From positions 11,396 through 75,395 of the forward strand of contig WGER01000027.1 of NCBI GenBank assembly GCA_015492645.1: DNA of 64,000 bases, written 5' to 3'. Positions 1 to 64,000 of this stretch are shown here, piece by piece. The notes beneath the pieces are model-generated. The model saw only the letters and a program-made list of their open reading frames with translations. It was not told where the DNA came from and did no database searches. The stretch comes from Nitrospirota bacterium. GTDB lineage: Bacteria > Nitrospirota > Thermodesulfovibrionia > Thermodesulfovibrionales > JdFR-85. Each line of letters opens with the position of its first letter. The stretch's first letter is position 1. A program made the translations under genes and the position numbers.

Positions 1-801
1 TGTGCAACCCTTCACAACAACACCCTGGTCAGAAAGGGCCAGGTGGTGGCAGGCACAAGGGCCATACCTCTGGTGGTGAAGAAGGCAGTGGTGGAGGAGG
101 CGGTTCAGAGAGCCAGGAGTGAGGAGTCAGGAGTCAAGAGTCAGGAGTCAGGAGGGGCCCCCGAAAAATCGGAGATTTTTCGGGGCAGAGAAGTCGGAAG
201 TCAGAGGTCAGAGGGGGTGATAGAGGTAAGGCAGTTAAGAAGGCCAAGGGCTGGAGTGGTGATTACTGGCAACGAGGTCTATTATGGCCGGATCAAGGAT
301 GCCTTTGCCCCAATCATAAGGCAGAAGATTGAGGCATTCGGCGGTGAGATTGTGGGTCTTTATTTTGCCCCTGATGATGCAGGGTTTATTGAGGCCCGTC
401 TCAGGGAGTTGATTGAAGCAGGGGCAGACCTGCTGATCACCACAGGTGGTATGTCTGTTGACCCTGATGATGTCACAAGGTTTGCCATCAGGAACCTGGG
501 TGTAAGGGAGATGCACTATGGCTCTGCAGTGCTGCCCGGAGCAATGTTTTTGATTGCATACTTGAAGGAGTCAGAAGTCAGAAGGGGTCCCAGAAAAATC
601 AGAGATTTTTCTGGACTTATCCCGGTGCTCGGTATTCCTGCCTGCGGAATGTATCACAGGACCACGGTCTTTGACCTTGTCCTGCCAAGGATCCTTGCAG
701 GTGAGTACATAGACCGTGAGGCCCTTGCCGAGATGGGTCACGGTGGGTTATGCCTTAACTGTAGGGAATGTCGGTACCCTGTATGCCCCTTTGGGAAGTA
801 A
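1..801 (+). CDS. molybdopterin-binding (MogA/MoaB/MoeA-type fold) domain protein, 5' end outside window
   Basis: The frame is open from base 1 (CATLHNNTLVRKGQ...), so the ORF-track M at 43 is internal. ITTGGMSVDPDD motif of molybdopterin-binding domains. Cys-rich tail CLNCRECRYPVCPFGK. Carries two in-frame repeat insertions (115-216, 566-616). Confidence 0.6.
   Translation, partial: CATLHNNTLVRKGQVVAGTRAIPLVVKKAVVEEAVQRARSEESGVKSQESGGAPEKSEIFRGREVGSQRSEGVIEVRQLRRPRAGVVITGNEVYYGRIKDAFAPIIRQKIEAFGGEIVGLYFAPDDAGFIEARLRELIEAGADLLITTGGMSVDPDDVTRFAIRNLGVREMHYGSAVLPGAMFLIAYLKESEVRRGPRKIRDFSGLIPVLGIPACGMYHRTTVFDLVLPRILAGEYIDREALAEMGHGGLCLNCRECRYPVCPFGK
115..216 (+). repeat. in-frame composite repeat: six AGGAGTC-type heptamers, a 12-bp perfect hairpin, then four AGRRGTC heptamers
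   Basis: Heptamers aggagtg aggagtc aggagtc aagagtc aggagtc aggaggg at 115-156. Hairpin CCCCGAAAAATC-gga-GATTTTTCGGGG at 159-185. Heptamers agaagtc ggaagtc agaggtc agagggg at 189-216. Total 102 nt = 34 codons, translated as RSEESGVKSQESGGAPEKSEIFRGREVGSQRSEG. Confidence 0.85.
566..616 (+). repeat. second in-frame copy: three heptamers plus a hairpin
   Basis: Heptamers aggagtc agaagtc agaaggg at 566-586. Then CCAGAAAAATC-aga-GATTTTTCTGG at 590-614. Total 51 nt = 17 codons, translated as ESEVRRGPRKIRDFSG. Confidence 0.8.
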
Positions 802-902
802 AATGACCCTCTGAAATGGGTAGAAGTCATGGTGTCTTCTATAGCACTCTGTGTCGGGAATTCCCATAAAATCAAAGACTTTGCGGGCTGAAGTAACTCA
901 GA

Positions 903-926
903 CCTGAAAAATCAATTTTTTTCAGG
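903..926. repeat. intergenic member of the GAAAAATC hairpin family
   Basis: cctgaaaaatcaatttttttcagg, preceded by ctgaagtaactcagac, which resembles the heptamer motif. Confidence 0.5.
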
Positions 927-1022
927 CGTAAGCCCTACCGATTACTAATAGTTTCGCATGTAGGTCAGATGTCAATTTTGGGGCACCCTCATACCTACCA
1001 AATGATATAATAAGTAGCAGGT

Positions 1023-2114
1023 GTGATTACCAAATTAAAATTCGGAAGGACAATGACTGCAGGGGAGAGACTCTTACAAAGTCCGAAGGAACAGCACTGG
1101 CATTTCTGTTATGAGATGCTACCAAGGGTCTCAAGGACCTTTGCGCTAAACATAGGTGAACTGGAGGGCGACATCTACAGGTCTGTTCTGGTGGGTTATC
1201 TTCTGTTCAGGATAGCCGATACCTTTGAAGACAATTTACACAGGACGGAAGAGGAAAAGATAAGAGACCTCGGTGATTTCTATCAGATCTTTGAAGAAGA
1301 CGCGGACCTTTTAAAAAGACTCTCACTCTATGAATCCCTGAAGAGGAGATGGGAGGAGCAGACCGCTGAAAAGGAACTGATAGAGCATGGTGAAAGTGTA
1401 CTGATCTGTTACTTTGATCTACCCGAGCCCTACCGGAAGATAATAGACCCCCTGATCAGAAAATCCGTCAGGGGGATGATAGAGTTCCAGAGACTCAAAC
1501 TCCAGAGTGGTCAAAAGGTGTTTCAACTCCGTAGTGTCAGAGAGTTGAAGAGGTACTGCTACTTCGTGGCAGGTGTTGTTGGAGAGATGCTCACCGAGGT
1601 CTTCTGTACAAAGGAGACCATCCAACCTCTCAGCCCCTATCTAAACAGATACCGTGTCTCCTTCGGTCTTGCCCTTCAACTGATAAATGTCCTGAAGGAC
1701 TATGAGAAAGACCTTATGAGGGGATGGTGTTATATACCCAAGGAAATAACGGACAGATACAATGCTGAAATAAAAGAGTTAGAAAAACCTGGTAACCCTT
1801 ATGAATGGAAGATGGTGGAAAGGGAGATGTCTCTTCTGACCCTTCAGCACCTTGACAGGGCACTGCTGTACATCAAACATCTGCCATACAGGGAGTATCC
1901 ACTCAGGATGTTCTGCATCATACCCTTTGTTCTTGCCTACAGGACAATGCTCAAGATACTGTCTGGCAAAGATAGAAAGTTGACAAGACAGGAGGTGGCA
2001 GAGATCCTTAACAGATGCAGGGACTTTGCAATATCAGACAGTGAGTTAGAAGAGGACTACAGAGAGGCGAAAAAGAGGATTATCCAAATTTCAAGTAATG
2101 ATCATGGTGTCTGA
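1023..2114 (+). CDS. squalene synthase / phytoene synthase family (farnesyl-diphosphate farnesyltransferase-like)
   Basis: SRTFALNI box, two Asp-rich boxes (ADTFED, KDYEKD), and YCYFVAGVVGEML as in SQS/PSY enzymes. About 360 aa, as for SQS-type proteins. Start is GTG 1023 or ATG 1053. Confidence 0.75.
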   Translation: MITKLKFGRTMTAGERLLQSPKEQHWHFCYEMLPRVSRTFALNIGELEGDIYRSVLVGYLLFRIADTFEDNLHRTEEEKIRDLGDFYQIFEEDADLLKRLSLYESLKRRWEEQTAEKELIEHGESVLICYFDLPEPYRKIIDPLIRKSVRGMIEFQRLKLQSGQKVFQLRSVRELKRYCYFVAGVVGEMLTEVFCTKETIQPLSPYLNRYRVSFGLALQLINVLKDYEKDLMRGWCYIPKEITDRYNAEIKELEKPGNPYEWKMVEREMSLLTLQHLDRALLYIKHLPYREYPLRMFCIIPFVLAYRTMLKILSGKDRKLTRQEVAEILNRCRDFAISDSELEEDYREAKKRIIQISSNDHGV

Positions 2115-2607
2115 GAGACAGGACGAGGAATACATGAGAGAGGCCCTTGAGGAGGCACTGACAGGAGAGACCGAAGGAGAGGTGCCTGTAGGTGCCGTGG
2201 TTGTTATTAATGGTAAAGTGATAGCAAGAGATCATAACCGGAGGGAACAACTACAGGACCCCACTGCCCATGCTGAGGTTCTGGTCCTAAGGAAGGCTGC
2301 AAATGCCCTTGGTACCTGGAGACTCCTGGATGCCACAGTATATGTTACCAAAGAGCCCTGTCCCATGTGTGCAGGGGCCCTGGTGAATGCAAGGGTCAAA
2401 AGACTTGTGTATGGTTGTCCAGACCAAAAGGCGGGGGCAGCAGACTCTGTATTCAATATCGTCTCAGATCTGAGACTCAATCACAGGATAGAGGTCACCT
2501 CCGGTGTCCTCTCAACCGAGGCCTCGGAGATCCTCACCAGATTCTTTGAAAAGAGAAGAAGGTCGAAGGGATCCTCTGAGGAGGTTCTTACAGATAGGGA
2601 CTCTTAA
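2098..2607 (+). CDS. tadA: tRNA-specific adenosine deaminase
   Basis: CDA zinc motifs HAEVLVL and PCPMCAGAL. Size and context fit. Confidence 0.9.
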   Translation: MIMVSERQDEEYMREALEEALTGETEGEVPVGAVVVINGKVIARDHNRREQLQDPTAHAEVLVLRKAANALGTWRLLDATVYVTKEPCPMCAGALVNARVKRLVYGCPDQKAGAADSVFNIVSDLRLNHRIEVTSGVLSTEASEILTRFFEKRRRSKGSSEEVLTDRDS

Positions 2608-2641
2608 AAGGAGATTTAAGGGATGTCGGGCTCACGGATCG

Positions 2642-4213
2642 GTGAGTGTTGGAGGAACGGTCCTAACCCTGCTTTCTGCCACACTACTTACAGCAGGACT
2701 GACTCCAGAGAGATCCCTTATTATAATGGGGGAGCCCTTCCCACCTGCAGACCTCTCTTCAGTCGCCTGGATTGCACTGGTCCCCTTCCTTTATCTCACT
2801 TCACGGACGAAACCGTCTCAGTCCTTCAGGCAGGGTCTCTTCCTCGGTTTTCTCTTCTACTTCGGCACCCAGTACTGGATATACCACTCCATAAACAACT
2901 ATGGTGGTTTACCACTGGCCAGTAGCCTGGCAGTGGTGATGCTGCTCTGTCTGTATGAGGCACTTTATACGGCACTCTTCGGCTGGGTTGTCAACCACCT
3001 TAACCGAATCACATCACTGCCCATGGCAGTATATGCACCATCTCTATGGATGGTGCTTGAATATCTGAGAGGTGTCCTTTTCACCGGCTTTCCCTGGTCA
3101 CTGCTTGGATATACCCAGACAGATAATCTCACAGTGATACAGATTGCTGATCTGACAGGGGTCTACGGGGTCTCCTTTCTGGTGGTCCTTGTAAACTCCA
3201 CGCTAACAGACATTATTATTGAAAGAAAGAGGATAATCTCTGTCATATTAACAGTAACCCTTCTTGCCGGGTCCATCATATACGGGCATCATAAACTCCA
3301 ATACTTAAAGGGGTTAAAACCCGAAAAGACTATGAGGTTGGGTGTCATCCAGGGCAATATAGATCAATCAATCAAATGGGACAGCCGTTACAGAGAAGAG
3401 GTACTGAATAAGTACAAGAGGATGTCCTCTGAGGCCCTGATATATGGAGTGGATTTGATAATCTGGCCTGAAACCGCGCTACCCTTTTATTTTGATTATG
3501 AAAGACCGTACACAGATGACCTAAAGGCCTTTGTACAGGAAAACTCGATGGTGCTCCTGACAGGTACACCAATGGTAAAGGAGAGGATACCTTCAGGGGA
3601 AGGCTCCTATCAATACAGAATCTCCAACAGCGCTGTGCTGATCCTTGGAGATGGAAAAGTGGGGGGGGTTTATGATAAAATACATCTGGTTCCCTTTGGA
3701 GAATATGTGCCCCTTAAAAGTATCTTCTTTTTTGTTGACAAACTGGTAGAGGGGATAGGTGACTTTCAAAGGGGTGAAAACCTCACCCTTTTCAGGATAA
3801 AGGGTAAGGAAGGTTATACGAGTTTCTTTACCCTGATATGTTATGAGGCAATCTTTCCCTCACTGGTGAGGAGGTTCCCTCAGGCGGACTTTATGGTAAA
3901 TATAACGAATGATGCATGGTTTGGCAGGACGGCAGGCCCCTATCAGCACTTTGAGATATCCCGTGTGAGGGCTGTAGAGAACAGGATGCCCCTTGTAAGG
4001 GCTGCAAATACAGGAATTTCAGCGATTGTGGATATGAGTGGTCAGGTATTGGAGAGGACGGATCTATTCAGGGACGATAAGATTATTACGGAATTGAGAA
4101 TCTCAAAGGTAGAGAGTTTATACAGGAGATTTGGTGACATTTTTGTCTATTTAAATTTTGTTTATATCGGAATACTCTGGATTATGAGTCAAAAAGTGAC
4201 TCTTAAACAATGA
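2642..4213 (+). CDS. lnt: apolipoprotein N-acyltransferase
   Basis: N-terminal multi-TM region, LIIWPETALPFY, catalytic-Cys context LICYEAIFP, and a nitrilase-like C-terminal domain. The ORF-track start 2504 overlaps tadA by about 100 nt. GTG 2642 is the first plausible start before the first TM helix; the start is uncertain. Confidence 0.85.
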   Translation: MSVGGTVLTLLSATLLTAGLTPERSLIIMGEPFPPADLSSVAWIALVPFLYLTSRTKPSQSFRQGLFLGFLFYFGTQYWIYHSINNYGGLPLASSLAVVMLLCLYEALYTALFGWVVNHLNRITSLPMAVYAPSLWMVLEYLRGVLFTGFPWSLLGYTQTDNLTVIQIADLTGVYGVSFLVVLVNSTLTDIIIERKRIISVILTVTLLAGSIIYGHHKLQYLKGLKPEKTMRLGVIQGNIDQSIKWDSRYREEVLNKYKRMSSEALIYGVDLIIWPETALPFYFDYERPYTDDLKAFVQENSMVLLTGTPMVKERIPSGEGSYQYRISNSAVLILGDGKVGGVYDKIHLVPFGEYVPLKSIFFFVDKLVEGIGDFQRGENLTLFRIKGKEGYTSFFTLICYEAIFPSLVRRFPQADFMVNITNDAWFGRTAGPYQHFEISRVRAVENRMPLVRAANTGISAIVDMSGQVLERTDLFRDDKIITELRISKVESLYRRFGDIFVYLNFVYIGILWIMSQKVTLKQ

Positions 4214-4231
4214 CTCGAGGGAGGTGTCAAG

Positions 4232-5381
4232 ATGCTTACAGTTGGTACAGTAAGAGAAGAACTGGAAGTTCTGCAGAGAAGGCTCACAGAACTGAGAGGT
4301 TATCTTTGAGGTAGATAGACTGAAAGAGGAACTATCAGAGATAGATGGTAAGTTAAGCAGAGAAGACCTCTGGACAGACTACGAACGGATAAAGGAGTTA
4401 CAGAAGAAGAGGGCAGAGATTGAAGACATCTTAGAGCCCTTTCAGTCCTTAGAGGACCGTCTCAAGTATCTCCTGCAGACTCAGGAACTCCTTGAAGAAG
4501 AGGAGGGTGAACTCCTTCTGGAGGAATTCACAAAAGAACTGAAGACCCTGAAGGAAGAGATTGATAACTTAGAACTGAAACATCTGCTGTCATCAGAACA
4601 TGACCGGTCCAATGCGATATTGGAGATACATCCCGGGGCAGGAGGTACAGAGAGTCAGGACTGGGCTGAGATGCTTCTGAGAATGTATCTTCGTTGGGCA
4701 GAAAAACATGGATACAAGACAGAGATAGTTGATATTCAACCAGGAGAGGAGGCAGGAATAAAGAGCGCAACACTGACCATCTCAGGCCCCTATGCCTATG
4801 GGTATCTTAAGGCAGAAAATGGAGTCCACAGGCTTGTAAGGATTTCACCTTTTGATGCAAATAGAAGGAGACACACATCCTTTACAGCAATCCTTGTATA
4901 TCCAGAAATAGAAGAGGATGTGGATGTGGAGATCAGGGAGGAGGACCTCAGGATTGATACCTTCAGGGCATCTGGTGCCGGTGGTCAACATGTAAATAAG
5001 GTATCTTCTGCAGTAAGAATAGTTCATATCCCGACTGGTATTGTGGTTACCTGTCAAAATGAAAGGTCTCAGCACAGAAACAGGGCGATGGCGATGAAGA
5101 TACTCAAGGCGCGGTTGTATGATATGAAGAGAAAGGAACAGGAAGAGAAACTCCAGGGACTGATTGGTGAAAAGAGGGAGATAGCATGGGGAAATCAGAT
5201 CCGTTCCTATGTGCTCCATCCATACAAGATGGTAAAAGACCACAGGACCGGGGTTGAGGTATACAGTGTTGACGCAGTACTTGATGGTGACATTGATATA
5301 TTTATAAGGGCTTATCTGAAGGGTCTCCGTTCGAATACCGAGTCTGGGGCTTCTTCTAAGGAGTCTTTAAAGAGAGAGTAG
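4232..5381 (+). CDS. prfB: peptide chain release factor 2, requires programmed +1 frameshift at 4304-4310
   Basis: SD gagggagg, then ATG 4232. Frame 0 gives MLTVGTVREELEVLQRRLTELRGYL, then TGA at 4307. The +1 frame continues EVDRLKEELSE... into the 4620 ORF (NAILEIHPGAGGTESQDWAEML, SGAGGQHVNK). Confidence 0.93.
4295..4310 (+). promoter_or_regulatory. RF2 autoregulatory +1 frameshift site
   Basis: AGA GGT TAT CTT TGA G: an internal SD-like AGAGG three nt upstream of the slippery CTT followed by an in-frame TGA. Confidence 0.9.
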
Positions 5382-5621
5382 TTGTGAGTAGTAGTTGGTG
5401 TGTAAATGTTAATAGTTTGAAAGTCCCTTGATTTTTGTTGTTCCGGAGATAGATTTAATGTTAAAGGAATGATTAAAAGATATATTACTTTCTAAACAAT
5501 ATCCACATTGATTATAATTAAACACCTTATTAACATACATTTGAATATGATAATGGAGAATTTAGAACTATTGGAAAGCAAGAATTTCACATTCTGTTGA
5601 AAAGTTGTTAATAAATGAAGG
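5382..5621. other. AT-rich dnaA-upstream region, candidate oriC / dnaA promoter
   Basis: The longest AT-rich non-coding stretch in the window, lying between prfB and dnaA. One near-consensus DnaA box, aTATCCACA, at 5499-5507. Other matches are weak. Confidence 0.45.
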
Positions 5622-6956
5622 ATGGATAAGAACGAATTGTGGAATAGGTGCCTGGAACTGATTGAGGAAAGGGTTGGGAAGGGGGCCTTTGATCTCTGGT
5701 TCAGGCCGATCAAGGCAAAACAGATGAAGGAGGACCAGTTGATCTTGGAGATGCCTAATAGATTTTACAGAGAATGGGTAGAGGAGAACTATTCACAGAT
5801 GATAAATGATACTGTCAGGGAGATCACAGGACGGGATTTTGATATAAGGTTCAGGGTCTCGGTAAAACAGGACACCGAGGAGAAGCGACAGTATGCCCAG
5901 TTTACACAAAAAAAGAGGGCCCTGAGGCAGAGAGGAGTCTATCTAAACCCGAAGTACACCTTTGATGGTTTTGTAGTTGGTCCAAGCAATGCCTTTGCCC
6001 ATGCTGCTGCCTTAAAGGTCTCAGAGTCACCAGGTACTGTCTATAACCCGCTCTTTATATACGGAGGTGTCGGTCTTGGCAAGACGCACCTTATAAGTGC
6101 GATTGGTAACCATATACTGGACAAGATGCCGGACCTGAAGGTTATATATGTCCAGTCAGAACAGTTTACCAATGAGGTGGTTTCTGCCATCAGACATGAC
6201 AGGATGACAGAACTGAAGGAGAAATACAGGACAGTTGATGTCCTCCTTATAGATGACATACAGTTTATCGCAAACAAGACATCCACACAGGAGGAGTTCT
6301 TCCACACATTCAACTCCCTCTATGAACAACAGAAACAGATTGTCATATCCTCGGACAGGCCTCCTAAGGAGATACAGGATGTTACAGACCGTCTGAAGTC
6401 AAGGTTCACCATGGGGCTTCTGGCAGATATTCAGCCGCCTTCCTTTGAGACCAAACTCGCCATTGTATACAAGAAGGCAGAGTTGCTGAATATTGTTGTC
6501 CCACATGATGTGGCCGAGTACCTGGCCATGAGGGTAAAATCCAATATCAGAGACCTGGAGGGTTGTCTGATAAAACTTGCTGCCCATAGTTCACTCTCCG
6601 GGCTACCTATATCGCTCGAGATGGCCAGGCATGCACTGCGGGACATGATACCAGAGGAACACAGGCCGATAACTGTGGACAGGATCTTGAAGGTGGTCTC
6701 AGAATTCTTTGGTGTGAAGGTTCAAGACCTGAGGTCAAAGAAGAAGACCAAGGAAATCGTCTTGGCACGACAGGTTGCGATGTATCTGGCAAGGCAGTTG
6801 ACAGACCTTTCCCTCGGAGATATAGGAAAAAACATAGGTGGCAAAGACCATGCTACTGTTATATACGCCTGCAGGCAGGTGGAAGCAAAGAAGGCCCAGG
6901 ATGAGTCCTTTGAGAGGATCCTTGAATCCATGATAAAGAAGTTAAAAGAAGGTTAA
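5622..6956 (+). CDS. dnaA: chromosomal replication initiator protein DnaA
   Basis: GGVGLGKTHL Walker A, LLIDDIQF Walker B, and a C-terminal DNA-binding domain (GGKDHATVIYACR). Confidence 0.97.
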   Translation: MDKNELWNRCLELIEERVGKGAFDLWFRPIKAKQMKEDQLILEMPNRFYREWVEENYSQMINDTVREITGRDFDIRFRVSVKQDTEEKRQYAQFTQKKRALRQRGVYLNPKYTFDGFVVGPSNAFAHAAALKVSESPGTVYNPLFIYGGVGLGKTHLISAIGNHILDKMPDLKVIYVQSEQFTNEVVSAIRHDRMTELKEKYRTVDVLLIDDIQFIANKTSTQEEFFHTFNSLYEQQKQIVISSDRPPKEIQDVTDRLKSRFTMGLLADIQPPSFETKLAIVYKKAELLNIVVPHDVAEYLAMRVKSNIRDLEGCLIKLAAHSSLSGLPISLEMARHALRDMIPEEHRPITVDRILKVVSEFFGVKVQDLRSKKKTKEIVLARQVAMYLARQLTDLSLGDIGKNIGGKDHATVIYACRQVEAKKAQDESFERILESMIKKLKEG

Positions 6957-6966
6957 GGAGGAGGAG

Positions 6967-10486
<3,520 letters not shown>

Positions 10487-10494
10487 GAGTAAAA

Positions 10495-11145
10495 ATGGGT
10501 AACACGGTGCTGGACTTTATACTTCAGGCAGGCACGGTGGTAAAGGGAGTGATTCTGATCCTGCTCGGGTTTTCTGTCTTTTCCTGGGCGATCATCATCT
10601 ACAAGTGGAGGTACTTTGCAAGGGCCAAAAAGGAGAATGAGAGGTTTATCAGGTTCTTCCAGACTGGCAGGGACCCCAAGGCCCTCCTGGTGACCACAAG
10701 GGCGTTGGGGATCAGTCCCCTGGCGAACCTCTTCAGGTCTGTTTACAATGAAGACAGAAGAGACAGGACTGAACTCCGGAGGACCATACGGAGATATCTC
10801 GCCCTTGAAGAGGCGAAACTCCTCCGCTACCTCAACTTCCTTGCAACCACAGGGGCCACCACCCCCTTTATCGGACTGTTTGGTACCGTCTGGGGGATAA
10901 TGAACGCATTCAGAGGGATAGGGGCCGCTGGTTCTGCTGCCCTGGCAGTGGTCGCCCCTGGTATAGCAGAGGCACTCATCACCACTGCATTCGGACTTGC
11001 TGCAGCAATACCTGCAGTGATCGGATACAACTACTTCCTGAGTATGGCAAAGAGGATGATAATACTCACAGAGGACTTTGCCGAGGAACTGGAGGATTAC
11101 CTGAGCAGGACCGGAGAACCCCGGGAGTCAGAAGTCCGGACTTGA
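10495..11145 (+). CDS. MotA/TolQ/ExbB proton-channel family protein
   Basis: Three TM helices with the conserved TTGATTPFIGLFGTVWGI and APGIAEALITTAFGL segments. No TolR/ExbD partner follows. The last 8 codons come from the heptamer repeat. Confidence 0.8.
   Translation: MGNTVLDFILQAGTVVKGVILILLGFSVFSWAIIIYKWRYFARAKKENERFIRFFQTGRDPKALLVTTRALGISPLANLFRSVYNEDRRDRTELRRTIRRYLALEEAKLLRYLNFLATTGATTPFIGLFGTVWGIMNAFRGIGAAGSAALAVVAPGIAEALITTAFGLAAAIPAVIGYNYFLSMAKRMIILTEDFAEELEDYLSRTGEPRESEVRT
11123..11136 (+). repeat. two heptamer units (gggagtc agaagtc) forming the TolQ-like C-terminus
   Basis: The same gagtcagaagtc string as at 568-579. Translated ESEV in both genes. Confidence 0.6.
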
Positions 11146-11148
11146 GAG

Positions 11149-11964
11149 ATGGACCTCGATTTCCTCTTCGAAAGGAGGTCTCTTTTTATCATTGCAGGTC
11201 CCTGTGTAATAGAATCAGAGGCCGTTATGGATGAGACAGCCGCCTTTCTGAAGGAGATCGCGCTGAGGTTTGACCTGCCACTGATATTCAAATCCTCATA
11301 TGACAAGGCGAACCGTTCATCCATCAGTTCATACAGGGGACCCGGTATCCAGAAGGGTCTCCAGATTTTGGCAGAACTGAGGCAGAGGTATGGATTGCCC
11401 GTTCTCACAGACATCCACTCCCCTGAGGAGGCAGCAGTAGCCGCCGAGGTGGTGGATATCCTCCAGGTGCCCGCCTTCCTCTGTCGACAGACCGATATTA
11501 TCATTGCCGCCTCTGAAACAGGTCTGCCTGTGAATATCAAAAAGGGTCAGTTTCTGGCCCCATGGGATGTGAAAAACGTGATTGAGAAGTTCACCTCCAC
11601 AGGCAACCACCGTCTGATCATAACAGAGAGAGGGACCACCTTTGGCTACAACAATCTGGTTGTTGACTTCAGGGCATTCCCCATCCTGAGGTCCTTTGGC
11701 TATCCCGTGGTCTTCGATGTGACTCACAGTCTCCAACTGCCCGGAGGGCTGGGCAGGGCCTCAGGAGGCCAGAGGGAATTTGCCCACCCTCTGGCAAGGG
11801 CCGCAGTTGCCGCTGGTGTGGATGGGCTTTTTATGGAGGTTCATCCTGACCCTGACAGGGCCCTCTGCGACGGACCCAACATGATACCACTCGGCCAACT
11901 GCCAGGGCTGTTTGAAACCGTCAGAGAGATAGACAATCTCCTCAGGCAGGGAGGTTCCCTGTGA
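11149..11964 (+). CDS. kdsA: 2-dehydro-3-deoxyphosphooctonate aldolase (KDO-8-P synthase)
   Basis: IAGPCVIES, FKSSYDKANRSS, DVTHSLQLPG. Confidence 0.93.
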   Translation: MDLDFLFERRSLFIIAGPCVIESEAVMDETAAFLKEIALRFDLPLIFKSSYDKANRSSISSYRGPGIQKGLQILAELRQRYGLPVLTDIHSPEEAAVAAEVVDILQVPAFLCRQTDIIIAASETGLPVNIKKGQFLAPWDVKNVIEKFTSTGNHRLIITERGTTFGYNNLVVDFRAFPILRSFGYPVVFDVTHSLQLPGGLGRASGGQREFAHPLARAAVAAGVDGLFMEVHPDPDRALCDGPNMIPLGQLPGLFETVREIDNLLRQGGSL

Positions 11965-13052
11965 AGGTGGTAGAGGTCTCCTTAGGGGAAAGGAGTTATC
12001 CTATCCATATAGGCTCCGGTATACTCGGAGGACTTCAGGAGAGGTTACTTCAGGAGGCCACAGGTTCAAAACTCCTTCTGCTCAGTAATCCCACCGTCTA
12101 TTCCATTTATGGTCCAGTTGTTGAAAGGGCGATCGAGGGGGCCTCGCTCCAGAGATCCCTGGTCCTCATACCAGATGGTGAGCAGTACAAGGACTACTTC
12201 TGGGCCTATCACATCCTGACCCGGATGCTTCAGGATGGCCTTGACAGGGGTTCTCTCCTGATAGCCCTTGGAGGCGGTGTGATAGGAGACATCGGGGGTT
12301 TTGTTGCATCTGTCTTTATGAGGGGGATAGCCTATGTGCAGGTGCCAACAACGCTGCTTGCCCAGGTGGACAGTTCAGTAGGGGGCAAGACAGGGGTGAA
12401 TCATCCCCTTGGCAAGAACATGATAGGCACCTTCTACCAGCCCAGATTTGTCTGGATAGATGTCCAGACCCTCAGGACCCTCCCTGAAGACCAGTTCCGG
12501 GCAGGTATGGCAGAGGTGATAAAATACGGGGTAATATGGGATAGGGAGTTCTTTCAGTATCTCAGGTCAAACCATAGGCAGATCCTCGGTCTTCAGCCAG
12601 AGTCGCTTGAGCAGGTGGTCCAGAGGTGCTGTCAGATAAAGGCCGAGGTTGTATCAAGGGATGAGAGGGAGGCAGGGCTGAGGGCGATCCTGAACTTTGG
12701 TCATACAGTGGGTCATGCCATCGAGACCGCCACCTCCTACAGGGGATATCTCCACGGTGAGGCGGTGGCTGTGGGCATGGTGGCAGAGGCGTGGCTTGCC
12801 CACCGACTGGGGCTGCTGAGCGAGACAGAGGCAGGGGAGATTGAAGAGACGATCAGGTCTTACGGGCTCCCTGTGGGTATCCCGAAGGAGATCGAGGTCT
12901 CACGGATGCTCAGTTATATGACCCTTGATAAGAAGGCAAGGGCGGGTAGACTCAGGATAGTGCTACCTGAAGGGATAGGTCGTGTAAGGGTGCAGGAGAT
13001 CACTGAGGAGGGTCTGTTAGAGGAGACCCTAAGGGCTTTGCAGAGGGTATGA
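11961..13052 (+). CDS. aroB: 3-dehydroquinate synthase
   Basis: GGGVIGDIGGFVAS, VQVPTTLLAQVDSSVGGKTGVN, NFGHTVGHAIE. Confidence 0.93.
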   Translation: MKVVEVSLGERSYPIHIGSGILGGLQERLLQEATGSKLLLLSNPTVYSIYGPVVERAIEGASLQRSLVLIPDGEQYKDYFWAYHILTRMLQDGLDRGSLLIALGGGVIGDIGGFVASVFMRGIAYVQVPTTLLAQVDSSVGGKTGVNHPLGKNMIGTFYQPRFVWIDVQTLRTLPEDQFRAGMAEVIKYGVIWDREFFQYLRSNHRQILGLQPESLEQVVQRCCQIKAEVVSRDEREAGLRAILNFGHTVGHAIETATSYRGYLHGEAVAVGMVAEAWLAHRLGLLSETEAGEIEETIRSYGLPVGIPKEIEVSRMLSYMTLDKKARAGRLRIVLPEGIGRVRVQEITEEGLLEETLRALQRV

Positions 13053-13807
13053 GGGACCTTCTACTGGGGCTCCAGGAGTTTTATCTCCTCTGTATAAGGG
13101 CAACAGTGGGCATCTGCAGGAGACCCTTTTATCTCCGAGAGACAATAGACCAGATGGACTATGCAGGTGCAGGCTCTCTATTCATCGTTGCCCTTGTGTC
13201 CCTGTTCATCGGCATGGCCCTGTCACTTCAGGTCGCAGCAGAACTGAGCACCCTCGGTTTGAAAATGTATACAGGCAGGGTGGTGGGGATGGCAATAATA
13301 AGGGAACTGGGTCCAGTCGCAACTGCCCTCGTCTTTGCGGGCAGGGTGGGCTCAGGAATGACCTCTGAACTCGGCTCCATGGTCCTGGGTCATCAGGTGG
13401 ATGTCCTCAGGGTCTTTGGCCTGGACCCGGTAAAGAGGCTCGTTGTACCAAGGCTCCTGAGTGCCTTAGTGATGCTACCCGTGCTTACCATTGTTGGAGA
13501 CCTTATTGCGATCATGGGTGGCTACTACATTGTGGTGGCAGTGAGCCACCAGAGTGGCTCCTTTTACTGGAGTCAGATAAAGGATATGCTGGACTTCAAG
13601 AATGTCTTCTCAGGTACAGTCAAGCCCTTCATCTTTGGCTACATCATAGCCTGTATAAGTTGCTTTATGGGGTTGAAGACGACAGGTGGGGCCAGGGGTC
13701 TGAGGAGGGCAACCACCACAGCGGTGGTGCTCTCAATGGTGATGATTATAGTGACGGATTTTCTCCTCACCAGGATACTCTTTTATCTGCTCGGGATGAG
13801 GGTATGA
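13049..13807 (+). CDS. mlaE: ABC transporter permease, MlaE family
   Basis: About 250-aa multi-TM protein with the MlaE-like REL(G)PV segment (IIRELGPVATALVFAGRVGS). Overlaps the following ATPase gene (ATGA). Confidence 0.8.
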   Translation: MRDLLLGLQEFYLLCIRATVGICRRPFYLRETIDQMDYAGAGSLFIVALVSLFIGMALSLQVAAELSTLGLKMYTGRVVGMAIIRELGPVATALVFAGRVGSGMTSELGSMVLGHQVDVLRVFGLDPVKRLVVPRLLSALVMLPVLTIVGDLIAIMGGYYIVVAVSHQSGSFYWSQIKDMLDFKNVFSGTVKPFIFGYIIACISCFMGLKTTGGARGLRRATTTAVVLSMVMIIVTDFLLTRILFYLLGMRV

Positions 13808-14541
13808 TAGTATTTGAAGATGTCCACTTCGGGTTTAACTCAAAGAAGGTGATAGACGGGATCTCCTTTGAGGCGGCATTTTATGAAAAGATCGCTGTTC
13901 TGGGGGGCAGCGGTGAGGGCAAGACCACACTCCTGAAGTTGATCCTCGGACTCCTGAGGCCTGACAGAGGAAGGATACTGATTGATGGCAGGGATATCAC
14001 CACCCTTAAGGAGTCAGAACTGGTGGAGGTGAGGAAGAACTTCAGTATAGTCTTCCAGGAGGGTGCCCTTTTTGACTCAATGACCGTGAAGGACAATGTG
14101 GCCTTCTGTCTGAGGGAGTTCACCTCCCTGAGCGAGGAGGAGATACAGCAGAGGGTGAGAGAACTGCTCCGGAGGGTGGGGATTGAGGAGGCAGAGGACC
14201 TGATGCCTGAAGAACTGAGCGGGGGGATGCAGAGGAGGGTTGCGATAGCAAGGTCTCTGGCGGCCTGTGAGCCAAAGATGATCCTCTACGATGAACCCAC
14301 CACAGGGCTTGACCCCCTTACAGCAGATACCATCTGTGGTCTGATTAATGAACTCTCCTCAGGAGACCCTCCCAACAGGAGGGGACTCATCATCGTTACT
14401 CATAAGGTGACCGATGCAACAAAGGTCGCAGAGAGGTTTATGTACCTCAGGAATGGCAGGATTGCCTTTGATGGTGACCTTCAGGCCCTGAGGGCCACTC
14501 AGGATGAGGAGTTGAAGAGATTTATAAATGAGATACTTTAG
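13804..14541 (+). CDS. mlaF: ABC transporter ATP-binding protein, MlaF-like
   Basis: Walker A GGSGEGKTT, signature LSGGMQRRVAIAR, Walker B ILYDEPT. ATG 13804 overlaps the mlaE stop. The ORF-track start 13660 lies inside mlaE. Confidence 0.85.
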   Translation: MIVFEDVHFGFNSKKVIDGISFEAAFYEKIAVLGGSGEGKTTLLKLILGLLRPDRGRILIDGRDITTLKESELVEVRKNFSIVFQEGALFDSMTVKDNVAFCLREFTSLSEEEIQQRVRELLRRVGIEEAEDLMPEELSGGMQRRVAIARSLAACEPKMILYDEPTTGLDPLTADTICGLINELSSGDPPNRRGLIIVTHKVTDATKVAERFMYLRNGRIAFDGDLQALRATQDEELKRFINEIL

Positions 14542-14593
14542 GATTTCCCCTGTTTTTCAATCCTCCAACTATTTTACCTCCAGGAGGCCCCTT

Positions 14594-15286
14594 TTATATA
14601 CGGGTCTTCAGTTTTTCCTCGGCCTCAGAGGCCCTGAGGTAACGGGGCACTGTGGTAGTGGGGTCAGAAAACTCCCCCCTTTCCGCCTTTTTGATGCCGA
14701 GATAGGCAACTGTTGAGGCGAGAGTCCTGTCAACCGGAGCGGGTCTGAAATGGGCCTTGTCTTTCAGCCTTTCGAGTATCTGCTTCCTGTATACAGATGC
14801 CCCTGATCCTAAGAAGACGGTGTCATCCTCCAGGTCTCTTATGAACAGGTCCAGGGCACCAACCGCCTCATCCATTACTGTAGAAAGGGTCCCCCCATGG
14901 TAACGGTACACCGCCCCATATACCTCTCTTTTTCTCGCATCCAGCAGTGGACATATGAACCATGCAGTGGGTGTAACGGTAAGTGCAAGTGACTCCAGGG
15001 TGGAGACCGTTACCAAAGGCCTTCCTGTAGCAAAACAGAGGCCCTTCACAGTGCTGAGCCCCACCCGGAGGCCTGTATAAGAGCCGGGTCCGATAGAGAT
15101 GGTAAAGAAGTCTATCTCTGAGATCCTGGTCCCTGCACTCCTCAGGAGAAAATCAACTGCCTGTAGCAGGACCTCAGAGTGCCTCTTTCTGCCTGAAAGG
15201 CAGACCTCTCCGAGCACCGATTCCCCTGTGCTGTAAAGACATACGGAACCCTGCTCTGTGGCTGTGTCAAAGGCGAGTGTAAGCAT
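14594..15286 (-). CDS. tsaB: tRNA threonylcarbamoyladenosine biosynthesis protein TsaB
   Basis: MLTLAFDTATEQGSV... and GPGSYTGLRVG, typical of YeaZ/TsaB. Confidence 0.88.
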   Translation of the reverse strand: MLTLAFDTATEQGSVCLYSTGESVLGEVCLSGRKRHSEVLLQAVDFLLRSAGTRISEIDFFTISIGPGSYTGLRVGLSTVKGLCFATGRPLVTVSTLESLALTVTPTAWFICPLLDARKREVYGAVYRYHGGTLSTVMDEAVGALDLFIRDLEDDTVFLGSGASVYRKQILERLKDKAHFRPAPVDRTLASTVAYLGIKKAERGEFSDPTTTVPRYLRASEAEEKLKTRI

Positions 15287-15295
15287 GGTGTTTCT

Positions 15296-16111
15296 TCAGA
15301 GTGTGAGGTCCCATTCCTTTATCTCTTTATAGGTGAACACCGGGCCATCAGTACAGATAAACCTGCCATCATTATAGCAGTGTCCACATTTACCCACTCC
15401 GCACTTCATATGGGCCTCAAGGGTGGTTACGATCCTGTCTGCAGGCATTCCAAGTAAGAAGAGGTCTGTCAGGGCAGCCTTAATCATAACAGGCGGGCCG
15501 CATACATAGGCAACGGCCTCTCTCAATTCGCCTTCAACCTGATGCCAGAGGGTCGTGACCACTCCCACATTACCACGCCAACCATCTGAGGGACAATCCA
15601 CTGTAAGAACAACCTTTACATCACTGGCCCTCCAGGTGTCGTATTCTTCTCTGTAGAGAAGTCCATCAGGTGTTCTTGAGCCATAAAGCAGTGTCACTCT
15701 CTTCACCTTTCTTCTCTCCTTCAGTAGGTACTGAATGACAGCCCTCAAAGGCGCAAGACCTATACCCCCTGCAACTACCACCACATCCCTGTGGTATGAC
15801 ATCTCCAGAGGGAATCTCCTGCCATAGGGCCCCCTCAACCAGATGGTGTCTCCTGCCTGCAATTGATGAATTGCCGATGTAACAAAACCTGCCTTTCTCA
15901 CGGTAAATTCCAGGGTCTGTGTGTCATCAAGCGAGCAGACAGAGATGGGGACCTCACCATACCCCCAGAGGGATAGCATAAAGAACTGGCCAGGATAGTA
16001 GTGAACCTCCTTGGGGACCCTCACCCTGTAGAGTTTTACATCCGGGCAGAGTTCCCTCGCTTCTTCTATCTTTCCCTTCAAGGGTGTATAGATGTTAACC
16101 ACTGACCGCAT
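15296..16111 (-). CDS. FAD/NAD(P)-binding oxidoreductase with C-terminal 2Fe-2S (PyrK / AsrB / sulfhydrogenase-gamma type)
   Basis: Ferredoxin-reductase-like fold (GGIGLAPL) and the terminal cluster motif CGVGKCGHC. Confidence 0.8.
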   Translation of the reverse strand: MRSVVNIYTPLKGKIEEARELCPDVKLYRVRVPKEVHYYPGQFFMLSLWGYGEVPISVCSLDDTQTLEFTVRKAGFVTSAIHQLQAGDTIWLRGPYGRRFPLEMSYHRDVVVVAGGIGLAPLRAVIQYLLKERRKVKRVTLLYGSRTPDGLLYREEYDTWRASDVKVVLTVDCPSDGWRGNVGVVTTLWHQVEGELREAVAYVCGPPVMIKAALTDLFLLGMPADRIVTTLEAHMKCGVGKCGHCYNDGRFICTDGPVFTYKEIKEWDLTL

Positions 16112-17129
16112 TCTCTGAAACTCTCTTGATATTCAAAACCACTGTAGCCATATCGATCTTTGAGGGACAAACTACAGCACATCTGCCGCAACCGACACAA
16201 CCAAAACCACCGATGCCTTCAGGATAGTAGATGAGTTTGTGATAAAACCACCTCTTTGTCCTGCTGACAGGGGCATCATTGGGCAGGATTCCGCCTGCAA
16301 GCCTCGTAAACCCTTTAAAGAGGCAGGCATCCCAGAGTCTTACCCTTTCTATATGTTCCTGATACACCCTGTCCGTGACTGTAAAGCAACTACAGAGGGG
16401 ACACACATAGACACACCCTCCACACTGAATACATCGGTTTGCCACCTCCTGCCAGAACCCCTCATCGACTCTCTGAGAGAGGATCAGAGACCTCACCCCC
16501 TCCAGGTTTATCCTCTGCTGAAACCTTGCAGTAGAACTCAACTGGACCTCAAACTGGTCCTCAAGATCTGTCTTCCGGGGCCTCTGGAAAACAAAGGAGT
16601 ACTCCCTCACCGCTCTTCTGCCCCTGGGTGAGCCTATCTCTACCATGTATCTGTCCCCAAGGTCTGTTAACTGTATATCAAACCCCTCTTTGAGATATGG
16701 ACCGGCCCCTATCCCGACACAGAAGCATGTGGGATCAGGGCGATTACAGACAACGGAGATGAGCAGGGTGTTCTTTCTCCTTTCGCTGTAATAAGGGTCC
16801 GGCTGGGAATCCAGGAAAAACCTGTCCAGCAGTCTCAGGGCAGCCACATCACAGGACCTGAGCCCAAATATCACCCTCTTTCTTTTCTCCTGGATCGGTC
16901 TCACCGTGTCGGTCTTGAAGACAAATACCGTCTCATATTGGGGCAAAAAGAACTCCTTCACTGATGGCAGAGAGGCGGGAGGATCAAGCACTATCTCATG
17001 TATCTTCTCCACGCTCTCAAAGACTATATCACCATCAGGTGTCCTCAGGGGGCCTATCAGGTCACTGTCCTTCCTCAACTGCCTGAGCCAGTACGAAAGA
17101 GAATTCTTGGGGAGTATCCATCCCTTCAT
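16095..17129 (-). CDS. 4Fe-4S dicluster subunit (sulfhydrogenase-beta / AsrA-like)
   Basis: CIQCGGCVYVCPLC and CVGCGRCAVVCP ferredoxin motifs. Translationally coupled between the FdhA-like and FAD subunits. Confidence 0.75.
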   Translation of the reverse strand: MKGWILPKNSLSYWLRQLRKDSDLIGPLRTPDGDIVFESVEKIHEIVLDPPASLPSVKEFFLPQYETVFVFKTDTVRPIQEKRKRVIFGLRSCDVAALRLLDRFFLDSQPDPYYSERRKNTLLISVVCNRPDPTCFCVGIGAGPYLKEGFDIQLTDLGDRYMVEIGSPRGRRAVREYSFVFQRPRKTDLEDQFEVQLSSTARFQQRINLEGVRSLILSQRVDEGFWQEVANRCIQCGGCVYVCPLCSCFTVTDRVYQEHIERVRLWDACLFKGFTRLAGGILPNDAPVSRTKRWFYHKLIYYPEGIGGFGCVGCGRCAVVCPSKIDMATVVLNIKRVSENAVSG

Positions 17130-19216
17130 GTTATCCTCAGTTCCTCGATATCCACTCTTCGCGGTCTCTTCGGTCTCTTCACCACTTCAAGGGGTTCCAC
17201 CCTCACAGCACACACCTTATACTCCGGGATCTTCACCTCCGGGTCAAGGGCTGGATTTGTGAGGAGATTTGCGGCAGCCTCTCGGAAATGAAAAGGTATA
17301 AAGACCACCCCTTCTGATGTGTTGTCTCTCAACCTCGCCCTGAGCACTATGCTGCCCCTCCGTGAGGATACCCGAACCCTCTGGCCCTCTCTGATCTCAA
17401 GTTTCTCAGCATCCCTTGGGTTGATTTCTACAAAGGGCTCGGGTTCCTCTCTTTCAAGTACCGTGGTCCTCCGACACATTGTCCCTGTATGGTAATGCAC
17501 TCCTGTCCTGCCTGTATTCAGCACAAAGGGGAACTCCTCATCAGGCAGTTCTGCCGGCATCCTGAACTGAACCGGCAGGAATGTGCCGAGCCCACGGGCA
17601 AACTTCTTCCTGTGGAGGTAGGGAGTCCCTGGGTGATCCCTATCAGGGCATGGCCACTGAAGACCGAAGCCATTGTCGAGCCTGTAGTGGAGGATCCCAC
17701 CATAGGAAGGTGTAAGCAATGCTATCTCTTCCATCACCTCATAGGTATCCCTGTACTGCATAGGATACCCCATTAATGAGGACAACCCGGTGATTATCTT
17801 CCAGTCTGGCATCGCCCCTCCGGGAGGAAGCACCGCCCTCCTTATCAACTGGACCCTCCTCTCTGTATTTGTGAAGGTGCCGTTCTTTTCGGCAAAGGTG
17901 GCTGCAGGCAGGACAACATCGGCAAACTCAGCGGTCTCTGAAAGGAATATATCCTGTACAACCAGAAACTCGAGTTTCTCCATCGCCTCCCTAACGCGGT
18001 TCAGGTCAGGGTCTGAGAGGAGAGGGTTTTCACCCATAATATACATCGCCTTGAGCCGGCCTTCAAGGGCTGCCTCTGTCATCTCCACAACAGTGAGTCC
18101 CGCCCTCTCGGGCAACCTTCTCTTCCATGCCCTCTCAAACTTTCTCCTCGCCTTTGGATCGGTCACCTTCTGATAGCCCGTGTATACATTTGGCAGTGCC
18201 CCCATATCGCAGGCACCCTGGACATTGTTCTGTCCCCTCAGGGGGTTTATCCCGGAACAGGGTAGCCCGATGTGTCCCGTGAGCATCACTAAGTTGGCAA
18301 GGGCCTTCACATTGTCAACACCTGTAATATGCTGGGTTATTCCCATTGCATAAAATAGCATTGACCTCTTTTCCGTGGCATAGACCCTTGCGACCTTTCT
18401 GATATCAGATGCCTTCACACCCGTGAGTTTCTCCACCCTCTCTGGCGTAAACTCTCTGAGACTCTCTTCAAAGGCATGGAAGTTTTCTGTCCTTCTCATC
18501 ACAAAGTCCCTGTCCACAAGGTGTTCAGCAAGGATCACATGCATTATTCCCATCAGGAGGGCCACATCGGTACCACTGCGGTGTTGAAGATATATGGTCG
18601 CAAAATCTGCAATCTTTGTACGCCTCGGGTCAGCCACTATAAGGGTCGCTCCCCGGTCAACCGCCTCTAACATATGCATCGCTATCATGGGATGTTGCTC
18701 GGTTGTATTTGACCCTATAACAAAAAGGACCCTTGCATCCTTTATCTCAGAGATGGAGTTTGTCATGGCACCAGAACCAAAGGCAGCCGCCAGTCCCCCA
18801 ACTGTAGAGGAGTGGCAGAGCCTGGCACAATGGTCGATGTTATTTGTCCCGAGGACCGCCCTTGTAAATTTCATAAGGAGATAGTTCTCCTCATTGGTGC
18901 ATTTTGCCGAACTCAGTACCCCAACAGAGTCAGGTCCATAGCGACTTATTGTCTCTGAAAGTCTTTTTGCTACATACTGTAGTGCCTCCTGCCAACTACT
19001 CTCTATCAGTTTGCCGTTCTTTCTTATAAGAGGGGTCTTGAGACGATCTGGATGGTGTATGAACTCATGGCAGTTCCAGCCCTTAACACATAGGCTGCCC
19101 TGATTTACTGGATGGTTTCTGTTTGGAGAGACCCCTATCACCCTTCCACCCTCCACATGGAGAAAGAGGCCACAACCACAACCACAATACGGGCAGACAG
19201 TGGGTACCTTTTTCAT
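17126..19216 (-). CDS. fdhA: formate dehydrogenase alpha subunit-like molybdopterin oxidoreductase (Cys type, cytoplasmic)
   Basis: N-terminal 4Fe-4S motif CPYCGCGCGL, IDHCARLCHSSTV (Cys where selenoenzymes have U), and MopB plus a C-terminal molybdopterin-dinucleotide-binding domain. No Tat signal. Start is ATG 19216 (MKKVPTV) rather than 19339; uncertain. Confidence 0.85.
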   Translation of the reverse strand: MKKVPTVCPYCGCGCGLFLHVEGGRVIGVSPNRNHPVNQGSLCVKGWNCHEFIHHPDRLKTPLIRKNGKLIESSWQEALQYVAKRLSETISRYGPDSVGVLSSAKCTNEENYLLMKFTRAVLGTNNIDHCARLCHSSTVGGLAAAFGSGAMTNSISEIKDARVLFVIGSNTTEQHPMIAMHMLEAVDRGATLIVADPRRTKIADFATIYLQHRSGTDVALLMGIMHVILAEHLVDRDFVMRRTENFHAFEESLREFTPERVEKLTGVKASDIRKVARVYATEKRSMLFYAMGITQHITGVDNVKALANLVMLTGHIGLPCSGINPLRGQNNVQGACDMGALPNVYTGYQKVTDPKARRKFERAWKRRLPERAGLTVVEMTEAALEGRLKAMYIMGENPLLSDPDLNRVREAMEKLEFLVVQDIFLSETAEFADVVLPAATFAEKNGTFTNTERRVQLIRRAVLPPGGAMPDWKIITGLSSLMGYPMQYRDTYEVMEEIALLTPSYGGILHYRLDNGFGLQWPCPDRDHPGTPYLHRKKFARGLGTFLPVQFRMPAELPDEEFPFVLNTGRTGVHYHTGTMCRRTTVLEREEPEPFVEINPRDAEKLEIREGQRVRVSSRRGSIVLRARLRDNTSEGVVFIPFHFREAAANLLTNPALDPEVKIPEYKVCAVRVEPLEVVKRPKRPRRVDIEELRIT

Positions 19217-19278
19217 GAAATTTATTATAGCATTATTTGGATATTTTATGCCCTCTGATCTGCCGTTTGACTCTGGAG

Positions 19279-19295
19279 GAAAATCGCAGATTTTG
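19279..19295. repeat. intergenic member of the GAAAAATC hairpin family
   Basis: gaAAAATCgcaGATTTTg, preceded by ctggagg. Compare 159-185 and 590-614. Confidence 0.5.
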
Positions 19296-19401
19296 CTCGG
19301 CAGAACCCTGCCGCCTGATACAGTTTCGACTGATGTCAAATGGCAATTTTCGGAGAGGACCCCTCCCTGGCAGACCGGGAGGGGTGATAAATTGGAGGTC
19401 C

Positions 19402-20748
19402 TTAGAGTTTTATCTGTAATTGCCAGCGGAAGAATGTGGCACTGTCATCGTACTTATAAAAACCGCCAGGGATCATATGCTCCACAAGGAGGTATCCGTC
19501 TATCGCCTTTGTGAACCTGTGGGAGAGTTTTGCCTGGAGAAGATGTCCCCTCTCCTTGCTGTCAAAACTGTACAGAGGAGCCTTTGAGGGTGTGCCATCA
19601 TTGGTGGCCGGGTCATCATTCGCCCTGAGATAGTTATAGTTGAAGCCGAAGCCGGTGTTCTTGGTAAAGGCGAGTTTGACCCCTGCCCTGTATAGTTGGA
19701 GGTTGGTCCAGTATGCAGGGATGCCAGTCTCAGGTGCAAGGGTGAGAATGAAGAGGTCACTCAGCCATGGCCACCTTGAGAATAATGGATCCCATGCCTC
19801 ATTCTCATCAGTGTCAGGGTCATCACCTGAGAGATACACATATCTAAGTTCAAAGGCAGGCCTCCACTTCATGTCCTTATAGGCCCTCTTTACAAAGATA
19901 TATCCTCCGTTACCCTCTCTATCCCTGCCACTGTCATACTCTCCCCACTGATGGGCAAACTCTCCACCAAACTGCCATGTCCCATATGAAAAGAGAACTC
20001 TTGCCCCAATAGTGTTGAGATCCAGTTCACCGTCTGGGAGGAACTCGGTCTCCTCGTTCTTGAAGATATAATAGGGCTCGATGGTGAATCCCTCTATCTG
20101 TTTGCTCCTCGCATAAATCACAAAACCCTGCTCGTCTGAGTAATTAATCCTTCTCTTTTCAGCGGGATAAATGGAGGGAAGATAACGGTCCCTGTCCTGA
20201 TTAGTTATATACACCAGATCCAGAGAGTTTTTCTCATTCAGTCTGACAGATGCCTTAGCCGCATTGAAGTAAAAAGTCCTGGAGCCATCCCAGGGAGTGC
20301 CATCCATTATCAGAAAGCCCTCTCCAAAGGCAAAGAGAAAATCCTGTCTTCCTATTTTAAGGTCAATCGGGAGGCCCAAGAGATTCTTCACCTCCAGATT
20401 CAGGTTGTCAAATACTATCTCATCTTCATTCAACCCAAAGGGTCTTGAGGAGGTATTACTGGTATTCATAAAGTATCTCGCCTCATTGGTGAGTTTAATG
20501 AAGAAGATGTATCTCTTATCATAGTCGAGTTTGGTCCATAGGGATGTCTTGAGACGAAAGAAGTTGTCGTCCTTGTGATCATCATTGTAGAAGTCAAAGA
20601 CATTGTCCCATGTCTCCTGCCTCAGCCTGAAGTAGATTCCATAGGTGGTATCCAGTTCATCAGGGCCAAAGATGTGTTCAGCAAGGGCAGGGGTGACAAA
20701 GAGGAATAACAAAAACAGTGCGGTCAGTAACTTTAAAGTACCTCTCAT
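19402..20748 (-). CDS. outer-membrane beta-barrel protein (porin / alginate-export-like)
   Basis: SD aggaggt 6 nt upstream of ATG 20748. Signal peptide MRGTLKLLTALFLLFLFVTPALA. Alternating aromatic-rich beta-strand pattern through to the C-terminus. Confidence 0.65.
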   Translation of the reverse strand: MRGTLKLLTALFLLFLFVTPALAEHIFGPDELDTTYGIYFRLRQETWDNVFDFYNDDHKDDNFFRLKTSLWTKLDYDKRYIFFIKLTNEARYFMNTSNTSSRPFGLNEDEIVFDNLNLEVKNLLGLPIDLKIGRQDFLFAFGEGFLIMDGTPWDGSRTFYFNAAKASVRLNEKNSLDLVYITNQDRDRYLPSIYPAEKRRINYSDEQGFVIYARSKQIEGFTIEPYYIFKNEETEFLPDGELDLNTIGARVLFSYGTWQFGGEFAHQWGEYDSGRDREGNGGYIFVKRAYKDMKWRPAFELRYVYLSGDDPDTDENEAWDPLFSRWPWLSDLFILTLAPETGIPAYWTNLQLYRAGVKLAFTKNTGFGFNYNYLRANDDPATNDGTPSKAPLYSFDSKERGHLLQAKLSHRFTKAIDGYLLVEHMIPGGFYKYDDSATFFRWQLQIKL

Positions 20749-20921
20749 AACAGACCTCCTGTGTAGAAAATTTAAGGGTAAAACCCTATAAAGGTCTGTT
20801 AATATAGCATATTCAATGTCCTTTGTGCCATTTGTCTCCATTCCCTAAAATGCCGATAGAAATGGTTGCTTTTGCGGCAGGAACTGCCTTTTGATTATTA
20901 AGCACGAAAGTCTTATCTGCA

Positions 20922-20951
20922 TTGACATATATCACTTTATCGTGATAAAGT
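20922..20951 (+). promoter_or_regulatory. putative ars promoter (-35 TTGACA) with an 8-bp inverted-repeat operator
   Basis: TTGACA at 20922-20927. Perfect palindrome ACTTTATC-gt-GATAAAGT at 20934-20951, immediately upstream of arsR. Confidence 0.5.
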
Positions 20952-20970
20952 AATAAAAGTGAGAGATTTT

Positions 20971-21375
20971 ATGCAAATAACGAAGGCACTTTCTGATGAA
21001 ACCAGGATAAGGATACTAAAACTCCTTGAACAGGGTGAACTCTGTGTATGTGAACTTATGGAGGTCCTTCAGATGGGCCAGTCCACAGTCTCAAAACACT
21101 TAGGGATACTTCATGCTGCCGGGCTCCTTGAGCGAAGAAAGAAGGGCACATGGTCTTATTACAGACTTGCCGAGGAGGCAGTGAACAAATATAACCTCCT
21201 TTTTATAGAAATAATAAAACAGATGCTAAATGATGAAAAACTGATAAAAGAAGATCTGAGGAGACTGAAAGGATTAAAGAGACAGAACAGAAAAGGAGGC
21301 ACAAATGCCTGTATTATTAACCCAACAACCAAAAACAAAAATACAAGGAGATTGGGCAAACTCCCTCTCCCTTGA
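20971..21375 (+). CDS. arsR: ArsR-family arsenite-responsive repressor
   Basis: ALSDETRIRILKLL, As(III)-site motif ELCVCEL, wHTH STVSKHLGIL. The C-terminal ~20 aa (CIINPTTKNKNTRRLGKLPLP) run into repeat copy A. Start is ATG 20971 or GTG 20959. Confidence 0.88.
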   Translation: MQITKALSDETRIRILKLLEQGELCVCELMEVLQMGQSTVSKHLGILHAAGLLERRKKGTWSYYRLAEEAVNKYNLLFIEIIKQMLNDEKLIKEDLRRLKGLKRQNRKGGTNACIINPTTKNKNTRRLGKLPLP

Positions 21376-21505
21376 GGGAGAGGGTAGGGGAGAGGGTGCC
21401 CCTCCCCGGAGGGAAGGGAATAGATAAGAGTGACAATCCCCCCTTGGGGAGGGGTGTTTTTGTCTCTGGCTTCTTGATGTATTTGCTGGCCGAAATACTA
21501 AGGTG
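21313..21505 (+). repeat. ~190-bp dispersed element, copy A (between arsR and arsC)
   Basis: Shares ordered blocks with 26893-27090: caaccaaaaacaaaaa; a CT-rich/GA-rich hairpin (CCCTCTCCC-ttga-GGGAGAGGG); gagggtg; CCCCTCC...GGAGGGG plus a T-run; tctctg..cttga.gtatttg. Confidence 0.75.
21399..21461 (+). terminator. terminator-like stem (CCCCTCCCC/GGGGAGGGG) plus T-run inside repeat copy A
   Basis: 9-bp GC stem 21399-21407 / 21446-21454 followed by tgttttt. The loop is large (~38 nt), so function is uncertain. Confidence 0.35.
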
Positions 21506-21535
21506 GCAAAGGCTGGTGGATGAAGAGGAGGCATT

Positions 21536-21958
21536 ATGCTTAAGGTGATGTTTCTCTGCACAGGTAACTCCTGCCGAAGCCAGATGGCAGAGGCTCTGGC
21601 AAGGCATTACGGTAAAGGTATAATTGAACCCTACAGTGCAGGCCTGATGCCCGTTGGGGTAAATCCCAATGCAGTAAAGGTAATGAAAGAGATAGGCATT
21701 GATATCTCAGGACAAACCTCAGACCCCATAGACGAGGACCTTCTCAGGCAGATGGATGTGATTGTAACCCTCTGTGGAAATGCCGAGGCATCCTGCCCCA
21801 GAACTCCACCTGAGATTAAACGCCTTCACTGGCCCATTGACGACCCCATTGGCACTGTAGGAACAGAGGAGGAAGTCCTTCGGGCCTTCCGCAGGGCGAG
21901 GGATGAGATAAAGGAGCGGATACTGAAATTTATTGAGGAGGTGGAAAGGGATGATTAG
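21536..21958 (+). CDS. arsC: arsenate reductase, LMW-PTPase / thioredoxin-coupled type
   Basis: [13 protein letters not shown]-loop plus the downstream Cys pair in [10 protein letters not shown]. Confidence 0.92.
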
Positions 21959-23003
21959 GAGGGCACTTGAGAAACTTCACAACTTCAGGTTGCTGCCTGT
22001 GTTTGTCCTTGTCAGTATGGCGGTTGGTGTAACCATTGGAAAGGTCTATGGGATTTCAAACTTTAAGATTACTCCACCAATTGATGCAATCAAGGCAATC
22101 TTTCGTGGCAGTTATGAATTCAGTTTGCCCAATACCCTTGCCCTTGGAGTGGTCCTGGGACTTTTTATGATGATATACCCCGCTATGGCAAACATAAAGT
22201 TTGAGGACCTGGGAAAGGCCGCCCGTTCTCCCAGACAACTGGCAATTGTAATGTTTTTCAACTATGCCGTGGCCCCATTTTATATGCTCCTGCTGGCGAA
22301 GATATTCCTGAGTGGAGAGGTTGACCTTTACACCGGCCTTGTCCTCTACGGCCTTGCACCCTGTATAGCAATGGTCATTGTATTTACTTATCTTGCAGGA
22401 GGGAATGGTCCCCTTGCAATCATACTTGTTGCCTTTAACTCAATCATGCAGATGATTCTCATACCTGTATATGCAAAACTTCTCCTTGGTGATATTCGGT
22501 TTGATGTATGGGTGGTGGGAGAGAGTGTCCTGCTTTATCTTGGCATTCCCCTTCTGGCAGGGATGCTTACAAGGTTTCTTGGGGTGAAAAGGTATGGTGA
22601 GCAGTGGTTTCATCGGTTGAAGTTTTATCTTGACACCATGTCAATTGTAGGGCTTCTTTTTACACTGGTGGTCATGTTTGCCCTTAAGGGAGACCTGATA
22701 CTTGAAAAGCCATTTTTTATTGTCCAGATGGCCATCCCCATGACCATATTCTTCTGGAGTATGTTTGTAGTGGTCTATCTTGTCTCATGGAAACTGGGCC
22801 TCAATTACGAGGACTCCGTTGCAGTAGCCTTTAATTCCACAGGCAGGGACTTTGAGATAGCCATAGCAATAGCCATCACCGCCTTTAACCCAACAGTGGC
22901 ACTGGCAACAGTAATAGGACCCTTGATTGAGGTCCCTGTGATGCTTGTGCTTGTATGGTTTGCAAAGTCAACTGAATATAAACTCTTTAAAGGGAGGGAT
23001 TGA
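21951..23003 (+). CDS. acr3: ACR3-family arsenite efflux permease
   Basis: Ten-TM pattern, conserved GLAPCIAMV and [16 protein letters not shown] segments. ATG 21951 follows SD gaggagg and overlaps the arsC stop. Confidence 0.9.
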
Positions 23004-23005
23004 GC

Positions 23006-23929
23006 ATGTATAAAAAGATACTCTATCCCATAAAGTTTGAAGAGTTTTCCCTTGATGTCCTGAGGTGTATCCTTGCCTTTAAGAATGCTGGCACTGAGGA
23101 GATAGTCTTTGTCCATGTAATAGATGTCTCTAAGATGCCGATGGACAGATATGAAGGATATTCCCCTGTTGATGTGGAGTCTCTAAAGGCGATTGCTAAG
23201 GAAAAGATGAAGGAGGCAGTAAGGATTGCAGAGGCCGGGGGACTCAAGACAAAGGAGATAATTCGCACTGGAGTCCCCTATCGGGAGATACTGAAGGTGG
23301 CAGAAGAAGAGCCGGGGGTGTCCTTGATTGTCTCTGGCAGGCAGAAAAAGAGTATTCTTAAAGAGATATTCATAGGCTCTAACACAGACAGGATTATCCG
23401 CTATGGTGATATACCTGTCTTCATCCCGAAATATCCAGGTGTTTTTGGTATCACCAGTAAGGAGGAATGTGAGAGAATCTGCCAGAATATCTTTAAAAGG
23501 GTCCTCTATCCCACAGACTGGTCTGACTGTGCAAGGGTGACCTTGCAATACATTAAGGCACTGAAAGGGGCAGGGGTTGAGGAGGTTGTGGTTGCCCATG
23601 TGATGGATGAAAAGGCAATGAGACTTCAACCACCTGACAGGTTCAGGGAATTTGAAAAAGAGGACATGGAAAGACTTGAGGAGGTAAAGAGAGAACTTGA
23701 AGAGACAGGCTATAAGACAAAGACAAGGCTTGAAGTGGGAAGGCCAGGTGCTGACCTGATAAGGATTGCCCGTGAGGAGGATGTGACCCTGATTGTGATG
23801 GGCTCCCATGGCAAGGGCTATGTGGAAGGTATCCTCTGGGGCTCTGTCTCAAGGAATGTGGTTGAATACAGCGACAGGCCTGTGTTGCTTGTAAAGAGCG
23901 AAAAATGCCTGAAGGAGGTTAGACCATGA
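23006..23929 (+). CDS. tandem universal stress protein (2x UspA domain)
   Basis: Two USP repeats, each ending in a G-x2-G-x9-GS-type motif (IVSGRQKKSILKEIFIGSNTDR; VMGSHGKGYVEGILWGSVSRNV). SD agggaggg before ATG 23006. Confidence 0.85.
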   Translation: MYKKILYPIKFEEFSLDVLRCILAFKNAGTEEIVFVHVIDVSKMPMDRYEGYSPVDVESLKAIAKEKMKEAVRIAEAGGLKTKEIIRTGVPYREILKVAEEEPGVSLIVSGRQKKSILKEIFIGSNTDRIIRYGDIPVFIPKYPGVFGITSKEECERICQNIFKRVLYPTDWSDCARVTLQYIKALKGAGVEEVVVAHVMDEKAMRLQPPDRFREFEKEDMERLEEVKRELEETGYKTKTRLEVGRPGADLIRIAREEDVTLIVMGSHGKGYVEGILWGSVSRNVVEYSDRPVLLVKSEKCLKEVRP

Positions 23930-24258
23930 AGGTAGAGATCTATGACCCACCCATGTGCTGTTCATCAGGCCTCTGCGGGCCGAATATTGACCCTGTGCTT
24001 GTGAGGGTAAACGAGGCTATATTGAACCTAAAAAAGCAGGGTGTGGAGGTCAGGAGGTTTAACCTTGCCCAGCAGCCAAAGGCATTCATGGAAAACCCTA
24101 CAGTAAAATCCCTTCTTGCAAAGGAGGGTAAGAAGATTCTGCCCATCACCATAGTAAATGGTGAGGTCTTCAGGACCTCTGGGTATCCATCCTATGAGGA
24201 ACTCTGCAAGGCTCTTGGGATTGAGCCTTTAAAAAGTATTCCTATAATTAGGGTTTAA
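23926..24258 (+). CDS. arsD: arsenical resistance operon metallochaperone ArsD
   Basis: MKVEIYDPPMCCSSGLCGP, the Cys12-Cys13-Cys18 signature. Confidence 0.92.
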   Translation: MKVEIYDPPMCCSSGLCGPNIDPVLVRVNEAILNLKKQGVEVRRFNLAQQPKAFMENPTVKSLLAKEGKKILPITIVNGEVFRTSGYPSYEELCKALGIEPLKSIPIIRV

Positions 24259-24340
24259 TCGGTGAAGCGGCAACTCGGTGAAGGGGTAAAGTCGGTGAAG
24301 AGGTGAAGGGGTGAAGGGGTAAAGAGGTGAAGGGGTGAAG
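24259..24340 (+). repeat. tandem 8-nt repeat array (about ten units, consensus NNGGTGAA), left arm of the cassette
   Basis: tcggtgaa gcggcaac tcggtgaa ggggtaaa (g) tcggtgaa gaggtgaa ggggtgaa ggggtaaa gaggtgaa ggggtgaa. Supplies the SD and GTG start of the next ORF. Confidence 0.9.
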
Positions 24341-24709
24341 AAAGGATATCAAAGTTTTAAGGAATTGAAGGTATGGCAGGAAGCCAGGACACTTGCAGTG
24401 AGGATATATAAGATTACTTCTTCAGGTGCATTATCAAGAGACTTTGGCTTTAGAGACCAGATTCGACGTGCAGCAATATCTATTCCTTCTAATATTGCCG
24501 AAGGATATGAAAGAGGAACTGATAAAGAGTTTATTCGTTATATCATGATAGCAAAAGGCTCCATTGCAGAATTAAGGACGCAATTGGAAATAGCAAAGGA
24601 AATAGATTATCTGGATTCACAAATATACGATGAACTGGAAAATCTTTGTAACAAAATAGGTGCAATGCTAACGAAATTGATCAGAGCAAGGAGTGCCAAT
24701 AATGTCTGA
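24335..24709 (+). CDS. four-helix-bundle protein (23S rRNA intervening-sequence protein / Avd-like family)
   Basis: 124 aa. N-terminus FKELKVWQEARTLAVRIYKIT and later NIAEGYERGTDKEFIRYIMIAKGSIAELRTQLEIA match my recollection of the PF05635-type family. GTG start at 24335 inside the repeat. Confidence 0.75.
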   Translation: MKKGYQSFKELKVWQEARTLAVRIYKITSSGALSRDFGFRDQIRRAAISIPSNIAEGYERGTDKEFIRYIMIAKGSIAELRTQLEIAKEIDYLDSQIYDELENLCNKIGAMLTKLIRARSANNV

Positions 24710-26618
24710 TGTAAATACAAAATTTACCGATTCACCCATTAACCGATCAACCACTTCACCATTATATATCTTCTTCTCAGGCAAAGGCGGAGTGGGAAAG
24801 ACCACTATGGCCTGTGCAACGGCCATCTACCACGGTATTCAAGGCAAAAGGACACTTATTGTCTCAACCGACCCCGCCTCTAATCTATCGGATGTATTTG
24901 AACAGCAGATTGGCCATAAGGTGGTAAAAATAAATGGTGTGGAAAACCTCTTTGCCATGGAGATTGACCCTGATGAGGCCACCCGTGAATACAAGGAACG
25001 GATTATTGCCCCTTTCAGGGAAGTGATGCCCGAGGATGTGATAGCCTCCATTGATGAACAGTTAAGCGGCCCCTGCACCACTGAGATGGCAGCCTTTGAC
25101 CGATTTATTGACTTCATGGAGACCGATGATTACGACATTATAGTATTTGACACTGCTCCCACAGGGCACACCATCAGGCTTCTGGAACTGCCTGTTGACT
25201 GGTCACGGCACATTGAGGAGGCATCAAAGGGCACGGGGCAGACCTGTCTTGGCCCTGTGGAGACCATACAGGGCTCTAAGGAACGGTATGACCGTGCAAC
25301 AGCACTGCTTAAGGATCCTCAAAAGACGAGGTTTATATTCGTCATGCGTCCTGATGAGTTGTCTTTATACGAGACACTCAGGGCATCAAAGGAACTTGAA
25401 AGCATAGGGATAAAAAAAGGCGAGATTATCATAAACGGCATCCTGCCGGCGGAGGTCTGTGAGGTAGAGTTTTTCAGGAAGAAATACCACGCCCAGCAGA
25501 GGGTCATAAAAGAGGCAGAAGAGATCTTTGCTGATATTCCCAGGAGATATATGTTACTAAGGGATTCTGAAGTAAAAGGGATTGATAACCTTAAGTCACT
25601 GGCAGTGGAGTTGTTTGGCGGTGAAGCGGTGAAGGAGTTAATCGGTGAAGCGGAAAAAGAGTCCACCACTTCACCACTTCACCGAGTCACCTCTTCACCG
25701 TCCTCCCGCTTCACCTATTCACCTCTTCACCGAATGACCGCTTCACCGCTTTCGCTTTTTTTGCCAGTTAACACTGGAACAAGGGCTGTTTTCTTCACTG
25801 GAAAGGGCGGGGTTGGAAAGACCACCATATCCTGCATCACTTCATTATTTACTGCAAAGAAAGGTCATAAGAGCCTTCTTGTCACCACAGACCCTGCCGC
25901 ACATATCGGTGAGGTGCTGGATGTTAAGATCGGCACTGAACCAGTAGAGGTGACCGAAAACCTTTTTGCAGTGATGGTTGACCAGGAAGAGGCGTTTAAG
26001 GAGTACAAGGAGCGGATACTCAATGAGGCAAGGGGCAAATACTCAGAGGAGATGCTTCGGGCAATGGAGGAGGAACTGAACTCCCCATGCACTGAGGAAA
26101 TGGCAGCCTTTGACAGGTTTATTCAGTTTATAGAGTCACGGGATTACGATGTAATAGTATTTGATACCGCACCAACAGGGCATACACTGAGGCTTCTGAG
26201 CCTTCCCTTTGATTATGCAAGGCAGGTGGAGATGATGGTCTCAGGAGCCGGGGCTGAAAAGGCAAAGGAAGATACGGAAAACCGTTTCAAAGAGATAATC
26301 AACCTCCTTAAAGACACTAAAAGGACGACCTTCTGCCTTGTCTTATATCCCGAATCCACACCCATTGAGGAGTCCTATCGTGCCATGCTTGACCTTAAAG
26401 ATGCAGGAATTGAGACGCAACTGGTAGTGGCAAACATGATTATTCCAGAGGAGGTCTGCGTTAATGACTTCTTCCGTAACAGAAGGGCCATGCAGTTAAA
26501 ATACCTTGAGGAGATAAAAAAGAGATTTGGACTTCCAGTTCTTGAATTTCCTCTGATGGAGGATGAGATAAGGGGAATGGAAATGCTAGAAAGGGCCCTC
26601 TCATATCTCGTTGAATGA
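24702..26618 (+). CDS. arsA: arsenite-transporting ATPase ArsA (A1-linker-A2)
   Basis: Two P-loops GKGGVGKTT, two DTAPTGHT signatures, and As(III)-ligand Cys contexts (SGPCTTEMAAFD, GQTCLGP, NSPCTEEMAAFD). The N-terminal extension and the linker are repeat-derived. Confidence 0.93.
   Translation: MSDVNTKFTDSPINRSTTSPLYIFFSGKGGVGKTTMACATAIYHGIQGKRTLIVSTDPASNLSDVFEQQIGHKVVKINGVENLFAMEIDPDEATREYKERIIAPFREVMPEDVIASIDEQLSGPCTTEMAAFDRFIDFMETDDYDIIVFDTAPTGHTIRLLELPVDWSRHIEEASKGTGQTCLGPVETIQGSKERYDRATALLKDPQKTRFIFVMRPDELSLYETLRASKELESIGIKKGEIIINGILPAEVCEVEFFRKKYHAQQRVIKEAEEIFADIPRRYMLLRDSEVKGIDNLKSLAVELFGGEAVKELIGEAEKESTTSPLHRVTSSPSSRFTYSPLHRMTASPLSLFLPVNTGTRAVFFTGKGGVGKTTISCITSLFTAKKGHKSLLVTTDPAAHIGEVLDVKIGTEPVEVTENLFAVMVDQEEAFKEYKERILNEARGKYSEEMLRAMEEELNSPCTEEMAAFDRFIQFIESRDYDVIVFDTAPTGHTLRLLSLPFDYARQVEMMVSGAGAEKAKEDTENRFKEIINLLKDTKRTTFCLVLYPESTPIEESYRAMLDLKDAGIETQLVVANMIIPEEVCVNDFFRNRRAMQLKYLEEIKKRFGLPVLEFPLMEDEIRGMEMLERALSYLVE
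24723..24761 (+). repeat. right arm of the cassette (inverted copy of 24260-24300), translated as the ArsA N-terminal extension
   Basis: The reverse complement tggtgaagtggttgatcggttaatgggtgaatcggtaaa aligns along its length with cggtgaagcggcaactcggtgaaggggtaaagtcggtgaag. Confidence 0.75.
25617..25754 (+). repeat. gene-less inverted octamer array translated as the ArsA A1-A2 linker
   Basis: Left arm, 4-5 GGTGAAG-type units (25617-25653). Loop aaaaagagtcc. Right arm, eleven ACCNCTTC units (25665-25754). Total 138 nt = 46 codons, with an 8-aa periodic peptide TTSPLHRV TSSPSSRF TYSPLHRM TASPLSLF. Confidence 0.88.
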
Positions 26619-26624
26619 CCTGTC

Positions 26625-26900
26625 ATGAATGTAGAACACCTTATCAAGAACCTATCTGAATCTGCCAGTGGAGACCCTGAACTCTTTAAACTTCTTGAAA
26701 AGGCCCGGGAGTATGCCCGGGTTTATCACTTTGCAAAGGCAAGGCAGAAGGGCTGTAACGGGATGGGGGAGGTGGCAACACTGAAGGATGAGTTTAATTC
26801 TGTAATAGAAGATCTCCTTTCTTATGCCTCTGAAAAGGGATATATCCCTCCAGATACATCCTTTGATATTGATGAAGTGGCAAAGGTGTTGATTTATTAG
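26625..26900 (+). CDS. hypothetical protein (last gene of the ars cluster)
   Basis: 91-aa ORF 6 nt after the arsA stop. No recognisable motif. Confidence 0.4.
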   Translation: MNVEHLIKNLSESASGDPELFKLLEKAREYARVYHFAKARQKGCNGMGEVATLKDEFNSVIEDLLSYASEKGYIPPDTSFDIDEVAKVLIY

Positions 26901-27090
26901 CCCGGCAACCAAAAACAAAAAAACACACCCATCAAGTGAACCCTCCTCTCCCTCTGCAAGAGGAGGAGTGGGTGAGGGTGAATAATGCGTGAATTTAATA
27001 AGTTCTTCCCCTCCCCTTGTCGTCCTGATGGAGGGGGATATTTTTTATCTCTGATCTTGAAGTATTTGAGGGTCGGAGTAATAATGAAAT
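26893..27090 (+). repeat. ~190-bp dispersed element, copy B
   Basis: Same block order as 21313-21505. Hairpin 1 differs by paired changes (CCTCCTCT...AGAGGAGG). Confidence 0.75.
27008..27046 (+). terminator. intrinsic terminator-like hairpin inside repeat copy B
   Basis: CCCCTCC (27008-27014) pairs with GGAGGGG (27030-27036), followed by gatatttttt. Confidence 0.5.
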
Positions 27091-27104
27091 AGCATGAAAG
27101 GACA

Positions 27105-27128
27105 GGCGGGCAATCAGTATTGCCCGCC
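27105..27128 (-). terminator. 10-bp perfect GC-rich hairpin after the rhodanese gene
   Basis: GGCGGGCAAT-cagt-ATTGCCCGCC, 13 nt beyond the minus-strand stop at 27141. Weak U-tract. Confidence 0.45.
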
Positions 27129-27140
27129 CTTAGAGAAAAC

Positions 27141-28061
27141 CTACTTCACCCATACCTCATCTTCTGCTGGAAGTGCTGTCAGCGCTGCCCACTCCTTCCA
27201 AGCACCCTCATATATCTTTACATCAGGATAGCCAAGGATGTGTTTTAATACTACATAGGCATGGGCTGCTCGGTCTGATGAATGGCAGTAGGTATATACT
27301 GTTTTATCAGGTGTGATTCCTGCACTGGTAAATGCCTTCTTTATCTCATCTGCTGGTTTGTATAGTTGTGATTCCTTGTAGTTTGCGGCATCAACACCCG
27401 TCACATTTATGGCACCAGGGATATGCCCACCCCTGATTGCCCTTATGTTTTCACCGATGTATTCAGCCACAGGACGAGCATCATGCAGTACCACATCTGG
27501 TCTTTGTTTCTGAACCACATCCCTGAATACATCCTGCCATGAGACAAGGAGGTTCAGATTTGGCCCTTTTGTCATATAGGGCTTTTTCTGTTTAAAATGA
27601 AAGGGCTTTGTTGTTACAGGATAACCCTTTTTCTTCCACTGCTTTATTCCACCATCAAGTATCTTCAGTTTGCTTACATCGTGACCATAGAGTTCCATCA
27701 CAAAAATCATCCTGCTTGCAAATATGCCATGGTGATCATCATAGGCTACCACTGTGGTGTTGTTGTCAATTCCGAGCCTCTCCATGAGATCGATAAACTG
27801 TTCCATCCCTGGATATTTATTGGGTGGATATTTTGTGTAGTCTTCAAGATCAACATGTCTAATAACCTTCACGGCATTGGGTATATGCCCTTTGTCGTAA
27901 GAATCAGGTTTGTTCTGTACATCAATTATTCTTATATTCGGATCATCCAGATGTGCCTTCAGCCAGTCTGCACTGACAAGTATTCCACCTGCCATTACGG
28001 AGGTGGCTGAAAAAACAACCACAAATAGCAGACTGACAATCAATAATCTTTTGCCTCTCAT
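27141..28061 (-). CDS. periplasmic tandem-rhodanese thiosulfate sulfurtransferase
   Basis: SD aaggaggt before ATG 28061. Signal peptide MRGKRLLIVSLLFVVVFSATSVMA. Two rhodanese domains, with active-site loop YCHSSDRAAH in the second. Confidence 0.85.
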   Translation of the reverse strand: MRGKRLLIVSLLFVVVFSATSVMAGGILVSADWLKAHLDDPNIRIIDVQNKPDSYDKGHIPNAVKVIRHVDLEDYTKYPPNKYPGMEQFIDLMERLGIDNNTTVVAYDDHHGIFASRMIFVMELYGHDVSKLKILDGGIKQWKKKGYPVTTKPFHFKQKKPYMTKGPNLNLLVSWQDVFRDVVQKQRPDVVLHDARPVAEYIGENIRAIRGGHIPGAINVTGVDAANYKESQLYKPADEIKKAFTSAGITPDKTVYTYCHSSDRAAHAYVVLKHILGYPDVKIYEGAWKEWAALTALPAEDEVWVK

Positions 28062-28119
28062 ACTTACCTCCTTTACGTTATTTTTTTGCCGCCCAGGGCG
28101 GTCTGTCTGTATCAGGATA

Positions 28120-28136
28120 GGCAATTGTTATGCCAC
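28120..28136 (-). promoter_or_regulatory. sigma-54 (-24/-12) promoter for the rhodanese gene
   Basis: The minus strand reads gTGGCATaacaaTTGCc, i.e. TGGCAY-N5-TTGC with correct spacing, about 60 nt upstream of the start codon. Confidence 0.75.
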
Positions 28137-28233
28137 TTACTGCAAGAAAGAGGTAAGAGTTGGAGATTCAAGGGTTTACAGGGATTATCTAAAAGATCAG
28201 GTTGGGTAAGGATTGCTAAAGCAAAGAAGGTTT

Positions 28234-28268
28234 TATTTCAAAATGAAAGGGATATTTCAAAATGAAAG
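28234..28268. promoter_or_regulatory. two identical 16-nt palindromic sites, candidate enhancer (UAS) for the adjacent NtrC-type activator
   Basis: tatTTCAaaaTGAAag at 28234-28249 and again at 28253-28268, centres 19 bp apart, about 100-150 nt upstream of the sigma-54 promoter. Confidence 0.6.
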
Positions 28269-28270
28269 AA

Positions 28271-29614
28271 TTACCTGATACCGTATAGTTTCATCTTACG
28301 CCAGAGGGTGGCTGTGCTGATGCCAAGGGCAGAGGCAACGAGGTCTCTGCGACCATTGAATCTCTGTATCGCCCTCCTTATGAGCATCTCTTCCATTTCA
28401 GCAATGCTCATAATATCAGGCTCTGTGCCCTGATGCTGGCTGGAGAAATCCTCGGGCAGGTCAACTGAACTGAGGGTATCAGAGTTTTCCATAAGCACCG
28501 CCCGTTCAATGGTGTTTTCAAGTTCCCTGACATTGCCGGGCCAGTTATACTGAAGTAATCTCTCCATTACCTGTGGTGAGATAGACCTTATATCTTTGTG
28601 GTATTTTTTTGAAAATCTGTTAAGGAAGTAGTGTGCAAGAAGGGGAATGTCCTCTTTCCGTTTTCTAAGTGGCGGTATCTCTATGTTTACCACATTAAGT
28701 CTATAGTAAAGGTCGGCCCTGAACCTGCCTGCCCTTACCTCCTCACGGAGACTTACATTTGATGCAGCAATCACTCTGATGTCTATCTTAATGGGTCTGG
28801 TGCCACCCACCCTTACTATTGTCCCTTCCTCAAGCACCCTGAGGAGTTTTACCTGAAAGTTTGAACTGGTTGAGTTGATTTCATCAAGAAACAGGGTGCC
28901 GCCCGAGGCGGTCTCAAGGATTCCCTTCTTCTGATTTACTGCTCCTGTGAAGGCGCCCTTTTCATGTCCAAAGAGTTCTGATTCAAGGATACTCTCAGGA
29001 AGGGAGGCGCAATTTAACGCCAGAAAGCCCCCGTCTTTTCTCTGACTCATCCTGTGAATCGCCCTTGCCACCAGTTCCTTTCCCGTGCCTGTCTCTCCTG
29101 TGATAAGCACGGTGGTGTCAAATCCTGCAACCTTTGCTATAGTGTCTTTGAGTTTTCCTATTGCTGAAGAAACACCGATTATCTCCAGTCCTTCACATTC
29201 AAGTTGACGCTGTCTGAGGGCCTTTACCTCTTTCAGAAGACGGACATGCTCTGCGGCACGATTGAACAGGATAACAAACTCATCTGGCTCAAAGGGCTTT
29301 TCTATGTAGTCATAGGCACCTGCCTTCATCGCCTCCACAGCAGAGCCCACGGTTCCGTATCCTGTAATGACTATCACGGTGGAATCCGGATTGTTCTTCT
29401 TTGCCTGCCTGAGAATCTCCATTCCATCAAGTCCTGGCATCATCAGGTCTGTAATTATGATGTCCATCTCCTGCTCACTGAGTGCTTTGAGGGCATCTTC
29501 AGGACGGGTATGGGTTGAAAGACTTATCCCCTTTTGGTTGATGAGTTCCTCTATCAACTGGCACATCCTGAGGTCATCATCCACCACCATTACATTAAGG
29601 CTCTGAGGATTCAT
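28271..29614 (-). CDS. sigma-54-dependent response regulator (NtrC family)
   Basis: Receiver domain (DDD...DLMMPGLDG), AAA+ motifs GETGTGKE and ESELFGHEKGAFTGA, and a C-terminal Fis-type HTH. Confidence 0.93.
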   Translation of the reverse strand: MNPQSLNVMVVDDDLRMCQLIEELINQKGISLSTHTRPEDALKALSEQEMDIIITDLMMPGLDGMEILRQAKKNNPDSTVIVITGYGTVGSAVEAMKAGAYDYIEKPFEPDEFVILFNRAAEHVRLLKEVKALRQRQLECEGLEIIGVSSAIGKLKDTIAKVAGFDTTVLITGETGTGKELVARAIHRMSQRKDGGFLALNCASLPESILESELFGHEKGAFTGAVNQKKGILETASGGTLFLDEINSTSSNFQVKLLRVLEEGTIVRVGGTRPIKIDIRVIAASNVSLREEVRAGRFRADLYYRLNVVNIEIPPLRKRKEDIPLLAHYFLNRFSKKYHKDIRSISPQVMERLLQYNWPGNVRELENTIERAVLMENSDTLSSVDLPEDFSSQHQGTEPDIMSIAEMEEMLIRRAIQRFNGRRDLVASALGISTATLWRKMKLYGIR

Positions 29615-30906
29615 CTCTCACTGCCTCCTGTAAGTGGAAAAATGAGCCTGAATACTGCTCCGCCCATTTTAAGGTTTTCCACCTCAATGCCTCCACCCAG
29701 CCGGCTCATGGTTCCAGCACTTATAGAAAGTCCGAGTCCTGTGCCCTCACCAGGTGGCTTTGTGGTAAAGAAGGGGTCAAAGACCCTGTCTTTTATCTCC
29801 TTCGGTATTCCAGGACCTGTGTCGCTTATCTCCACCACTGCGGAGTTTTCTCTGACAGAGCCCTTTATGGTAACCCTTCCCTGCCTGCCGATGGCCTGAA
29901 GGGCATTTAGGATGATGTTTACAAAGACCTGCTCTATCTCTCTTGAGTGACCTCTGACAGAGGGAAGTTCCCCATTCTCAAAGATGATTTCTATCTGTCT
30001 TTTGTCTGCCTCCTTTTTAAGAAGCGATAGGGCTGAGTTAATGGCCTCTATCAGGTCGCATTTTGCATTGACTCTTTCATACTCAGGCTTTCGTGCAAAG
30101 TCAAGAAGGCCCTTTATTATGCGGCTACACCGGTTTGCCTGCTCTGCTATTATCCTGACCCTTTCTGCCTGTTTCTCAGACAGTGAAGGGTCTTTCTCAA
30201 GCAGTCTTGCATAGCCAAGGATATTGCCAAGGGGGGTGTTTAGTTCATGGGCAATGCCTGCTGCCATCTGTCCAAGGGAGACCAGTTTTTCGGTTCTTAA
30301 CATCAGTTCTTCAGCTTTTTTCTTCTCTGTTACGTCAATCAGAACCTCTATCACTCCTCTTATCTCACCAGAAGCCTTTAACGGAGTTGTTACTACCTGA
30401 AAAAATCTGTCTTTCTTTTTCACCTCTCTTAAAGTTACAGGCTTGCCTGTTGCCATGGTTTCTACTGCAGGACAGTCAAGTCCTGGGGAGTCCTTGTAAC
30501 AGTAAACTTCATAACAGAATCTGCCTCTTATGTCTTCTGAAGGCTCTGATACAAGCATCTGACGCTGTTTTTCGTTACAACGGATTATCCTGAAGTTGGT
30601 ATCGATTATTGAGATACCCACGCCTGTGGCATTGAAGATGGCATGAAGTTCGTCTCTTGCCATCTTAAGTTCCTGCACCGTCTCTCTTAGATGTTCCAGT
30701 ATCTGGTGGAAGGCCCCTGCCACTACTCCTATGGGATCGAACTCAAGCAGTATCTCATCGTCCAGTTCCTCTGGTCTTAGAGGCTGTGTTCCCATCACCT
30801 CAAGCAACTGGTTCACCTTCTGCCGGATGTAATGGATGTAACGCTGGTTTAACTCTCTGAGTTTCTCTAATTCCTTGAAAAGTTCTTTTTCTTTCTGTGG
30901 CTGCAT
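29611..30906 (-). CDS. PAS-domain sensor histidine kinase (cytoplasmic)
   Basis: PAS region with Cys-rich segment (CYEVYCYKDSPGLDCP), H-box AAGIAHELNTPLG, G-boxes DTGPGIP and GTGLGLSI. Confidence 0.9.
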   Translation of the reverse strand: MQPQKEKELFKELEKLRELNQRYIHYIRQKVNQLLEVMGTQPLRPEELDDEILLEFDPIGVVAGAFHQILEHLRETVQELKMARDELHAIFNATGVGISIIDTNFRIIRCNEKQRQMLVSEPSEDIRGRFCYEVYCYKDSPGLDCPAVETMATGKPVTLREVKKKDRFFQVVTTPLKASGEIRGVIEVLIDVTEKKKAEELMLRTEKLVSLGQMAAGIAHELNTPLGNILGYARLLEKDPSLSEKQAERVRIIAEQANRCSRIIKGLLDFARKPEYERVNAKCDLIEAINSALSLLKKEADKRQIEIIFENGELPSVRGHSREIEQVFVNIILNALQAIGRQGRVTIKGSVRENSAVVEISDTGPGIPKEIKDRVFDPFFTTKPPGEGTGLGLSISAGTMSRLGGGIEVENLKMGGAVFRLIFPLTGGSER

Positions 30907-30908
30907 AT

Positions 30909-31151
30909 TCAGGAGGATATCCTTATTTCATAACAGGTCTTTACCTTCTCAACCACTACCCTGTAGCCCATTGCCTCTGCCGACTGAGGGATAGTTCGGG
31001 TAGCATCTCGGTGGTCTGTCCTGACCACTATCTCAACTTCCCCTTTCTTCAATCTTTCACGATGTTCATTAATTACTTTAAGGGCTACTAAAAGACAGGC
31101 AGGGCAGACCTGTCCCAGCATATCTATGTCTATCATCTCTTTGTTCTTCAT
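30909..31151 (-). CDS. tusA: TusA/SirA-family sulfurtransferase
   Basis: 80 aa with DMLGQVCPACLL (active-site Cys context). Overlaps the yeeE stop. Confidence 0.8.
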   Translation of the reverse strand: MKNKEMIDIDMLGQVCPACLLVALKVINEHRERLKKGEVEIVVRTDHRDATRTIPQSAEAMGYRVVVEKVKTCYEIRISS

Positions 31152-32257
31152 ACTCTTAGCACCACCTTCTTAAGTATTATACCACCTGCATAGGCACCCG
31201 CTGTCATGGCAGAAACAAACATTATAGCCTGAAATGATATCAGGCCAAGCCCGCCGAGGACAAACTTGACATTACAGCCCGATGCCACCCTTGCACCAAA
31301 TGCAATCATCATGCCACCTGTAAAGGCAGAAATGGTCTGCCTCAGAGGCGGAAGCCCATATATCCTGAACTCCCTGTAATAAAGGGATGTAAGAAAAGAA
31401 CCGATTAGTATCCCTACAATAAGAGATACCTCCTGAGCGGTGATGATGTCAAAGGCCGCGCCTGCTCCGCCTGTGATGAGTCTGTCTCCTGTGTGAATAC
31501 CTACCGAGGGAGAGTGAAAGAACAGGACATGGCTGTAGTGTCCCGGGGCAAGGTATCTTTCAAGATAGGCTCCTAATTTTGCATATCCTGTAGTGATGCC
31601 CATGGGCCAGCCTGAAAGGAGATAAACTAGAAGGTTCAGGATGGCAATAATCAGGGCGGCCTTCCAAGGCTTCAGATAACCCACTGCGTAGGCTCTCACA
31701 TCCCAGAACCCCTTTTTTTTCCATCTTAGAAAGACCACTGTTGAAAGCAGGACAAAGATCCCCACAAAGGCTGCCGCTGCCAGGGGGGAGAGGTCATAGA
31801 GTGTTATGTGCCGACCAATCTGATAGGTTTTATATAAATGACTGAAGAAGGGGTGCATCTCGGCATAAAGGAGGCTTCCTGTGATTATCCCGAAAAAGCC
31901 AATCAGGTTTGTAAGGTTTCCAGAGGCCATCTTATAAAGTGTGCCAACAACGCATCCGCCGGCAAGCACCATACCCACACCAAAGACAAATCCGCCTGCA
32001 AGGCTCATGAGCGAGGGCAGAGAATAGGTGGGAGGTGGGTAAAAAGGCAGAACTCCCATCAGATGAGCAGTAAAGAAAAGCACCATTGATATAGCAACAA
32101 AAAGATGGAGTGATCTCAGAAGGGTAAAGTCTCTAAGCAAGAAGGCATCCCTGAACATCCCTGCCATACAGTAATCACTTCTATAGATTGTTATTCCTAA
32201 TAATACACCCATAGAGAAGTTTAGGAAAAAGATCAAGTAAAGATTGGTAATGAACAT
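31148..32257 (-). CDS. YeeE/YedE-family sulfur (thiosulfate) transporter
   Basis: Multi-TM protein with duplicated Cys-containing motifs (RSDYCMAGMFRD, GGCVVGTLYK, ASGCNV). Start is uncertain: TTG 32290, ATG 32257 or ATG 32212. Confidence 0.8.
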   Translation of the reverse strand: MFITNLYLIFFLNFSMGVLLGITIYRSDYCMAGMFRDAFLLRDFTLLRSLHLFVAISMVLFFTAHLMGVLPFYPPPTYSLPSLMSLAGGFVFGVGMVLAGGCVVGTLYKMASGNLTNLIGFFGIITGSLLYAEMHPFFSHLYKTYQIGRHITLYDLSPLAAAAFVGIFVLLSTVVFLRWKKKGFWDVRAYAVGYLKPWKAALIIAILNLLVYLLSGWPMGITTGYAKLGAYLERYLAPGHYSHVLFFHSPSVGIHTGDRLITGGAGAAFDIITAQEVSLIVGILIGSFLTSLYYREFRIYGLPPLRQTISAFTGGMMIAFGARVASGCNVKFVLGGLGLISFQAIMFVSAMTAGAYAGGIILKKVVLRV

Positions 32258-32369
32258 GAAATAATTATAACAAAAACCATTTCTATGCAAAAGAAGGTTA
32301 TTTAACAGGATCAGGCTGAAAACGTTAATCTATAAGTAAGATAGTATGAAATATCTCTTGTAGGCTTTC

Positions 32370-32388
32370 CAGAAAATCAGAGTTTCTG
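32370..32388. repeat. intergenic member of the hairpin family
   Basis: CAGAAAatcagagTTTCTG. Compare CCAGAAAAATCagaGATTTTTCTGG at 590-614. Confidence 0.45.
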
Positions 32389-32552
32389 CGGGTACTGTCA
32401 TATTTCTTGGGCGCCGCCAGTGTTTACTATCGCAATTTTTTTGACATGATTGACCCAAGATACCATTTTTAAGTACAGATTTGTTTTAATATAAACTCTA
32501 TCTTTTAAGGAAGTAGGGTATAATAAAAATTTAAAGTCAAAAGGGGAGCAAA

Positions 32553-33926
32553 ATGGCTCACGAGGCAGTAACAGAGGGCACAGGACAGGTGGTGATGGAT
32601 TCAACATTCTGGGTGGCAACAGCGATCTTTCTTGTCTCCTATGCAATCATAGTCTCTGAGAAGGTTCACAAGACGGTTGTTGCAATAGTTGGTGCCTCCC
32701 TAATGCTCATTTTAAAGATACTGGAGCAGCAAGAGGCATTCCATGTGGAGGAACTGGGGGTGGACTGGAATGTTATATTCCTTCTCATAGGGATGATGAC
32801 GATAATAAACATCCTTAAAGAGACAGGATTCTTTGAATACGTTGCTATAAAGAGCGCCAAACTGGGCAGGGGAGAACCGATAAATATACTGTTGATACTG
32901 TTTGTGGTTACCGCTGTGCTTAGTGCCCTCCTCGACAATGTCACCACTGTGTTACTCATAGTCCCAGTGACCTTTCTCATCTGTGACGCCCTTGAGGTGG
33001 ATCCCATCCCCTTTCTCATTATGCAGGTAATGGCCTCAAATATAGGCGGTACGGCCACTTTAATAGGTGATCCTCCAAACATCATGATTGCCTCAAAGGC
33101 GAAACTGAACTTTATGGATTTCATCTATCACCTCACCCCGGTGGTGGTGATTATAATGCTGGTGATGCTTGCGATAATGAAGGTCTTCTTTGGGAGGAGG
33201 TTGAAAACAAGAGAGGAACTGAAGGCAAGGATCATGCAGATGAACGAAAGGGAGGCGATAAAGGACCCTGTGCTTCTGAAGAAGTCTCTCTTTGTGCTTG
33301 GTGTGGTCCTTACAGGGTTTGTCCTGCACGGTGCCCTCCATTATGAACCTGCCACAATAGCACTCTTTGGTGCAGGGTTATTGCTGCTTCTTTCAAAGAC
33401 ACATGATCCCCATCACTACCTTGCTGAGATAGAATGGCCAACCATTTTCTTTTTTATTGGCCTCTTCATAATAGTGGGTGGTGTAGTGAAGGTTGGTCTA
33501 ATCAGGTGGATGTCAGTAAAGATGCTCGATCTGACAGAGGGCAACCTCCTGGCCACCAGCATGGTCATCATGTGGTTTTCTGCAGTCGCCTCTGCCATTG
33601 TTGATAACATTCCCTATGTGGCAACCATGAACCCCTTGGTAATAGACATGGCCCGTCAACTCTGGCCCCATGAGTCTGGATTGTCCCTTCTTCAACACCC
33701 TGAACTCATGCCAGTATGGTGGTCCCTCGCCCTTGGTGCGTGTCTTGGAGGAAACGGCTCACCTATAGGTGCCTCTGCAAATGTTATTGTGGTGGGAATG
33801 GCAGAGAGGGCAGGTCATAGAATCACCTTTGTGAGGTTTCTGGCCTATGGTGTGCCGATCACCATTCTTACGGTATTTATATCAATGGTATATGTATGGT
33901 TGAGGTATTATGTTTTGAACCTTTAA
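32553..33926 (+). CDS. ArsB/NhaD-superfamily (SLC13/CitMHS-like) anion permease
   Basis: 457-aa multi-TM protein with the conserved GGTATLIGDPPNIMI and GGNGSPIGASANV hairpin-loop motifs of this superfamily. Confidence 0.75.
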   Translation: MAHEAVTEGTGQVVMDSTFWVATAIFLVSYAIIVSEKVHKTVVAIVGASLMLILKILEQQEAFHVEELGVDWNVIFLLIGMMTIINILKETGFFEYVAIKSAKLGRGEPINILLILFVVTAVLSALLDNVTTVLLIVPVTFLICDALEVDPIPFLIMQVMASNIGGTATLIGDPPNIMIASKAKLNFMDFIYHLTPVVVIIMLVMLAIMKVFFGRRLKTREELKARIMQMNEREAIKDPVLLKKSLFVLGVVLTGFVLHGALHYEPATIALFGAGLLLLLSKTHDPHHYLAEIEWPTIFFFIGLFIIVGGVVKVGLIRWMSVKMLDLTEGNLLATSMVIMWFSAVASAIVDNIPYVATMNPLVIDMARQLWPHESGLSLLQHPELMPVWWSLALGACLGGNGSPIGASANVIVVGMAERAGHRITFVRFLAYGVPITILTVFISMVYVWLRYYVLNL

Positions 33927-34122
33927 AGGGTTTCTCACTCCCGGCCGCCTGGATTTGCCGATACGGTTAAGGGTGGCGGGCGTAGATTTGCCCGGGCAGA
34001 GCCCTCAACCCCACAAAATCTTTTATTTTATGGGACCCCATGCCACCTTCCAGAGTGTTTGATTGAAAGTCTAACGTCAATCTACGGGAAAGTCAACTGA
34101 CAAGTTCAATGAAAGGCTAATA

Positions 34123-34131
34123 TGTTATAAT
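34123..34131 (+). promoter_or_regulatory. extended -10 promoter element TGTTATAAT
   Basis: Ends 10 nt before ATG 34142, with no SD in between, which implies a near-leaderless transcript. Confidence 0.4.
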
Positions 34132-34141
34132 TTTTATTTAA

Positions 34142-35386
34142 ATGAAGTATATTGTGATAATAGGTGATGGAATGGCTGACAGACCTCTGAAGGAGTTAGG
34201 GGGAAAGACCCCACTTCAGGTTGCCTTTACCCCCAATATGGATAAGATTGCAAAGAGGGGGGAGTTGGGCCTTGTGAGGACCATACCAGAGGAGATGTCT
34301 GCCGGCTCTGATGTTGCCAATCTCAGTATCCTTGGTTATGACCCGAGGGTTTATTACACAGGCAGGGCCCCCTTAGAAGCGGCTGCTATGGGGGTGGAAC
34401 TTGCATCTGATGACGTGGCATACAGGTGTAATCTCGTTACCCTCAGGTATAACAAGGAACGGACAAGAGCGATATTGGAGGACTACAGTGCAGGTCATAT
34501 CAGCACAGAGGAGGCAAGGCAGTTAATCCAGGCCCTCAATGAGTCCCTTGCCACAGATGAGATAAGATTTTACCCGGGCATAAGTTACAGACACCTGATG
34601 CTCTGGAAGGGGGGACAGATTGAGGTCGAGTGTATACCACCCCATGACATCATAGGAAAGGAGATAACGGAGTATCTGCCCTGTGGGAGGGGAGAAGAGG
34701 TCCTCAGAGGGCTGATGGAGGCATCTGTGGAGATCTTAGAGTCACATCCAGTAAATAGAAAGAGACTGCAGGAGGGTAAGCCGCCTGCCAATAGTATCTG
34801 GCTCTGGGGACAGGGCCGCAGGCCATCAATGCCTTCTTTCAAGGAGAGGTATGGTCTGTCTGGTGCCCTGGTGAGTGCTGTGGACCTGACCAAGGGGCTC
34901 GGGGTGTGCCTGGGATTGGAGATACTGAATGTCCCAGGAGTGACAGGATACATAGACACCAACTATCTGGGCAAGGCGGAGTACTCACTCAAGGCACTTG
35001 AGAGGCATGACTTTGTCTACATCCATATAGAGGCCCCTGATGAAGCAGGACACAGCGGGGATCCCAAGATAAAGATAAAGGCGATAGAAGACATCGACGC
35101 CCTGGTGGTTGGTACAGTACTGAGGGGCGCTAAGGCATTTGATCGATTCCGGGTCCTCCTGATGCCTGACCATGCCACACCAATTGAGGTGAGGACCCAT
35201 ACAAAAGAACCTGTACCCTTTGTAATCTATGACAGTAGTGAAGACAGGAGCAACCCCGTTGATGGGTTCAGCGAGGCCATCAAAGAACTTGAAGACATCA
35301 CCGTCTTTGAACAGGGATACAAACTGATGGAGTATTTTCTCAAAAGAACAGATACCAAAGGGTTATTCAGGGAGGGTGAAGCCTGA
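34142..35386 (+). CDS. cofactor-independent phosphoglycerate mutase family protein (ApgM-like; possible non-canonical homoserine kinase)
   Basis: [20 protein letters not shown] and MPDHATP metal-site motifs of the alkaline-phosphatase-superfamily ApgM group. Abuts aspartate kinase (TGATG overlap). Confidence 0.8.
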
Positions 35387-36600
35387 TGTTAGTGGTGCAG
35401 AAGTACGGTGGAACATCTGTTGGGAGCATTGAGAGGATAAAGGCTGTGGCCCGAAGGGTGGTGGAGACAAAGAGGGCTGGCCATGATGTGGTTGTGGTGG
35501 TTTCGGCTATGGCAGGTGAGACGGACAAACTCATCAGTATGGCACAGGAGATCTCTGAAGAGCCTCCAGAGAGAGAGATGGACCTTCTGCTTTCCTCAGG
35601 TGAGAGGGTCTCTGCAGCACTTCTTGCGATGGCTATAAATGAACTCGGTTACAGGGCGATGTCCTTTACAGGCAGACAGGTAGGCATAATCACCGACACC
35701 TCCCACACCAAGGCAAAGATAGAAAGGGTTACAGCAGAGAGGGTAAAGGATGCCCTCAAGGAAGGTGTTATACCAGTTGTAGCAGGCTTTCAGGGGATAT
35801 CCGAGACCTCTGATGTGACCACCCTGGGAAGGGGTGGTTCTGACCTCACTGCTGTTGCAGTGGCAGCAGCCCTCGGGGCAGACCTCTGTGAGATATACAC
35901 AGATGTAGAGGGTGTATTCACAGCCGATCCCAATATAGTCCCGGAGGCAAAGAAACTGGAAAGGATTACCTATGAGGAGATGCTTGAGATGGCAAGCCTT
36001 GGTGCAAAGGTCCTTCAGACCAGGTCGGTGGAGTTTGCCATGAAGTATAATGTGCCACTGGTAGTCAGGTCTTCCTTTACAGACAGGCCTGGCACCTTAG
36101 TCATAAAGGAGGATAGAGATATGGAAAAGGTTATGGTATCGGGTGTTGCCCATGACAAGAATCAAACAAAGATCACTATACTGAGTGTGCCTGACAGGCC
36201 TGGTATAGCAGCCAAACTCTTCCGAAGGATTGCAGATGCAAATATAGTGGTGGACATGATAGTGCAGAATATAAGTAGCGATGGCAGGTCCACGGACATC
36301 TCCTTCACCGTGCCCAAGGCAGACAGAGATAAGGCCGTCAGGATTACCGAAGAAGTTGCTTCTGAACTGGACGCAAAGGGTGTCTCTGTGGATGACAACA
36401 TAGCAAAGGTATCAATAGTGGGGGTGGGTATGAAGACCCACTCCGGGGTGGCAGCAAAGATGTTTGAGACACTCGCCCGTGAAGGTATAAACATAATGAT
36501 GATAAGCACCTCGGAGATAAAGGTATCCTGCGTAATAGATGTGAAGTACACAGAACTGGCTGTGAGGGTACTCCACGAGGCCTTCGGGCTTGACCGATGA
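35386..36600 (+). CDS. lysC: aspartate kinase
   Basis: [29 protein letters not shown], two C-terminal ACT domains. Confidence 0.95.
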
Positions 36601-37292
36601 GATTTCTTATTGCTGTGATCCTGCTACTGTCCTTTGTGGGCTGTAGCAAAGAGGTGATCAGGCCATCAGCAGAGGCCCCGGTTAAACCAGGAGAAGGGGC
36701 TGCCAGGGAAGAAAGGAGACTCTCTGCTGAGGAGCAGAAGCAGGCCTCTCTCGAGATATTTAAACAGATACTGAAGATTTCCATATCAACACCAGACAGG
36801 GCCAGGGCTGCAAGAGAGGTTGAGCCCCTTTACAGGAAGATAATAGAGGAGTATCCGGAGTCACCGCTTGCACAGGAGAGTTACCTGAGATTGATTGAAC
36901 TCTATCTCAGGGATTACAGACCACCTGAGACAAAAAGGGCCGAGGAGACCCTGCAGGCACTCAAGCAGAGGTATCCACAATCCCCCATCATACCAGAGGC
37001 TGAAAAGAGAATCGCCGGGTTCTACTACAACACAGGTAACTGGAATGGAGTGATCCAGGTCTACAGAGAAAAGATAAAGGAGTTCATAAAGACCGGCAAA
37101 ATAGATTCAGCAGGGACACTCTTCATGTATGCAGAGGCGATGTATCACAGAGGTGAGACAGAGGAGGCTATAAAGGGGTATCGCTGGGTGGTCAGGCTCT
37201 TCCCATCCTCAAATGAGGCATACAAGGCGAGGAAGATGCTTGAGAAGTTATCACCAACTCCAGAAGAGCCATCTTCTGGTGGGTATAAGTGA
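36597..37292 (+). CDS. TPR-repeat lipoprotein
   Basis: Lipobox LLSFVGC. TPR-like helical repeats ([31 protein letters not shown]). Confidence 0.6.
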
Positions 37293-37340
37293 GTCACCTT
37301 CATCCAGGAGTCGAACAGGGTTAGAACTATTAATTAAATC

Positions 37341-37405
37341 CTGTCGCATTAATTCAGTTTTCCGCTCCTAAAATCGATTTCGGAATCCCATTTTGAGCAC
37401 CCCTC
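37341..37405 (+). repeat. dispersed intergenic repeat (ctRtcgcattaattcagttttcYg ... attttgagcacccctc)
   Basis: Near-identical 24-mer at 44942-44965. Reverse-complement copy at 52876-52901. Weaker copy at 951-990. Confidence 0.7.
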
Positions 37406-37489
37406 GGCCACATTTGACCAAAATCAATCTGCAATTTCAGAAACAGAGGATCTGAATTTTGGTGGTTTCTTTGGTTTAATATAATAAAG

Positions 37490-38692
37490 ATGAACCGAAA
37501 AAGGATAAGGGTCTGTATGGTCTCTCCTCTCTACCACCCCTCTCTGGGAGGGCTTGGTAGGCAGGCGAAGGTCCTCACTGAAAGGCTCTCCAGAGAAGGT
37601 GTCGATCTCTTTGTAATAACCAGGTATCTGAAAGATGTACCTGATGCCACCTACTCACCAGATGTGGAGGTGATCAGGGCTTGGTCTGTCAGGCCAAGGA
37701 AATATCATCTTCCAGAGATCAATCTGGAGAATCTACTCACTTCTCTTCTATTTAGCCTGAGTACAACGATAAAACTCCTCCAACAGAGGAACCATTATGA
37801 GATTGTTCACTTTCATGGTGCCGGCCTGCCATTAATTGTGAATCTGCCGGTTTTGAAGGCGTTGAGAAAAAAGGTAGTAGCAAAGGTGGCTGCAGCAAAT
37901 CTGGGCACAGAGGCCGGCTCTTTAAGGGGCAGATACCTCGGTTTAGGGACTATTCTGGGTCATATGCTAAAATGGGTGGATGCCTTTATTGCCACAACTG
38001 GAGAGATTCGAGATGGACTCCTGAGGGAGGGGATTAGAGAAGAGAGGATATGGAGAATCCCGAATTTCATTGACCTCTCTTTGTATCCTCCATCAGGGTC
38101 AAAGGAGGCTATAAAAAGATCTCTTGGGTTACCAGAGGGAAGAATATTCGTCTTTGCAGGCCGCTTTGTGAAGAGGAAGGGGATTGAGTATCTGCTCAGG
38201 GCATGGGCAGAGGTCTTGAGGGAGGCTCCACAGGGAGTGTATCTCCTCTTACTCGGAGATGGCCCATTGAAGGCCGAGATGGTATCCCTTTCAAGATCCC
38301 TTGCAATAGAGAAGAAGACCCTGTTTTTAGGGCATGTAGAAGAGGTGAGGGAATACCTATATGCCTCTGATGCCTTTGTATTACCTTCATTACAGGAGGG
38401 GATGCCAAACTCGTTACTGGAGGCGATGGCCTGCTCATTACCTGTGATCGCAACCCGTATAGGGGGTGTGACTGATATAATAGAAGACGGAGTAAATGGG
38501 ATTCTTGTGCCGCCTGCTGAGGTCTCTCCCCTTGCAGAAGCGATGTTGAGGGTATTGAGTGATAGAGACCTTTCGGTATCGCTCGCCTCACATGCCCGCA
38601 GGACTGTCGAGATGCATTTCAGTCTTGACAGAGTTGTGGGGGGGTACCTCAGATTGTACAGGGCCCTGATGAATACCGGGGATGGGGAATGA
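37490..38692 (+). CDS. glycosyltransferase family 4 (GT-B)
   Basis: PSLGGLGRQ N-terminal motif and E-x7-E region EGMPNSLLEAMACSLPVIATRIGG. Confidence 0.88.
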   Translation: MNRKRIRVCMVSPLYHPSLGGLGRQAKVLTERLSREGVDLFVITRYLKDVPDATYSPDVEVIRAWSVRPRKYHLPEINLENLLTSLLFSLSTTIKLLQQRNHYEIVHFHGAGLPLIVNLPVLKALRKKVVAKVAAANLGTEAGSLRGRYLGLGTILGHMLKWVDAFIATTGEIRDGLLREGIREERIWRIPNFIDLSLYPPSGSKEAIKRSLGLPEGRIFVFAGRFVKRKGIEYLLRAWAEVLREAPQGVYLLLLGDGPLKAEMVSLSRSLAIEKKTLFLGHVEEVREYLYASDAFVLPSLQEGMPNSLLEAMACSLPVIATRIGGVTDIIEDGVNGILVPPAEVSPLAEAMLRVLSDRDLSVSLASHARRTVEMHFSLDRVVGGYLRLYRALMNTGDGE

Positions 38693-39609
38693 GGAAACCA
38701 GACTTCTTCATAGTAGGAGCACCCAAGTCAGGTACCACGGCAATGGCCACCTATCTGGGGCAGCATCCTGAAATCTTTATGGCCCAACAGAAGGACTCCA
38801 CCTTTTTTGGCTCTGACCTCAACTTTAGACACAATATCATGCATCCACCTGACCTGTTCAGGGTATCAGAGGAAGTCTACCTCTCATGGTTTACAGAGGC
38901 AGAAAAGGCGAAGAGGGTTGGTGAGGCATCGGTCTGGTATCTCTATTCAAAACGGGCTGCCCAGGAGATCAAGGCGTTCAACCCTGATGCAGATATCATA
39001 GTGATGTTGAGGAACCCTGTTGACCTCCTCTACTCGCTTCATGCCCAGTTCCTGTACGACGGAAATGAGGATATTGAGGACTTTGAGGAGGCCCTGAGCG
39101 CAGAAGGGGACCGAAAGAGGGGCCTCAGGATACCCCGTTCTGCCTATCTCGTAGAAGGACTCTATTACAGAGATGTGGTGAGGTTCTCAGAACAGATCAA
39201 GAGATATCTGGATCTCTTTGGAAGGCAGAGGATAAAGGTGATCATATTTGAGGATTTCAGGGAGAGGACAGAAGAGATCTACAGGCAGACCCTGGTATTC
39301 CTGGGTGTGAGTCCTGATTTCAGACCTGACTTCAAAGTGGTCAACCCTTCAAGGGAGATCAGGAGCAGAACACTACAGGGCCTGATCGCAAGCCCTCCTC
39401 CCCCCCTTGAGCCTATCGGGAGGTATCTCTCTCGGATAGGATGGGTGAGGAGGGCCGTTAAGTGGGCCGTTGACAGGCTGAATGTGAGTTATCGGAATAG
39501 GCCTCCACTGAAGGAGGATCTAAGGAGGAGTCTCTTAGAAGAGTTTTATCCTGAGATCGCCAAGACAGAGAGGCTCCTCGGTATCGACCTATCCTGCTGG
39601 CTGAAATAG
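38689..39609 (+). CDS. sulfotransferase-family protein
   Basis: 5'-PSB loop FFIVGAPKSGTTA and 3'-PB region MLRNPVDLLYS. Confidence 0.85.
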   Translation: MRKPDFFIVGAPKSGTTAMATYLGQHPEIFMAQQKDSTFFGSDLNFRHNIMHPPDLFRVSEEVYLSWFTEAEKAKRVGEASVWYLYSKRAAQEIKAFNPDADIIVMLRNPVDLLYSLHAQFLYDGNEDIEDFEEALSAEGDRKRGLRIPRSAYLVEGLYYRDVVRFSEQIKRYLDLFGRQRIKVIIFEDFRERTEEIYRQTLVFLGVSPDFRPDFKVVNPSREIRSRTLQGLIASPPPPLEPIGRYLSRIGWVRRAVKWAVDRLNVSYRNRPPLKEDLRRSLLEEFYPEIAKTERLLGIDLSCWLK

Positions 39610-39612
39610 TTC

Positions 39613-40068
39613 TTACTCACAACTGCCCATCCATCTGCCGCTTATCTGCTGGATCATCTCCATCCCCTTCATCCCTGCTGACTCCATTGTAACCCTCACC
39701 TCACCATCAAAACTCTCACCCCTGTAAGTTGCCCTACCTTCTGCCCTGGTGGTGCCATTGTTATCCCTGCACTCCATGACCCAGGTGACTGTATCCCCCT
39801 TCACATCGGTCTTCAGGACCTTGCATTCCTGTCCTGGTCTGTCCTCCTGTCTGGGGACCATGTCTTCACGGGTTATACATCTCCTGAAGGTATAGACTGG
39901 CATCTGCATGGGCATCCCCTGCATCTGCATCCTGGTGGTGATCTCCCAGAGCCCCTCCTTCATATTTATATCCTTTCCGAAGACAATGGCAGGGGAGGTG
40001 ACTGTAAGGGGAATGCTACCAAATATGAGCAGTCCCAGAAGGATACCTGTTAGCATTGGTCTTTTCAT
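39613..40068 (-). CDS. secreted DUF3617-like protein
   Basis: SD aaaggagg before ATG 40068. Signal peptide MKRPMLTGILLGLLIFGS. EGLWEITT motif and Met-rich stretch MQMQGMPMQMP. Confidence 0.6.
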   Translation of the reverse strand: MKRPMLTGILLGLLIFGSIPLTVTSPAIVFGKDINMKEGLWEITTRMQMQGMPMQMPVYTFRRCITREDMVPRQEDRPGQECKVLKTDVKGDTVTWVMECRDNNGTTRAEGRATYRGESFDGEVRVTMESAGMKGMEMIQQISGRWMGSCE

Positions 40069-40254
40069 ATTTCCTCCTTTCAAGTTTATTTTAGTTTAAA
40101 GACCTCTTTACAGTATCTACACTGGACCTGAGTGCCTCTGTTGCCTTTAAACCGCTGGAGTCTCTTACATCTTGGGCATGGACGGTAGGTCCCCCATAGA
40201 CTTGCAATCAAGATACAGTAGTGGGTCATAATGTTAAGGGTAACACAAAGTAAG

Positions 40255-42267
40255 ATGGAAATGGAACTCGAATTCATAAAATCTCTACTGTTTATCTTTG
40301 GGGCATCAGCCATCGTAATTTTTATACTGAATCGCCTGAAGGTACCATCCATTGTCGGCTTTCTTCTGGCCGGCACCATTATGGGTCCTTACGGGATGGG
40401 GCTCTCAAGGGATACCCACCTTATTGAGGTCCTGGCAGAGATAGGCGTTGTCTTTCTCCTCTTTACCATAGGTATTGAATTCTCTCTGGAGAGACTTATA
40501 AAGATGAAAAAGGCTGTGCTGAAGGGTGGTGGGATACAGCTGACCTCCACCATACTGATAGTCAGCCTTCTCTCATATATCATCACCTCCGATCTTAACA
40601 GGTCAATTTTTACAGGCTTCCTCGTGGCCTTGAGCAGTACGGCCATTGTACTGAAACTGCTGGCAGATCAGGGGCAGAGCGATTCACCCCACGGCAGGAT
40701 GATGACAGGTATCCTGATCTTTCAGGACCTCTGCGTGGTGCCGATGATGCTGCTTCTGCCTACATTAGCAGCACAGAGGATTCAACTGACAGAGATGGGA
40801 TTGATGCTCCTGAGGTCGATATTCATAATAGCAGTTGTCCTTATAAGTGCAAGATGGGTGGTGCCCCTGTTGCTGAACCAGATAGTGAAGACGAGGGTGA
40901 GAGAACTCTTTATAATCTCTGTAATCTTTGTCATTTTTGGCATCGCCTTTCTCACCTCTGAGTTCGGTCTCTCTCTCGCTCTTGGTGCCTTTCTGGCTGG
41001 TCTTGTCATATCAGAGTCGGAGTATTCCTATCAGGTCCTATCAGATATAATTCCCCTTAAAGAGATCTTTATGGCGATGTTTCTCGTCTCCATAGGGATG
41101 CTTCTCGATGTGAACTCCCTTGCTCAACACCTCTGGCTTGTATCTGTCTCAGTTATTGCAGTGTCTATAATAAAGGTATCAACGGGATTTCTCTCTGTGC
41201 TCGTTAATGGATATGCTCCAAGGATCGCCCTCCATACAGGTCTGGGACTCTTCCAGGTCGGCGAGTTCTCCTTTGTCCTTGCAGTGGCAGGGAAGGGTCT
41301 CGGTTTAATAACCGAAGAGTTTTATCAGGTCTTTATCTCATCCTCTGTAATCACCATGTTTCTCACACCTATTGTGTTTAAATATGCGCCTTCTGTGTCG
41401 GCCTGGCTTACTTCAAGAAAGGCGCTCAGAAGGCTTGGAGGGGCACATCACTTTTACAGGACAGAAACACGAGCCATCTCTAAAAGGGACCATGTAATAA
41501 TCATAGGCTTTGGGCTCAATGGCAGGAACCTCGCGAGGGTGCTCAGGATGTCTGGTATACCCTATGTGGTCCTGGAGTTAAACATAGATACAGTAACCGA
41601 GATGAAGAAAAAGGGAGAACCCATCTACTATGGTGATGGAACCTCTGTAGAGGTGCTTCATCGACTGGGAATTAAGAGGGCAAGAATGCTGGTTATTGCG
41701 ATCTCTGATCCTGTGGCCACCAGGAGGATAGTCTCAATAGCAAGGCAGGAGAATCCCGAACTCTACATCATTGTGAGGACAAGATACACAATTGAAGTGG
41801 ATGAACTGAGACGGCTTGGAGCAGATGAGGTGATCCCGGAGGAGTTTGAGACATCCATAGAGATATTCTCAAGGGTACTGGCTCATTATAACATCCCGAG
41901 GAACCAGATAGAGGACTTTATTGCCGCGGTCAGGGCTGATAACTACAGTATCCTCCGGGCACCACAACCCATAAAGAGACCCCTTTCTGCAGAACTTGAA
42001 GTATTAAGCAAGATAGAGATAGACAGGTATATGATAAAAGAGGGTTCTGCTATCACAGGACATACCCTTAGAGAACTGAACCTCCGTAACAGGACTGGAG
42101 CCACAGTGATTGCAATCAAAAGGGGTAAAGAGGTGTTGACGAACCCCTCCCCCTCGACAGTCCTTGAAGAAGGTGACATCCTGTGGCTGATTGGCTCAAA
42201 GCAGCAATTGAACAGGGCTGTTGAATACCTCAATACTGAGAGGTTTTTGATAGAAAAGTATCAGTAA
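40255..42267 (+). CDS. CPA2 monovalent cation:proton antiporter with RCK (TrkA-N/TrkA-C) domains, KefB/YbaL-like
   Basis: N-terminal about 12-TM Na+/H+ exchanger domain (PSIVGFLLAGTIMGP), Rossmann IIIGFGLNGR, and a C-terminal TrkA-C. Start is 40231, 40255 or 40261. Confidence 0.88.
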   Translation: MEMELEFIKSLLFIFGASAIVIFILNRLKVPSIVGFLLAGTIMGPYGMGLSRDTHLIEVLAEIGVVFLLFTIGIEFSLERLIKMKKAVLKGGGIQLTSTILIVSLLSYIITSDLNRSIFTGFLVALSSTAIVLKLLADQGQSDSPHGRMMTGILIFQDLCVVPMMLLLPTLAAQRIQLTEMGLMLLRSIFIIAVVLISARWVVPLLLNQIVKTRVRELFIISVIFVIFGIAFLTSEFGLSLALGAFLAGLVISESEYSYQVLSDIIPLKEIFMAMFLVSIGMLLDVNSLAQHLWLVSVSVIAVSIIKVSTGFLSVLVNGYAPRIALHTGLGLFQVGEFSFVLAVAGKGLGLITEEFYQVFISSSVITMFLTPIVFKYAPSVSAWLTSRKALRRLGGAHHFYRTETRAISKRDHVIIIGFGLNGRNLARVLRMSGIPYVVLELNIDTVTEMKKKGEPIYYGDGTSVEVLHRLGIKRARMLVIAISDPVATRRIVSIARQENPELYIIVRTRYTIEVDELRRLGADEVIPEEFETSIEIFSRVLAHYNIPRNQIEDFIAAVRADNYSILRAPQPIKRPLSAELEVLSKIEIDRYMIKEGSAITGHTLRELNLRNRTGATVIAIKRGKEVLTNPSPSTVLEEGDILWLIGSKQQLNRAVEYLNTERFLIEKYQ

Positions 42268-42297
42268 TCCTTAATACAGAATTGATAAAATATCAAA

Positions 42298-43188
42298 ATG
42301 AAGACAACAGTTGTAACAGGGATGCTTGGTGCAGGCAAGACCTCTTTTATCCAGCACTATCTCAGAAATGCAAAAGAAAGGGTGGTTGTTCTTGTGAATG
42401 ATTTTGGGAAGGCAGGTGTGGACGGTGAAATACTGTCTCAGGGCTCTGCAGATGTGATCGAACTACCCAGTGGATGCGTCTGCTGCACCCTCAGGTTTGA
42501 CCTGATGGGCACTCTAAACAGAGTGTTGAACGATTTAGACCCTGAACACCTCATAATTGAGCCGAGCGGAGTCGCCTCTCCATCAGGTGTGATTGGAGCA
42601 TTGAGAGAGACGGGTATCACCAGATACGCGATTGTAACCATCGTCGATCCTGTTGATTTTCTGGATTTCTACGACTCAGAGATGTGGGGGAGGTTTCTTG
42701 AAGATCAGATTGAAAGAGCGGACATCTTACTTATAAATAAGACAGACATCGCTCCTGAGGCATCGGTTAGCAGGACCCGCCTGATCCTGGAGAGGTTGAA
42801 TCAAGAGGCTGTAATATTTGAGACCACCTATTCACGAATTGAGTACCCCATCACAATCCAGAAGACCGCTTCCTTTCACCACAGAGTCCACCCTCAAATA
42901 CCTCTGGAGACCTATACCCTTACCTTTGAAGATCCTCTATCATACAGAAGGCTTATAGAATTCCTGGATGAAATCTCTGGTGGCAGGTTTGGTTTTATTA
43001 TAAGGGCTAAGGGGCTTGTAAAGACTGACAGGGGTATCTATCGGATTGATTATGCCTCAGGTCAGATAAACATTGAGACCTTCCCATCTCCCATATCAGA
43101 GGCCCGGACTGTGATGATTGGTAATGGACTCCAGATCTCTGAGATCGAGAACTTCTTCGTTTCACCCCGCGATGATCAAGGATTCTGA
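42298..43188 (+). CDS. CobW/COG0523-family G3E GTPase (metallochaperone)
   Basis: GMLGAGKTSFI P-loop, metal motif GCVCCT, LINKTD. Confidence 0.85.
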   Translation: MKTTVVTGMLGAGKTSFIQHYLRNAKERVVVLVNDFGKAGVDGEILSQGSADVIELPSGCVCCTLRFDLMGTLNRVLNDLDPEHLIIEPSGVASPSGVIGALRETGITRYAIVTIVDPVDFLDFYDSEMWGRFLEDQIERADILLINKTDIAPEASVSRTRLILERLNQEAVIFETTYSRIEYPITIQKTASFHHRVHPQIPLETYTLTFEDPLSYRRLIEFLDEISGGRFGFIIRAKGLVKTDRGIYRIDYASGQINIETFPSPISEARTVMIGNGLQISEIENFFVSPRDDQGF

Positions 43189-43235
43189 TTCACCTGATTG
43201 GCCTTACCCTTGTAATGCCTCTATCAAATCAAAAA

Positions 43236-43976
43236 TCATATTTCAATTACATCTCCCTTCTTCAACAGTCTAAATGGTACAGAGAGAAATGAACCAAGTT
43301 CTCCCTCTATCACCTTACTAAACAGGGGTTTCATATGAGTTATATATAACATCCCGGGCCTGATTTTGTGCCTCTGGAGGGCCTCTCCAAGCAGACCAGG
43401 GGTCAGATGGCCTGAACGGATGGCTACCTGTCGCATCTGCTCCGGAAAACTCACCTCCACGATGATATGTCTTACATCCCTGTTTTTCACCTCTGTCCAG
43501 AACTCATCTGTTGGCCCTGTGTCTGCTGTGAAGGCGAGATGGTCCGTCCCCTCTCTGCCTATAATATATCCAGATGTAGGAACAGAGTGTTCCATCTCGA
43601 CTGGTTGCACTGTCCATTGAGAGATCCTCTCCTGCAGACCAGTTTTCAGTTCTACAAATCTCAGCAGAGGTGTGGATTCTGAAGGTATGTGGGTGAAGTC
43701 TGGCCAGATCAGGTCATTAAAGATGTGTTCCCTGAGCATCTGGATGGTGAATCTGTTGCTGTAGACGGTGAGTGGTCTGATCTGGTGATTGGTGAGCCTG
43801 TATTCAAGGAGAATGGGCAGGTCCCTGATATGGTCTATATGGCAGTGGGTGAGCAGGATATGTCTGACCCTGTTCACGCACTCCAGATCAACAGAGTCCA
43901 CAACAGAGCCCGCATCAAGAAGCATCTCTGAATTAATTAGAAAGGCGGTCAGGTTGCCGAGGACCTTCAAGGTCAT
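43236..43976 (-). CDS. metallo-beta-lactamase-fold class-II-like 3',5'-cyclic-nucleotide phosphodiesterase
   Basis: THCHIDHIRDLP (HxHxDH motif) in a 246-aa MBL-type protein, adjacent to cNMP genes. Confidence 0.65.
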   Translation of the reverse strand: MTLKVLGNLTAFLINSEMLLDAGSVVDSVDLECVNRVRHILLTHCHIDHIRDLPILLEYRLTNHQIRPLTVYSNRFTIQMLREHIFNDLIWPDFTHIPSESTPLLRFVELKTGLQERISQWTVQPVEMEHSVPTSGYIIGREGTDHLAFTADTGPTDEFWTEVKNRDVRHIIVEVSFPEQMRQVAIRSGHLTPGLLGEALQRHKIRPGMLYITHMKPLFSKVIEGELGSFLSVPFRLLKKGDVIEI

Positions 43977-43984
43977 GCCATTAA

Positions 43985-44758
43985 TTACTTTCTTGATTTG
44001 TAAAGGTCATAGAGGTACTTCAGTATTAGTGGTTCCCTCTGAATCATCTCCTCCAGCAGGTCCGGTGTGAGGGTGAGGAGTGATGTCTCTGTAAGACTCA
44101 CAACTGAGGCGGTCCTTGGGTTGAGGGTCACAAAGGCGATCTCGCCAAAGAGATCACCTTCCTGCAGTACTGCAAGACGGATCTCCCTGTCCTGGATATA
44201 GGTCTTCACCTCCACAGAGCCACTCACTATGATATAGACTGTCCTGTCCATCTCTCCCTCTCTTATAATCCGATGTCCCGGAGGGAAGGTAACCATCTCT
44301 GCCTTTCTGAGCAGTTCTACCACACCATCGCTACGGAAGGGGGGTGGCAGTAGTTCTGAACGGAGAAACTCCTCTCTCAGTTGTTCCAGGGTCTCTGCCT
44401 CTGTTGACAGGGACTCTGGTGCTGGCCTGAACGTTTCATCTGTCTGGAGTTCGAGAAGGAGGTCCGTCATCTCTCTCTGCACCTCAAGGTCATAGGGCTT
44501 TATGGAAAGTATCCTCTTCAGTGTAAGGATCGCCTTTTCATACATCTGTTGTGTCTTGTAGAGGTTCACAGCCTTTCTGTAGGCATTAACCGCTGCCTCT
44601 AAGTTACGCTTCTTCTGGAAGAAGTCGCCAAGTTTCAGAAAATGGGTGGGATCATCAGGTTCCTCCCTCACAAGAGAATTTACCATCTGGATTGCACTGT
44701 CCCAGTCTTTGTTGCTGAGGGAGTCGAAGAGAAATCTCCAGTCTCTCTCAGAAGCCAT
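43985..44758 (-). CDS. TPR plus cyclic-nucleotide-binding domain protein
   Basis: N-terminal TPR-like repeats. C-terminal cNMP-binding cassette (GDLFGEIAFVTLNPRTASVVS). Confidence 0.8.
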   Translation of the reverse strand: MASERDWRFLFDSLSNKDWDSAIQMVNSLVREEPDDPTHFLKLGDFFQKKRNLEAAVNAYRKAVNLYKTQQMYEKAILTLKRILSIKPYDLEVQREMTDLLLELQTDETFRPAPESLSTEAETLEQLREEFLRSELLPPPFRSDGVVELLRKAEMVTFPPGHRIIREGEMDRTVYIIVSGSVEVKTYIQDREIRLAVLQEGDLFGEIAFVTLNPRTASVVSLTETSLLTLTPDLLEEMIQREPLILKYLYDLYKSRK

Positions 44759-44832
44759 ATTAGATGATAAGTATAGACATTTTAAAAAGTCAACTCACTC
44801 CTCGGTAAATGCCGATAGAATCTCAATCAAAA

Positions 44833-44851
44833 CTCTGACTTCCGACTTCAG
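44833..44851 (-). repeat. reverse-strand copy of the heptamer motif
   Basis: The reverse complement ctgaagtcggaagtcagag contains the 17-mer gaagtcggaagtcagag found at 190-206. Confidence 0.7.
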
Positions 44852-45019
44852 TCCAGCGACACCTCAAGTACCGTGGCAGATGTAACAACCTTCATCTTTC
44901 GCCCCTTCCCTACCCCTTGAAGGGGAGGTGTAGAGAGGGGGCTATCGCATTAATTCAGTTTTCTGCCCCGGATATCAAAGATTGAGACAACCCCCGCACC
45001 TTTAGATTTTAATGGCAAA

Positions 45020-46918
45020 TTAGGGAATCCTTATACTATACAGATTGATGGGGTTATCTCTGCCTCTCACCTTCACCATACCCACTTCTGTTACCTCAGC
45101 CATCTCCGTAAGTTTTGTTAGGAACTCCTTACTGAGTCGGTTGTATGTAAACTCTGACAGGAGGATGTCCGATTGGTACCTTCTGGTGAGGTCCTGTATA
45201 CGGGAGGCGAGGTTTACATGGTCTCCAATCACGGTGTAGTCCATCTTTTTGTCTTCTGATCCGATATTGCCCACCACCACCTCACCTGTGTTTATCCCTA
45301 TACCTGCCTCTAATTTGGGTTTTCCCTCTGTATGGAACCTCTTCTGCAGGAGTTTGAGCCTCTTTATCATATCTATAGCGCACCTGACAGCCATCTCTGG
45401 GTGTTCGGGCTGGATGATCGGTGCCCCCCAGAAGGCCATGATCTCATCCCCAACGAACTTGTCAAGTGTGCCATCGTGGTGAAATATCACCTCTGACATC
45501 TCCTTGAAGTATTCATTCAACAGGGAGACCACCTCCTCAGGGGAGAGTTTTTCAGACAGGGTGGTGAACCCCTTCAGGTCAGAAAAGAGCACCGTCACCT
45601 CCTGTCTTACCCCGCCGAGTTTAACCGCATCGGGAGACTCAATCAGACGCTGTACGATCTTTGGTGAGACGTACCTTGAAAATATCCGTCTGATCTGGCG
45701 TTGCCTCCTCTCCTCTAGCAGATACCTGTAAACTATCATACCGCCTCCCTGCAGTATCACTGTACCCATCGGATACAGCAGGTTAAGCCTCCAGTTGAGT
45801 ACGCAGAAGGCGAAGAGGTTGACTGTTAGCACCGTTGTAGAAATACCAAGCAGTGTGAGGAGTGTCCTTCGAGCCCCTGTGGGCCTTATAATCATGCCCG
45901 TTAGTCCAGAAAGTATTATAAAGATTACATTAAATAACCTGGGGGCCTCCTTCATGAGTCCGCCAGACAGGATATTAGAGACCACCGTGGCGTTCTTCTC
46001 AACCCCTGGCATGTTTGCAGAAAAGGGTGTTATCACCATATCATACAGTGTGAGTGCGGTCACCCCTATCAGGACAACTTTCCCCTTCAGGGCCTCCAGG
46101 GGGACCTCTCCCTCAAGCACCCTGTGGGCCGGGATGTAGGGGAAGGTCCCTTCCTTGCCAATGTAATTTATAAGGAGCCTGCCGTAAGGGTCTGTGGGGA
46201 TAAACCTTCCAGCCACCTCAACACCCCATCCCCCTGTAACCCTTATTGAATCAGGTGGCTCTCCGGAGGCCACTCTTGCCACCTGCAGTGAAAATGATGG
46301 GATCAGTTCCTCTCCATACCTGATGTAGAGATACTCCCATCTCCTCTTGCCGTCCCTGTCAGGCATACTATAGACATGTCCGAAGATCAGCGAATCAAGG
46401 ATATCCTCCGGTGGTAGAAGGCATCTGTATGCATCAGGCGCCCTTAGCAGACTGTACTCCTTCACCATCTTTACTGTGCTCTTTGATAGGACCTCAGGTA
46501 CAGTCCCTCTGAAGGTCTTGCCCTGCTGGACCTCACAGCCTAAGGCAAGGACGGCCCTGTCTCTGTAATGGGAGAGGACCTCACCGAGACGCCTGTCAGA
46601 CAGAGGTGATTCAGGTTCTCCATAGATGATATCGATACCCACGGCCCTGGGGCCTGTCCGGAGGACCTCCTCTAAAAGCCTCGCCTGCAATTGTCTCGGC
46701 CATGGCCACCTACCATATCTCTTCAGTGACTCCTCATCGACCGCCACAATCACAATATCTTCGGGTACTTCAGGTGGGTAGATGAGGTTTCTCATCCTGA
46801 ACCTGATGTCTGTAAGTAGCCCCTCTAAATGATCATTCAGGAGGGGAATATTGAGTAGAAAGAGAGAGGACATCAAAAGTATAAAAATGAGGTGGCCTGA
46901 TATCTCCCGTCTCCTCAT
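45020..46918 (-). CDS. CHASE2-sensor class III adenylate/guanylate cyclase
   Basis: N-terminal TM plus periplasmic CHASE2-like region, a three-TM block, then the cyclase domain (VTVLFSDLKGFTTLSE, FVGDEIMAFWGAP, GINTGEVVVGNIG). Confidence 0.9.
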   Translation of the reverse strand: MRRREISGHLIFILLMSSLFLLNIPLLNDHLEGLLTDIRFRMRNLIYPPEVPEDIVIVAVDEESLKRYGRWPWPRQLQARLLEEVLRTGPRAVGIDIIYGEPESPLSDRRLGEVLSHYRDRAVLALGCEVQQGKTFRGTVPEVLSKSTVKMVKEYSLLRAPDAYRCLLPPEDILDSLIFGHVYSMPDRDGKRRWEYLYIRYGEELIPSFSLQVARVASGEPPDSIRVTGGWGVEVAGRFIPTDPYGRLLINYIGKEGTFPYIPAHRVLEGEVPLEALKGKVVLIGVTALTLYDMVITPFSANMPGVEKNATVVSNILSGGLMKEAPRLFNVIFIILSGLTGMIIRPTGARRTLLTLLGISTTVLTVNLFAFCVLNWRLNLLYPMGTVILQGGGMIVYRYLLEERRQRQIRRIFSRYVSPKIVQRLIESPDAVKLGGVRQEVTVLFSDLKGFTTLSEKLSPEEVVSLLNEYFKEMSEVIFHHDGTLDKFVGDEIMAFWGAPIIQPEHPEMAVRCAIDMIKRLKLLQKRFHTEGKPKLEAGIGINTGEVVVGNIGSEDKKMDYTVIGDHVNLASRIQDLTRRYQSDILLSEFTYNRLSKEFLTKLTEMAEVTEVGMVKVRGRDNPINLYSIRIP

Positions 46919-47316
46919 TTAATCGGGGTGGGTTCTATCCTCTCCATAGAGATGACCAGGTTTACCTCGTCTTCCAGCAGGTCTACCACTGTGTCGCCTT
47001 TAAAGATGATAAGGCCCTCCTGGTCAATGGCGAGGGCGATGAAGTGCCTCCCGAGACCCTTTGGCACCAGAATAGAGGTCCTGAATTCCTGGGTCGGCTC
47101 TACAATCTCGAAGGCCTCCTCTATGGTGGGCATATCAGGGGCCTCCACTATTATCTGGATGAGTGAGACCTCGGGGGGCACCGCTGAGGCGATCCTCTCT
47201 CCTCCTGTCTCTGTGCTGAAGGACAGATACACCCTTGAGTAGAGGGACTCATCCATCCCTCCTCCGCAGGAGGCGAGGACCAGGGCAACCACTACACTGA
47301 ACAGAAATACCCTCAC
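46915..47316 (-). CDS. small lipoprotein, unknown function
   Basis: Lipobox LVLASCGG. Translationally coupled on both sides (4-nt overlaps). Confidence 0.5.
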   Translation of the reverse strand: MRVFLFSVVVALVLASCGGGMDESLYSRVYLSFSTETGGERIASAVPPEVSLIQIIVEAPDMPTIEEAFEIVEPTQEFRTSILVPKGLGRHFIALAIDQEGLIIFKGDTVVDLLEDEVNLVISMERIEPTPIK

Positions 47317-48077
47317 TGGACCTCCTGCTCGGGAAAGACTATCTTTATTCCAACCCTTGTGAATTCAGAAGGCGGCCCCTGCCAGAGATGTCTCCTCACC
47401 CTTGGTGGTAGAGGGCCCAGTCTGGGAAAGTCCGGTCCCCTCGGAGGCCTTCCCCTCAGTTTGACCCTTCCGACTGCCTCTGTCCTCTTCATCAATGGCC
47501 TCAGTCTCAGGACAGGCTCCTTTACCAGTGCCGGTGGGTTAGTGTCTTTTATAATCGATGTCTGTCCCTTTCTGATAATCATTTCAGGCCCGCCTGCTAT
47601 GTTTCTTAACCGTACCTCACCATCAATTACATGCACAAAGGTGCTGGTTGAGGTCTCGTCTACCCAGAGCACAAACCTTGTCCCCCTGACACCAACCAAT
47701 GCCGTGGGTGTATGTATCTGCATATCAGAGTTGCCCACAAACACCCTGAGCATGCCCCTCAGGAGCCGGAATACCGCCCTTGAGCGTCCCCTCTCAGCAC
47801 TGTAGAGATACTCCTTCACCACCAGTTTGCTCATCTCTGATAGGTTTAATACGCTGTCGTCCACAAAATAGAGTTTTGTACCTGAGGCCCTTCCCGTCTC
47901 AACTGTATCCAGTAGAAAGAGGGGACTCTCGGGCCGGGCCCTCTTCCTTTCTGTCTCCCTCAATATAAAGACATCCCTCTTCACAGTAAGCACCTTTCCT
48001 GCCTGTCTGGAGGCGGTGCCCACTTCAGGCAGGGTTATAATTGCCACCATAGATATAAGAACCAAGACCCTCCTCAC
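47313..48077 (-). CDS. FecR-domain periplasmic protein
   Basis: Signal peptide, then a FecR-like beta-rich region (GKVLTVKRDVFILRE ... VGVRGTRFVLWV). Confidence 0.65.
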   Translation of the reverse strand: MRRVLVLISMVAIITLPEVGTASRQAGKVLTVKRDVFILRETERKRARPESPLFLLDTVETGRASGTKLYFVDDSVLNLSEMSKLVVKEYLYSAERGRSRAVFRLLRGMLRVFVGNSDMQIHTPTALVGVRGTRFVLWVDETSTSTFVHVIDGEVRLRNIAGGPEMIIRKGQTSIIKDTNPPALVKEPVLRLRPLMKRTEAVGRVKLRGRPPRGPDFPRLGPLPPRVRRHLWQGPPSEFTRVGIKIVFPEQEVQ

Positions 48078-49381
48078 AGTACCTCCATCCTCAGTGTTAG
48101 AGAGGTTATGTTCCTTTTATAGTCAAATATACTGATGTTTGATATATTACGGCTGTAGTAATTCTGAAGGATAATAGAGAGGTGACGATTGAGGTTATAG
48201 AGTAGATGGAGAGAGAACTCGTGGAGTTCGTCTCGCCTCTTCCTGTTTACAGAGGGGAAGACCCCCCTGAAGTGGCTCTTATTAAGGTCGTATTCAAACC
48301 CGATGCTCCCCCAGTTCAGGTGGTAAAGGAGAAGACCGCCTACCGAGTAACCGTTGTAATCCCAGTAGTCCTCTTTTGTGCGCGTCCACTCATAGGCACC
48401 AGAGAGTAATATCTGGAGTCTGTCCGGAGTAAAGGAGACCTCTGCAGTAAAGGTGTTTTTATGGCCAGACCTGAGGGAGTTGTCCCTGAACAGGGGGCTG
48501 TCCCAGTACCTCAACTCCTGATATTCATAGGTGACGGAGGGAGATACTGAACGGGTGGGGATGCCGCTGATATTGGTATAAAAGGTGTGACTTCTTCCAT
48601 AGGCCCTGCCCTTGAATCTTGAATACTCCAGGGCATATCCGGTCTCCATTACGAGAGAATCGCTCATCCTCCACTGTACAGAGGGGTTGAGTCTCTGATA
48701 GGTGATATTGAATCTGGTCAGTTCTTCTCTGCGGTGGAGGCTCTGGTAGAGGTTGTATCTGGTGAGGACCCTGAAATTGTTGATGGAAAAGAGCCTCAGG
48801 TGAGAGTCAATATTGAAGACACCCTTGATGTCTTCTCTGTCAGGGGCCTCTATGGGCGGGTTTCTGGGCTCCAGCACCACATTCGTGTCGTACTGTACAG
48901 AGGCAGAAACGGTCAGACCGATTGGAGGAGGCTCACAGAGGCTGAGTATGTCTTCAGCGGTCTGTCTTACTGCATTATCTTCAGATCTAAGCAGGCCTCT
49001 AAGCCTCTCTGTAGCCCTTCTGCACTCACCCCTGTAGGTGTAGAGTCTGCCGAGTTCCAGGGATATATACTCGTTTTCACCTGTTAATTCCTCTGCCTTC
49101 CTGAGCAGGTCCTCTGCATCTCTGTATAGCCCCATCCTGCTATAGGCGATGCCTAAATAGTAGATGGCCTCCGGGTTGTCAGGTTCCTGAACAATCGCAT
49201 CCTCAAGGAGTTGTCTTGCCCTGTCGAATTCCCCTCTGTTCAGGGCCTCTATACCACGGGCTATCAGCACCTCTACCTCAGGAGTCCTTTCTGCTACCAC
49301 AGTGGAAGCAGAAAGGACCAGAAAGAGAAAGAGTAGCCACCAGATGTTTCTATTACATTTTTTACCTGAGGTTCCCCTCAT
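48074..49381 (-). CDS. TPR-containing outer-membrane beta-barrel protein (DUF560/Slam-like architecture)
   Basis: Signal peptide, two or three TPRs (AIYYLGIAYSRMGLYRDAEDLLRKA), then alternating beta-strand pattern starting near VQYDTNV. Confidence 0.55.
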   Translation of the reverse strand: MRGTSGKKCNRNIWWLLFLFLVLSASTVVAERTPEVEVLIARGIEALNRGEFDRARQLLEDAIVQEPDNPEAIYYLGIAYSRMGLYRDAEDLLRKAEELTGENEYISLELGRLYTYRGECRRATERLRGLLRSEDNAVRQTAEDILSLCEPPPIGLTVSASVQYDTNVVLEPRNPPIEAPDREDIKGVFNIDSHLRLFSINNFRVLTRYNLYQSLHRREELTRFNITYQRLNPSVQWRMSDSLVMETGYALEYSRFKGRAYGRSHTFYTNISGIPTRSVSPSVTYEYQELRYWDSPLFRDNSLRSGHKNTFTAEVSFTPDRLQILLSGAYEWTRTKEDYWDYNGYSVGGLLLYHLNWGSIGFEYDLNKSHFRGVFPSVNRKRRDELHEFSLHLLYNLNRHLSIILQNYYSRNISNISIFDYKRNITSLTLRMEVL

Positions 49382-49503
49382 CTCGGATTGTCTTGTCCAT
49401 ATAACTCCTTACCTGACCATCAAACCGTCATGGACCTCATAAATTATAAAGGTTTTTATGACAAAATTCAAATCAATGAACTACTCTGTAAATTGCCTGT
49501 TGT

Positions 49504-49537
49504 CCTTCGCCTATCGCCTCTTGCCTCTTTGCCTCTG
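49504..49537. repeat. short tandem 7-8-nt repeat (tcgccta tcgcctc ttgcctc tttgcctc)
   Basis: Read directly from the sequence. Lies in the intergenic region upstream of reverse gyrase. Confidence 0.6.
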
Positions 49538-49600
49538 AACCAGTACTTAATGTCGCAGGGGAATTGATAATCTCCCATCCACAACCTTATACTATCACTG

Positions 49601-52600
49601 ATGATTCCCATGCTTTACAAAGGGCTCTGCAGCGTGTGTGAGGGAGACCTCTCGACTCAGGAAGTTGAAGAAGGCACTTGCCAGAGGACAGGAATACATC
49701 TCTGTTTCAGGCCTGAAGACAGACTCTTGGAGGAGTTTGAGGAATTTTTTAGCAGGGCCACAGGCAATCCACTTCGTCAGTTACAGAGGTTCTGGAGCAG
49801 GAGGGTCTTTTCAGGAGAGAGTTTCACCGCAGTAGCCCCACCAGGTGTTGGCAAGACCACCTTCGGTATCCTGATGGCTCTCTTTATGGCAACAAGGGGT
49901 AAGAGTGCCTATATACTGCTACCCACCACACTTCTGGTAAGGCAGACAGTGGAAAATATGGGGCTCTATCTGGAGAGGCTTAACCTCAGGGCAGGATTCA
50001 ATGAAGAAGGCAGGATAACCATCTGTTTTTACCCGCTCCAGAAGGGCCAGAAAAAGGAGGCCTTCCTGGAGATGCTCTCCTCACAGCGGTATCAGATCCT
50101 TGTAACCACCTCACAGTACCTCGCCCGCAATTTCTCTGTCCTGAAGGAGAAGGTCTTCCAGTTCATCTTTGTGGATGATGTGGACTCCGTGCTGAAGGGC
50201 TCAAGGAATGTAGAAAAGATACTCCATCTGCTCGGTCTCAGAAAGACAAAGGAGGGATACAGCAACCGATCTGGTGGGGTCCTCATGGTCTCCACAGCCA
50301 CTGCCAGGGCGGGCAGGAAACTGGCTCTCTTGAAAGAGGCCCTCGGGCTTGATGTGGGCAGTTCTAACATTACACTCAGAAATATTGAAGACATACTCTG
50401 TACAGACAGGTCCATGAATACCCTCAAAAAGATCCTGACCATAATGGGACCAGGAGGATTAATCTATACCAGGACCAGACAGGAGGCAGAGGAACTGCTT
50501 CAATCTCTCGGAAGTGAATTCAGGATAGGGCTCGTCACCTCTGAAACAAAGGAGGATTATGATGCCTTTGTGAATGGGGATATCGACTATCTCGTGGGGA
50601 CCTCATCTTATTATGGTTCCTTGGTAAGGGGGATAGACCTGCCTGAAAGGGTCCGTTTCTGTGTATTCTGGGGTGCACCTGTGTTCACTGTGAGAGTAAC
50701 ATCCCTTGATACCCTTCCGGAGGGGTTGGTGAGGCTCATAGGTGGGGCTTACAGGGAGAGGGAAGAGGTGAGGGATCTGCTCCTGCAGTTGAAGGGTAGA
50801 AGGAAGGAAGAGGCCCTTTCAAGGTTGAGGCAACTATTGAGGGAACTGCTCAAAGAGGCCCCTCCATCATCTGACATCATTCTGAGAGAGGCGGAGGTGA
50901 TACTGCCTGATATAAGGACATACATACAGGGCTCGGGACGGACCTGCCGCCTCTTCAGAGGCGGGCTAACAAAGGGGGCTTCCTTCCTGATGGAAGATGA
51001 TGAAGATGTGCTTCAAGCCTTTGTCCAGAGGGGCAGATTCTATGACATAGAGTTCAAGATCTTCCATGAGGTCGATTTTAAAAGACTGAGAGAGGATCTG
51101 GAGACCTCCAGAAGTCCTCTTAAAGAAACTGCTCAGGATCTGATACAGCCTACTCTCTTTGTGGTAGAAAGCCCCACAAAGGCGTTCCAGATCTCCCGTT
51201 TCTTTGGACGGCCAAGTGTGAAGGTCCTGGGAGAAGGACCTGACAGGTTGCTGATATACGAGGTGGCAGCACCAGGCAGGGTCTTGCTCATAACCGCCTG
51301 TATAGGCCACCTCTGTGATCTCACAACCGACGAGGCCTACTATGGGGTGAGAGTGGATGGGACCTTTCTGCCTGTATACACATCAATAAAGAGGTGCCTG
51401 CAGTGTAACTACCAGTTCACAGAACCCCGTCCTTTTTGTCCAAAGTGTCACGGGCAGCAGATATCTGACAGCCTTCACCGGATCAAACTTCTGCAGAGGC
51501 TGGCACACCAGGCCGGTCACATTATAGTGGGTACAGACCCTGATACTGAGGGAGAAAAGATCGCCTGGGACCTGAGGAATCTGCTCGCAGGCTGTGGGGT
51601 GGTAGAGAGGGCAGAATTCCACGAGGTGACCCCCAGGGCAGTGATGGAGGCGCTTCAGGATCTGAGACAGATAAGTGAACCCCTGGTCAAGGCACAGATG
51701 CTCAGACGGATAGAGGACAGATGGATCGGGTTCTCCCTCAGCCATATCCTCTGGCACCACTTCCAAGAGGGGAATCTGTCGGCAGGCAGGGCACAGACAC
51801 CGGTGCTCGGCTGGATAATAGACAATGCAGAGGCCCAGAAGAGAAAGAACCCCGCCCTGTACATAGAGGAATATGACCTCCTTCTGAAGGAGGAATTACA
51901 ACCATCAGAGATCGCTGAAGGGGAGACCACCATAGAGGTCGAGAGGATAGAGTCCACTCTGACCGAGGTGAACCCACCACCCCCCTATACCACAGAGACG
52001 ATGCTATCAGATGCGAATCTGATACTGAGACTCGGTGCCCAGGAGGCGATGAAGGTGACACAGAACCTGTTTGAATCAGGTCTGATCACCTATCACAGGA
52101 CTGACTCTACTGCGGTCAGTCAGACAGGGCTGAAGGTTGCCCAGGATTACCTCCGTTCAGACTTTCATCCGCGGAGATATGCCTCTGAAGGTGCCCATGA
52201 GTGTATAAGACCCACGCGACCCATCCCGAAGGAGACCCTTCTGAGGCTTGTGGATGAGGGTGTTATACCCGTGGAGGGGTTTACCTGGAAGGAGTATGCC
52301 CTTTATGACCTGGTGTTCAGGAGGTTCATGGCGAGCCAGTGTCCACCCTGTATGACCCAGAGGGAGAGGTACCGTATAAAGGTTTCAGGGAAGGAGTTTC
52401 TGGAAGACAGGGTGGTAGAGGCAAAGGGCAGGGCAGTGGATCTCTACCGATGGTTCATAAGGGTCAAGGTCCCCCTGCCTGAGGGTATACACACTGTAAG
52501 GGGCCGGAGGCTCTGGATACCAGAGGCATACCCCTTTACTGAATCTGATATCGTAAGACAGATGAAACAGAAAGGGATCGGGAGACCATCCACCTATGCC

Positions 52601-52855
52601 ACTATCATAGAGAAACTCCTGCAGAGGGATTATATAACAAAGAGGAATGGCCGCATCTACCCGACCACTAAGGGCAGGAGGGTATATGACTACCTCATGA
52701 GCCGGTTTCCTGATCTCCTCTCAGAGGAGAGGACTCGATTGCTTGAGGAGAAGATGGACAGGGTGGAAAGGGGAGAACTCCAGTATGAAGACTGTCTGAG
52801 GGAACTGTACAGGGAGGTGAGGGAGGCGGAGGAGAGGGGACTCCGTGAGATATAA
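49601..52855 (+). CDS. rgy: reverse gyrase
   Basis: N-terminal zinc-finger Cys pair (CSVCEG). Helicase-like module (APPGVGKTT, FVDDVDS). Topoisomerase IA module: TOPRIM LFVVESPTKA, DPDTEGEKIA, active-site Tyr context LITYHRTDST. Total 1084 aa. Confidence 0.93.
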   Translation: MIPMLYKGLCSVCEGDLSTQEVEEGTCQRTGIHLCFRPEDRLLEEFEEFFSRATGNPLRQLQRFWSRRVFSGESFTAVAPPGVGKTTFGILMALFMATRGKSAYILLPTTLLVRQTVENMGLYLERLNLRAGFNEEGRITICFYPLQKGQKKEAFLEMLSSQRYQILVTTSQYLARNFSVLKEKVFQFIFVDDVDSVLKGSRNVEKILHLLGLRKTKEGYSNRSGGVLMVSTATARAGRKLALLKEALGLDVGSSNITLRNIEDILCTDRSMNTLKKILTIMGPGGLIYTRTRQEAEELLQSLGSEFRIGLVTSETKEDYDAFVNGDIDYLVGTSSYYGSLVRGIDLPERVRFCVFWGAPVFTVRVTSLDTLPEGLVRLIGGAYREREEVRDLLLQLKGRRKEEALSRLRQLLRELLKEAPPSSDIILREAEVILPDIRTYIQGSGRTCRLFRGGLTKGASFLMEDDEDVLQAFVQRGRFYDIEFKIFHEVDFKRLREDLETSRSPLKETAQDLIQPTLFVVESPTKAFQISRFFGRPSVKVLGEGPDRLLIYEVAAPGRVLLITACIGHLCDLTTDEAYYGVRVDGTFLPVYTSIKRCLQCNYQFTEPRPFCPKCHGQQISDSLHRIKLLQRLAHQAGHIIVGTDPDTEGEKIAWDLRNLLAGCGVVERAEFHEVTPRAVMEALQDLRQISEPLVKAQMLRRIEDRWIGFSLSHILWHHFQEGNLSAGRAQTPVLGWIIDNAEAQKRKNPALYIEEYDLLLKEELQPSEIAEGETTIEVERIESTLTEVNPPPPYTTETMLSDANLILRLGAQEAMKVTQNLFESGLITYHRTDSTAVSQTGLKVAQDYLRSDFHPRRYASEGAHECIRPTRPIPKETLLRLVDEGVIPVEGFTWKEYALYDLVFRRFMASQCPPCMTQRERYRIKVSGKEFLEDRVVEAKGRAVDLYRWFIRVKVPLPEGIHTVRGRRLWIPEAYPFTESDIVRQMKQKGIGRPSTYATIIEKLLQRDYITKRNGRIYPTTKGRRVYDYLMSRFPDLLSEERTRLLEEKMDRVERGELQYEDCLRELYREVREAEERGLREI

Positions 52856-53031
52856 AGTGACTCAGCCTTAGATTGCCCTGAAAACAGGATTTATGCGATA
52901 GATCTGTCAGGCGGGCAGTGCTGGTTCGACATAGAAAATCTCTTTGTGAGACTTAACAAAAACATGGAACAATCTGGGACTCAGAAAAAAGGAGGTGAAG
53001 ATCTGGTATAATTCAAAAAGGATATGGTGAA

Positions 53032-53047
53032 TGTTCCACGTGGAACA
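53032..53047. promoter_or_regulatory. parS centromere site
   Basis: TGTTCCACGTGGAACA, a perfect 16-bp palindrome matching the consensus TGTTNCACGTGNAACA. Lies 4 nt upstream of the parA start and about 20 nt after an extended -10 (TGGTATAAT, 53004-53012). Confidence 0.85.
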
Positions 53048-53051
53048 TAGG

Positions 53052-53822
53052 ATGGGAAAGGTCCTGGCCATAGCAAATCAGAAGGGAGGAGTGGGTAAGA
53101 CCACTACAGCAATCAATCTCGCTGCATCCCTTGCCCTTGCGGGTCGTGAGATACTCCTTGTGGATTCAGACCCACAATGTAATACCACTACAGGACTCGG
53201 TTTTGACAGGGAGGCGGTTGAGCACTCCATATATGAAGTCTTCACAGGGAAGGCGGAACCAGAGGAGGTGCTGTTGAGTACAGAGATTGAGAATCTCTAC
53301 CTGATACCATCCACTGTGGATCTCCTGGCAGTGGAACTGGAACTGGTCAGCATAGCAGAAAGAGAGAGGGTCCTTTCCAGGGCACTACGGCCGATGAGTC
53401 AGAGGTTTGGGTATATAATCATTGACTGTCCTCCATCTCTCGGGCTTCTCACACTCAATGCACTTGTTGCAGCGGACTCTGTTTTGATCCCTGTGCAGTG
53501 TGAGTACTATGCCCTTGAGGGGCTCGGACTCCTGATGAACACAATAAACCTTGTGAGGGGTTCTCTTAATCCGGATCTGAAGGTTGAGGGGATACTGCTG
53601 ACCATGTTTGATGCAAGGACGGTTCTGTCCCGTCAGGTGGCTGAGGAGGTGAGACGGTTCTTCCCCTCAGAGGTGTATGAGACGGTGATACCCAGGAATG
53701 TGACTCTCAGTGAGGCCCCAAGCCATGGAAAGCCCGTGATCCTGTACGATGCAAGGTCAAAGGGTGCGCAGAGTTATCTACAACTCGCAAAGGAGATACT
53801 CCATGAAGACGGCACTGGGTAA
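53052..53822 (+). CDS. parA: chromosome partitioning ATPase ParA/Soj
   Basis: [24 protein letters not shown] deviant Walker A. The ORF-track start 53031 lies inside parS. Confidence 0.93.
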
Positions 53823-54624
53823 AGGACTGAAGGCTCTTATACCTGAGGGACCCTCCCCACAGGGGGTGGTTGAGGTCCCTCTGGAAAGCATTAAGGCCAA
53901 CCCCCTCCAGCCGAGGAAGGTCTTTGATGAGGAGAGCCTCCAGGAACTGGCAGACTCTATAAGGCAGAAGGGTGTGCTACAGCCCCTAATTGTCCGTAAG
54001 GATGAGGAGGGCTATATCTTGGTGGCGGGAGAGAGGCGGCTGAGGGCAGCCAGGATGGCAGGGATGAAGAAGGTTCCGGTGATAGTTAAGGAACTGACGG
54101 ACCCTGAGACCCTGGAGGTTGCACTCGTTGAGAACATACAGAGGGATGACCTGAACCCCCTGGAGATGGCTGAGGCGATCCAGAGGCTTGTGGAGGAGTT
54201 TGGTTACACCCAGGAGGAGGTGGCAAAGAGGGTGGGCAGAGACAGGGCAACCGTGGCCAATTACCTGAGAATCCTTAAACTCCCTCCACCGATAAAGGAG
54301 GCCCTCCTGAAGGGACAACTCAGTCTGGGGCATGCGAAGGCGATCCTGGCACTTCCCTCAAAGGCGGCCCAGATTGAACTGGCAAGGCGGGTGATACAGA
54401 GGGGGCTGAGTGTGAGGCAGACAGAGGCACTCGCAACAGGGGGCGGCAGTCGGCAGAAGAGGCCCGGAAAGCAGGATCCGAACATCCTGGCGCTTGAAGA
54501 GAGATTAAAGAGGGCCCTGGGGACTAAGGTGGCCCTGAAAGATAAAGGGGGAAAGGGCAAGATAGAGATAGAGTACTACAGTCTCGATGAACTGGACAGG
54601 CTCATAGCCCTTCTCACCTCTTGA
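53803..54624 (+). CDS. parB: chromosome partitioning protein ParB/Spo0J
   Basis: SD aaggag before ATG 53803. [47 protein letters not shown]. Confidence 0.93.
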
Positions 54625-54649
54625 GGGGTTACTGCTCATTATTTTGAAT

Positions 54650-54886
54650 ATGAGAGTCCTATGTAGTCCTTCTAATGAGGTAGAACTCACGCTCCTGAAG
54701 AGCCTCCTCGATTCAGAGGGCATACCCTATCAGGTGAGGAGCGAGTTTTTCAGTTCATCAGAGGTGGGTCCTTTTATATCCCCCTTTAACATAAAGACCG
54801 TGCTGGTAAGAGAGGTGGACTACGACAGGGCAAAGAGGCTCCTGGAGGTCCTCAAGGGATCTGATTTTGAAAGCCCTGGGGCGTAA
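54650..54886 (+). CDS. DUF2007-like small protein
   Basis: About 78 aa. The N-terminal pattern VELTLLKSLLDSEGIPYQV resembles the putative signal-transducing DUF2007 fold. Confidence 0.5.
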   Translation: MRVLCSPSNEVELTLLKSLLDSEGIPYQVRSEFFSSSEVGPFISPFNIKTVLVREVDYDRAKRLLEVLKGSDFESPGA

Positions 54887-54901
54887 AAGGGTGTTTCAGA
54901 T

Positions 54902-56437
54902 ATGAGTAGAGCGGAAGAAGTAAGACAGTTTTTCGGTAAGAGGGTCAGGGGGTTCATCTCAGAGTTTGAGATAGCCGATTCTGGTTTTCTTATACTCAGG
55001 GTTGTTGCCCTTCTTGGTGGGTATATCTGGTCCATACTCGCACAGATTGAACCTGTTCAGAGAGAGCGACTCCATTACATACTCCTGTATTTCTTTTTCT
55101 ACTGTCTCTTCCTTTATCTCCTGCTATTTTTCTTTTTCTCTCAGAAGAAGAGGATCTATGTGCTTTCGCTCTTTCTGGATATGTCCTTTTTATATATGCT
55201 CATAAGCAGTACAGGTGGATTCAATAGTAGTTACTTTGTGGGGCTCTATCTGCTAACCGTGCTCCATTCCTTTTATTATGGATATGCCTTTGGGGCATTT
55301 GTGGCTACACTTTCTGCACTGGTTTATCTGGTCGCAGGCAGGTTCCAGTTCGGTATGATACACTGGACTGAACTGTCACTCAGGATCGCCTTCCTCTTTC
55401 TGATAGCCCTACCAGTGGGTATCCTCTCAGACAGATTGAGGGCAGACAAGGAGAGGATCGAGACCCTGAACAGGGAACTGCTACAGAGGATAGAGGAGAT
55501 CAAGAACCTCCAGGCCAGACTGATAGAGTCAGAGAAACTCTCTGCCCTCGGGAAGATGACTGCCGATGTTGCCCATGAGATAAGGAATCCGCTGTCTGCC
55601 ATTGGGGGATTTGCGAAGAGGCTCAAGAAGGCCCTGAAGAGTGACTCCAAGGAGATGAGATATGTGGATATCATATGTGATGAGGTTCTCAGACTGGAGA
55701 GGACACTGAGGGATGTACTGACCTTTTCACGAGAGGCAAAATATCACCTCCGGTATAATGAGATAAATGATGTAGTGGATAAGGCCCTGGAGTTCTTTGA
55801 AGAGGCATGTCAGGAGAGGGATATCGTGATTGTGAGAGACTATGACAACAGTCTCCCCCAGGTACTGATAGACGCAGAACAGGTCACACAGGTCCTTCAT
55901 AATCTGATAATGAACTCTATTGATGCTATGCCAGAGGGTGGTACCCTCACCTTGAGTACAAGGATGGACACAGAACATTCAGTTGATTATATAGTGATAG
56001 ATGTTATTGATACCGGTTCTGGGATACCTGAGGACAAGATAGACCGCATCTTTGAGCCCTTTTTTACCACAAAGGAGATAGGGCATGGCACAGGTCTTGG
56101 CCTTTCCATATGCAAAAAGATCATGGAAGAACACCGGGGCAGGATAAAGGTCTGTAGCATTTCAGGCACTGGTACCTCCTTCAGCCTCTATTTCCCCTAT
56201 GTCGCACCTGAAGATGCCTTCAAGACGCAGTGCTGGGAATATATGAAGTGTGGAATAGAAAGGGCGGATGACGCGATACACAGGGGCTGTCCAGCCTATC
56301 CTATTTACGGCAGGGTATGCTGGGTGGTGGCTGGTACCTACTGCGAGGGGAGGGTCAAGGGGGCTATAGCACAGAAGATAGGCGACTGCTCAAAGTGTGA
56401 GTTTTATCAGAGGCTTGTGATCAGAAAGGACCTCTGA
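54902..56437 (+). CDS. membrane sensor histidine kinase with C-terminal Cys/Trp-rich (two-CW-like) domain
   Basis: About five N-terminal TM helices, coiled coil, H-box DVAHEIRNPLSAIGG, G-boxes DTGSGIP and GTGLGLSI. Tail CWEYMKC...CP...CWVVAGTYC...CSKC. Confidence 0.88.
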   Translation: MSRAEEVRQFFGKRVRGFISEFEIADSGFLILRVVALLGGYIWSILAQIEPVQRERLHYILLYFFFYCLFLYLLLFFFFSQKKRIYVLSLFLDMSFLYMLISSTGGFNSSYFVGLYLLTVLHSFYYGYAFGAFVATLSALVYLVAGRFQFGMIHWTELSLRIAFLFLIALPVGILSDRLRADKERIETLNRELLQRIEEIKNLQARLIESEKLSALGKMTADVAHEIRNPLSAIGGFAKRLKKALKSDSKEMRYVDIICDEVLRLERTLRDVLTFSREAKYHLRYNEINDVVDKALEFFEEACQERDIVIVRDYDNSLPQVLIDAEQVTQVLHNLIMNSIDAMPEGGTLTLSTRMDTEHSVDYIVIDVIDTGSGIPEDKIDRIFEPFFTTKEIGHGTGLGLSICKKIMEEHRGRIKVCSISGTGTSFSLYFPYVAPEDAFKTQCWEYMKCGIERADDAIHRGCPAYPIYGRVCWVVAGTYCEGRVKGAIAQKIGDCSKCEFYQRLVIRKDL

Positions 56438-56492
56438 AGGTCGACTAATTTAGGTACATGGCTGTGGTATACTTATATAAAATATATAAAAT

Positions 56493-57569
56493 ATGAAGAT
56501 AGCCATCACTGCAGACCTGCACCTGAGGGAGGACAGACCAGAAAGGCTCAATACCCTGAGGAGACTTCTCGAGGCCCTCGTCTCTGAAGGCATTTCCACA
56601 CTTGTGATTGCTGGGGATCTGTTTGACAGGGAGGCCACAAATTATAGTTTTTTTGATCACCTTGCCAGAGGCTTCCCGGAGATAGGAATTTACATTATAC
56701 CCGGCAACCATGACCCGGGACTCAGCCAGAGACACCTCAGCAGTCCCAATGTAAGGGTCTTCTCTCTGCCGGACTTTCTGGATATTGGCCCAGTCCAGGT
56801 GCTTTTTCTTCCCTACAGTGCCGACAGGCTCATGGACGAGGCCCTTACAGAGGTGTTGGAACAGAAAGACAGGCCCTCAAGATGGGTGCTCATGGGGCAC
56901 GGAGATTACATAGGCGGTTACCACCAGCCCCATCCCTATGAGAAGGGTATCTATATGCCCCTTTCTGCAAGAGCAATAGAGAGATACCAGCCGCAGAAGG
57001 TGATTCTCGGCCACATCCACAGGCCTTACTGGCAGGGTCTCGGGAGGGTCTATTACCCGGGTTCGCCCTGTGGTCTTGATATAAATGAGACCGGTTTAAG
57101 GGGCTTTCTTGTGATGGACCTTGAGACACTGGAAGTAGAGCCGAGGATGCTGGAACCTGAGGTGCTCTACTTTGTGGAGACCATATGGGTCTTTCCGGTG
57201 GATGAGGAGATGGAACTCCTCAGGTCCTCTCTCCAGCAGATGGTCGAGTCCTGGGGGCTCACTGAAGGGTACTTAGAAAAAGTGATACTGAGACTCCATC
57301 TCAAGGGTTATACTCAGGACAGACAGAGGGTAGTGGAGACAGTAAAGGAGTTCCTGTCAGAGAAGGGGATCCGACTTTATGATGGTGGTGAACCAATAGT
57401 GTCAGAACTGGAGAGTCTCCTTGAGGACCCCTATTATGACGAGAGTCAGGCATTAATAAAAAGGATGAGGGCTGTTATAGAGACCCTTGAACTTAAAGAC
57501 CTGAATGAGGGTCATCTCAGAAGGGAGGAGATCCTGGGGGAGGTCCTTCACATCCTCTATGGTCGCTGA
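56493..57569 (+). CDS. calcineurin-like metallophosphoesterase, SbcD/Mre11-type (YhaO/SbcF-like)
   Basis: Motifs ADLHL, GDLFD, GNHD, GHGD, GHIH in canonical order. Confidence 0.8.
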   Translation: MKIAITADLHLREDRPERLNTLRRLLEALVSEGISTLVIAGDLFDREATNYSFFDHLARGFPEIGIYIIPGNHDPGLSQRHLSSPNVRVFSLPDFLDIGPVQVLFLPYSADRLMDEALTEVLEQKDRPSRWVLMGHGDYIGGYHQPHPYEKGIYMPLSARAIERYQPQKVILGHIHRPYWQGLGRVYYPGSPCGLDINETGLRGFLVMDLETLEVEPRMLEPEVLYFVETIWVFPVDEEMELLRSSLQQMVESWGLTEGYLEKVILRLHLKGYTQDRQRVVETVKEFLSEKGIRLYDGGEPIVSELESLLEDPYYDESQALIKRMRAVIETLELKDLNEGHLRREEILGEVLHILYGR

Positions 57570-60231
57570 GCCAAGGCCCATAAGGATTGTTAATCTTTCA
57601 GTAAAGAACCTGGGCCCCATACCCGAGTTTCAGGCAACCCTGGGAGACCTGAACCTCTTTTATGGTCCAAACGAGTCTGGTAAGACCTTCCTTGTAGAAT
57701 TTATAATTCAAAGCATCTTCTCAAAAACGACCCACTGGGCACCTCTGAGACAACTGTCTGCCCAGGGAAAGGTTGTAGTGGAAGGGCTTGAGAGAAGACC
57801 TGTGGAGTTTCATCTCAATCAGAGAGGCGGTCCTAAGTTGGATGACCTCCTTGAGAAGACAGTCGTGTCTCTGACGGTGCCTCTGGCAAGGATCCTTGTA
57901 GTAAGGGCTGCTGATGTTAGTATAGGCGACAATGGGCTCAGCAAGGATGCGATAAAGGAGGTCTTTCTGAGAAGGAGATTCTTTGAGAACATACGGGGCC
58001 GGATCCAGAGGGTGGTCCAGGCTGCAACTATCACTGAAGAGGGGCTGATAGATATCAAGAGACAGGGGGAGGGCAAACAGAGGTTTGAGTATATGGAGAG
58101 ACTGCAGCATCTGAATGAGTGTATTGAGAGGGTACAGAGGGGGCTCCAGTCTGCTGAATTGATGGAACTCCAGATAAAGAGAGAGAGTATCAGCCTACAG
58201 ATCGAGCAACAGGAAAGGGCAAGGAGATATGAGGCTTACAGGATATCCAGACAGATCCACGAACTGAAAGGACGACTCTCGGAGATGCCATCGCTGGAGG
58301 AGATAGGCAGGTTAAAGGAGAGGGTGGGTCTTTACTTCAAAAACCTTAAACGGCTTAAGGACCTCCAGAGACAGATTGTCACCCTCCAGCCCTTTTTAAA
58401 GAAAAGGGAAGAACTCGAGGCAGCGATACAGAGACTGATCATGGCCAAGAGGCATCTTGCCTACAGGGTCTCCAGGGAGATAACCGGCCTGGAGGAGCAA
58501 CTCAGAAGATTCCCGGAAAGCGACCTGAGGGACCTGGATCTCACCATCAGGCAGTATCAGGCAGAAAGGGGCAAATACGAGAACCTGAAGAGGGAAAGAG
58601 AGAGAATTGAGGATGAACTCTCTAATCTCAGATGGGTCCCTGAGGCTGCCTCAAGATACCAGCAACTCCAGAACAATCCACCCATTTATAGACCGAATGT
58701 GCCTGTCCTTATACTTGCCGCCCTTTCTTTTTTGGGTGGGATAGGCGGGTTTCTTATGGATAAAGGGATTCTGGGAGCCGCCTTGCTCTTACTCTCCGGG
58801 CTGGGTCTGGGTTATTATCTCTGGAGGTTAAAGAGGGCCTTAGATGACTATCCCAGGGCAAGGGAACTACAGGTGCTGGAAGAGAGGTTCAAGGAGGCCC
58901 TCGGCAGGGATACAGTCGTCTCTGCAGATATTGAAGAACTCAAAAGACAGATTACAGAAAAGGAGGCCATACTGAAGGGGATGGATCTTGAGGCCCTCAG
59001 GGTCTCTCTGGAGGTGAAGGCGAATTCGGTAAAGATGCTTTTTGAGAGGTTGAAGGCAGAGGCCCGCCCCGAGGAGGAGTGGCTTCAGGTCCTGCAGGGC
59101 CTTTATGACAAGAGGGCCAGACTCCTGAGTGAAATACAATCAAGGAAGGAGTTCCTCTCCTCTCTGCAGGTGAAACCCACAGAATATGTCTCTGACCCCC
59201 CCGGGGTGGATTTTGACGAAGATAACCTCCAGCGCCTCCAGCAGGAGATGGAAGAGGTGAAGGAAAAGGTCTCAAGGTATGATCATCTTTATCAGGAGTG
59301 GCAGAGACTGAAACAGGAGATTGATGAGGAAGGACAGGAACTATCGGAGATAATCACCCGGCTTGTGGATAAAAAATTGGGAGAAGAGGAGTGGGGACCT
59401 GCCTTAAGGCGGTTAGAAGGCAGGGTCAAGGCGCTTGAAGACGAGGTGAACAGACTTGAGGGGCTCCTGAAGGGGCTTGAGATATCCCCTGAGGAGTATA
59501 TCACCCAGGAGCCTGAGGTAAAATACAATAAGAGAGTGCTAAATGATCTAAAAGAACAGGAGAGGAAGATACAGGATCTGATTTCTGAGAAAGAAAAGGC
59601 CCTTGAGGTCCTGAAGGCTCAGGCCATCCAGTTGAGTGGAGCAGATTACTCCTCTGACTGGCCCGCTCTCATAGAGGCCCTCTATGAGAAGAGGGAGGAA
59701 GTCCTTAAGGAACTCAGGATGGTTAATGCGAGGATAGTTGCCGGCATCCTGGTTTCACAACACCTGAAACAGATGCAGGAGGAAGAGGACAGACAGATTG
59801 AGGCCCTTCTCAACTCCAGGGAGTTTAGAGACCATCTCTGGTCAATAACGAGAAGGTACCATGGCATACAGTTGATAAGAGACGATTTTGAGATAAAGGA
59901 TGACTTTGGGGCCTTCTCTTTTTCTGACTTGAGCACCGGTGCCCGTGAGCAGGTTCTGCTGGCCCTGAGGCTCGGTATGGCCTCCAGGCTTTCAGGCCAT
60001 GACAGGATGTTCATCATCCTTGACGATGCCTTTCAGCATGTGGACTGGCAGAAGAGGCCCCACCTTGTGAAGGCACTTGTTGATATGGCAAATGATGGCT
60101 GGCAGGTCATTTATCTCACGATGGACGACCACATCCGTGACCTCTTTCATAGACAGGCCCGGTCCCTTGGTGACAGATACCGCTTCTTCGATATCAAGGC
60201 CGTGGCAGAGGGACAGAGGAGGCTCTTCTGA
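57559..60231 (+). CDS. SbcC/Rad50-like SMC-family ATPase with a central two-TM hairpin (YhaN/SbcE-like)
   Basis: Walker A GPNESGKTF. Long heptad-rich coiled coils. TM pair VPVLILAALSFLGGIGGFLM / ILGAALLLLSGLGLGYYLW (about 58696-58830). ABC signature LSTGAREQ and Walker B MFIILDDAF at the C-terminus. ATG 57559 overlaps the upstream stop. Confidence 0.8.
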   Translation: MVAEPRPIRIVNLSVKNLGPIPEFQATLGDLNLFYGPNESGKTFLVEFIIQSIFSKTTHWAPLRQLSAQGKVVVEGLERRPVEFHLNQRGGPKLDDLLEKTVVSLTVPLARILVVRAADVSIGDNGLSKDAIKEVFLRRRFFENIRGRIQRVVQAATITEEGLIDIKRQGEGKQRFEYMERLQHLNECIERVQRGLQSAELMELQIKRESISLQIEQQERARRYEAYRISRQIHELKGRLSEMPSLEEIGRLKERVGLYFKNLKRLKDLQRQIVTLQPFLKKREELEAAIQRLIMAKRHLAYRVSREITGLEEQLRRFPESDLRDLDLTIRQYQAERGKYENLKRERERIEDELSNLRWVPEAASRYQQLQNNPPIYRPNVPVLILAALSFLGGIGGFLMDKGILGAALLLLSGLGLGYYLWRLKRALDDYPRARELQVLEERFKEALGRDTVVSADIEELKRQITEKEAILKGMDLEALRVSLEVKANSVKMLFERLKAEARPEEEWLQVLQGLYDKRARLLSEIQSRKEFLSSLQVKPTEYVSDPPGVDFDEDNLQRLQQEMEEVKEKVSRYDHLYQEWQRLKQEIDEEGQELSEIITRLVDKKLGEEEWGPALRRLEGRVKALEDEVNRLEGLLKGLEISPEEYITQEPEVKYNKRVLNDLKEQERKIQDLISEKEKALEVLKAQAIQLSGADYSSDWPALIEALYEKREEVLKELRMVNARIVAGILVSQHLKQMQEEEDRQIEALLNSREFRDHLWSITRRYHGIQLIRDDFEIKDDFGAFSFSDLSTGAREQVLLALRLGMASRLSGHDRMFIILDDAFQHVDWQKRPHLVKALVDMANDGWQVIYLTMDDHIRDLFHRQARSLGDRYRFFDIKAVAEGQRRLF

Positions 60232-60267
60232 ATTAAGGTCAGAAAGGATTTTACAGGAGGACTTGCC

Positions 60268-60732
60268 ATGAAGGTAAAACTCCAGGACATAGCCGATGCC
60301 ATTGACCTGCAGAACGAGGAGGTCTTTGGCTATTTTAATAAAAAGACAGGCGAGATTTACCATATCACACATGAGGACATCAAATTAGTGGAGGAAGAAA
60401 GGTTTGTAGAAGATATGCCAGACTGGCAGAAGGAAGTCATAGAGAGTACAAAGGAGATATTAGAAAACAGAGAGGGTGTTTATATCCCCCTGCCAAGCAA
60501 GTTTGATTTTCACGAATGGGAAAAGATGCGGAACTTTGCCCTTCAACTGGAAGACGGGGAAATGAGAGAGCCCCTCTATGATGCAATCCATGGAAGCGGT
60601 GCATTCCGGAGGTTCAAGGCCCTTATCCATGAGTTCGGGATTGAAGAGGACTGGTTCAGATACAGAGACCAGGCCCTCCGGGACCTTGCCAGGCGGTGGT
60701 GTGAGGCAAAGGGAATTGAGTATGAGGAGTGA
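60268..60732 (+). CDS. small acidic protein, possibly UPF0158 family
   Basis: SD caggagga. The N-terminus MKVKLQDIADAIDLQNEEVFGYFNKKTGEIY resembles my recollection of UPF0158. Not verifiable here. Confidence 0.4.
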   Translation: MKVKLQDIADAIDLQNEEVFGYFNKKTGEIYHITHEDIKLVEEERFVEDMPDWQKEVIESTKEILENREGVYIPLPSKFDFHEWEKMRNFALQLEDGEMREPLYDAIHGSGAFRRFKALIHEFGIEEDWFRYRDQALRDLARRWCEAKGIEYEE

Positions 60733-60741
60733 GGTGCTTCT

Positions 60742-61473
60742 TTGTCAAACTTCATAACAAATAGCCCTAACAAAAGCCTCAAAAGGAGACTCCAGGAACT
60801 CGTCTCAAAAAGTCGTGAACTAAAGTTCCTTGTGGGCTTTTTCTACTTCTCGGGCCTGAGGGAACTATATGAGGCCCTTAAGGACAACCCTCATGTGAAG
60901 ATAAAGGTCCTTGTATGGCTCAATATTGACAGGACCGCCTATGGCCTTATTGAACACGGACACAATGAAAGAGGACTTTCCGATGAGGAAAGGCTTTACC
61001 AGTTCTTTGAATCCATCAGGAACTCCATAAACACAGAGCAGTTTGACAACCGTGAATTTTACGAGCAGGTCAGGTTCTTTCTTCAACTCATAAAAACAGA
61101 CAGGCTAATTATCAGAAAGACCCATGAGCCGAATCATGCAAAACTCTACATCTTCAAACTTGAAGAGGGACAGGTGGTAAGAAATGCCCTGTTTATTACA
61201 GGCAGTAGCAACCTCACCGCCTCCGGACTGACAGGACAGCAGGAGTTCAATGTTGAGATAAGTGATTACGGTATAGAGGAGGCAGAGGAATATTTTGACA
61301 GACTCTGGCAGAGAGCAATCCCCATCACGGAGGACTCTGTAACAAAGGCCCGCCTCATTGAGGTCCTGGAAAAGGAGACCCTCATTAAGGAGATCACACC
61401 CCTTGAGGCTTCGCCCTGGTCCTCAAGAGTTATCTTGACAGTTTCCGCGGGAAGGACCTCAGCGAGAGGGTAA
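60742..61473 (+). CDS. PLD-like (HKD) nuclease domain, the N-terminal part of a PLD-SNF2 helicase fusion, ended by a frame break
   Basis: SD gaggagtgagg plus TTG 60742. LKFLVGFFYFSG and the HKD motif HAKLYIF...ITGSSNLTASGL. The reading frame ends at 61473, but the next frame is open from 61407. Confidence 0.75.
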   Translation: MSNFITNSPNKSLKRRLQELVSKSRELKFLVGFFYFSGLRELYEALKDNPHVKIKVLVWLNIDRTAYGLIEHGHNERGLSDEERLYQFFESIRNSINTEQFDNREFYEQVRFFLQLIKTDRLIIRKTHEPNHAKLYIFKLEEGQVVRNALFITGSSNLTASGLTGQQEFNVEISDYGIEEAEEYFDRLWQRAIPITEDSVTKARLIEVLEKETLIKEITPLEASPWSSRVILTVSAGRTSARG

Positions 61474-64000
61474 TAGACCTGCTTGAAGAAAATGGCTACC
61501 GAAGGTATAGGTACCAGATTGATGCCGTCAGACAGGCACTTTCCATAATTGAGCGGAACAACGGTGTCATCATTGCCGATGTCGTTGGCCTTGGAAAGAC
61601 GGTGATTGCCTGTGCCATAGCCTTTGAACTTAAAAAGAGGGGGATTGTGATTGCACCACCTGGGATTGTTGGTAATGAGGCAGGCACTGAGGGCTGGAGG
61701 AGGTATCTTGAGGAGTTTCACCTGACGAAACTGGGCTGGAAGGCATTCTCTCTGGGAAAACTTGAAACAGTGGCCGAGTTTGTAGCAAGGGCAAAGGACA
61801 TAGAGGTGGTGATTGTTGATGAGGCACACAGGTTCCGTAACCAGGACACCAAGGACTACGAACTCCTGAAAAACATCTGCAGGGGCAGGACTGTCATACT
61901 CCTTACTGCCACCCCCTTCAACAACCGCCCTTCAGACATCTTTTCTCTCCTGAAACTCTTTATCACACCCAAAAAATCCACCATAACCCTTACGGATGAC
62001 CTTGAATCTAAATTTACTGAGTTCAGGAGCATCTTTGACAAACTCTCCTATATCAAGCGATATGCAAACTCCCCAGACCCAAAGAAGGCACAGAGGGCGG
62101 TCTCCTTTTACAGGGCACTCTTTGGAAAGTCAGAGATAAACCTCTCAGAGGTAAAAGACCGTGCCCACTACATGGCAAGGCAGATAAAACATACCATTGA
62201 GCCTGTAACCATCAGGCGTAACAGGCTTGATCTGCAGGGAAATCCCTATTACCGGAATGAGGTCAGGGAACTCTCAAGGGTGGAAGACCCTGTTGAGTGG
62301 TTTTATGAACTGACAAAGGAGCAGTCAGTGTTTTATGACCGTGTGATCAATGAATACTTTGCCCTCCCGGAGGATGGAGGGCTCTTTAAGGGCGCCATTT
62401 ACAGACCCTTTATCTACAAAGTCGGCATAGACGCCTTTGATGACCTGGCCAGGGAGGAAAACTTTCAGTATATCCAGCAGTTCAACCTTTACGATTTCAT
62501 GAGAAGGCTTCTTGTTAAGAGATTTGAGAGTTCCTTTGGTTCCTTCCGTCAGAGCCTTGAAAACTTCAGGGACATAACCAGCACTGTACTCGGATTTATA
62601 AGGAAAACAGGTAGATACATCCTTGACAGGCAATTACTTATGAGGATTTACACAGAAGACATGGAGACCATTGAAGATGAACTCAGGCAATACGCAGAAA
62701 GGATAAAAAAGGGCGAATATCCCAAACACCACGAAGTCTATGAGGTTGACAAATTCAAAGACCCTGAGAGGTTCCTTTCTGATATTGAATCTGACAGGGC
62801 CCTTTTTGAGAAGATTCTTGAGGAACTGGAAGGCCTTGCTCTGGTAAAACACGATCCCAAGGCAGAATGCCTGATAAAGAATCTCAAATTTCAAATCTCA
62901 AATCTTAAATCTCCAAAGCCAAAGGCTGTCATCTTCTCAGAATACCTTGACACGGTCCGTTACCTTGAGCCCCTCCTGCAGGATGCATTCAGCGGTAGGG
63001 TCTTTGTGGTAAAAGGCGATCTTACAAGGACAAAGACCCGTGAGATTCTCGCCAACTTTGATGCTTCCTATCCAGAGGACCAGCAGGCCGATGACTACGA
63101 CGTCCTCCTTACCACTGACCGAATCTCTGAGGGGTTCAATCTCAACCGTGCAGGCATAGTAATAAACTATGATATCCCATGGAACCCCGTCAGGGTCATC
63201 CAGAGGGTGGGCAGGATCAACCGTATCGGCAGGAAGGTCTTTGACAGCCTTTACATAGTAAACTTCTTTCCCACTGAAAAGGGGGCAGACCTTGTCCGGT
63301 CCCGTGAGATAGCCTCAAACAAGATGTTTCTCATCCACAATGCCCTTGGAGAGGATTCAAAGATATTTGACATAGACGAAGAACCCACACCCTCAGGTCT
63401 TTACAACAGGGTCCAGCAAAACCCTGACACTATGGAACAGGAGAGTTTCTATACAAGGGTCCTGAAGGAGTTTGAAAGGATAAAGTCTGAGCATCCTGAG
63501 GTTGTTAACAGGCTGAAAGACTTTCCACCAAGGGTAAAGGTGGCAAAACCCTCCGACAGGGACGAACTCTTTGTCGTTATCAAAAAGGGAAGGCTCTTTG
63601 TCTATTACAAGGACTACTCTGGCACAGAGATAGAACTCAAGGACCTTGAGGACATCCTTGACAGGGTCAGACCCTCTGACGCCTCCCTCAGGCCTCTCCC
63701 CCTCAGCAAGCGGTTCTGGGATGAGTATGAGATGATAAAGAACTTTAAAGAGACAGGCAGGCTGACCTTAACAGAGCAGAGCATAAAACAAAAGGCAATC
63801 AACAACCTCAAGGCCATGCTCTCTGCGGAGGCAATGGAAGAACTTATACCCCTTAAAGGGTTTCTCAGAACACTCCTTGAAGACATTCTTGACTACGGTA
63901 GCCTTTCTGACTATACCCTGAGAAGGATTGCAAACATAGATTTACAAAAGAACGGCCTTGAGGAGATAAGGGCACTCAAAAGAGAACTTGGTGAGGATTA
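61407..64000 (+). CDS. SNF2-family helicase portion (no own start codon; 3' end outside window)
   Basis: Not in the ORF track because it has no stop in the window. I checked by hand that the frame with codons starting at 61407 is open at the junction (61407-61500) and at 63960-64000. The lack of any + strand ORF after 61473 in the track fits a single open frame in between. Motif I ADVVGLGKT, motif II VVIVDEAHRFRN, motif III LLTATPFNN, motif V/VI LLTTDRISEGFNL...NYDIPWNPVRVIQRVGRINRIG. Confidence 0.85.
62881..62915 (+). repeat. in-frame 7-nt tandem repeat inside the helicase gene
   Basis: tctcaaatt tcaaatc tcaaatc ttaaatc tccaaag, translated NLKFQISNLKSPK. Confidence 0.6.

Follow-up and report, generated by a model that had tools for sequence, protein, structure and literature searches.

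What is the repeat-rich DNA inside the gene of a molybdopterin-binding protein at the 5′ end of this window (the whole 64,000-nucleotide stretch of a Nitrospirota contig that was analysed), and how did it come to be read as protein? The first-pass annotation described a single 102-nt heptamer–hairpin–heptamer element, inserted in frame as a clean block of 34 residues and surviving only where it keeps the frame. The host ORF lies in frame 1 and is open at the window 5′ end; its translation, which includes RSEESGVKSQESGGAPEKSEIFRGREVGSQRSEGVIEV, is a 100% match to the full product P0001 (399 aa), such that window residue k is P0001 residue 133+k. In the window translation, the Pfam MoCF_biosynth domain begins at residue 85, and in NCBIfam the product matches only the molybdenum cofactor synthesis domain. 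ORF and Pfam match bear out the claim of translated, in-frame repeat DNA in a MoCF-domain gene, and the listed heptamers, the hairpin with its 12-bp stem and 3-nt loop, the right array and the frame are all present. The inventory is correct for the copy at 115–216, and overlooked a second array and hairpin at 563–620. The features of the gene are:

1–801, + strand: 3′ two-thirds of the gene for a molybdopterin-binding (MoCF_biosynth, PF00994) protein, from the ORF and its translation.
105–157, + strand: left heptanucleotide array of site 1, unit AGGAGTC (= AGTCAGG), about 7 copies, ending in AGGAGGGG.
152–190, + strand: hairpin copy 1, GGGGCC-CCCGAAAAATC-GGA-GATTTTTCGGGG-CAGAG, stem 159–170/174–185.
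186–216, + strand: right heptamer array of site 1, CAGAG AAGTCGG AAGTCAG AGGTCAG AGGGG.
563–589, + strand: short heptamer array of site 2, AGGAGTC AGAAGTC AGAAGGGGTC (Tandem Repeats Finder, 569–584; pattern match, 566–579).
582–620, + strand: hairpin copy 2, GGGGTC-CCAGAAAAATC-AGA-GATTTTTCTGG, stem 590–600/604–614, from the inverted-repeat search.

At site 1, Tandem Repeats Finder places the left array at 105–154 (period 7, 7.0 copies, 83% matches, score 70), and a direct reading of 115–156 gives AGGAGTG AGGAGTC AGGAGTC AAGAGTC AGGAGTC AGGAGGG, with five AGGAG motifs; the right array is recovered at 189–212 with a period of 7 and 3.4 copies. The inverted-repeat search returns the 12-nt arms of copy 1 (159–170 and 174–185) as 100% complementary and 3 nt apart, and the DNA folds at −12.3 kcal/mol (z = −4.6), a stability equalled by 0 of 200 shuffles. 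Our covariance model R1, which has 39 positions, scores copy 1 at 58.9 bits (E = 4.9e-11) on the + strand and 26.4 bits on the − strand, and copy 2 at 49.4 bits (E = 6.4e-9). The two copies differ in a stem pair, in the loop and in reading frame, copy 2 being translated as GPRKIRDFSG. The 31-nt pattern GGGGNCCCNGAAAAATCNGAGATTTTTCNGG has 2 matches in the window where 0.00 are expected, and AGGAGTCAGGAGTC, with at most one mismatch, has 5 where 0.07 are expected; chance does not explain the repeats at these sites. With model R1, the 64-kb window contains only these two strong hairpin copies, both in the MoCF gene and both in sense orientation. Two further candidates are listed with them:

903–926, strand not assigned: possible decayed hairpin about 100 nt 3′ of the stop codon, CCTGAAAAATCAATTTTTTTCAGG.
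34004–34042, − strand: possible diverged family member, intergenic, GGGGTCCCATAAAATAAAAGATTTTGTGGGG.

The former is weak (R1 12 bits, E about 1.3; fold −7.1 kcal/mol, z = −3.3), and the latter, which sits between an ORF ending at 33926 and one starting at 34142, scores 18.5 bits (E = 0.047). Palindromic linkers made of inverted octamer arrays are seen in other parts of the window, for example in an ArsA-like ORF.

Several familiar identities were rejected. Intrinsic terminators combine a GC-rich stem with a T-run, and the T-run is missing: no T tail follows either stem, and the terminator scan reported neither hairpin. A programmed −1 frameshift signal is equally out of place, given that AGGAGTC is not slippery and the protein stays in frame 0 across both hairpins. 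The spacing is not regular, as it would be in a CRISPR; low-complexity inserts of 20–34 codons bear no resemblance to an intein or intron; and a fusion of two genes via the array is at odds with the orthologues of P0001, which are single ORFs of 358–448 aa.

The purine-rich strand of the array is stop-free in all frames, with every frame encoding the 7-residue peptide SGVRSQE, and TGA closes all three frames of the opposite strand, such that the array is restricted to the sense orientation inside genes. The hairpin with the GGA loop has no stop in any of the six frames. Head-to-tail arrays of a 7-nt unit, longer than expected by chance, place these repeats with the heptanucleotide LSSRs and STRR-like repeats. 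Among the long simple-sequence repeats of prokaryotes, those with 7-nt units are the most frequent; they have been proposed to arise by polymerase slippage, and are restricted in where they fit in ORFs by stop codons on one strand (PMC4679880). Because 7 is not divisible by 3, a slip of any one unit shifts the frame, and with its 6–7 tandem units the left array might be thought a contingency (phase-variation) locus, in which a slip of one heptamer would switch off the C-terminal MoCF domain. We judge this improbable: the imperfect units (83% matches) lower slippage, the gene encodes a conserved enzyme of housekeeping type in free-living anaerobes, and orthologue frames are intact despite many different array lengths. 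The gene sequence is also identical in two further public assemblies (L087 and L088), although these may share one sample of origin and the three may not be independent populations, so that their lack of polymorphism is uninformative about the population. An assembly or sequencing artefact, suggested by the short contig (2.1 kb) that carries the gene in the NCBI MAG and by the tendency of repeats to break assemblies, can be given almost no weight in view of the identity of the three assemblies, the intact frame, and the compensatory differences in orthologous hairpins from other samples (L086, a Logan run, and L075, a GTDB MAG).

Both inserts occupy loops of the protein. In P0001 they span residues 172–205 and 321–338, and AlphaFold2 pLDDT is <50 at 177–201 and 327–336, inside both inserts, with flanks >90; both insert-bearing loops are thus predicted to be disordered. 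In the AlphaFold2 model, site 1 is the inter-domain linker, between helix 161–172 and strand 207–210, and site 2 is located inside the MoCF domain, away from any domain boundary. Across 89 orthologues these loops range from 23 to 68 and from 13 to 48 residues.

A comparison of the orthologues takes the insert apart. P0004 has the collinear left array at site 1 and lacks the hairpin and right array, and the extra DNA of the window relative to P0004 is exactly 60 nt, which is the hairpin plus the right array. Site 2 reads GTCAGAGGG/CAGAAGTC in P0004 and GTCAGAGGGGG[TCCCCGAAAAATCAGAGATTTTTTGGGG]CAGAG in L075. Since an orthologue keeps the empty site, the insertion of the hairpin can be placed in the G-run of the array, and the array is the older of the two at site 1. 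P0110 has neither array nor hairpin, and the stretch from anchor to anchor between conserved motifs measures 56 residues in the window and 27 in P0110. P0018 and P0022 are similarly repeat-free, and a homologous peptide at this position, which would have spoken against an insertion, is absent from all three. Array and hairpin are two separable modules. The single 102-nt element of the first-pass annotation is contradicted by the hairpin-free array of P0004 and by the scarcity of arrays near hairpins in other genomes (below), and the difference of 60 nt from P0004 and of 56 versus 27 residues from P0110 is not the clean 34-residue insertion that had been expected.

Most of the 89 orthologues are without AGGAG arrays and without the hairpin, which is carried by only three, and several are without any insert. 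Others have an array–palindrome–array layout at the same loops, built of unrelated units and unrelated palindromes (P0063, CCCCCCTT-gat-AAGGGGGG; P0027, CCCCCTCGAGGGGG), a recurrence that hints at a local generating process. Where the hairpin is shared it is well preserved: 24 of 27 positions are identical between the window and P0002, one compensatory pair included, in a gene whose four-fold degenerate sites are only 46% identical between the two. This conservation could reflect function in the MoCF gene, against neutrality. The insert might then be a functional mRNA cis-element, in which the AGGAG heptamers, as anti-Shine–Dalgarno-binding sites, and the stable hairpin slow or pause ribosomes at the N-terminal/MoCF boundary and aid co-translational folding, or in which initiation occurs internally at the in-frame GTG at 217. 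Such a role would suit the location of site 1 exactly in the inter-domain linker, the sense orientation of both window copies, the excess of G·T over A·C in the stem (below), as fits an RNA stem, and the several metagenome loci at which arrays of the AGTCAGR unit run straight into a start codon (‘AGTCAGAatg’). In contrast, the restriction of the hairpin to 3 of 89 orthologues, with some insert-free and others bearing unrelated repeats at the same loops, the position of site 2 within a domain rather than at a boundary, the unlikeness of the hairpins to terminators, and the presence of the same hairpin on the antisense strand of other genes and between genes make this explanation unlikely.

The hairpin belongs to a dispersed family, a polar palindromic repeat of about 30 nt with the consensus GGGG-YC-CCCRAAAAATC-RGA-GATTTTTYGGGG, whose pattern is matched at 84 genome loci. 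The GGGG-Y-C flank is left unconstrained by the pattern, with G at position −4 in 68/87, and the orientation of the loop tracks it (39 canonical versus about 6 flipped). The N–N pair of the stem, on which the search pattern sets no constraint, is Watson–Crick, in four pair types, in 66 of the 78 distinct contexts, and its G·T combinations number 27 versus 4 A·C; this covariation shows that the stem is maintained. In Nitrospirota MAGs, in-frame copies are found in Mfd (two copies), peptide deformylase, a response-regulator linker and an ORF read as a CCA-adding-type nucleotidyltransferase, and other copies lie 2–14 residues from stop codons or upstream of start codons, in both orientations. The hairpin is almost unchanged in Dehalococcoidia, Chloroflexota, Dormiibacterota, Clostridia and Campylobacterota. 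The expectation of more than one occurrence is therefore upheld, by the second copy in the MoCF gene and by relatives in other genes and genomes. Survival only where the frame is kept is not: most of the arrays, and many of the hairpins, lie between genes or at their ends.

These data also bear on a purely local origin, in which slippage makes the arrays, fold-back (template switching) makes the palindrome in place, intragenic conversion copies it, and nothing is mobile. Such a process would account for the confinement of both strong copies of the 64-kb window to one gene, and resembles what the differing palindromes of P0063 and P0027 and the octamer linkers of the window might record. However, a palindrome made in place should copy local sequence, yet the core, flank and loop of this one recur in unrelated genes and phyla; one MAG carries seven copies in 16 kb, in different genes; and the two window copies differ in stem pair, loop and frame. 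We find a wholly local origin quite unlikely.

No described family accounts for the hairpin. No Rfam family is reported at the hairpin, either at 15 loci at the gathering score or in window positions 1–1000 at E ≤ 5, and no real match is present among plasmids, phages and IMG/VR viral contigs or in a literature search by hairpin sequence. Among the 25 most-hit families of 148 ORFs scanned within 1.5 kb of hairpins there is no transposase; those families comprise housekeeping genes, plus the Mob_Pre and phage genes of two Clostridia repeat families. A parent insertion sequence was not found, and a target-site duplication is undefinable because flanking direct repeats arise automatically inside an array, the GGGG/CAGRG repeats of the flanks being indistinguishable from array units. 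At the protein level, the 36-residue insert peptide has 0 matches among 1.84 billion representatives, in a search whose word index is ill-suited to short motifs, and a 42-column three-frame profile gives only 5 candidates and one match, a 37-aa ORF of Dethiosulfatarculus. Two sets of pattern matches were judged unrelated or due to chance: a gyrB-type Toprim-motif coding sequence (L048) with its L084 counterpart, and an Oscillospiraceae family adjoining Mob_Pre relaxase genes.

The arrays have a distribution of their own. Tracts of (AGTCAGR)3 or longer occur at at least 120 metagenome loci, and of 129 metagenome arrays 109 are neither inside nor just upstream of a long open frame and 15 are inside one. 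On 551 kb of (AGTCAGR)n-bearing metagenome DNA the hairpin model gives one marginal match only, which again separates what had been taken for a single element. Conversely, an array with a period of 6–9 lies within 90 nt of 5 of 83 hairpins (8 of 415 control positions), and the association of hairpin and array is limited to some Thermodesulfovibrionales. TAACTGA-type arrays are present only beside some of the metagenome (AGTCAGR)n arrays, for example at L189.

Taken together, the insert is probably mostly neutral, selfish repeat DNA, two kinds of which have accumulated in permissive disordered loops, a reading to which we assign a probability of roughly 60%. The AGTCAGR array would grow and shrink by replication slippage, and a hairpin of the dispersed family entered as a discrete piece in the G-run at its end. 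A trans factor may propagate or maintain the hairpin in single-stranded form with a fixed polarity (ssDNA, possibly RNA), and its spread would resemble that of REP or MITE-type non-autonomous elements. The array would make a coding site unusually tolerant of hairpin insertion: as 7 = 1 (mod 3), adding or dropping one or two units brings the frame back and leaves the array peptide unchanged. The most likely effect on the protein is a near-neutral lengthening of surface loops. Two strong copies in one gene of a 64-kb window are unexpected for a freely dispersing element, and the sense orientation of both counts against a dispersed neutral repeat. Going further, it is possible, although we hold it as a tentative conjecture, that the hairpin is a miniature element not described before, which is actively spreading across phyla, is handled in single-stranded form by a conserved trans enzyme and inserts beside G-runs, and that heptamer arrays act as ‘frame buffers’ which let insertions of non-3n length colonise coding sequence and lengthen loops.

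One gene family here preserves empty, array-only and array-plus-hairpin sites, in which arrays and a palindrome together lengthen loops. If frame buffering and spreading are real, the recurrent array–palindrome–array layouts of the orthologues would point to a general route from repeat DNA to new linkers and loops in conserved enzymes. Inserts of this kind make orthologues longer and more variable in length and disrupt assemblies, and annotators should recognise them. The more important lead may lie in the hairpin itself, since a near-invariant, polar and covarying 30-nt stem-loop found across distant phyla, and without a match in the Rfam, plasmid, phage and literature searches, points either to an unrecognised broad-host mobile element or to a conserved cellular recognition factor.

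Among known systems, the prokaryotic MITEs (ERIC, BOX, Correia/NEMIS and Nezha) are small and non-autonomous, end in inverted repeats and can be read through in frame (PMC10969869). The hairpin is likewise small, has arms that are inverted repeats and is read in frame, but at about 30 nt it is under the usual MITE size, and the inverted repeats make up the whole element. It is similar to REP/REPIN sequences (RAYT, Y1 HUH) and IS200/IS605-derived palindromes in being an imperfect palindrome of 20–40 nt with fixed polarity, in being locally numerous in one MAG (seven copies in 16 kb, against two strong copies in the 64-kb window), and in a covarying stem that tolerates G·T on one strand, as for single-strand recognition. 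In contrast, REPs are extragenic with a 5′ GTAG and normally species-specific, whereas the hairpin has GGGG-YC, enters coding sequence and keeps a nearly identical core across phyla; no RAYT or Y1 gene was found among the most-hit families of the ORFs neighbouring hairpins.

The two parallels drawn by the first-pass annotation, heptamer STRR-type repeats and Rickettsia palindromic elements (RPEs), are the right ones. The TAACTGA LSSRs of Beggiatoaceae, Cyanobacteria and Bacteroidetes are mostly intergenic, at times directly 5′ of start codons, with occasional in-frame copies at the protein periphery (PMC4679880). The AGTCAGR arrays are similarly mostly intergenic, sometimes abut start codons and are barred from ORFs in one orientation. 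They differ in their unit, AGTCAGR rather than TAACTGA and, to our knowledge, not among the cyanobacterial STRR1–3 units, in their Thermodesulfovibrionales host, and in the placement of the window arrays in internal enzyme loops, where a palindromic repeat has invaded them. RPEs, known as ‘selfish DNA in protein-coding genes’, are hairpin palindromes carried in frame at fold-compatible positions (PMC10969869). The present hairpin shares with them a perfect 12-bp stem that folds stably and an in-frame position in several unrelated genes, where it is translated as extra peptide. It is set apart by size and host, with a core of about 30 nt in Nitrospirota and other phyla as opposed to the 100–150 bp or so of RPEs, which are confined to Rickettsia, by its occurrence in both orientations and all frames and commonly at gene ends and between genes, and by its nesting within a heptamer array in the MoCF gene. 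It would take in-frame ‘selfish DNA in genes’, so far most familiar from Rickettsia, into free-living anaerobic Nitrospirota.

The overall layout of site 1 in the molybdopterin-binding protein gene is a heptamer array, a hairpin and a second array, and the repeat calls, the inverted-repeat call and the translation bear out the arrays, hairpin and in-frame reading at 105–216 described in the first-pass annotation. The same ORF contains a second array and hairpin copy at 563–620 (site 2), which that annotation overlooked.

Repeat features of the two sites
105–154: left heptamer array of site 1, period 7, 7.0 copies, score 70
159–170/174–185: perfect inverted repeat between both arrays, 12-nt arms, 100% complementary, 3-nt loop
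189–212: right heptamer array of site 1, period 7, 3.4 copies
590–600/604–614: stem of the site 2 hairpin, from the inverted-repeat search

The left part of site 1 reads AGGAGTG AGGAGTC AGGAGTC AAGAGTC AGGAGTC AGGAGGGGCC, followed by the hairpin CCCGAAAAATC-GGA-GATTTTTCGGGG and then CAGAG AAGTCGG AAGTCAG AGGTCAG AGGGG. Frame 1, open at the window start, translates it as RSEESGVKSQESGGAPEKSEIFRGREVGSQRSEG. Site 2 reads AGGAGTC AGAAGTC AGAAGGGGTC-CCAGAAAAATC-AGA-GATTTTTCTGG; its hairpin lies in a different frame from copy 1 and encodes GPRKIRDFSG. Chance does not explain the site 1 repeats. The two-unit heptamer pattern (≤1 mismatch) gives 5 matches against 0.07 expected, the 31-nt hairpin pattern gives 2 against 0.00, and the hairpin folds as DNA, on either strand, with z = −4.6. 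Two further public assemblies carry an identical sequence, and an artefact is a negligible prospect.

A comparison of DNA recovered for several orthologues separates the insert into two modules. P0110 lacks repeats at both sites. At site 1, P0004 retains the left array as in the window (...AGGAGTC AAGAGTG AAGAGTC AGGAGGGG) and continues directly into the conserved GVIEV codons; in alignment A3 the window has exactly 60 extra nt at this point, comprising hairpin and right array. In P0002 the site 1 hairpin is present too, but with only degenerate heptamers next to it. At site 2, P0004 reads ...GTCAGAGGG|CAGAAGTC... and L075, an orthologue very similar to P0010, reads ...GTCAGAGGGGG[TCCCCGAAAAATCAGAGATTTTTTGGGG]CAGAG.... 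This comparison of array-only, hairpin-filled and repeat-free sites indicates that the array is older than the hairpin. The hairpin itself is a separate unit of ~30 nt that was inserted at the G-run of an array, with G-runs blurring its exact ends.

The window ORF is 100% identical to P0001 (399 aa), with the Pfam MoCF_biosynth domain starting at residue 85 of the window translation. Its nearest relatives are 'molybdopterin-binding proteins' of 358–448 aa from Nitrospirota/Thermodesulfovibrionales MAGs. In an alignment of 22 relatives, internal hypervariability is confined to the two insert positions; ahead of the conserved core, the N-terminal leader is likewise variable. Site 1, preceded by ...VVKKxVVEEAV, is the linker that leads into the MoCF domain; site 2, preceded by ...PGAMFLVAY, is a loop inside that domain. 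Across the 89 matches where each of the four conserved anchor motifs could be found, anchor-to-anchor distances span 23–68 residues at site 1 and 13–48 at site 2, and only P0001 (at both sites), P0002 (site 1) and P0010 (site 2) carry the peptide encoded by the hairpin. The AlphaFold2 model of P0001 (mean pLDDT 77) falls below 50 at residues 177–201 and 327–336, within inserts 172–205 and 321–338, with confident prediction of the secondary-structure elements on either side; both inserts therefore lie in predicted disordered loops.

The hairpin has changed little. At four-fold degenerate sites of the gene, the window and P0002 differ at 54% (identity 0.46, n = 123), whereas 24 of 27 positions match between their site 1 hairpins. 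Among the three mismatches is a compensatory C-G to T-A change at a pair that is A-T in window copy 2. Since the hairpin peptide sits in a disordered, non-conserved loop, the most likely target of constraint, or homogenisation, is the nucleic acid.

The hairpin belongs to a dispersed family. Scanning a species-representative genome collection with the pattern CCNRAAAAATCNGAGATTTTTYNGG matched 84 loci (L001–L084), and the form GGGG-YC-CCCRAAAAATC-RGA-GATTTTTYGGGG is almost unchanged across phyla. Once the probably unrelated groups described below are set aside, the matches have features in common beyond those fixed by the pattern. Their 5′ flank is GGGG-Y-C, with G occupying position −4 in 68/87. 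The loop is GGA or AGA, in an orientation that tracks the flank (39 canonical versus about 6 flipped). Watson-Crick pairing holds at the free N-N stem position in 66 of 78 distinct contexts, through four pair types; at the R-Y position, G·T occurs 27 times versus A·C 4 times. Together, polar flank and loop, stem covariation and G·T excess indicate that the hairpin has a fixed polarity and matters in single-stranded form. Under a covariance model of family members (R1), copies 1 and 2 score 58.9 and 49.4 bits on the + strand, with far lower reverse-strand scores for both. They are the only strong copies in the 64-kb window, and their confinement to one gene remains strange. Two weak, diverged, family-like intergenic hairpins also occur.

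Weak hairpin candidates
34004–34042, minus strand: R1 E = 0.047
903–926: R1 E about 1.3

Family hosts include Nitrospirota, Dehalococcoidia, Chloroflexota, Dormiibacterota, Clostridia, a Nautiliales MAG, a Desulfobacterota isolate and a few archaea. Nitrospirota MAGs carry in-frame copies of the hairpin, facing either way, within Mfd (two copies), peptide deformylase, a CCA-adding-type enzyme and a response-regulator linker. Other copies stand 2–14 residues ahead of stop codons or just upstream of start codons; one such MAG has 7 copies in 16 kb. In Dormiibacterota it occupies stop/start gene junctions inside operons. The core with a GGA loop contains a stop trinucleotide on neither strand. 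No similar hairpin was found in Rfam, plasmids, phages, viral contigs or the literature, and no transposase family stands among the 25 most-hit families of the 148 ORFs within 1.5 kb of hairpins. The cross-phylum family is possibly undescribed, and a 30-nt element nearly identical across phyla with no visible vector remains strange.

This distribution bears on two alternatives. A regulatory role in translation would fit the conserved hairpin, its sense orientation and the linker position of site 1, but 86 of the 89 orthologues lack the hairpin and antisense and intergenic copies occur elsewhere, making such a role rather unlikely. A purely local origin of the insert is slightly less likely still, given the dispersal of the family.

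Several pattern matches were set aside as probably unrelated. L048 and L084 are coding sequence for a gyrB-type Toprim motif. A conserved Oscillospiraceae family (L014, L022, L026, L037, L038, L062, L067, L069, L077, L081) places a similar hairpin beside TAGTGTGTTA, which presumably resembles a nic site, and Mob_Pre relaxase genes; the oriT of a mobilisable element is its probable identity. A Lachnospiraceae family may, at a guess, be connected with the phage genes found among the ORFs near hairpins. Its flanks can face either way relative to the hairpin loop (L007, L031, L040, L050–L052, L057 and L074 versus L016, L049 and L076), so the loop exists as flip and flop.

The heptamer arrays are also widespread. 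A metagenome scan for (AGTCAGR)3 returned at least 120 loci on diverse contigs (L089–L208). Among the matches listed, 15/129 arrays lie inside long open frames (L101 in an ORF with BioA-like motifs, recognised by eye), 5/129 end just before a long ORF and 109/129 do neither; 21/129 have an inverted partner array nearby, and inverted pairs enclosing a spacer are frequent. Many listed arrays adjoin other heptamer arrays (TAGTCAG, AATTCAG, GATAACT = TAACTGA), and some end directly at ATG. The sense strand of AGGAGTC and AGAAGTC lacks stop trinucleotides, and because 7 and 3 share no common factor all frames of an array yield one and the same 7-residue peptide; in the complement GACTCCT, TGA falls in all three frames. 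This stop-codon and frame logic has been described for other bacterial heptamer repeats, for which slippage is the proposed origin (PMC4679880). The window holds further arrays.

Other arrays in the window
24259–24340: intergenic octamer array related to that at 25618–25751, ~1.3 kb upstream of it
25618–25751: octamer arrays (GGTGAAGC)n, then inverted (GCTTCACC-type), in frame in ORF 24693–26618, encoding the linker between two repeated P-loop halves of an ArsA/GET3-like ATPase
49493–49536: intergenic TTGCCTC-type heptamer array, ~6 copies, ~65 nt upstream of a 1084-aa ORF starting at 49601
62880–62913: AATCTCA x5 array, in frame as NLKFQISNLKSPKP in a long helicase-like ORF running off the window end

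At 11123–11145, two AGTCAGR units encode the C-terminal tail (ESEVRT*) of a MotA/TolQ/ExbB-like membrane-protein ORF, immediately ahead of the next gene start at 11149.

Three orthologues, P0063 (L210), P0027 (L212) and P0026 (L209), show the array-palindrome-array layout in the same loops with unrelated heptamers or octamers and unrelated C-run/G-run palindromes. P0063 reads (GGATGCA)3 - CCCCCCTT gat AAGGGGGG - (CATCAGA)n, and P0027 has a CCCCCTCGAGGGGG-centred palindrome between AGGAGTC and GGAGTC. Inverted octamer arrays occur in P0026 and P0027, with another octamer array in the P0026 N-terminal leader. The recurrence of this layout with unrelated sequences remains strange.

Repeat DNA, selfish or near-neutral, in permissive loops is the reading with the best support. 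A heptamer array prone to slippage would have come first, and one copy of a dispersed family of palindromic repeats would later have invaded it. As 7 = 1 (mod 3) and the array peptide is frame-independent, an insertion not a multiple of three could be absorbed by gain or loss of one or two array units; at site 1, hairpin and right array sum to 60 nt. Such frame buffering would explain why in-gene hairpins of the window lineage sit in arrays. Phase variation at the insert is, by comparison, very improbable. The hairpin may spread through handling as ssDNA by a trans-acting enzyme, a conjecture suggested by its polarity, G·T bias and REP-like behaviour. The first-pass interpretation is right in part: the likeness to Rickettsia palindromic elements that it proposed stands for an in-frame palindromic repeat, here combined with arrays of the same kind as heptanucleotide simple-sequence repeats, with array and hairpin as two modules in place of one element.

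Follow-up and report, generated by a model that had tools for sequence, protein, structure and literature searches.

Between arsD and the body of arsA in a Nitrospirota arsenic-resistance operon lies a small gene enclosed by inverted arrays of short tandem repeats. The window, by which we mean the whole 64-kb stretch of DNA that was analysed, carries ArsR, ArsC, Acr3, Usp, ArsD, ArsA, rhodanese and two-component genes within ~5 kb on each side of this small gene. The features of the locus are as follows.

23926..24258, + strand: arsD, the upstream host gene, from the ORF list (PF06953, E=1.1e-38)
24259..24340, + strand: left arm, ten octamers with consensus nnGGTGAA, from TRF and sequence
24335..24709, + strand: cargo four-helix-bundle (4HB) gene, 124 aa, PF05635/TIGR02436 ('23S rRNA IVS protein')
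24688..24704, + strand: restart module in the 3' end of the cargo ORF, with SD AAGGAG at 24688-24693 and the arsA ATG at 24702-24704
24702..26618, + strand: arsA, the downstream host gene (PF02374, E=1e-159)
24723..24762, + strand: right arm, five degenerate TTCACCnn octamers, imperfect complement of the left arm
25618..25751, + strand: a second, cargo-less hairpin in the ArsA A1-A2 linker, from TRF, sequence and fold

The left arm directly adjoins the arsD stop codon and runs into the cargo gene. Its units read, in order, TCGGTGAA GCGGCAAC TCGGTGAA GGGGTAAA G-TCGGTGAA GAGGTGAA GGGGTGAA GGGGTAAA GAGGTGAA GGGGTGAA; the arm is purine-rich on the sense strand and holds a cluster of seven exact GGTGAA copies. 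TRF reports a period-8 array at 24277-24340 (7.9 copies, 80% matches) and a period-16 row at 24259-24323. The last unit includes the GTG at 24335, and the cargo SD, GAGGTGA (24324-24330), lies 4 nt 5' of it. The right arm reads TTTACCGA TTCACCCA TTAACCGA TCAACCAC TTCACCAT, with an exact TTCACC in two of the five units.

The reading frame of arsA starts inside the repeat-bounded segment. Its ATG (24702-24704) overlaps the 4HB stop codon TGA (24707-24709) within ATGTCTGA and is the sole usable start: because no in-frame ATG, GTG or TTG occurs between it and the P-loop, the stretch ...KFTDSPINRSTTSPLY... is translated. The start codon and the first ~21 codons of arsA come from the cassette, and ArsA residues ~8-20 (FTDSPINRSTTSP) are the translated right arm. 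Every element named in a preliminary description of this DNA, from the end of arsD through the octamers, SD and GTG, ORF and right arm to the ArsA extension, is present where it had been placed. The same description had entertained a split of the transcript between arsD and arsA; a clean split is contradicted by the geometry, as the right arm lies inside arsA, 3' of its start codon.

The same octamer family recurs once more in the window, within arsA itself. The linker hairpin consists of four GGTGAA units (25618-25653), a short loop and about eleven TTCACC units (25664-25751), and is translated in frame throughout (GGEAVKELIGEAEKESTTSPLHRVTSSPSSRFTYSPLHRMTASPLSL); the unit that would put a TGA in frame reads AGTTAATC. 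It folds at -56.1 kcal/mol (z=-4.5), with an arm duplex of -53.5 kcal/mol (z=-5.7). In an ArsA alignment, the resulting linker with its 8-aa 'FTxSPxHx' periodicity appears in some relatives and not in others. Clusters of GGTGAA or TTCACC occur nowhere in the 64 kb beyond the two arsA sites, and the window holds one copy of the cassette. Other short tandem repeats are present, such as heptamers at 105-212 and 569-620.

The cargo belongs to the PF05635 family, as its assignment by eye had proposed. It scores 136.9 bits against PF05635 (E=4e-40, profile positions 1-105 of 106), well over the curated cutoff of 33.8 bits, and 130 bits against TIGR02436 (cutoff 24). It also matches two solved members, PDB 2GSC (E=8.5e-18) and 2RLD (E=9e-5), each with five chains in the entry, and this homology supports a predicted four-helix-bundle fold. 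Compared with copies at the same site in two relatives (L088 and L089), the cargo has a dN/dS of 0.07-0.10 and arsA one of 0.06-0.09, at dS >1.6. The cargo matched no defence or arsenic-specific family and gave no PADLOC match, and Rfam had no match anywhere in the 64-kb window.

Comparison of arsD/arsA junctions in relatives revealed the site with and without the insertion. A close relative, L086, retains an intact ATGA arsD/arsA overlap without the gene and without either arm, an empty site of the kind the preliminary description had looked to relatives for. The metagenome-assembled genome L088 and Dissulfurispira thermophila (L089; complete genome AP022873.1, ars locus at ~1.947-1.950 Mb) have this cassette in the same position with cleaner arms, GGTGAAnn repeated seven or eight times on the left and TTCACCnn four times on the right, which remain regular arrays despite dS >1.6. 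In two further relatives, L085 and L090, a deletion has left just the last ~50 nt of the cargo, with its SD and ATG, and the right arm; the breakpoints fall at GGTG. The SD/ATG restart layout is common to the window and these four relatives. In L082 and L083, which match the window at 99% identity over the A1 half of ArsA, a PIN toxin-antitoxin pair occupies the junction instead. Among the matches listed, the identical locus occurs only on a 6.9-kb contig of GCA_027053865.1.

ArsA proteins record the same history. The N-terminal extension is confined in the ArsA alignment to genomes with the cassette or its remnant, and ArsA from an empty or toxin-antitoxin-occupied junction begins MKY/MTKY-IFFSGKGG. 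Because the L086 ATGA site lacks all three parts, we are confident that the gene and both arms entered the ars operon as a single unit, a cassette that captured the arsA start. A target-site duplication longer than ~2-4 nt is not recognisable at this junction, where the boundary is blurred by the likeness of the ancestral TGAA to a repeat unit. Since dS is saturated between the lineages that share it, the cassette here is old and vertically inherited. Its loss at the ars locus is, judging by the remnants, through imprecise deletion and not excision.

The two arms can pair, and by prediction better than shuffled sequences do. They are complementary over 38 nt at 71%, 22 nt at 82% or 19 nt at 84%, depending on register. 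The predicted arm-arm RNA duplex in the window has an energy of -44.7 kcal/mol (z=-2.9 against shuffles), and the whole region folds with z=-2.1 (one of 100 shuffles equal) with the arms paired in the minimum free energy structure, in keeping with the stem that the preliminary description had proposed. Across the three same-site cassettes, duplexes reach -44.7, -51.6 and -44.8 kcal/mol with z from -2.9 to -4.9; those of L088 and L089 (z -4.9 and -4.5) are stronger than the window's. The pairing signal from the window alone is moderate, and the relatives and the wider family give it its significance. At positions of the arms that are not Watson-Crick, two family samples had no excess of G.U over A.C (58 versus 68, and 41 versus 56). 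There is thus no sequence-level sign of selection on a sense RNA stem, and the complementarity may stem from copying or homogenisation at the DNA level.

Complementary arms are a property of the PF05635 family at large. We sampled ~160 PF05635 genes, scored a flank pair as complementary at z>4, and used 93 neighbouring ORFs as control. Complementary flanks were found for 56 of 86 and 47 of 76 family genes against 5 of 93 neighbours, so that complementary 7-8-nt tandem arrays flank ~60-65% of the sampled genes versus 5% of controls; in the other 35-40% of sampled members arms were undetectable. A tandem array stands on at least one side of 101 of 130 genes, and the period is equal on both sides in 50 of 53. 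Left units and the reverse complement of right units are 0.86 identical, versus 0.53 between different genes: left and right arms covary across cassettes. The upstream neighbour is co-directional with the cargo in 124 of 142 cases, and the 5' arm is purine-rich in 44 of 56 and 35 of 44 cassettes. This pattern points to a widespread and little described class, in which a PF05635 gene lies between inverted 7-8-nt arrays with the purine-rich array 5' and its complement 3'.

Cassettes whose proteins are more alike also have more similar units (Mantel, 0 of 300 permutations); over the whole sample, period and protein similarity are not significantly related (62 of 300 permutations). The closest relatives of the window's cargo among the matches listed all have period 8, mostly with GGTGAA units, in unrelated contexts. 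Where one contig holds two cassettes, these share 34-66% identity and differ in their units, with the exception of a tandem duplicate in L032. In five pairs (L136/L170, L131/L136, L133/L170, L142/L169 and L094/L101), homology is limited to the arms and ORF and the contexts are unrelated. The neighbours of the family and of its closest members include IleRS, DsrE, NusG, PIN and Wzz-type genes, and a related cassette also occupies the ArsP|thioredoxin-like junction of an arsenic operon (L093, L172-L181). The suggestion that the element is possibly mobile stands in part: a unit was inserted, and homology confined to cassettes spans contexts. Current mobility has left no sign, since P0027, a protein shared without change by 16 contigs, has an ArsP|4HB|thioredoxin context every time.

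Two general roles for the arrays were considered and rejected. Left arms do not act as all-frame stop devices across the family. A unit with TGA or TAG at period 7 or 8 would put stops in every frame on the left and leave the right arm open, which is so for the GGTGAA family, but over the sample stops in three frames occur in 18 of 57 left and 12 of 57 right arms. Nor do left arrays in general act as SD arrays that face anti-SD mimics on the right. GAGGTGA fits the complement of the 16S 3' tail, and we take SD-like arrays to be specific to the GGTGAA subfamily because the units of many other cassettes (TAGTCAC, AGTTCAC, TACGTTG) bear no similarity to an SD.

The nearest known relatives of these cassettes are the intervening sequences (IVSs) of 23S rRNA. 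In Coxiella burnetii, whose IVS is the one studied by experiment, three to four copies of GACAGAT lie upstream of the S23p ATG; these heptamers hold the SD region and vary in copy number by strain, RNase III makes its 5' cut at the first repeat of a 28-bp stem, as shown in vitro, and the ORF is reported as decaying (PMC4990558). Like the S23p/PF05635 IVSs of Coxiella and Leptospira, the ars cassette places an ORF of the same family between stem-forming inverted repeats, and like that of Coxiella it has tandem repeats and an SD directly 5' of the ORF, with ten octamers here reaching the GTG. A Coxiella stem that carries tandem heptamers extends the meaning of 'IVS-like' beyond the protein, to homology of the whole element. 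The ars cassette differs in its site, a stop/start overlap in a protein-coding operon instead of 23S helix 25 or 45; its unit is 8 nt long, its cargo is under purifying selection, and its right arm is translated in ArsA. Because the arsA start codon is inside the element, excision would harm the host gene, whereas fragmented rRNA remains functional after IVS removal. The conserved 23S motifs were found in none of the 160 sampled family loci.

Other inverted-repeat elements resemble the cassettes in part. Neisseria Correia and enterobacterial ERIC/IRU elements also lie between operon genes and fold in mRNA, where possible RNase III processing alters the stability of flanking cistrons. They have terminal inverted repeats of unique sequence, no ORF and many near-identical copies per genome; PF05635 cassettes differ in having arms of tandem micro-repeats, with a unit particular to each cassette, and in carrying a conserved protein gene as cargo. 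Eukaryotic Foldback (FB) transposons have long terminal inverted repeats built of short tandem repeats, an analogy only, given the unrelated organisms, scale and proteins. We know of no transposase for bacterial PF05635 cassettes.

Cargo-less counterparts have been described in bacteria. Geobacter metallireducens has inverted hepta- and octanucleotide arrays of classes 1-3, termed 'global regulator binding sites'; arrays in Geobacter and Xanthomonas occupy transcribed intergenic spacers within operons (nifD|nifK, proB|proA), and protein-binding or G-quadruplex roles were proposed (PMC2700814, PMC4692102). These pairs, including the GGGAATC pairs of Xanthomonas, resemble PF05635 arms in being short arrays of one 7-8-nt unit on opposite strands with variable spacing, and the arsA-linker hairpin is of the same cargo-less type. 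They differ in that neither an enclosed gene nor a link to PF05635 is mentioned in those papers. In the full-text literature we found no paper that connects inverted tandem-repeat arms with PF05635 genes at sites other than rRNA; comments in TIGRFAM/NCBIfam may already mention such a link.

We favour, at a probability of roughly 55%, an explanation in which the window element is a member of a widespread PF05635 cassette class, 23S rRNA IVSs with a PF05635 ORF are its rRNA-resident members, and the arms act in RNA. The empty L086 site, the family-wide arms and the cassette-only homology uphold the earlier proposal of an IVS-like, stem-bounded cassette in an operon, outside rRNA. Comparison shows that the cassette entered the ATGA arsD/arsA stop-start overlap of a Thermodesulfovibrionia ancestor and has since been inherited vertically under purifying selection. 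Operon translation has absorbed it: the left array ends arsD and carries the cargo SD and GTG, the final ~20 nt of the cargo hold the SD and ATG for arsA, and the right array is read through as the ArsA N-terminal extension. No terminator was found between arsD and arsA, and promoter-like matches are at shuffle level, one lying at 24221-24248 at the end of arsD. The cassette is therefore most likely carried along by transcription of the ars genes.

In the mRNA, the arrays are predicted to pair over ~30-40 nt as 6-bp helices split by 2x2 loops (~-45 kcal/mol), and the stem would enclose the cargo gene together with the start codon of arsA. A ribosome that completes the cargo and restarts on arsA would keep the right arm single-stranded, so that arsA output may be coupled to cargo translation. 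Once formed, the stem would be a plausible RNase III substrate by analogy to the Coxiella IVS. Because arsA starts inside the cassette, a cut would decapitate it, freeing a stem-capped cargo RNA and leaving arsA without a start codon. That arsA is clearly maintained, when efficient cutting by RNase III would inactivate it, counts against an RNA-processing reading. That an RNA stem forms in vivo and is cut by RNase III or gates translation is a tentative proposal, by analogy, to which we give somewhat less than even odds. The arms probably also delimit a unit moving at the DNA level.

A purely DNA-level account is possible though distinctly less probable than not. The arrays would be the terminal inverted repeats or hairpin/cruciform sites of a foldback or MITE-like element, mobilised by a recombinase or transposase in trans or with the 4HB protein as a repeat-binding accessory, and the RNA stem would be a by-product. 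The elements do behave as discrete units whose homology stops at the outer array edges, and the empty L086 site together with inverted ends in different, unrelated contexts is what an element bounded by terminal inverted repeats requires. Arms lack a G.U bias, protein similarity follows unit similarity and two cassettes on one contig differ in units, and array copy number and deletions look like slippage or microhomology, as in the GGTG breakpoints of L085 and L090. Cargo-less inverted arrays exist in the arsA linker and at other loci, including 53 array pairs in Geobacter metallireducens, with IS110/IS481 insertions adjoining, and 70-75 in Xanthomonas. This account is at odds with the lack of any transposase or recombinase in or beside cassettes, of a target-site duplication at the ars site (where TGAA blurs the boundary) and of near-identical copies in different contexts, P0027 occurring in one context. 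Arms that differ between cassettes of one genome are awkward for a single trans-acting enzyme, and neither the strong polarity of the arms with respect to the ORF nor the shared direction of the upstream gene would be expected of a purely DNA-level function.

Domestication for arsenic resistance, with the 4HB protein and arms serving, for example, ArsD/ArsA stoichiometry or mRNA stability, we regard as improbable. Purifying selection at one junction in three lineages with saturated dS, the dependence of arsA translation on cassette sequence, and the related cassette at the ArsP|thioredoxin-like junction (L093, L172-L181) would all fit, but relatives manage with the site empty (L086), deleted (L085/L090) or given to a PIN pair (L082/L083), the family adjoins IleRS, DsrE, NusG, PIN and Wzz-type genes, and the cargo matches no defence or arsenic-specific family. 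Homology of the PF05635 family to Avd has been noted (PMC10053308), and the cargo probably shares the homologous four-helix-bundle fold with DGR Avd. That the gene is a DGR accessory or remnant is nonetheless very improbable: the weak hits to PF22296 bAvd (21.3 bits) and NF033474 (25.2 bits) that the common fold superfamily yields are far under the cutoffs of these Avd-specific models (40 and 80), and the locus has no reverse transcriptase, template or variable repeat within ~5 kb, the octamer arrays being its only repeats. Least probable of all is coincidence, in which unrelated simple-sequence arrays flank an ordinary small gene in a repeat-rich genome. The other tandem repeats of the window and a pairing signal of z ~-2 to -3 from the window alone would allow it; the restriction of GGTGAA/TTCACC clusters to the two arsA sites, the same arms in orthologous cassettes and none at the empty site, and the family enrichment speak against it, and the comparative data refute it.

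A broader extension of the cassette class is speculative, and we consider it unlikely at present. PF05635 proteins would be the element-encoded factor of hitherto unrecognised prokaryotic 'foldback' cassettes that span phyla and include 23S IVSs and cargo-less arrays. Each 4HB protein would recognise, and perhaps help to generate or maintain, its own 7-8-nt arms, and the Xanthomonas GGGAATC pairs, the Geobacter 'global regulator sites' and the ArsA-linker hairpin would be cargo-less derivatives. If the cassette interpretation as a whole holds, it would join three observations unexplained for decades: the 23S IVS ORFs, the many DGR-less Avd homologues and the over-abundant inverted arrays of Xanthomonas and Geobacter.

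Host genes can absorb such insertions. At the ars locus, translational coupling of the operon has been remade with sequence from the cassette, and repeat arrays have turned into parts of ArsA, namely its N-terminal extension and, as 8-aa 'FTxSPxHx' repeats, a linker between its domains. Gene callers can place starts wrongly at such junctions, and repeat finders may mis-score the arrays. Dissulfurispira thermophila, a named species with a complete genome and the same arrangement, may serve as an experimental system. Some relatives carry a 4HB cassette at the arsD|arsA overlap and others a PIN toxin-antitoxin pair, so that this junction emerges as a hotspot of small selfish cassettes.

The window sequence confirms the layout claimed in the preliminary description, in which the arsD stop is followed by an octamer array, a four-helix-bundle (4HB) ORF, an inverted right arm and an ArsA extension. 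Gene and arms form a cassette inside an ars operon.

Features of the ars operon and its cassette in the window
start 20959: arsR
start 21536: arsC, LMW-PTP type
start 21933: acr3
start 23000: tandem-Usp gene
23926-24258: arsD
24259-24340: left arm, ten 8-nt units of the form nnGGTGAA, directly 3' of the arsD stop
GTG 24335, stop 24707-24709: 4HB ORF, 124 aa
24723-24762: right arm, five degenerate TTCACCnn units, 3' of the 4HB stop
ATG 24702, end 26618: arsA
25618-25751: cargo-less hairpin in the linker between the ArsA halves, a short loop preceded by four GGTGAA units and followed by about eleven TTCACC units

Two further elements lie in this region. Directly 3' of arsA is a 91-aa ORF without a Pfam match (26625-26900), and similar-sized ORFs are called at the post-arsA position in L089 (Dissulfurispira thermophila AP022873.1) and in another locus, L001. 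The arsR-arsC spacer (21355-21460) holds a G/C-rich palindromic element, CCCTCTCCCTTGAGGGAGAGGG, then GGGGAGAGGG...CCCCTCCCC, and CCCCCCTTGGGGAGGGG with a T run, inside whose start the listed arsR ORF (20959-21375) ends; it looks like another intergenic repeat family or a terminator-like hairpin.

The arsA start has been captured by cassette sequence. At the 5' end, the GAGGTGA and GTG start (24335) of the 4HB gene fall within the last units of the left array. At the 3' end, the arsA ATG at 24702, with AAGGAG upstream, overlaps the 4HB stop in ATGTCTGA. With no second start codon in the arsA frame between ATG 24702 and the P-loop, translation runs through the right arm (as MSDVNTKFTDSPINRSTTSPLYIFFSGKGG). 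Profile searches bear out the proposed family membership, with 136.9 bits to PF05635 ("23S rRNA IVS protein"; E=3.7e-40) and 130 bits to TIGR02436, while models specific for Avd, the DGR accessory protein of the same fold superfamily, score the ORF well under their cutoffs; the nearest solved structure is 2GSC. The arms are able to pair: right and left arrays are 71–84% complementary, depending on register, the arm-arm duplex reaches -44.7 kcal/mol (z=-2.9) and the fold of the entire cassette region has z=-2.1, a modest signal when taken from the window alone.

Junctions in relatives reveal a single-unit insertion at an ATGA overlap. We read arsD/arsA junctions on contigs of ArsA relatives with 72–92% identity and found an empty site, L086, in which the two genes overlap at ATGA, ArsA begins MKYLFFSGKGG, and both the 4HB gene and the arms are missing; gene and both arms therefore arrived as one unit. 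L088, a Thermodesulfovibrionales MAG, and L089 carry the cassette at the same site as the window, with far more regular arms: seven to eight GGTGAAnn units on the left (a smaller number in L089) and four TTCACCnn units on the right. In both, the 4HB ORF ends with an AGGAGG-N-ATG restart. The arsD of L088 extends into the left array and stops at an array TGA. In L085 and L090/L091 the left array is gone, along with most of the 4HB gene; they retain the last ~50 nt of the ORF, which hold the SD and ATG of arsA, together with the right arm. The breakpoints coincide with GGTG microhomology that the array shares with an internal AGGTGCAATG, and the losses look like two independent imprecise deletions, constrained to retain the arsA start.

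The arsD/arsA junction is an insertion hotspot of small selfish elements. Three further relatives carry a 78-aa gene and a PIN_3 gene there (L082 2307-3004; L083 2151-3001; L084), without octamer arms and with the PIN stop overlapping the arsA ATG; this is a VapBC-like toxin-antitoxin pair. L083 also has a ~150-nt inverted-repeat insert immediately 3' of arsD. Identity matrices of the operon genes resolve two clades. Window ArsD and ArsA are 84–94% and 82–92% identical to their own clade (L082/L085/L086), whereas window Acr3 is 87–88% identical to the Dissulfurispira-type clade (L089/L090) against ~40% to the clade of its ArsD/ArsA. The Usp gene occurs only in operons with a Dissulfurispira-type left half (window 21933-23929 compared), and the ArsA A1 halves of the window and L082 are 99% identical with different junction contents. 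The operon is thus a recombination mosaic in which junction states were exchanged or replaced.

The cargo 4HB gene is under purifying selection. Among the window, L088 and L089, its dN/dS is 0.07–0.10 at dS >1.6 or saturated, in the same range as arsA (0.06–0.09), so the protein is functional and has long been kept. Divergence on this scale would randomise neutral sequence, yet in L088 and L089 the arms remain regular arrays built from one and the same unit, which implies either selection or continuing homogenisation.

Tandem-repeat arms extend across the PF05635 family. We took two independent, non-random samples of PF05635 loci from the matches listed, 80 from species-representative genomes of many phyla and 80 from metagenome contigs without taxonomy, and aligned 150 nt upstream of each gene to the reverse complement of 150 nt downstream, with a cutoff of z=4 against shuffles. 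Complementary flanks (z>4) were found for 56/86 and 47/76 genes among these matches, versus 5/93 neighbouring ORFs on the same contigs, which were mechanical calls and some of whose five positives themselves adjoin such arrays. The arms are nearly always tandem repeats, dominantly of period 7 with a minority of period 8, and the unit varies by cassette (for example TAGTCAC, TAGGTTC, AGTTCAC, AGGGACT, GGAGACN or AACCGGA). Arrays flank 101 of 130 intact genes, 53 of them on both sides; the period is equal left and right in 50 of these 53. Identity between the left unit and the reverse-complemented right unit is 0.86, compared with 0.53 when units come from different genes. Read across the sampled loci, this match amounts to covariation at the family level. 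Adjacent array pairs comprised 41 inverted around a 4HB gene, 6 empty hairpins and 3 around something else. None of the 160 sampled loci lies in a 23S gene, and in 124/142 cases the gene next upstream runs in the same direction. The view of the window element as an IVS-like, stem-bounded cassette in an operon is supported by the empty site and the family-wide arms, and generalises to the whole of PF05635.

Gene and arms travel together. Among the matches listed, proteins sharing 57% or more identity with the 4HB of the window have period-8 flanks in 8/8 strongly periodic cases, mostly with GGTGAA/TTCACC units, beside neighbours as different as PIN, Wzz-like, ArsP/thioredoxin, IleRS/heptosyltransferase, DsrE and NusG/methyltransferase genes. 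More similar proteins tend to carry more similar units (Mantel, 0/300 permutations), a correlation that suggests specificity between protein and arms. Where two cassettes share one contig, their units differ and their proteins are 34–66% identical; the unit thus belongs to the cassette, not to the genome. The most direct evidence comes from two PF05635 loci, L136 and L170, which match at 88% identity across 425 nt that comprise exactly the arrays and ORF and are unrelated beyond; homology is likewise confined in L131/L136, L133/L170, L142/L169 and L094/L101. Such cassette-only homology in unrelated contexts favours the suggested mobility, but not mobility at present: an identical 4HB protein on 16 contigs always has the same context. 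That cassette is octamer-armed and related to the window's (66% identity for L093), and it occupies another junction of an arsenic operon, with an ArsP-type permease on one side, a thioredoxin-like gene on the other and arsR-arsC-acr3 downstream; it occurs in metagenome and MAG contigs (L093, L172-L181). Just outside the left array of three GGAGACN-family cassettes (L170 2880-2910, L131 1063-1090, L133 700-730) is a conserved motif that they share, CTT..CTTATTG.GGTTATTGG.AGA. It is missing from L136 and is a candidate for part of the element's 5' boundary or for a favoured target.

Repeat arrays are also absorbed into proteins. The only other GGTGAA/TTCACC cluster in the 64 kb is the ArsA-linker hairpin, which folds at z=-4.5 (duplex z=-5.7) and is translated in frame throughout; the left-hand unit that would set TGA in frame reads AGTTAATC instead. 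Since three octamers span 24 nt, the linker peptide repeats every 8 aa (FTxSPxHx). This linker is shared by several ArsA relatives, Dissulfurispira among them, and missing from others, indicating that such arrays are gained, lost and tolerated within coding sequence. In L097 (2950-3000) and L100 (2850-3000) the C-terminus of IleRS continues into a 4HB cassette's left array (...CVETVERLDGWTV), a further example of an arm absorbed by a host protein. Separately, window ORF 43-801 (+) stays in frame through two copies of another element (105-212 and 569-620), heptamer arrays AGGAGTC/AGAAGTC around a small hairpin that reads CCCCGAAAAATCGGAGATTTTTCGGGG in one copy and CCCAGAAAAATCAGAGATTTTTCTGG in the other. 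The copies are translated as ...SEESGVKSQESGGAPEKSEIFRGREVGSQRSEG... and ...KESEVRRGPRKIRDFSG..., and the element resembles the cyanobacterial small hairpin repeats nested in heptamer arrays.

What the arms do may be decided in RNA or in DNA. Since the arsD/arsA cassette has no terminator and its promoter-like matches are at chance level, it would most likely be transcribed from the ars promoter. The arms would then pair in the mRNA, in competition with translation through the cargo stop and restart at arsA, and a formed stem would, like that of Coxiella, be a substrate of RNase III. A cut would behead arsA without parting arsD from arsA, because the right arm lies downstream of the arsA ATG, and processing therefore cannot be efficient if ArsA is to be made. 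RNA processing or gating is plausible by homology and geometrically awkward at this locus. Non-Watson-Crick arm positions show no G.U excess in either sample (58 G.U vs 68 A.C; 41 vs 56), a pattern that lends no support to selection on sense RNA and leaves room for DNA-level maintenance. Sense-strand purines predominate in the 5' arm of 44/56 and 35/44 cassettes, and arm pairs favour G:C over C:G about 3:1; this polarity relative to the ORF argues that the direction of transcription or translation matters.

Similar arrays have been described from other angles. Geobacter metallireducens has 24 + 21 + 8 opposite-strand site pairs of tandem octa- or heptanucleotide repeats between operon genes, taken there for sites of a regulator or of IHF and adjoined by IS110/IS481 insertions (PMC2700814), and Xanthomonas has 70–75 convergent GGGAATC array pairs, transcribed and of unknown function (Rehm et al., PMC4692102). 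Neither these papers, nor the Coxiella study (PMC4990558), nor the literature searched links arrays to PF05635. A large CRISPR-association screen (PMC10910872) includes "23S rRNA IVP" among the abbreviations explained for its figure of CRISPR-associated protein families; we speculate that short-period tandem arrays flanking such genes could be one source of that association.

The Coxiella 23S IVS is, like the operon cassette, a PF05635 ORF enclosed by inverted arms, with tandem repeats 5' of its start. Its 28-bp terminal stem is cleaved by RNase III in vitro. Upstream of the S23p ATG lie an SD and, after it, GACAGAT heptamers in tandem, three or four depending on the strain, and the 5' RNase III cut is at the first repeat (PMC4990558). 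The anatomy of the rRNA IVS is thus that of the operon cassettes. The window element is an IVS-type element residing in an operon, and tandem-repeat arms are the signature of its family.

Follow-up and report, generated by a model that had tools for sequence, protein, structure and literature searches.

A gene-less inverted octamer array in the ArsA linker, probably a solo relative of cassettes that carry rRNA intervening-sequence protein genes

How did a pair of inverted octamer arrays come to lie, in frame, between the two halves of an ArsA protein, and what connects them with a small gene 900 nt upstream that is bracketed by the same repeat? The locus lies in a stretch of 64,000 nucleotides from a Nitrospirota bacterium (hereafter the window), where the upstream gene encodes a four-helix-bundle (4HB) protein of family PF05635. 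Our preferred answer, to which we give a probability of roughly 0.75, is that the arsA block is a gene-less, or 'solo', in-frame member of a family of repeat hairpins that resemble rRNA intervening sequences (IVSs) and are built from inverted arrays of short units. By TRF and exact matches, the left arm of the block (25618..25653, + strand) has period 8 and 4.5 copies (CGGTGAAG CGGTGAAG GAGTTAAT CGGTGAAG CGG) and the right arm (25664..25751, + strand) has period 8 and 11.0 copies of CACCNCTT (CTTCACCN), both with 71% matches; the earlier note, which had been made from the letters alone, counted four to five GGTGAAG-type units on the left and eleven on the right, and both counts hold. The left-arm unit is NGGTGAAG and the right arm is its reverse complement, giving two inverted arrays of one unit with the G-rich strand inward (GGTGAAG, then CTTCACC). 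Exact heptamers occur three times on the + strand (25620, 25628, 25644) and six times on the − strand (25669-25747), and the arms are 81% complementary across 36 nt (inverted repeat I8). The loop between them (25654..25663, + strand; AAAAAGAGTC) is as empty as had been claimed, with neither an ORF nor a recognisable remnant of a 4HB gene in its sequence, and tblastn with 4HB proteins matches only 24335-24706 in the window; its length is 10 nt by the TRF boundaries, the 11 nt given before depending on the start chosen for the first right unit. Across the window, GGTGAAG is seen 38 times against 12.7 +/- 3.5 expected, and the three-unit pattern GGTGAAGNGGTGAAGNGGTGAAG (allowing up to 3 mismatches) 11 times against 0.01 expected, with all 11 matches falling within 24294-24340 or 25620-25747. 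The 64-kb window has only these two sites of octamer-unit arrays, while a related MAG has at least six arrays on four contigs, from which we infer that the arrays may be dispersed in the window's genome as well.

The host gene looks functional. The arsA gene (24702..26618, + strand; 638 aa) is intact, with two P-loops and two DTAPTGH motifs, and its ORF (24693/24702-26618) contains the block in frame and uninterrupted. Pfam recognises two ArsA_ATPase halves (E = 1e-159), the NCBIfam model GET3_arsA_TRC40 scores 520 bits, ArsA chains in the PDB (9nbl, 1f48) align over both halves (E = 1e-103 to 1e-105), and the P-loop and DTAPTGH motifs are invariant in 32 orthologues. The solved structures cover residues 19-304 and 361-630 and leave 305-360 unaligned, which, together with the Pfam halves, confirms the proposed position of the block between the two halves. 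The full translation of the block is STTSPLHRVTSSPSSRFTYSPLHRMTASPLSLF, and that of the right arm has the predicted period of eight residues (TTSPLHRV TSSPSSRF TYSPLHRM TASPLSLF); the frame is intact in every orthologue, which speaks for translation of the block. The linker that separates the halves, A1 and A2, is 174 nt long in the window and 117 nt in a repeat-free orthologue. A clean block of 138 nt, as first described, is not what this comparison gives: on balance 57 nt have been added, the KRPDI motif of the ancestor is overwritten, and the array has replaced part of the old linker, so that an insertion is only presumed. It had been expected that an alignment of ArsA orthologues would reveal the insertion boundaries, and such an alignment did yield repeat-free linkers, but no clean boundary or target-site duplication is visible at the junctions. 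Nor do orthologues have the same linker without the repeats; their repeat-free linkers are shorter and unrelated (NGKRHEYKTVALSSSSHEINVKRPDIASLWLP). The suggestion that the block is tolerated through the variability of the linker is supported by the repeat-derived linkers, of three different kinds, that are recognisable in 19 of the best 120 ArsA orthologues, and by the AlphaFold model, in which pLDDT falls below 50 at residues 315-346 (as it does at 1-17). A split ArsA made by re-initiation at the in-frame ATG at 25734 was considered and rejected, as this codon has no ribosome-binding sequence and is absent from two relatives, L121 and L116.

The coding properties of the unit may explain much of the form of the block. 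An array of CTTCACCN has no stop codon in any of the three frames, while an array of GGTGAAGN has TGA at every third unit. The third GGTGAAGN unit is mutated in all three carriers compared (the window; L116, GGTTAATC; L124, GATTGATC), and when the reading frame is worked out, the degenerate third unit of the left arm avoids the in-frame TGA that the canonical unit would create. The asymmetry between the arms, 4.5 versus 11 units, can thus be attributed to the TGA that the GGTGAAGN strand makes at every third unit. Similarly, three properties, shown here or read from the letters, account for the persistence of the block in arsA: the CTTCACCN strand is free of stops in every frame, the sense GGTGAAGN arm is short and mutated in its third unit, and the linker accepts almost any length and sequence.

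The gene-carrying counterpart is the neighbouring cassette (24259-24760), which has a PF05635 ORF between its arrays where the gene-less block has none. It is preceded by arsD (23926..24258, + strand; from the ORF list, Pfam ArsD E = 1.1e-38), which ends with a stop codon 2 nt ahead of the first repeat unit. The left, G-rich array (24259..24340, + strand) consists of about 10 units of NGGTGAAG, with TRF calls at 24259-24323 and 24277-24340 (period 8) and seven exact heptamers, and its last unit contains the GTG start of the 4HB gene (24335..24709, + strand). [quoted passage not shown] The ATG of arsA overlaps the stop codon of the 4HB gene (ATGTCTGA), with AAGGAG 10 nt upstream of it, and the right, C-rich arm of the cassette (24723..24760, + strand; inverted repeats I14, I15 and I22), decayed to about 5 units, lies inside arsA. 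This arm encodes residues 8-20 (FTDSPINRSTTSP) in an extension of 19 residues at the N-terminus of ArsA that is absent from relatives without the cassette, which start with MKYIFFSGKGG. That the block and the cassette belong to the same repeat family, as had been proposed, follows from the common unit and from the 81% complementarity that the right arm of the block shows, across 47 nt, with the array on the upstream side of the 4HB gene (24292-24338; inverted repeat I1). A sigma-70-like match found by a promoter scan at 24221-24248 is not conserved in L116.

Comparison with relatives points to an old and restless array. L116, a MAG of the Thermodesulfovibrionales whose 4HB protein is 66% and whose ArsA is 75% identical to those of the window, has both the cassette between arsD and arsA and the linker array, as do both assemblies of the cultured Dissulfurispira thermophila. 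Judged from these sequences, the arsA array is old, being common to Thermodesulfovibrionia relatives that include the cultured D. thermophila, and the block is neither a recent nor a clean insertion, being common to lineages with 75-98% identical ArsA. The two features do not always go together: where the window has the 4HB cassette at arsD/arsA and a fresh linker array, L121 has VapBC and a decayed array, L122 has VapBC and no array, and L124 has no cassette but an array in the linker. Such a mosaic among close relatives calls for recombination or recurrent gains and losses. Between the window and L121, A1 is 96.95% identical in nucleotides (92.6% at third positions), while the array is only about 79% identical and has an indel of 24-25 nt, i.e. 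three units; between the two D. thermophila assemblies, A1 and A2 are 97.1% and 97.9% identical, the array is 83.7% identical with an indel of 3 nt, and the intergenic cassette array differs by 16 nt (two units; 3 units versus 1). Array turnover is thus 2-3 times faster than that of synonymous sites, with in-frame indels only. At 20 informative differences between the window and L121, the consensus base is found 18 times in the window and twice in L121, and an exchange with the cassette arrays, if it takes place, would have kept the window copy near the consensus. A stronger claim, that it is the local cassette that keeps arrays fresh (the window fresh, L121 decayed), was dropped: L208 has fresh units without a local cassette, so a nearby cassette is not required for freshness.

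The layout is not peculiar to the ars genes. Some 80% of the PF05635 genes from metagenomes, phage contigs and completed plasmids lie between inverted arrays of 6-9-nt units, with a separate unit for each cassette lineage. Among 64 metagenomic PF05635 loci with enough flank, an array lay upstream in 49, downstream in 52 and on both sides in 41, against a background of about 0.1 per flank; flanking arrays were also present at 27 of 31 phage-contig loci, and finished plasmids of Nostoc and Riemerella carry the gene in the same array layout. The period of the upstream array among 106 non-duplicate loci was 7 in 61, 8 in 12, 9 in 4 and 6 in 2; G exceeded C in 71 of 79 upstream arrays, and 51 of 65 array pairs were inverted. 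In one MAG, the units of two 4HB paralogues differ, which implies that the unit travels with the cassette. A cassette's own unit recurs in 24 of 89 other arrays within 2.5 kb where chance would give about 2% by a back-of-envelope estimate, an enrichment of more than tenfold, and several of these nearby solo arrays lie in frame at N-termini or interdomain linkers (CbiA-GATase_3, GFO_IDH_MocA-Hexapep). The converse does not hold: a PF05635 ORF was found by tblastn, and by an HMM built for the analysis, in only 5 of 120 genome loci with GGTGAAG arrays, which rules out that such arrays across phyla mostly adjoin a 4HB gene; some of those in high-GC genomes may be unrelated coding repeats. The stretches between more distant inward-facing GGTGAAG arrays held no interpretable ORFs as cargo. 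Two other loci, L197 and L198, at first taken for one locus with two units, proved to be unrelated at the DNA level.

Taking these observations together, the solo-member reading can be put as follows. The gene-carrying form would be the neighbouring cassette, a (NGGTGAAG)n G-rich array followed by a PF05635 gene and a reverse-complement array, and it would be the protein-gene counterpart of the stem-loop IVSs of 23S rRNA that carry the same gene family. The solo copy would sit in the disordered A1-A2 linker of a functional-looking arsA, where it is presumably translated and behaves as a hypervariable coding minisatellite, its units being gained, lost and rewritten faster than neutral point mutation would allow, while selection on arsA passes only changes that leave the frame intact. 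Slippage and gene conversion would let arrays with a common unit swap sequence, the cassette arrays 900 nt away among them. Whether the solo copy is a derivative or footprint of a cassette is a separate matter, and here we would put the chance at slightly below even. The opposite order of events, in which the gene-less inverted array is the primary 'vehicle' or landing pad, the arsA copy an unoccupied site that cassettes recombine into, and 4HB genes and perhaps other small cassettes enter the loop by homologous recombination between same-unit arrays, is possible but on balance doubtful. It would suit L124, whose ars operon has the linker hairpin but is free of cassettes throughout and in which arsD and arsA still overlap by the ancestral ATGA, and it would suit the 120 GGTGAAG loci, where 11 hairpins and 129 single arrays contrast with 3 arrays that directly adjoin a 4HB gene. 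In CPR bacteria, where PF05635 genes have been found in rRNA insertions, ORF-less and ORF-containing insertions have been reported at the same sites, which also fits. However, the different units of the 4HB paralogues within one genome tie the unit to the gene lineage and not to a host-wide population of hairpins, and in the window, L116, L126 and D. thermophila the 4HB gene takes its ribosome-binding region and start codon from the left array, which is easier to understand if the gene and its arrays are one unit.

Beyond the solo-member reading of the arsA block, a cassette kind with ends made of short-repeat arrays is widespread and apparently undescribed; the literature searched for PF05635 or four-helix-bundle genes with flanking repeats, octanucleotide repeats and STRR gave no description of this architecture. 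A bolder generalization, which we think unlikely in its full form, is that PF05635 genes define a widespread and undescribed class of mobile cassettes, whose ends are inverted arrays of a 6-9-nt unit that differs between lineages and are actively produced or renewed. Renewal could occur by gene conversion or by the templated addition of repeats to both 3' ends at a break, inward G-rich strands on both sides being the expected product of the latter, and the Avd-like protein might take part in it; gene-less hairpins and single arrays in genes would then be cassette footprints or landing pads. If true, one process would lie behind the intervening sequences of rRNA, the STRR of cyanobacteria and many of the odd periodic peptides in bacterial proteins.

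Other explanations look for a function in the block itself, or for a local origin. We found no indication of selection on the RNA structure or on the peptide of the arsA block. It is improbable that the hairpin is a selected RNA or DNA structure, e.g. one that RNase III would cut, that would make translation pause between the halves or that would act as an attenuator adjusting the expression of A1 versus A2. The long hairpin proposed for the arsA mRNA is indeed predicted to fold strongly (-52.5 kcal/mol, z = -5.8), none of 200 shuffled sequences doing equally well; L124 (z = -5.4) and L116 (z = -5.2) have retained similar folds, a run of seven T follows the stem, and the stems of rRNA IVSs are described in the literature as RNase III substrates. 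Against this, the fold is lost in the closest relative, L121 (z = +0.7), with arsA intact, and the D. thermophila linker has the C-rich arm only. Moreover, arm mismatches in 50 cassettes show no G.U bias (60 sense-compatible versus 64 antisense-compatible), Rfam gave no match at the gathering threshold, rRNA included, over the whole window, and a terminator scan made no terminator-like call at the block.

Growth of the array in place, i.e. by replication slippage from the native linker and unrelated to the 4HB cassette, with coincidence or a local sequence drive behind the shared unit, is very unlikely. The repeat-free linker does start with the unit-like AATGGTAAA, clean insertion boundaries are missing at the array, and array length shifts by whole units between relatives. 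Yet slippage alone cannot give two inverted arms, a gene 900 nt away is bracketed by the same unit, which in a related MAG also occurs in other genes, and the more than tenfold enrichment of same-unit arrays near cassettes also speaks against it; in another lineage, a different octamer (TTGAGAAG/CTTCTCAA) makes the same inverted layout in the same ArsA linker. There is very little chance that the peptide is adaptive, a longer and flexible linker rich in Ser, Pro, Thr and His having been selected for better A1-A2 interaction. The ArsA linker is needed for function, as linker mutagenesis of E. coli ArsA has reportedly indicated, and the reading frame is always kept across the block, but the linker peptide is only about 66% identical between the window and L121 where A1 is 98.6% identical, unrelated elements give unrelated peptides at the same site, and 100 of the 120 orthologues lack any insert (median linker 38 aa). 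We give equally little credit to a phase-variation switch in which the gain or loss of one 8-nt unit shifts the frame and turns arsA off and on. The unit length is not a multiple of three, and unit number differs between near-identical strains, as in the intergenic cassette array of D. thermophila; however, imperfect units (at most two consecutive ones are identical) should make slippage rare, and the coding indels are all multiples of 3 nt among orthologues collected by a protein search, which misses frameshifted alleles. An assembly artefact of a repeat-rich region, a danger that had been raised at the outset and that the many 4HB genes on very short contigs might suggest, in that assemblers break at such arrays, can practically be dismissed: identical arsA and 4HB genes lie on the independent NCBI contig JALUQK010000002.1, and homologous arrays occur in orthologues from independent MAGs and a complete isolate genome, with the arsA ORF intact.

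Several known systems share features with the solo hairpin and its gene-carrying neighbour. Among them are the IVSs of 23S rRNA in Leptospira, Coxiella and others, in which a long stem of terminal inverted repeats encloses a PF05635/TIGR02436 gene, ORF-less versions exist, and a sporadic distribution suggests mobility; that of Coxiella has a 28-bp terminal stem and has been called a selfish element. The arsA element differs in that it lies in protein-coding DNA and would be translated, not excised from rRNA, and in that its stem is made of tandem 8-nt units in unequal number per arm; moreover, none of 80 metagenomic PF05635 cassettes lies in rRNA, and a check of the same 80 for conserved 23S motifs and low ORF coverage found no classical IVSs. 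Rickettsia palindromic elements (RPEs) and MITE-like repeats are likewise palindromic repeat DNA inside unbroken ORFs, translated at permissive sites, and a review of MITEs reportedly takes in both RPEs and in-frame insertion. Each RPE copies a 100-150-bp consensus that lacks internal tandem structure, and no gene is associated with it, whereas the copies described here share only a 7-8-nt unit, are free in length (~50 to 140 nt) and have a gene-carrying form; the pairing of terminal inverted repeat and target-site duplication known from MITEs was not seen at the arsA block junctions. Contingency loci of Haemophilus and Neisseria also have tandem units that are not a multiple of three inside an ORF, in numbers that vary between close strains, but the arsA units are imperfect, occur in both orientations and have no link to surface or restriction genes, and no out-of-frame alleles were seen by the protein-based search, which misses frameshifted ones. 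Avd, the accessory protein of diversity-generating retroelements, is a distant homologue of the 4HB protein (Pfam bAvd E = 3.9e-4; NCBIfam Avd 25 bits), with a score below the Avd cutoff of 80 bits, and among the called genes no reverse transcriptase gene and no template or variable repeat were seen beside the cassette. The STRR heptamers of cyanobacteria form arrays of 7-nt units that are scattered within genes as well as between them; here the unit is 8 nt and the host a member of the Nitrospirota, and the link to STRR is a tentative lead. STRRs are not known to be connected with PF05635 genes or with a layout of two inverted arms, and the papers searched make no such connection. Plasmid matches to the 4HB protein are mostly from Nostoc, Calothrix and Anabaena, and a Nostoc plasmid copy is flanked by arrays of the GGGAAAA/CCCTTTT type.

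PF05635 has been known since the 1990s as an ORF within rRNA intervening sequences. With the present findings, this family of unknown function gains a testable anatomy, in which lineage-specific inverted arrays almost always surround the gene and empty arrays of the same unit colonise neighbouring genes, and three phenomena so far treated apart are linked, namely IVSs in rRNA, scattered repeats of heptamers or octamers, and repeat peptides read in frame. For annotation, it accounts for periodic low-complexity inserts at N-termini and interdomain linkers and for assembly breaks around 4HB genes, and it may account for a spurious 'CRISPR association' of these genes, which have been noted inside cas loci and appear in a figure of CRISPR association. 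For protein evolution, it is a clear case of selfish DNA whose survival in genes, as to site and orientation, is governed by how its repeat unit reads as codons, one strand being free of stops and the other having one at every third unit. Experiments on the locus are feasible, since D. thermophila, which is cultured and has a complete genome (AP022873.1), has it too.

The best explanation for the repeat block in the linker of arsA is that it is a solo copy from a family of repeat hairpins that resemble intervening sequences (IVS), of which the gene-carrying form is the neighboring cassette with its four-helix-bundle (4HB) gene. The left arm (25618-25653, + strand) holds 4.5 units of NGGTGAAG and the right arm (25664-25751, + strand) 11 units of the reverse complement CTTCACCN, both found by TRF at period 8 with 71% matches; these are the arms that an earlier note, made from the sequence alone, had described, its loop of 11 nt measuring 10 nt by the TRF boundaries. 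The arms are 81% complementary over 36 nt, and the predicted RNA fold of -52.5 kcal/mol (z = -5.8) bears out the proposed hairpin potential in the arsA mRNA. The window contains 38 exact copies of the heptamer GGTGAAG, where 12.7 ± 3.5 are expected, and 11 matches to a three-unit pattern with up to 3 mismatches, where 0.01 are expected; all 11 fall within the block or the array at 24294-24340. Since the right arm of the block is also complementary (81% across 47 nt) to the array preceding the 4HB gene, the block and the cassette share one octamer family, as had been claimed. The host gene is intact, with the block in frame within an ORF (24702-26618) that has two ArsA_ATPase halves, and the repeat block inside arsA is confirmed. 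Alignment with solved ArsA structures covers residues 19-304 and 361-630 of the window's ArsA and omits 306-351, the residues encoded by the block, which is therefore the A1-A2 linker, where the periodic peptide of the earlier note is correct as a translation. The possibility of an assembly artefact, which that note had named as a refutation, is ruled against by identical arsA and 4HB genes on a second NCBI contig.

The cassette begins directly after arsD (23926-24258), with a left array (24259-24340) of about 10 G-rich NGGTGAAG units, the last of which contains the GTG start of the 4HB gene (24335-24709; 124 aa; PF05635, E = 3.7e-40; TIGR02436). The 4HB stop overlaps the arsA ATG at 24702 (ATGTCTGA), with AAGGAG 10 nt upstream of the ATG, and the C-rich right arm (24723-24760) lies within arsA, where, judging from the ORF, it would be translated. 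The ArsA of the window begins MSDVNTKFTDSPINRSTTSPLYIFFSGKGG and relatives without the cassette begin MKYIFFSGKGG, a difference indicating that through the cassette arsA acquired another start codon and 19 extra N-terminal residues built from repeat units. The right arm likewise forms the ArsA N-terminal extension (24702-24760 in the window) in the related ars locus L116 (2425-2470) and in Dissulfurispira thermophila AP022873.1 (3862-3905). In an AlphaFold model (32 orthologs) both ArsA halves fold, and pLDDT falls below 50 in the two peptides that derive from repeats, residues 1-17 and 315-346. There was no transposase in the cassette, no reverse transcriptase among the called genes and no visible target-site duplication. 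A sigma-70-like promoter match (TTGAGC, 16 nt, TATAAT; 10/12) is present at 24221-24248, in the last part of arsD and close upstream of the left array, and is not conserved in L116.

The host belongs to the Nitrospirota, class Thermodesulfovibrionia, and we compared five orthologous ars loci at the DNA level. The closest, L121 (98.6% to the window in ArsA A1), has a VapBC pair between arsD and arsA and a decayed linker array, 24 nt shorter, in which the fold is lost (z = +0.7). L122 (A1 93%) also has a VapBC pair, with a repeat-free linker of 117 nt that carries a KRPDI..LWLP motif like that of distant orthologs (z = -0.65). L124 (A1 87%) has no insert, arsD and arsA overlapping at ATGA, and a symmetric, decayed linker hairpin (z = -5.4), and L116 (A1 80%) has a 4HB cassette of the window's unit and a linker with 4 left and about 13 right units (z = -5.2). 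Both assemblies of the cultured D. thermophila show the order arsD, array, 4HB, arsA, with a cassette right arm that translates as MSKLFTTSPLHPFTQYIFF and an arsA linker of about 11 C-rich units that is without the G-rich arm of the hairpin. This comparison shows the linker array to be old and not a clean insertion. The 138-nt block in frame in the linker stands as first described; as an insertion it does not, for compared with a linker free of repeats only 57 nt were gained on balance, and the old linker was partly overwritten. The mosaic distribution of the array requires recombination or repeated gain and loss. The arsD/arsA junction itself is a hotspot for small cassettes (window 24259-24701; L121 and L122 near 3307-4000; the ars loci L206, 1415-1705, and L208, 2189-2482; L124, 2465): the window, L116 and D. 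thermophila have a 4HB gene there, L121 and L122 have VapBC, L206 and L208 have a HesB-like Fe-S gene, and L124 has no insert.

Turnover of the arrays is fast. Between the window and L121, A1 is 96.95% identical in nucleotides (92.6% at third positions) and the array about 79%, with an array indel of 24-25 nt, or three units. Between the two D. thermophila assemblies (L245, AP022873.1, and L246, BLAB01000001.1), A1 and A2 are 97.1% and 97.9% identical (third positions 93.0% and 95.7%) and the linker array (about 4770-4840) 83.7%, with an indel of 3 nt. From these identities, array turnover exceeds that of synonymous sites two- to threefold. The intergenic cassette array (3475-3500) also varies between the D. 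thermophila assemblies, with 3 units against 1, a difference of 16 nt; in these two comparisons the coding indels are multiples of three, and this sole non-coding one is not. At the 20 informative consensus differences between the window and L121, the consensus base is in the window in 18 and in L121 in 2, a bias of turnover to the consensus in the window that would come either from slippage combined with unit conversion or from directed decay of the L121 array. We infer that conversion also occurs between arrays. Fresh units in L208, which has no local cassette, mean that a neighboring cassette is not required for freshness.

The two strands of the unit are not equivalent when translated. In tandem, CTTCACCN gives the codons CTT, CAC, CNC, TTC, ACC, NCT, TCA and CCN and is free of stops in any frame, whereas GGTGAAGN gives GGT GAA GNG GTG AAG NGG TGA, a stop at each third unit. 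Stop codons arise only from the G-rich unit, which explains a G-rich arm that is short and degenerate beside a C-rich arm without such a limit on its growth; the third G-rich unit on the sense strand is altered in all three carriers compared (AGTTAATC in the window, GGTTAATC in L116, GATTGATC in L124). As for the host, the ArsA linker is a general sink for such repeat DNA. Recognizable repeat-derived linkers of three kinds occur in 19 of the 120 best ArsA orthologs, in agreement with the tolerance to inserts supposed earlier; other Nitrospirota linkers (L206, near 2610-2690, and L207) carry an inverted octamer hairpin, TTGAGAAG/CTTCTCAA x5, and a GGGG/CCCC palindrome translated as LAKGGEGGF.

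Nothing at the block pointed to selection for its structure or its peptide. The fold fails to persist in the closest relative, D. thermophila lacks one arm in its linker, and arm mismatches in 50 cassettes show no preference for G.U compatibility on the sense transcript (60 vs 64). Rfam gave no family match in the window, nor did a terminator scan at the block site, and the linker peptide is only about 66% identical between the window and L121, where A1 is 98.6%. The block is best seen as a neutral passenger in a disordered linker, carried through translation, that behaves as a frame-filtered minisatellite.

The main interest lies in a general and apparently unreported architecture of PF05635 cassettes, with the present locus available in the cultured D. 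thermophila. We fetched 80 metagenomic loci encoding 4HB relatives, 64 of which have at least 150 nt on both sides, and scored tandem arrays (period 6-10, at least 2.5 copies) immediately up- or downstream: arrays were present upstream in 49/64, downstream in 52/64 and on both sides in 41/64, against a background of about 0.1 per flank. In a wider set of 106 non-duplicate loci, phage contigs included, the upstream period was 7 in 61, 8 in 12, 9 in 4 and 6 in 2, and 71 of 79 upstream arrays had more G than C. Array pairs had equal periods in 61/65 and were reverse complements in 51/65; flanking arrays accompanied 27 of 31 phage-contig 4HB loci, and the same layout is found on finished plasmids of Nostoc sp. 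ATCC 53789 and Riemerella anatipestifer. As a general rule, then, a PF05635 gene lies between two inverted arrays whose unit of 6-9 nt, mostly 7 nt, is specific to the lineage, with the G-rich array on the upstream side. The units vary widely by locus (GGTGAAT, TAGGGAC, TTAGGGG, GGGTGAT, GTGGTGTA and others), and two 4HB paralogs of one MAG have GGTGAAG and AGAACAA, so that the unit belongs to the cassette and not to the genome. An exception is the 4HB locus L127, with arrays of the CCGATTCA / CCGATCCA type (2452-2487 and 2941-3100) in the same orientation. Many close 4HB relatives are on very short contigs (0.5-3 kb), which suggests assembly breaks at the flanking arrays and a probable under-representation of cassettes in MAGs.

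Solo arrays recur elsewhere. Other arrays within 2.5 kb of a cassette were of the same unit in 24 of 89 cases, several in frame in neighbor genes: in the interval separating the domains CbiA and GATase_3, in a GFO_IDH_MocA-Hexapep protein (N-terminus and interdomain linker), and within a DegT aminotransferase. A cassette with a gene-less array of its unit a short distance downstream in a linker, as in the window, is therefore found repeatedly. Species-representative genomes scanned for three GGTGAAG units gave at least 120 loci in at least a dozen phyla; among the matches listed, a PF05635 ORF was present at only 5 of the 120, and of the arrays 129 were single, the rest forming 11 hairpins, 12 pairs that face inward and enclose cargo, and 4 pairs that face outward.

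The closest relative among known systems is the 23S rRNA IVS, a terminal-inverted-repeat stem with or without a PF05635 ORF that RNase III excises; the ORF is present or absent there as it is between cassette and block. The block is nevertheless not an IVS member, as it is outside rRNA and is presumably translated. It behaves like the in-frame palindromic elements, including the Rickettsia palindromic elements, but has no full-length consensus and does have a gene-carrying form. Such in-frame elements are covered in the review literature on MITEs. The short tandemly repeated repetitive (STRR) heptamers of cyanobacteria may be the same phenomenon as the PF05635-cassette arrays, and the plasmid matches point that way. 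PF05635 genes have been reported inside cas loci, in a CRISPR-association figure and in CPR rRNA insertions, and we found no description of arrays flanking them in the searchable literature. The earlier reading of the block as a scar or solo form of the cassette, or a naked insertion vehicle, is upheld overall, refined by its age, the lack of a clean insertion and the coding asymmetry. As to origin, a primary hairpin that cassettes later entered seems somewhat less likely than a solo copy derived from a cassette. Speculatively, if repeats were added to both 3' ends of a break, the result would be the geometry seen, with G-rich strands pointing inward on either side.

Several smaller arrays may be added. 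In L010, a related MAG, the 5' leader of a tetrapyrrole methylase gene contains a G-rich array (7228-7258), whose reverse complement (7485-7515), 226 nt downstream, is in frame inside that gene (TSPLHHFTSSP), so that the two bracket the gene start. The window's MoCF_biosynth (molybdopterin-binding) gene has two in-frame inserts (100-215 and 565-625), with heptamers AGGAGTC / AGAAGTC around the palindrome CCCCGAAAAATCGGAGATTTTTCGGGG, translated as ...SEESGVKSQESGGAPEKSEIFRGREVGSQRSEG... and KESEVRRGPRKIRDFSGLIP, from a repeat family distinct from that of arsA. An intergenic array of about 6 TTGCCTC-type heptamers at 49493-49536 has no partner array or 4HB gene nearby. Finally, five AATCTCA units (62880-62913) stand in frame (NLKFQISNLKSP) in a SNF2-type helicase ORF (61407-63998), at the start of its Helicase_C match (residues 487-608).
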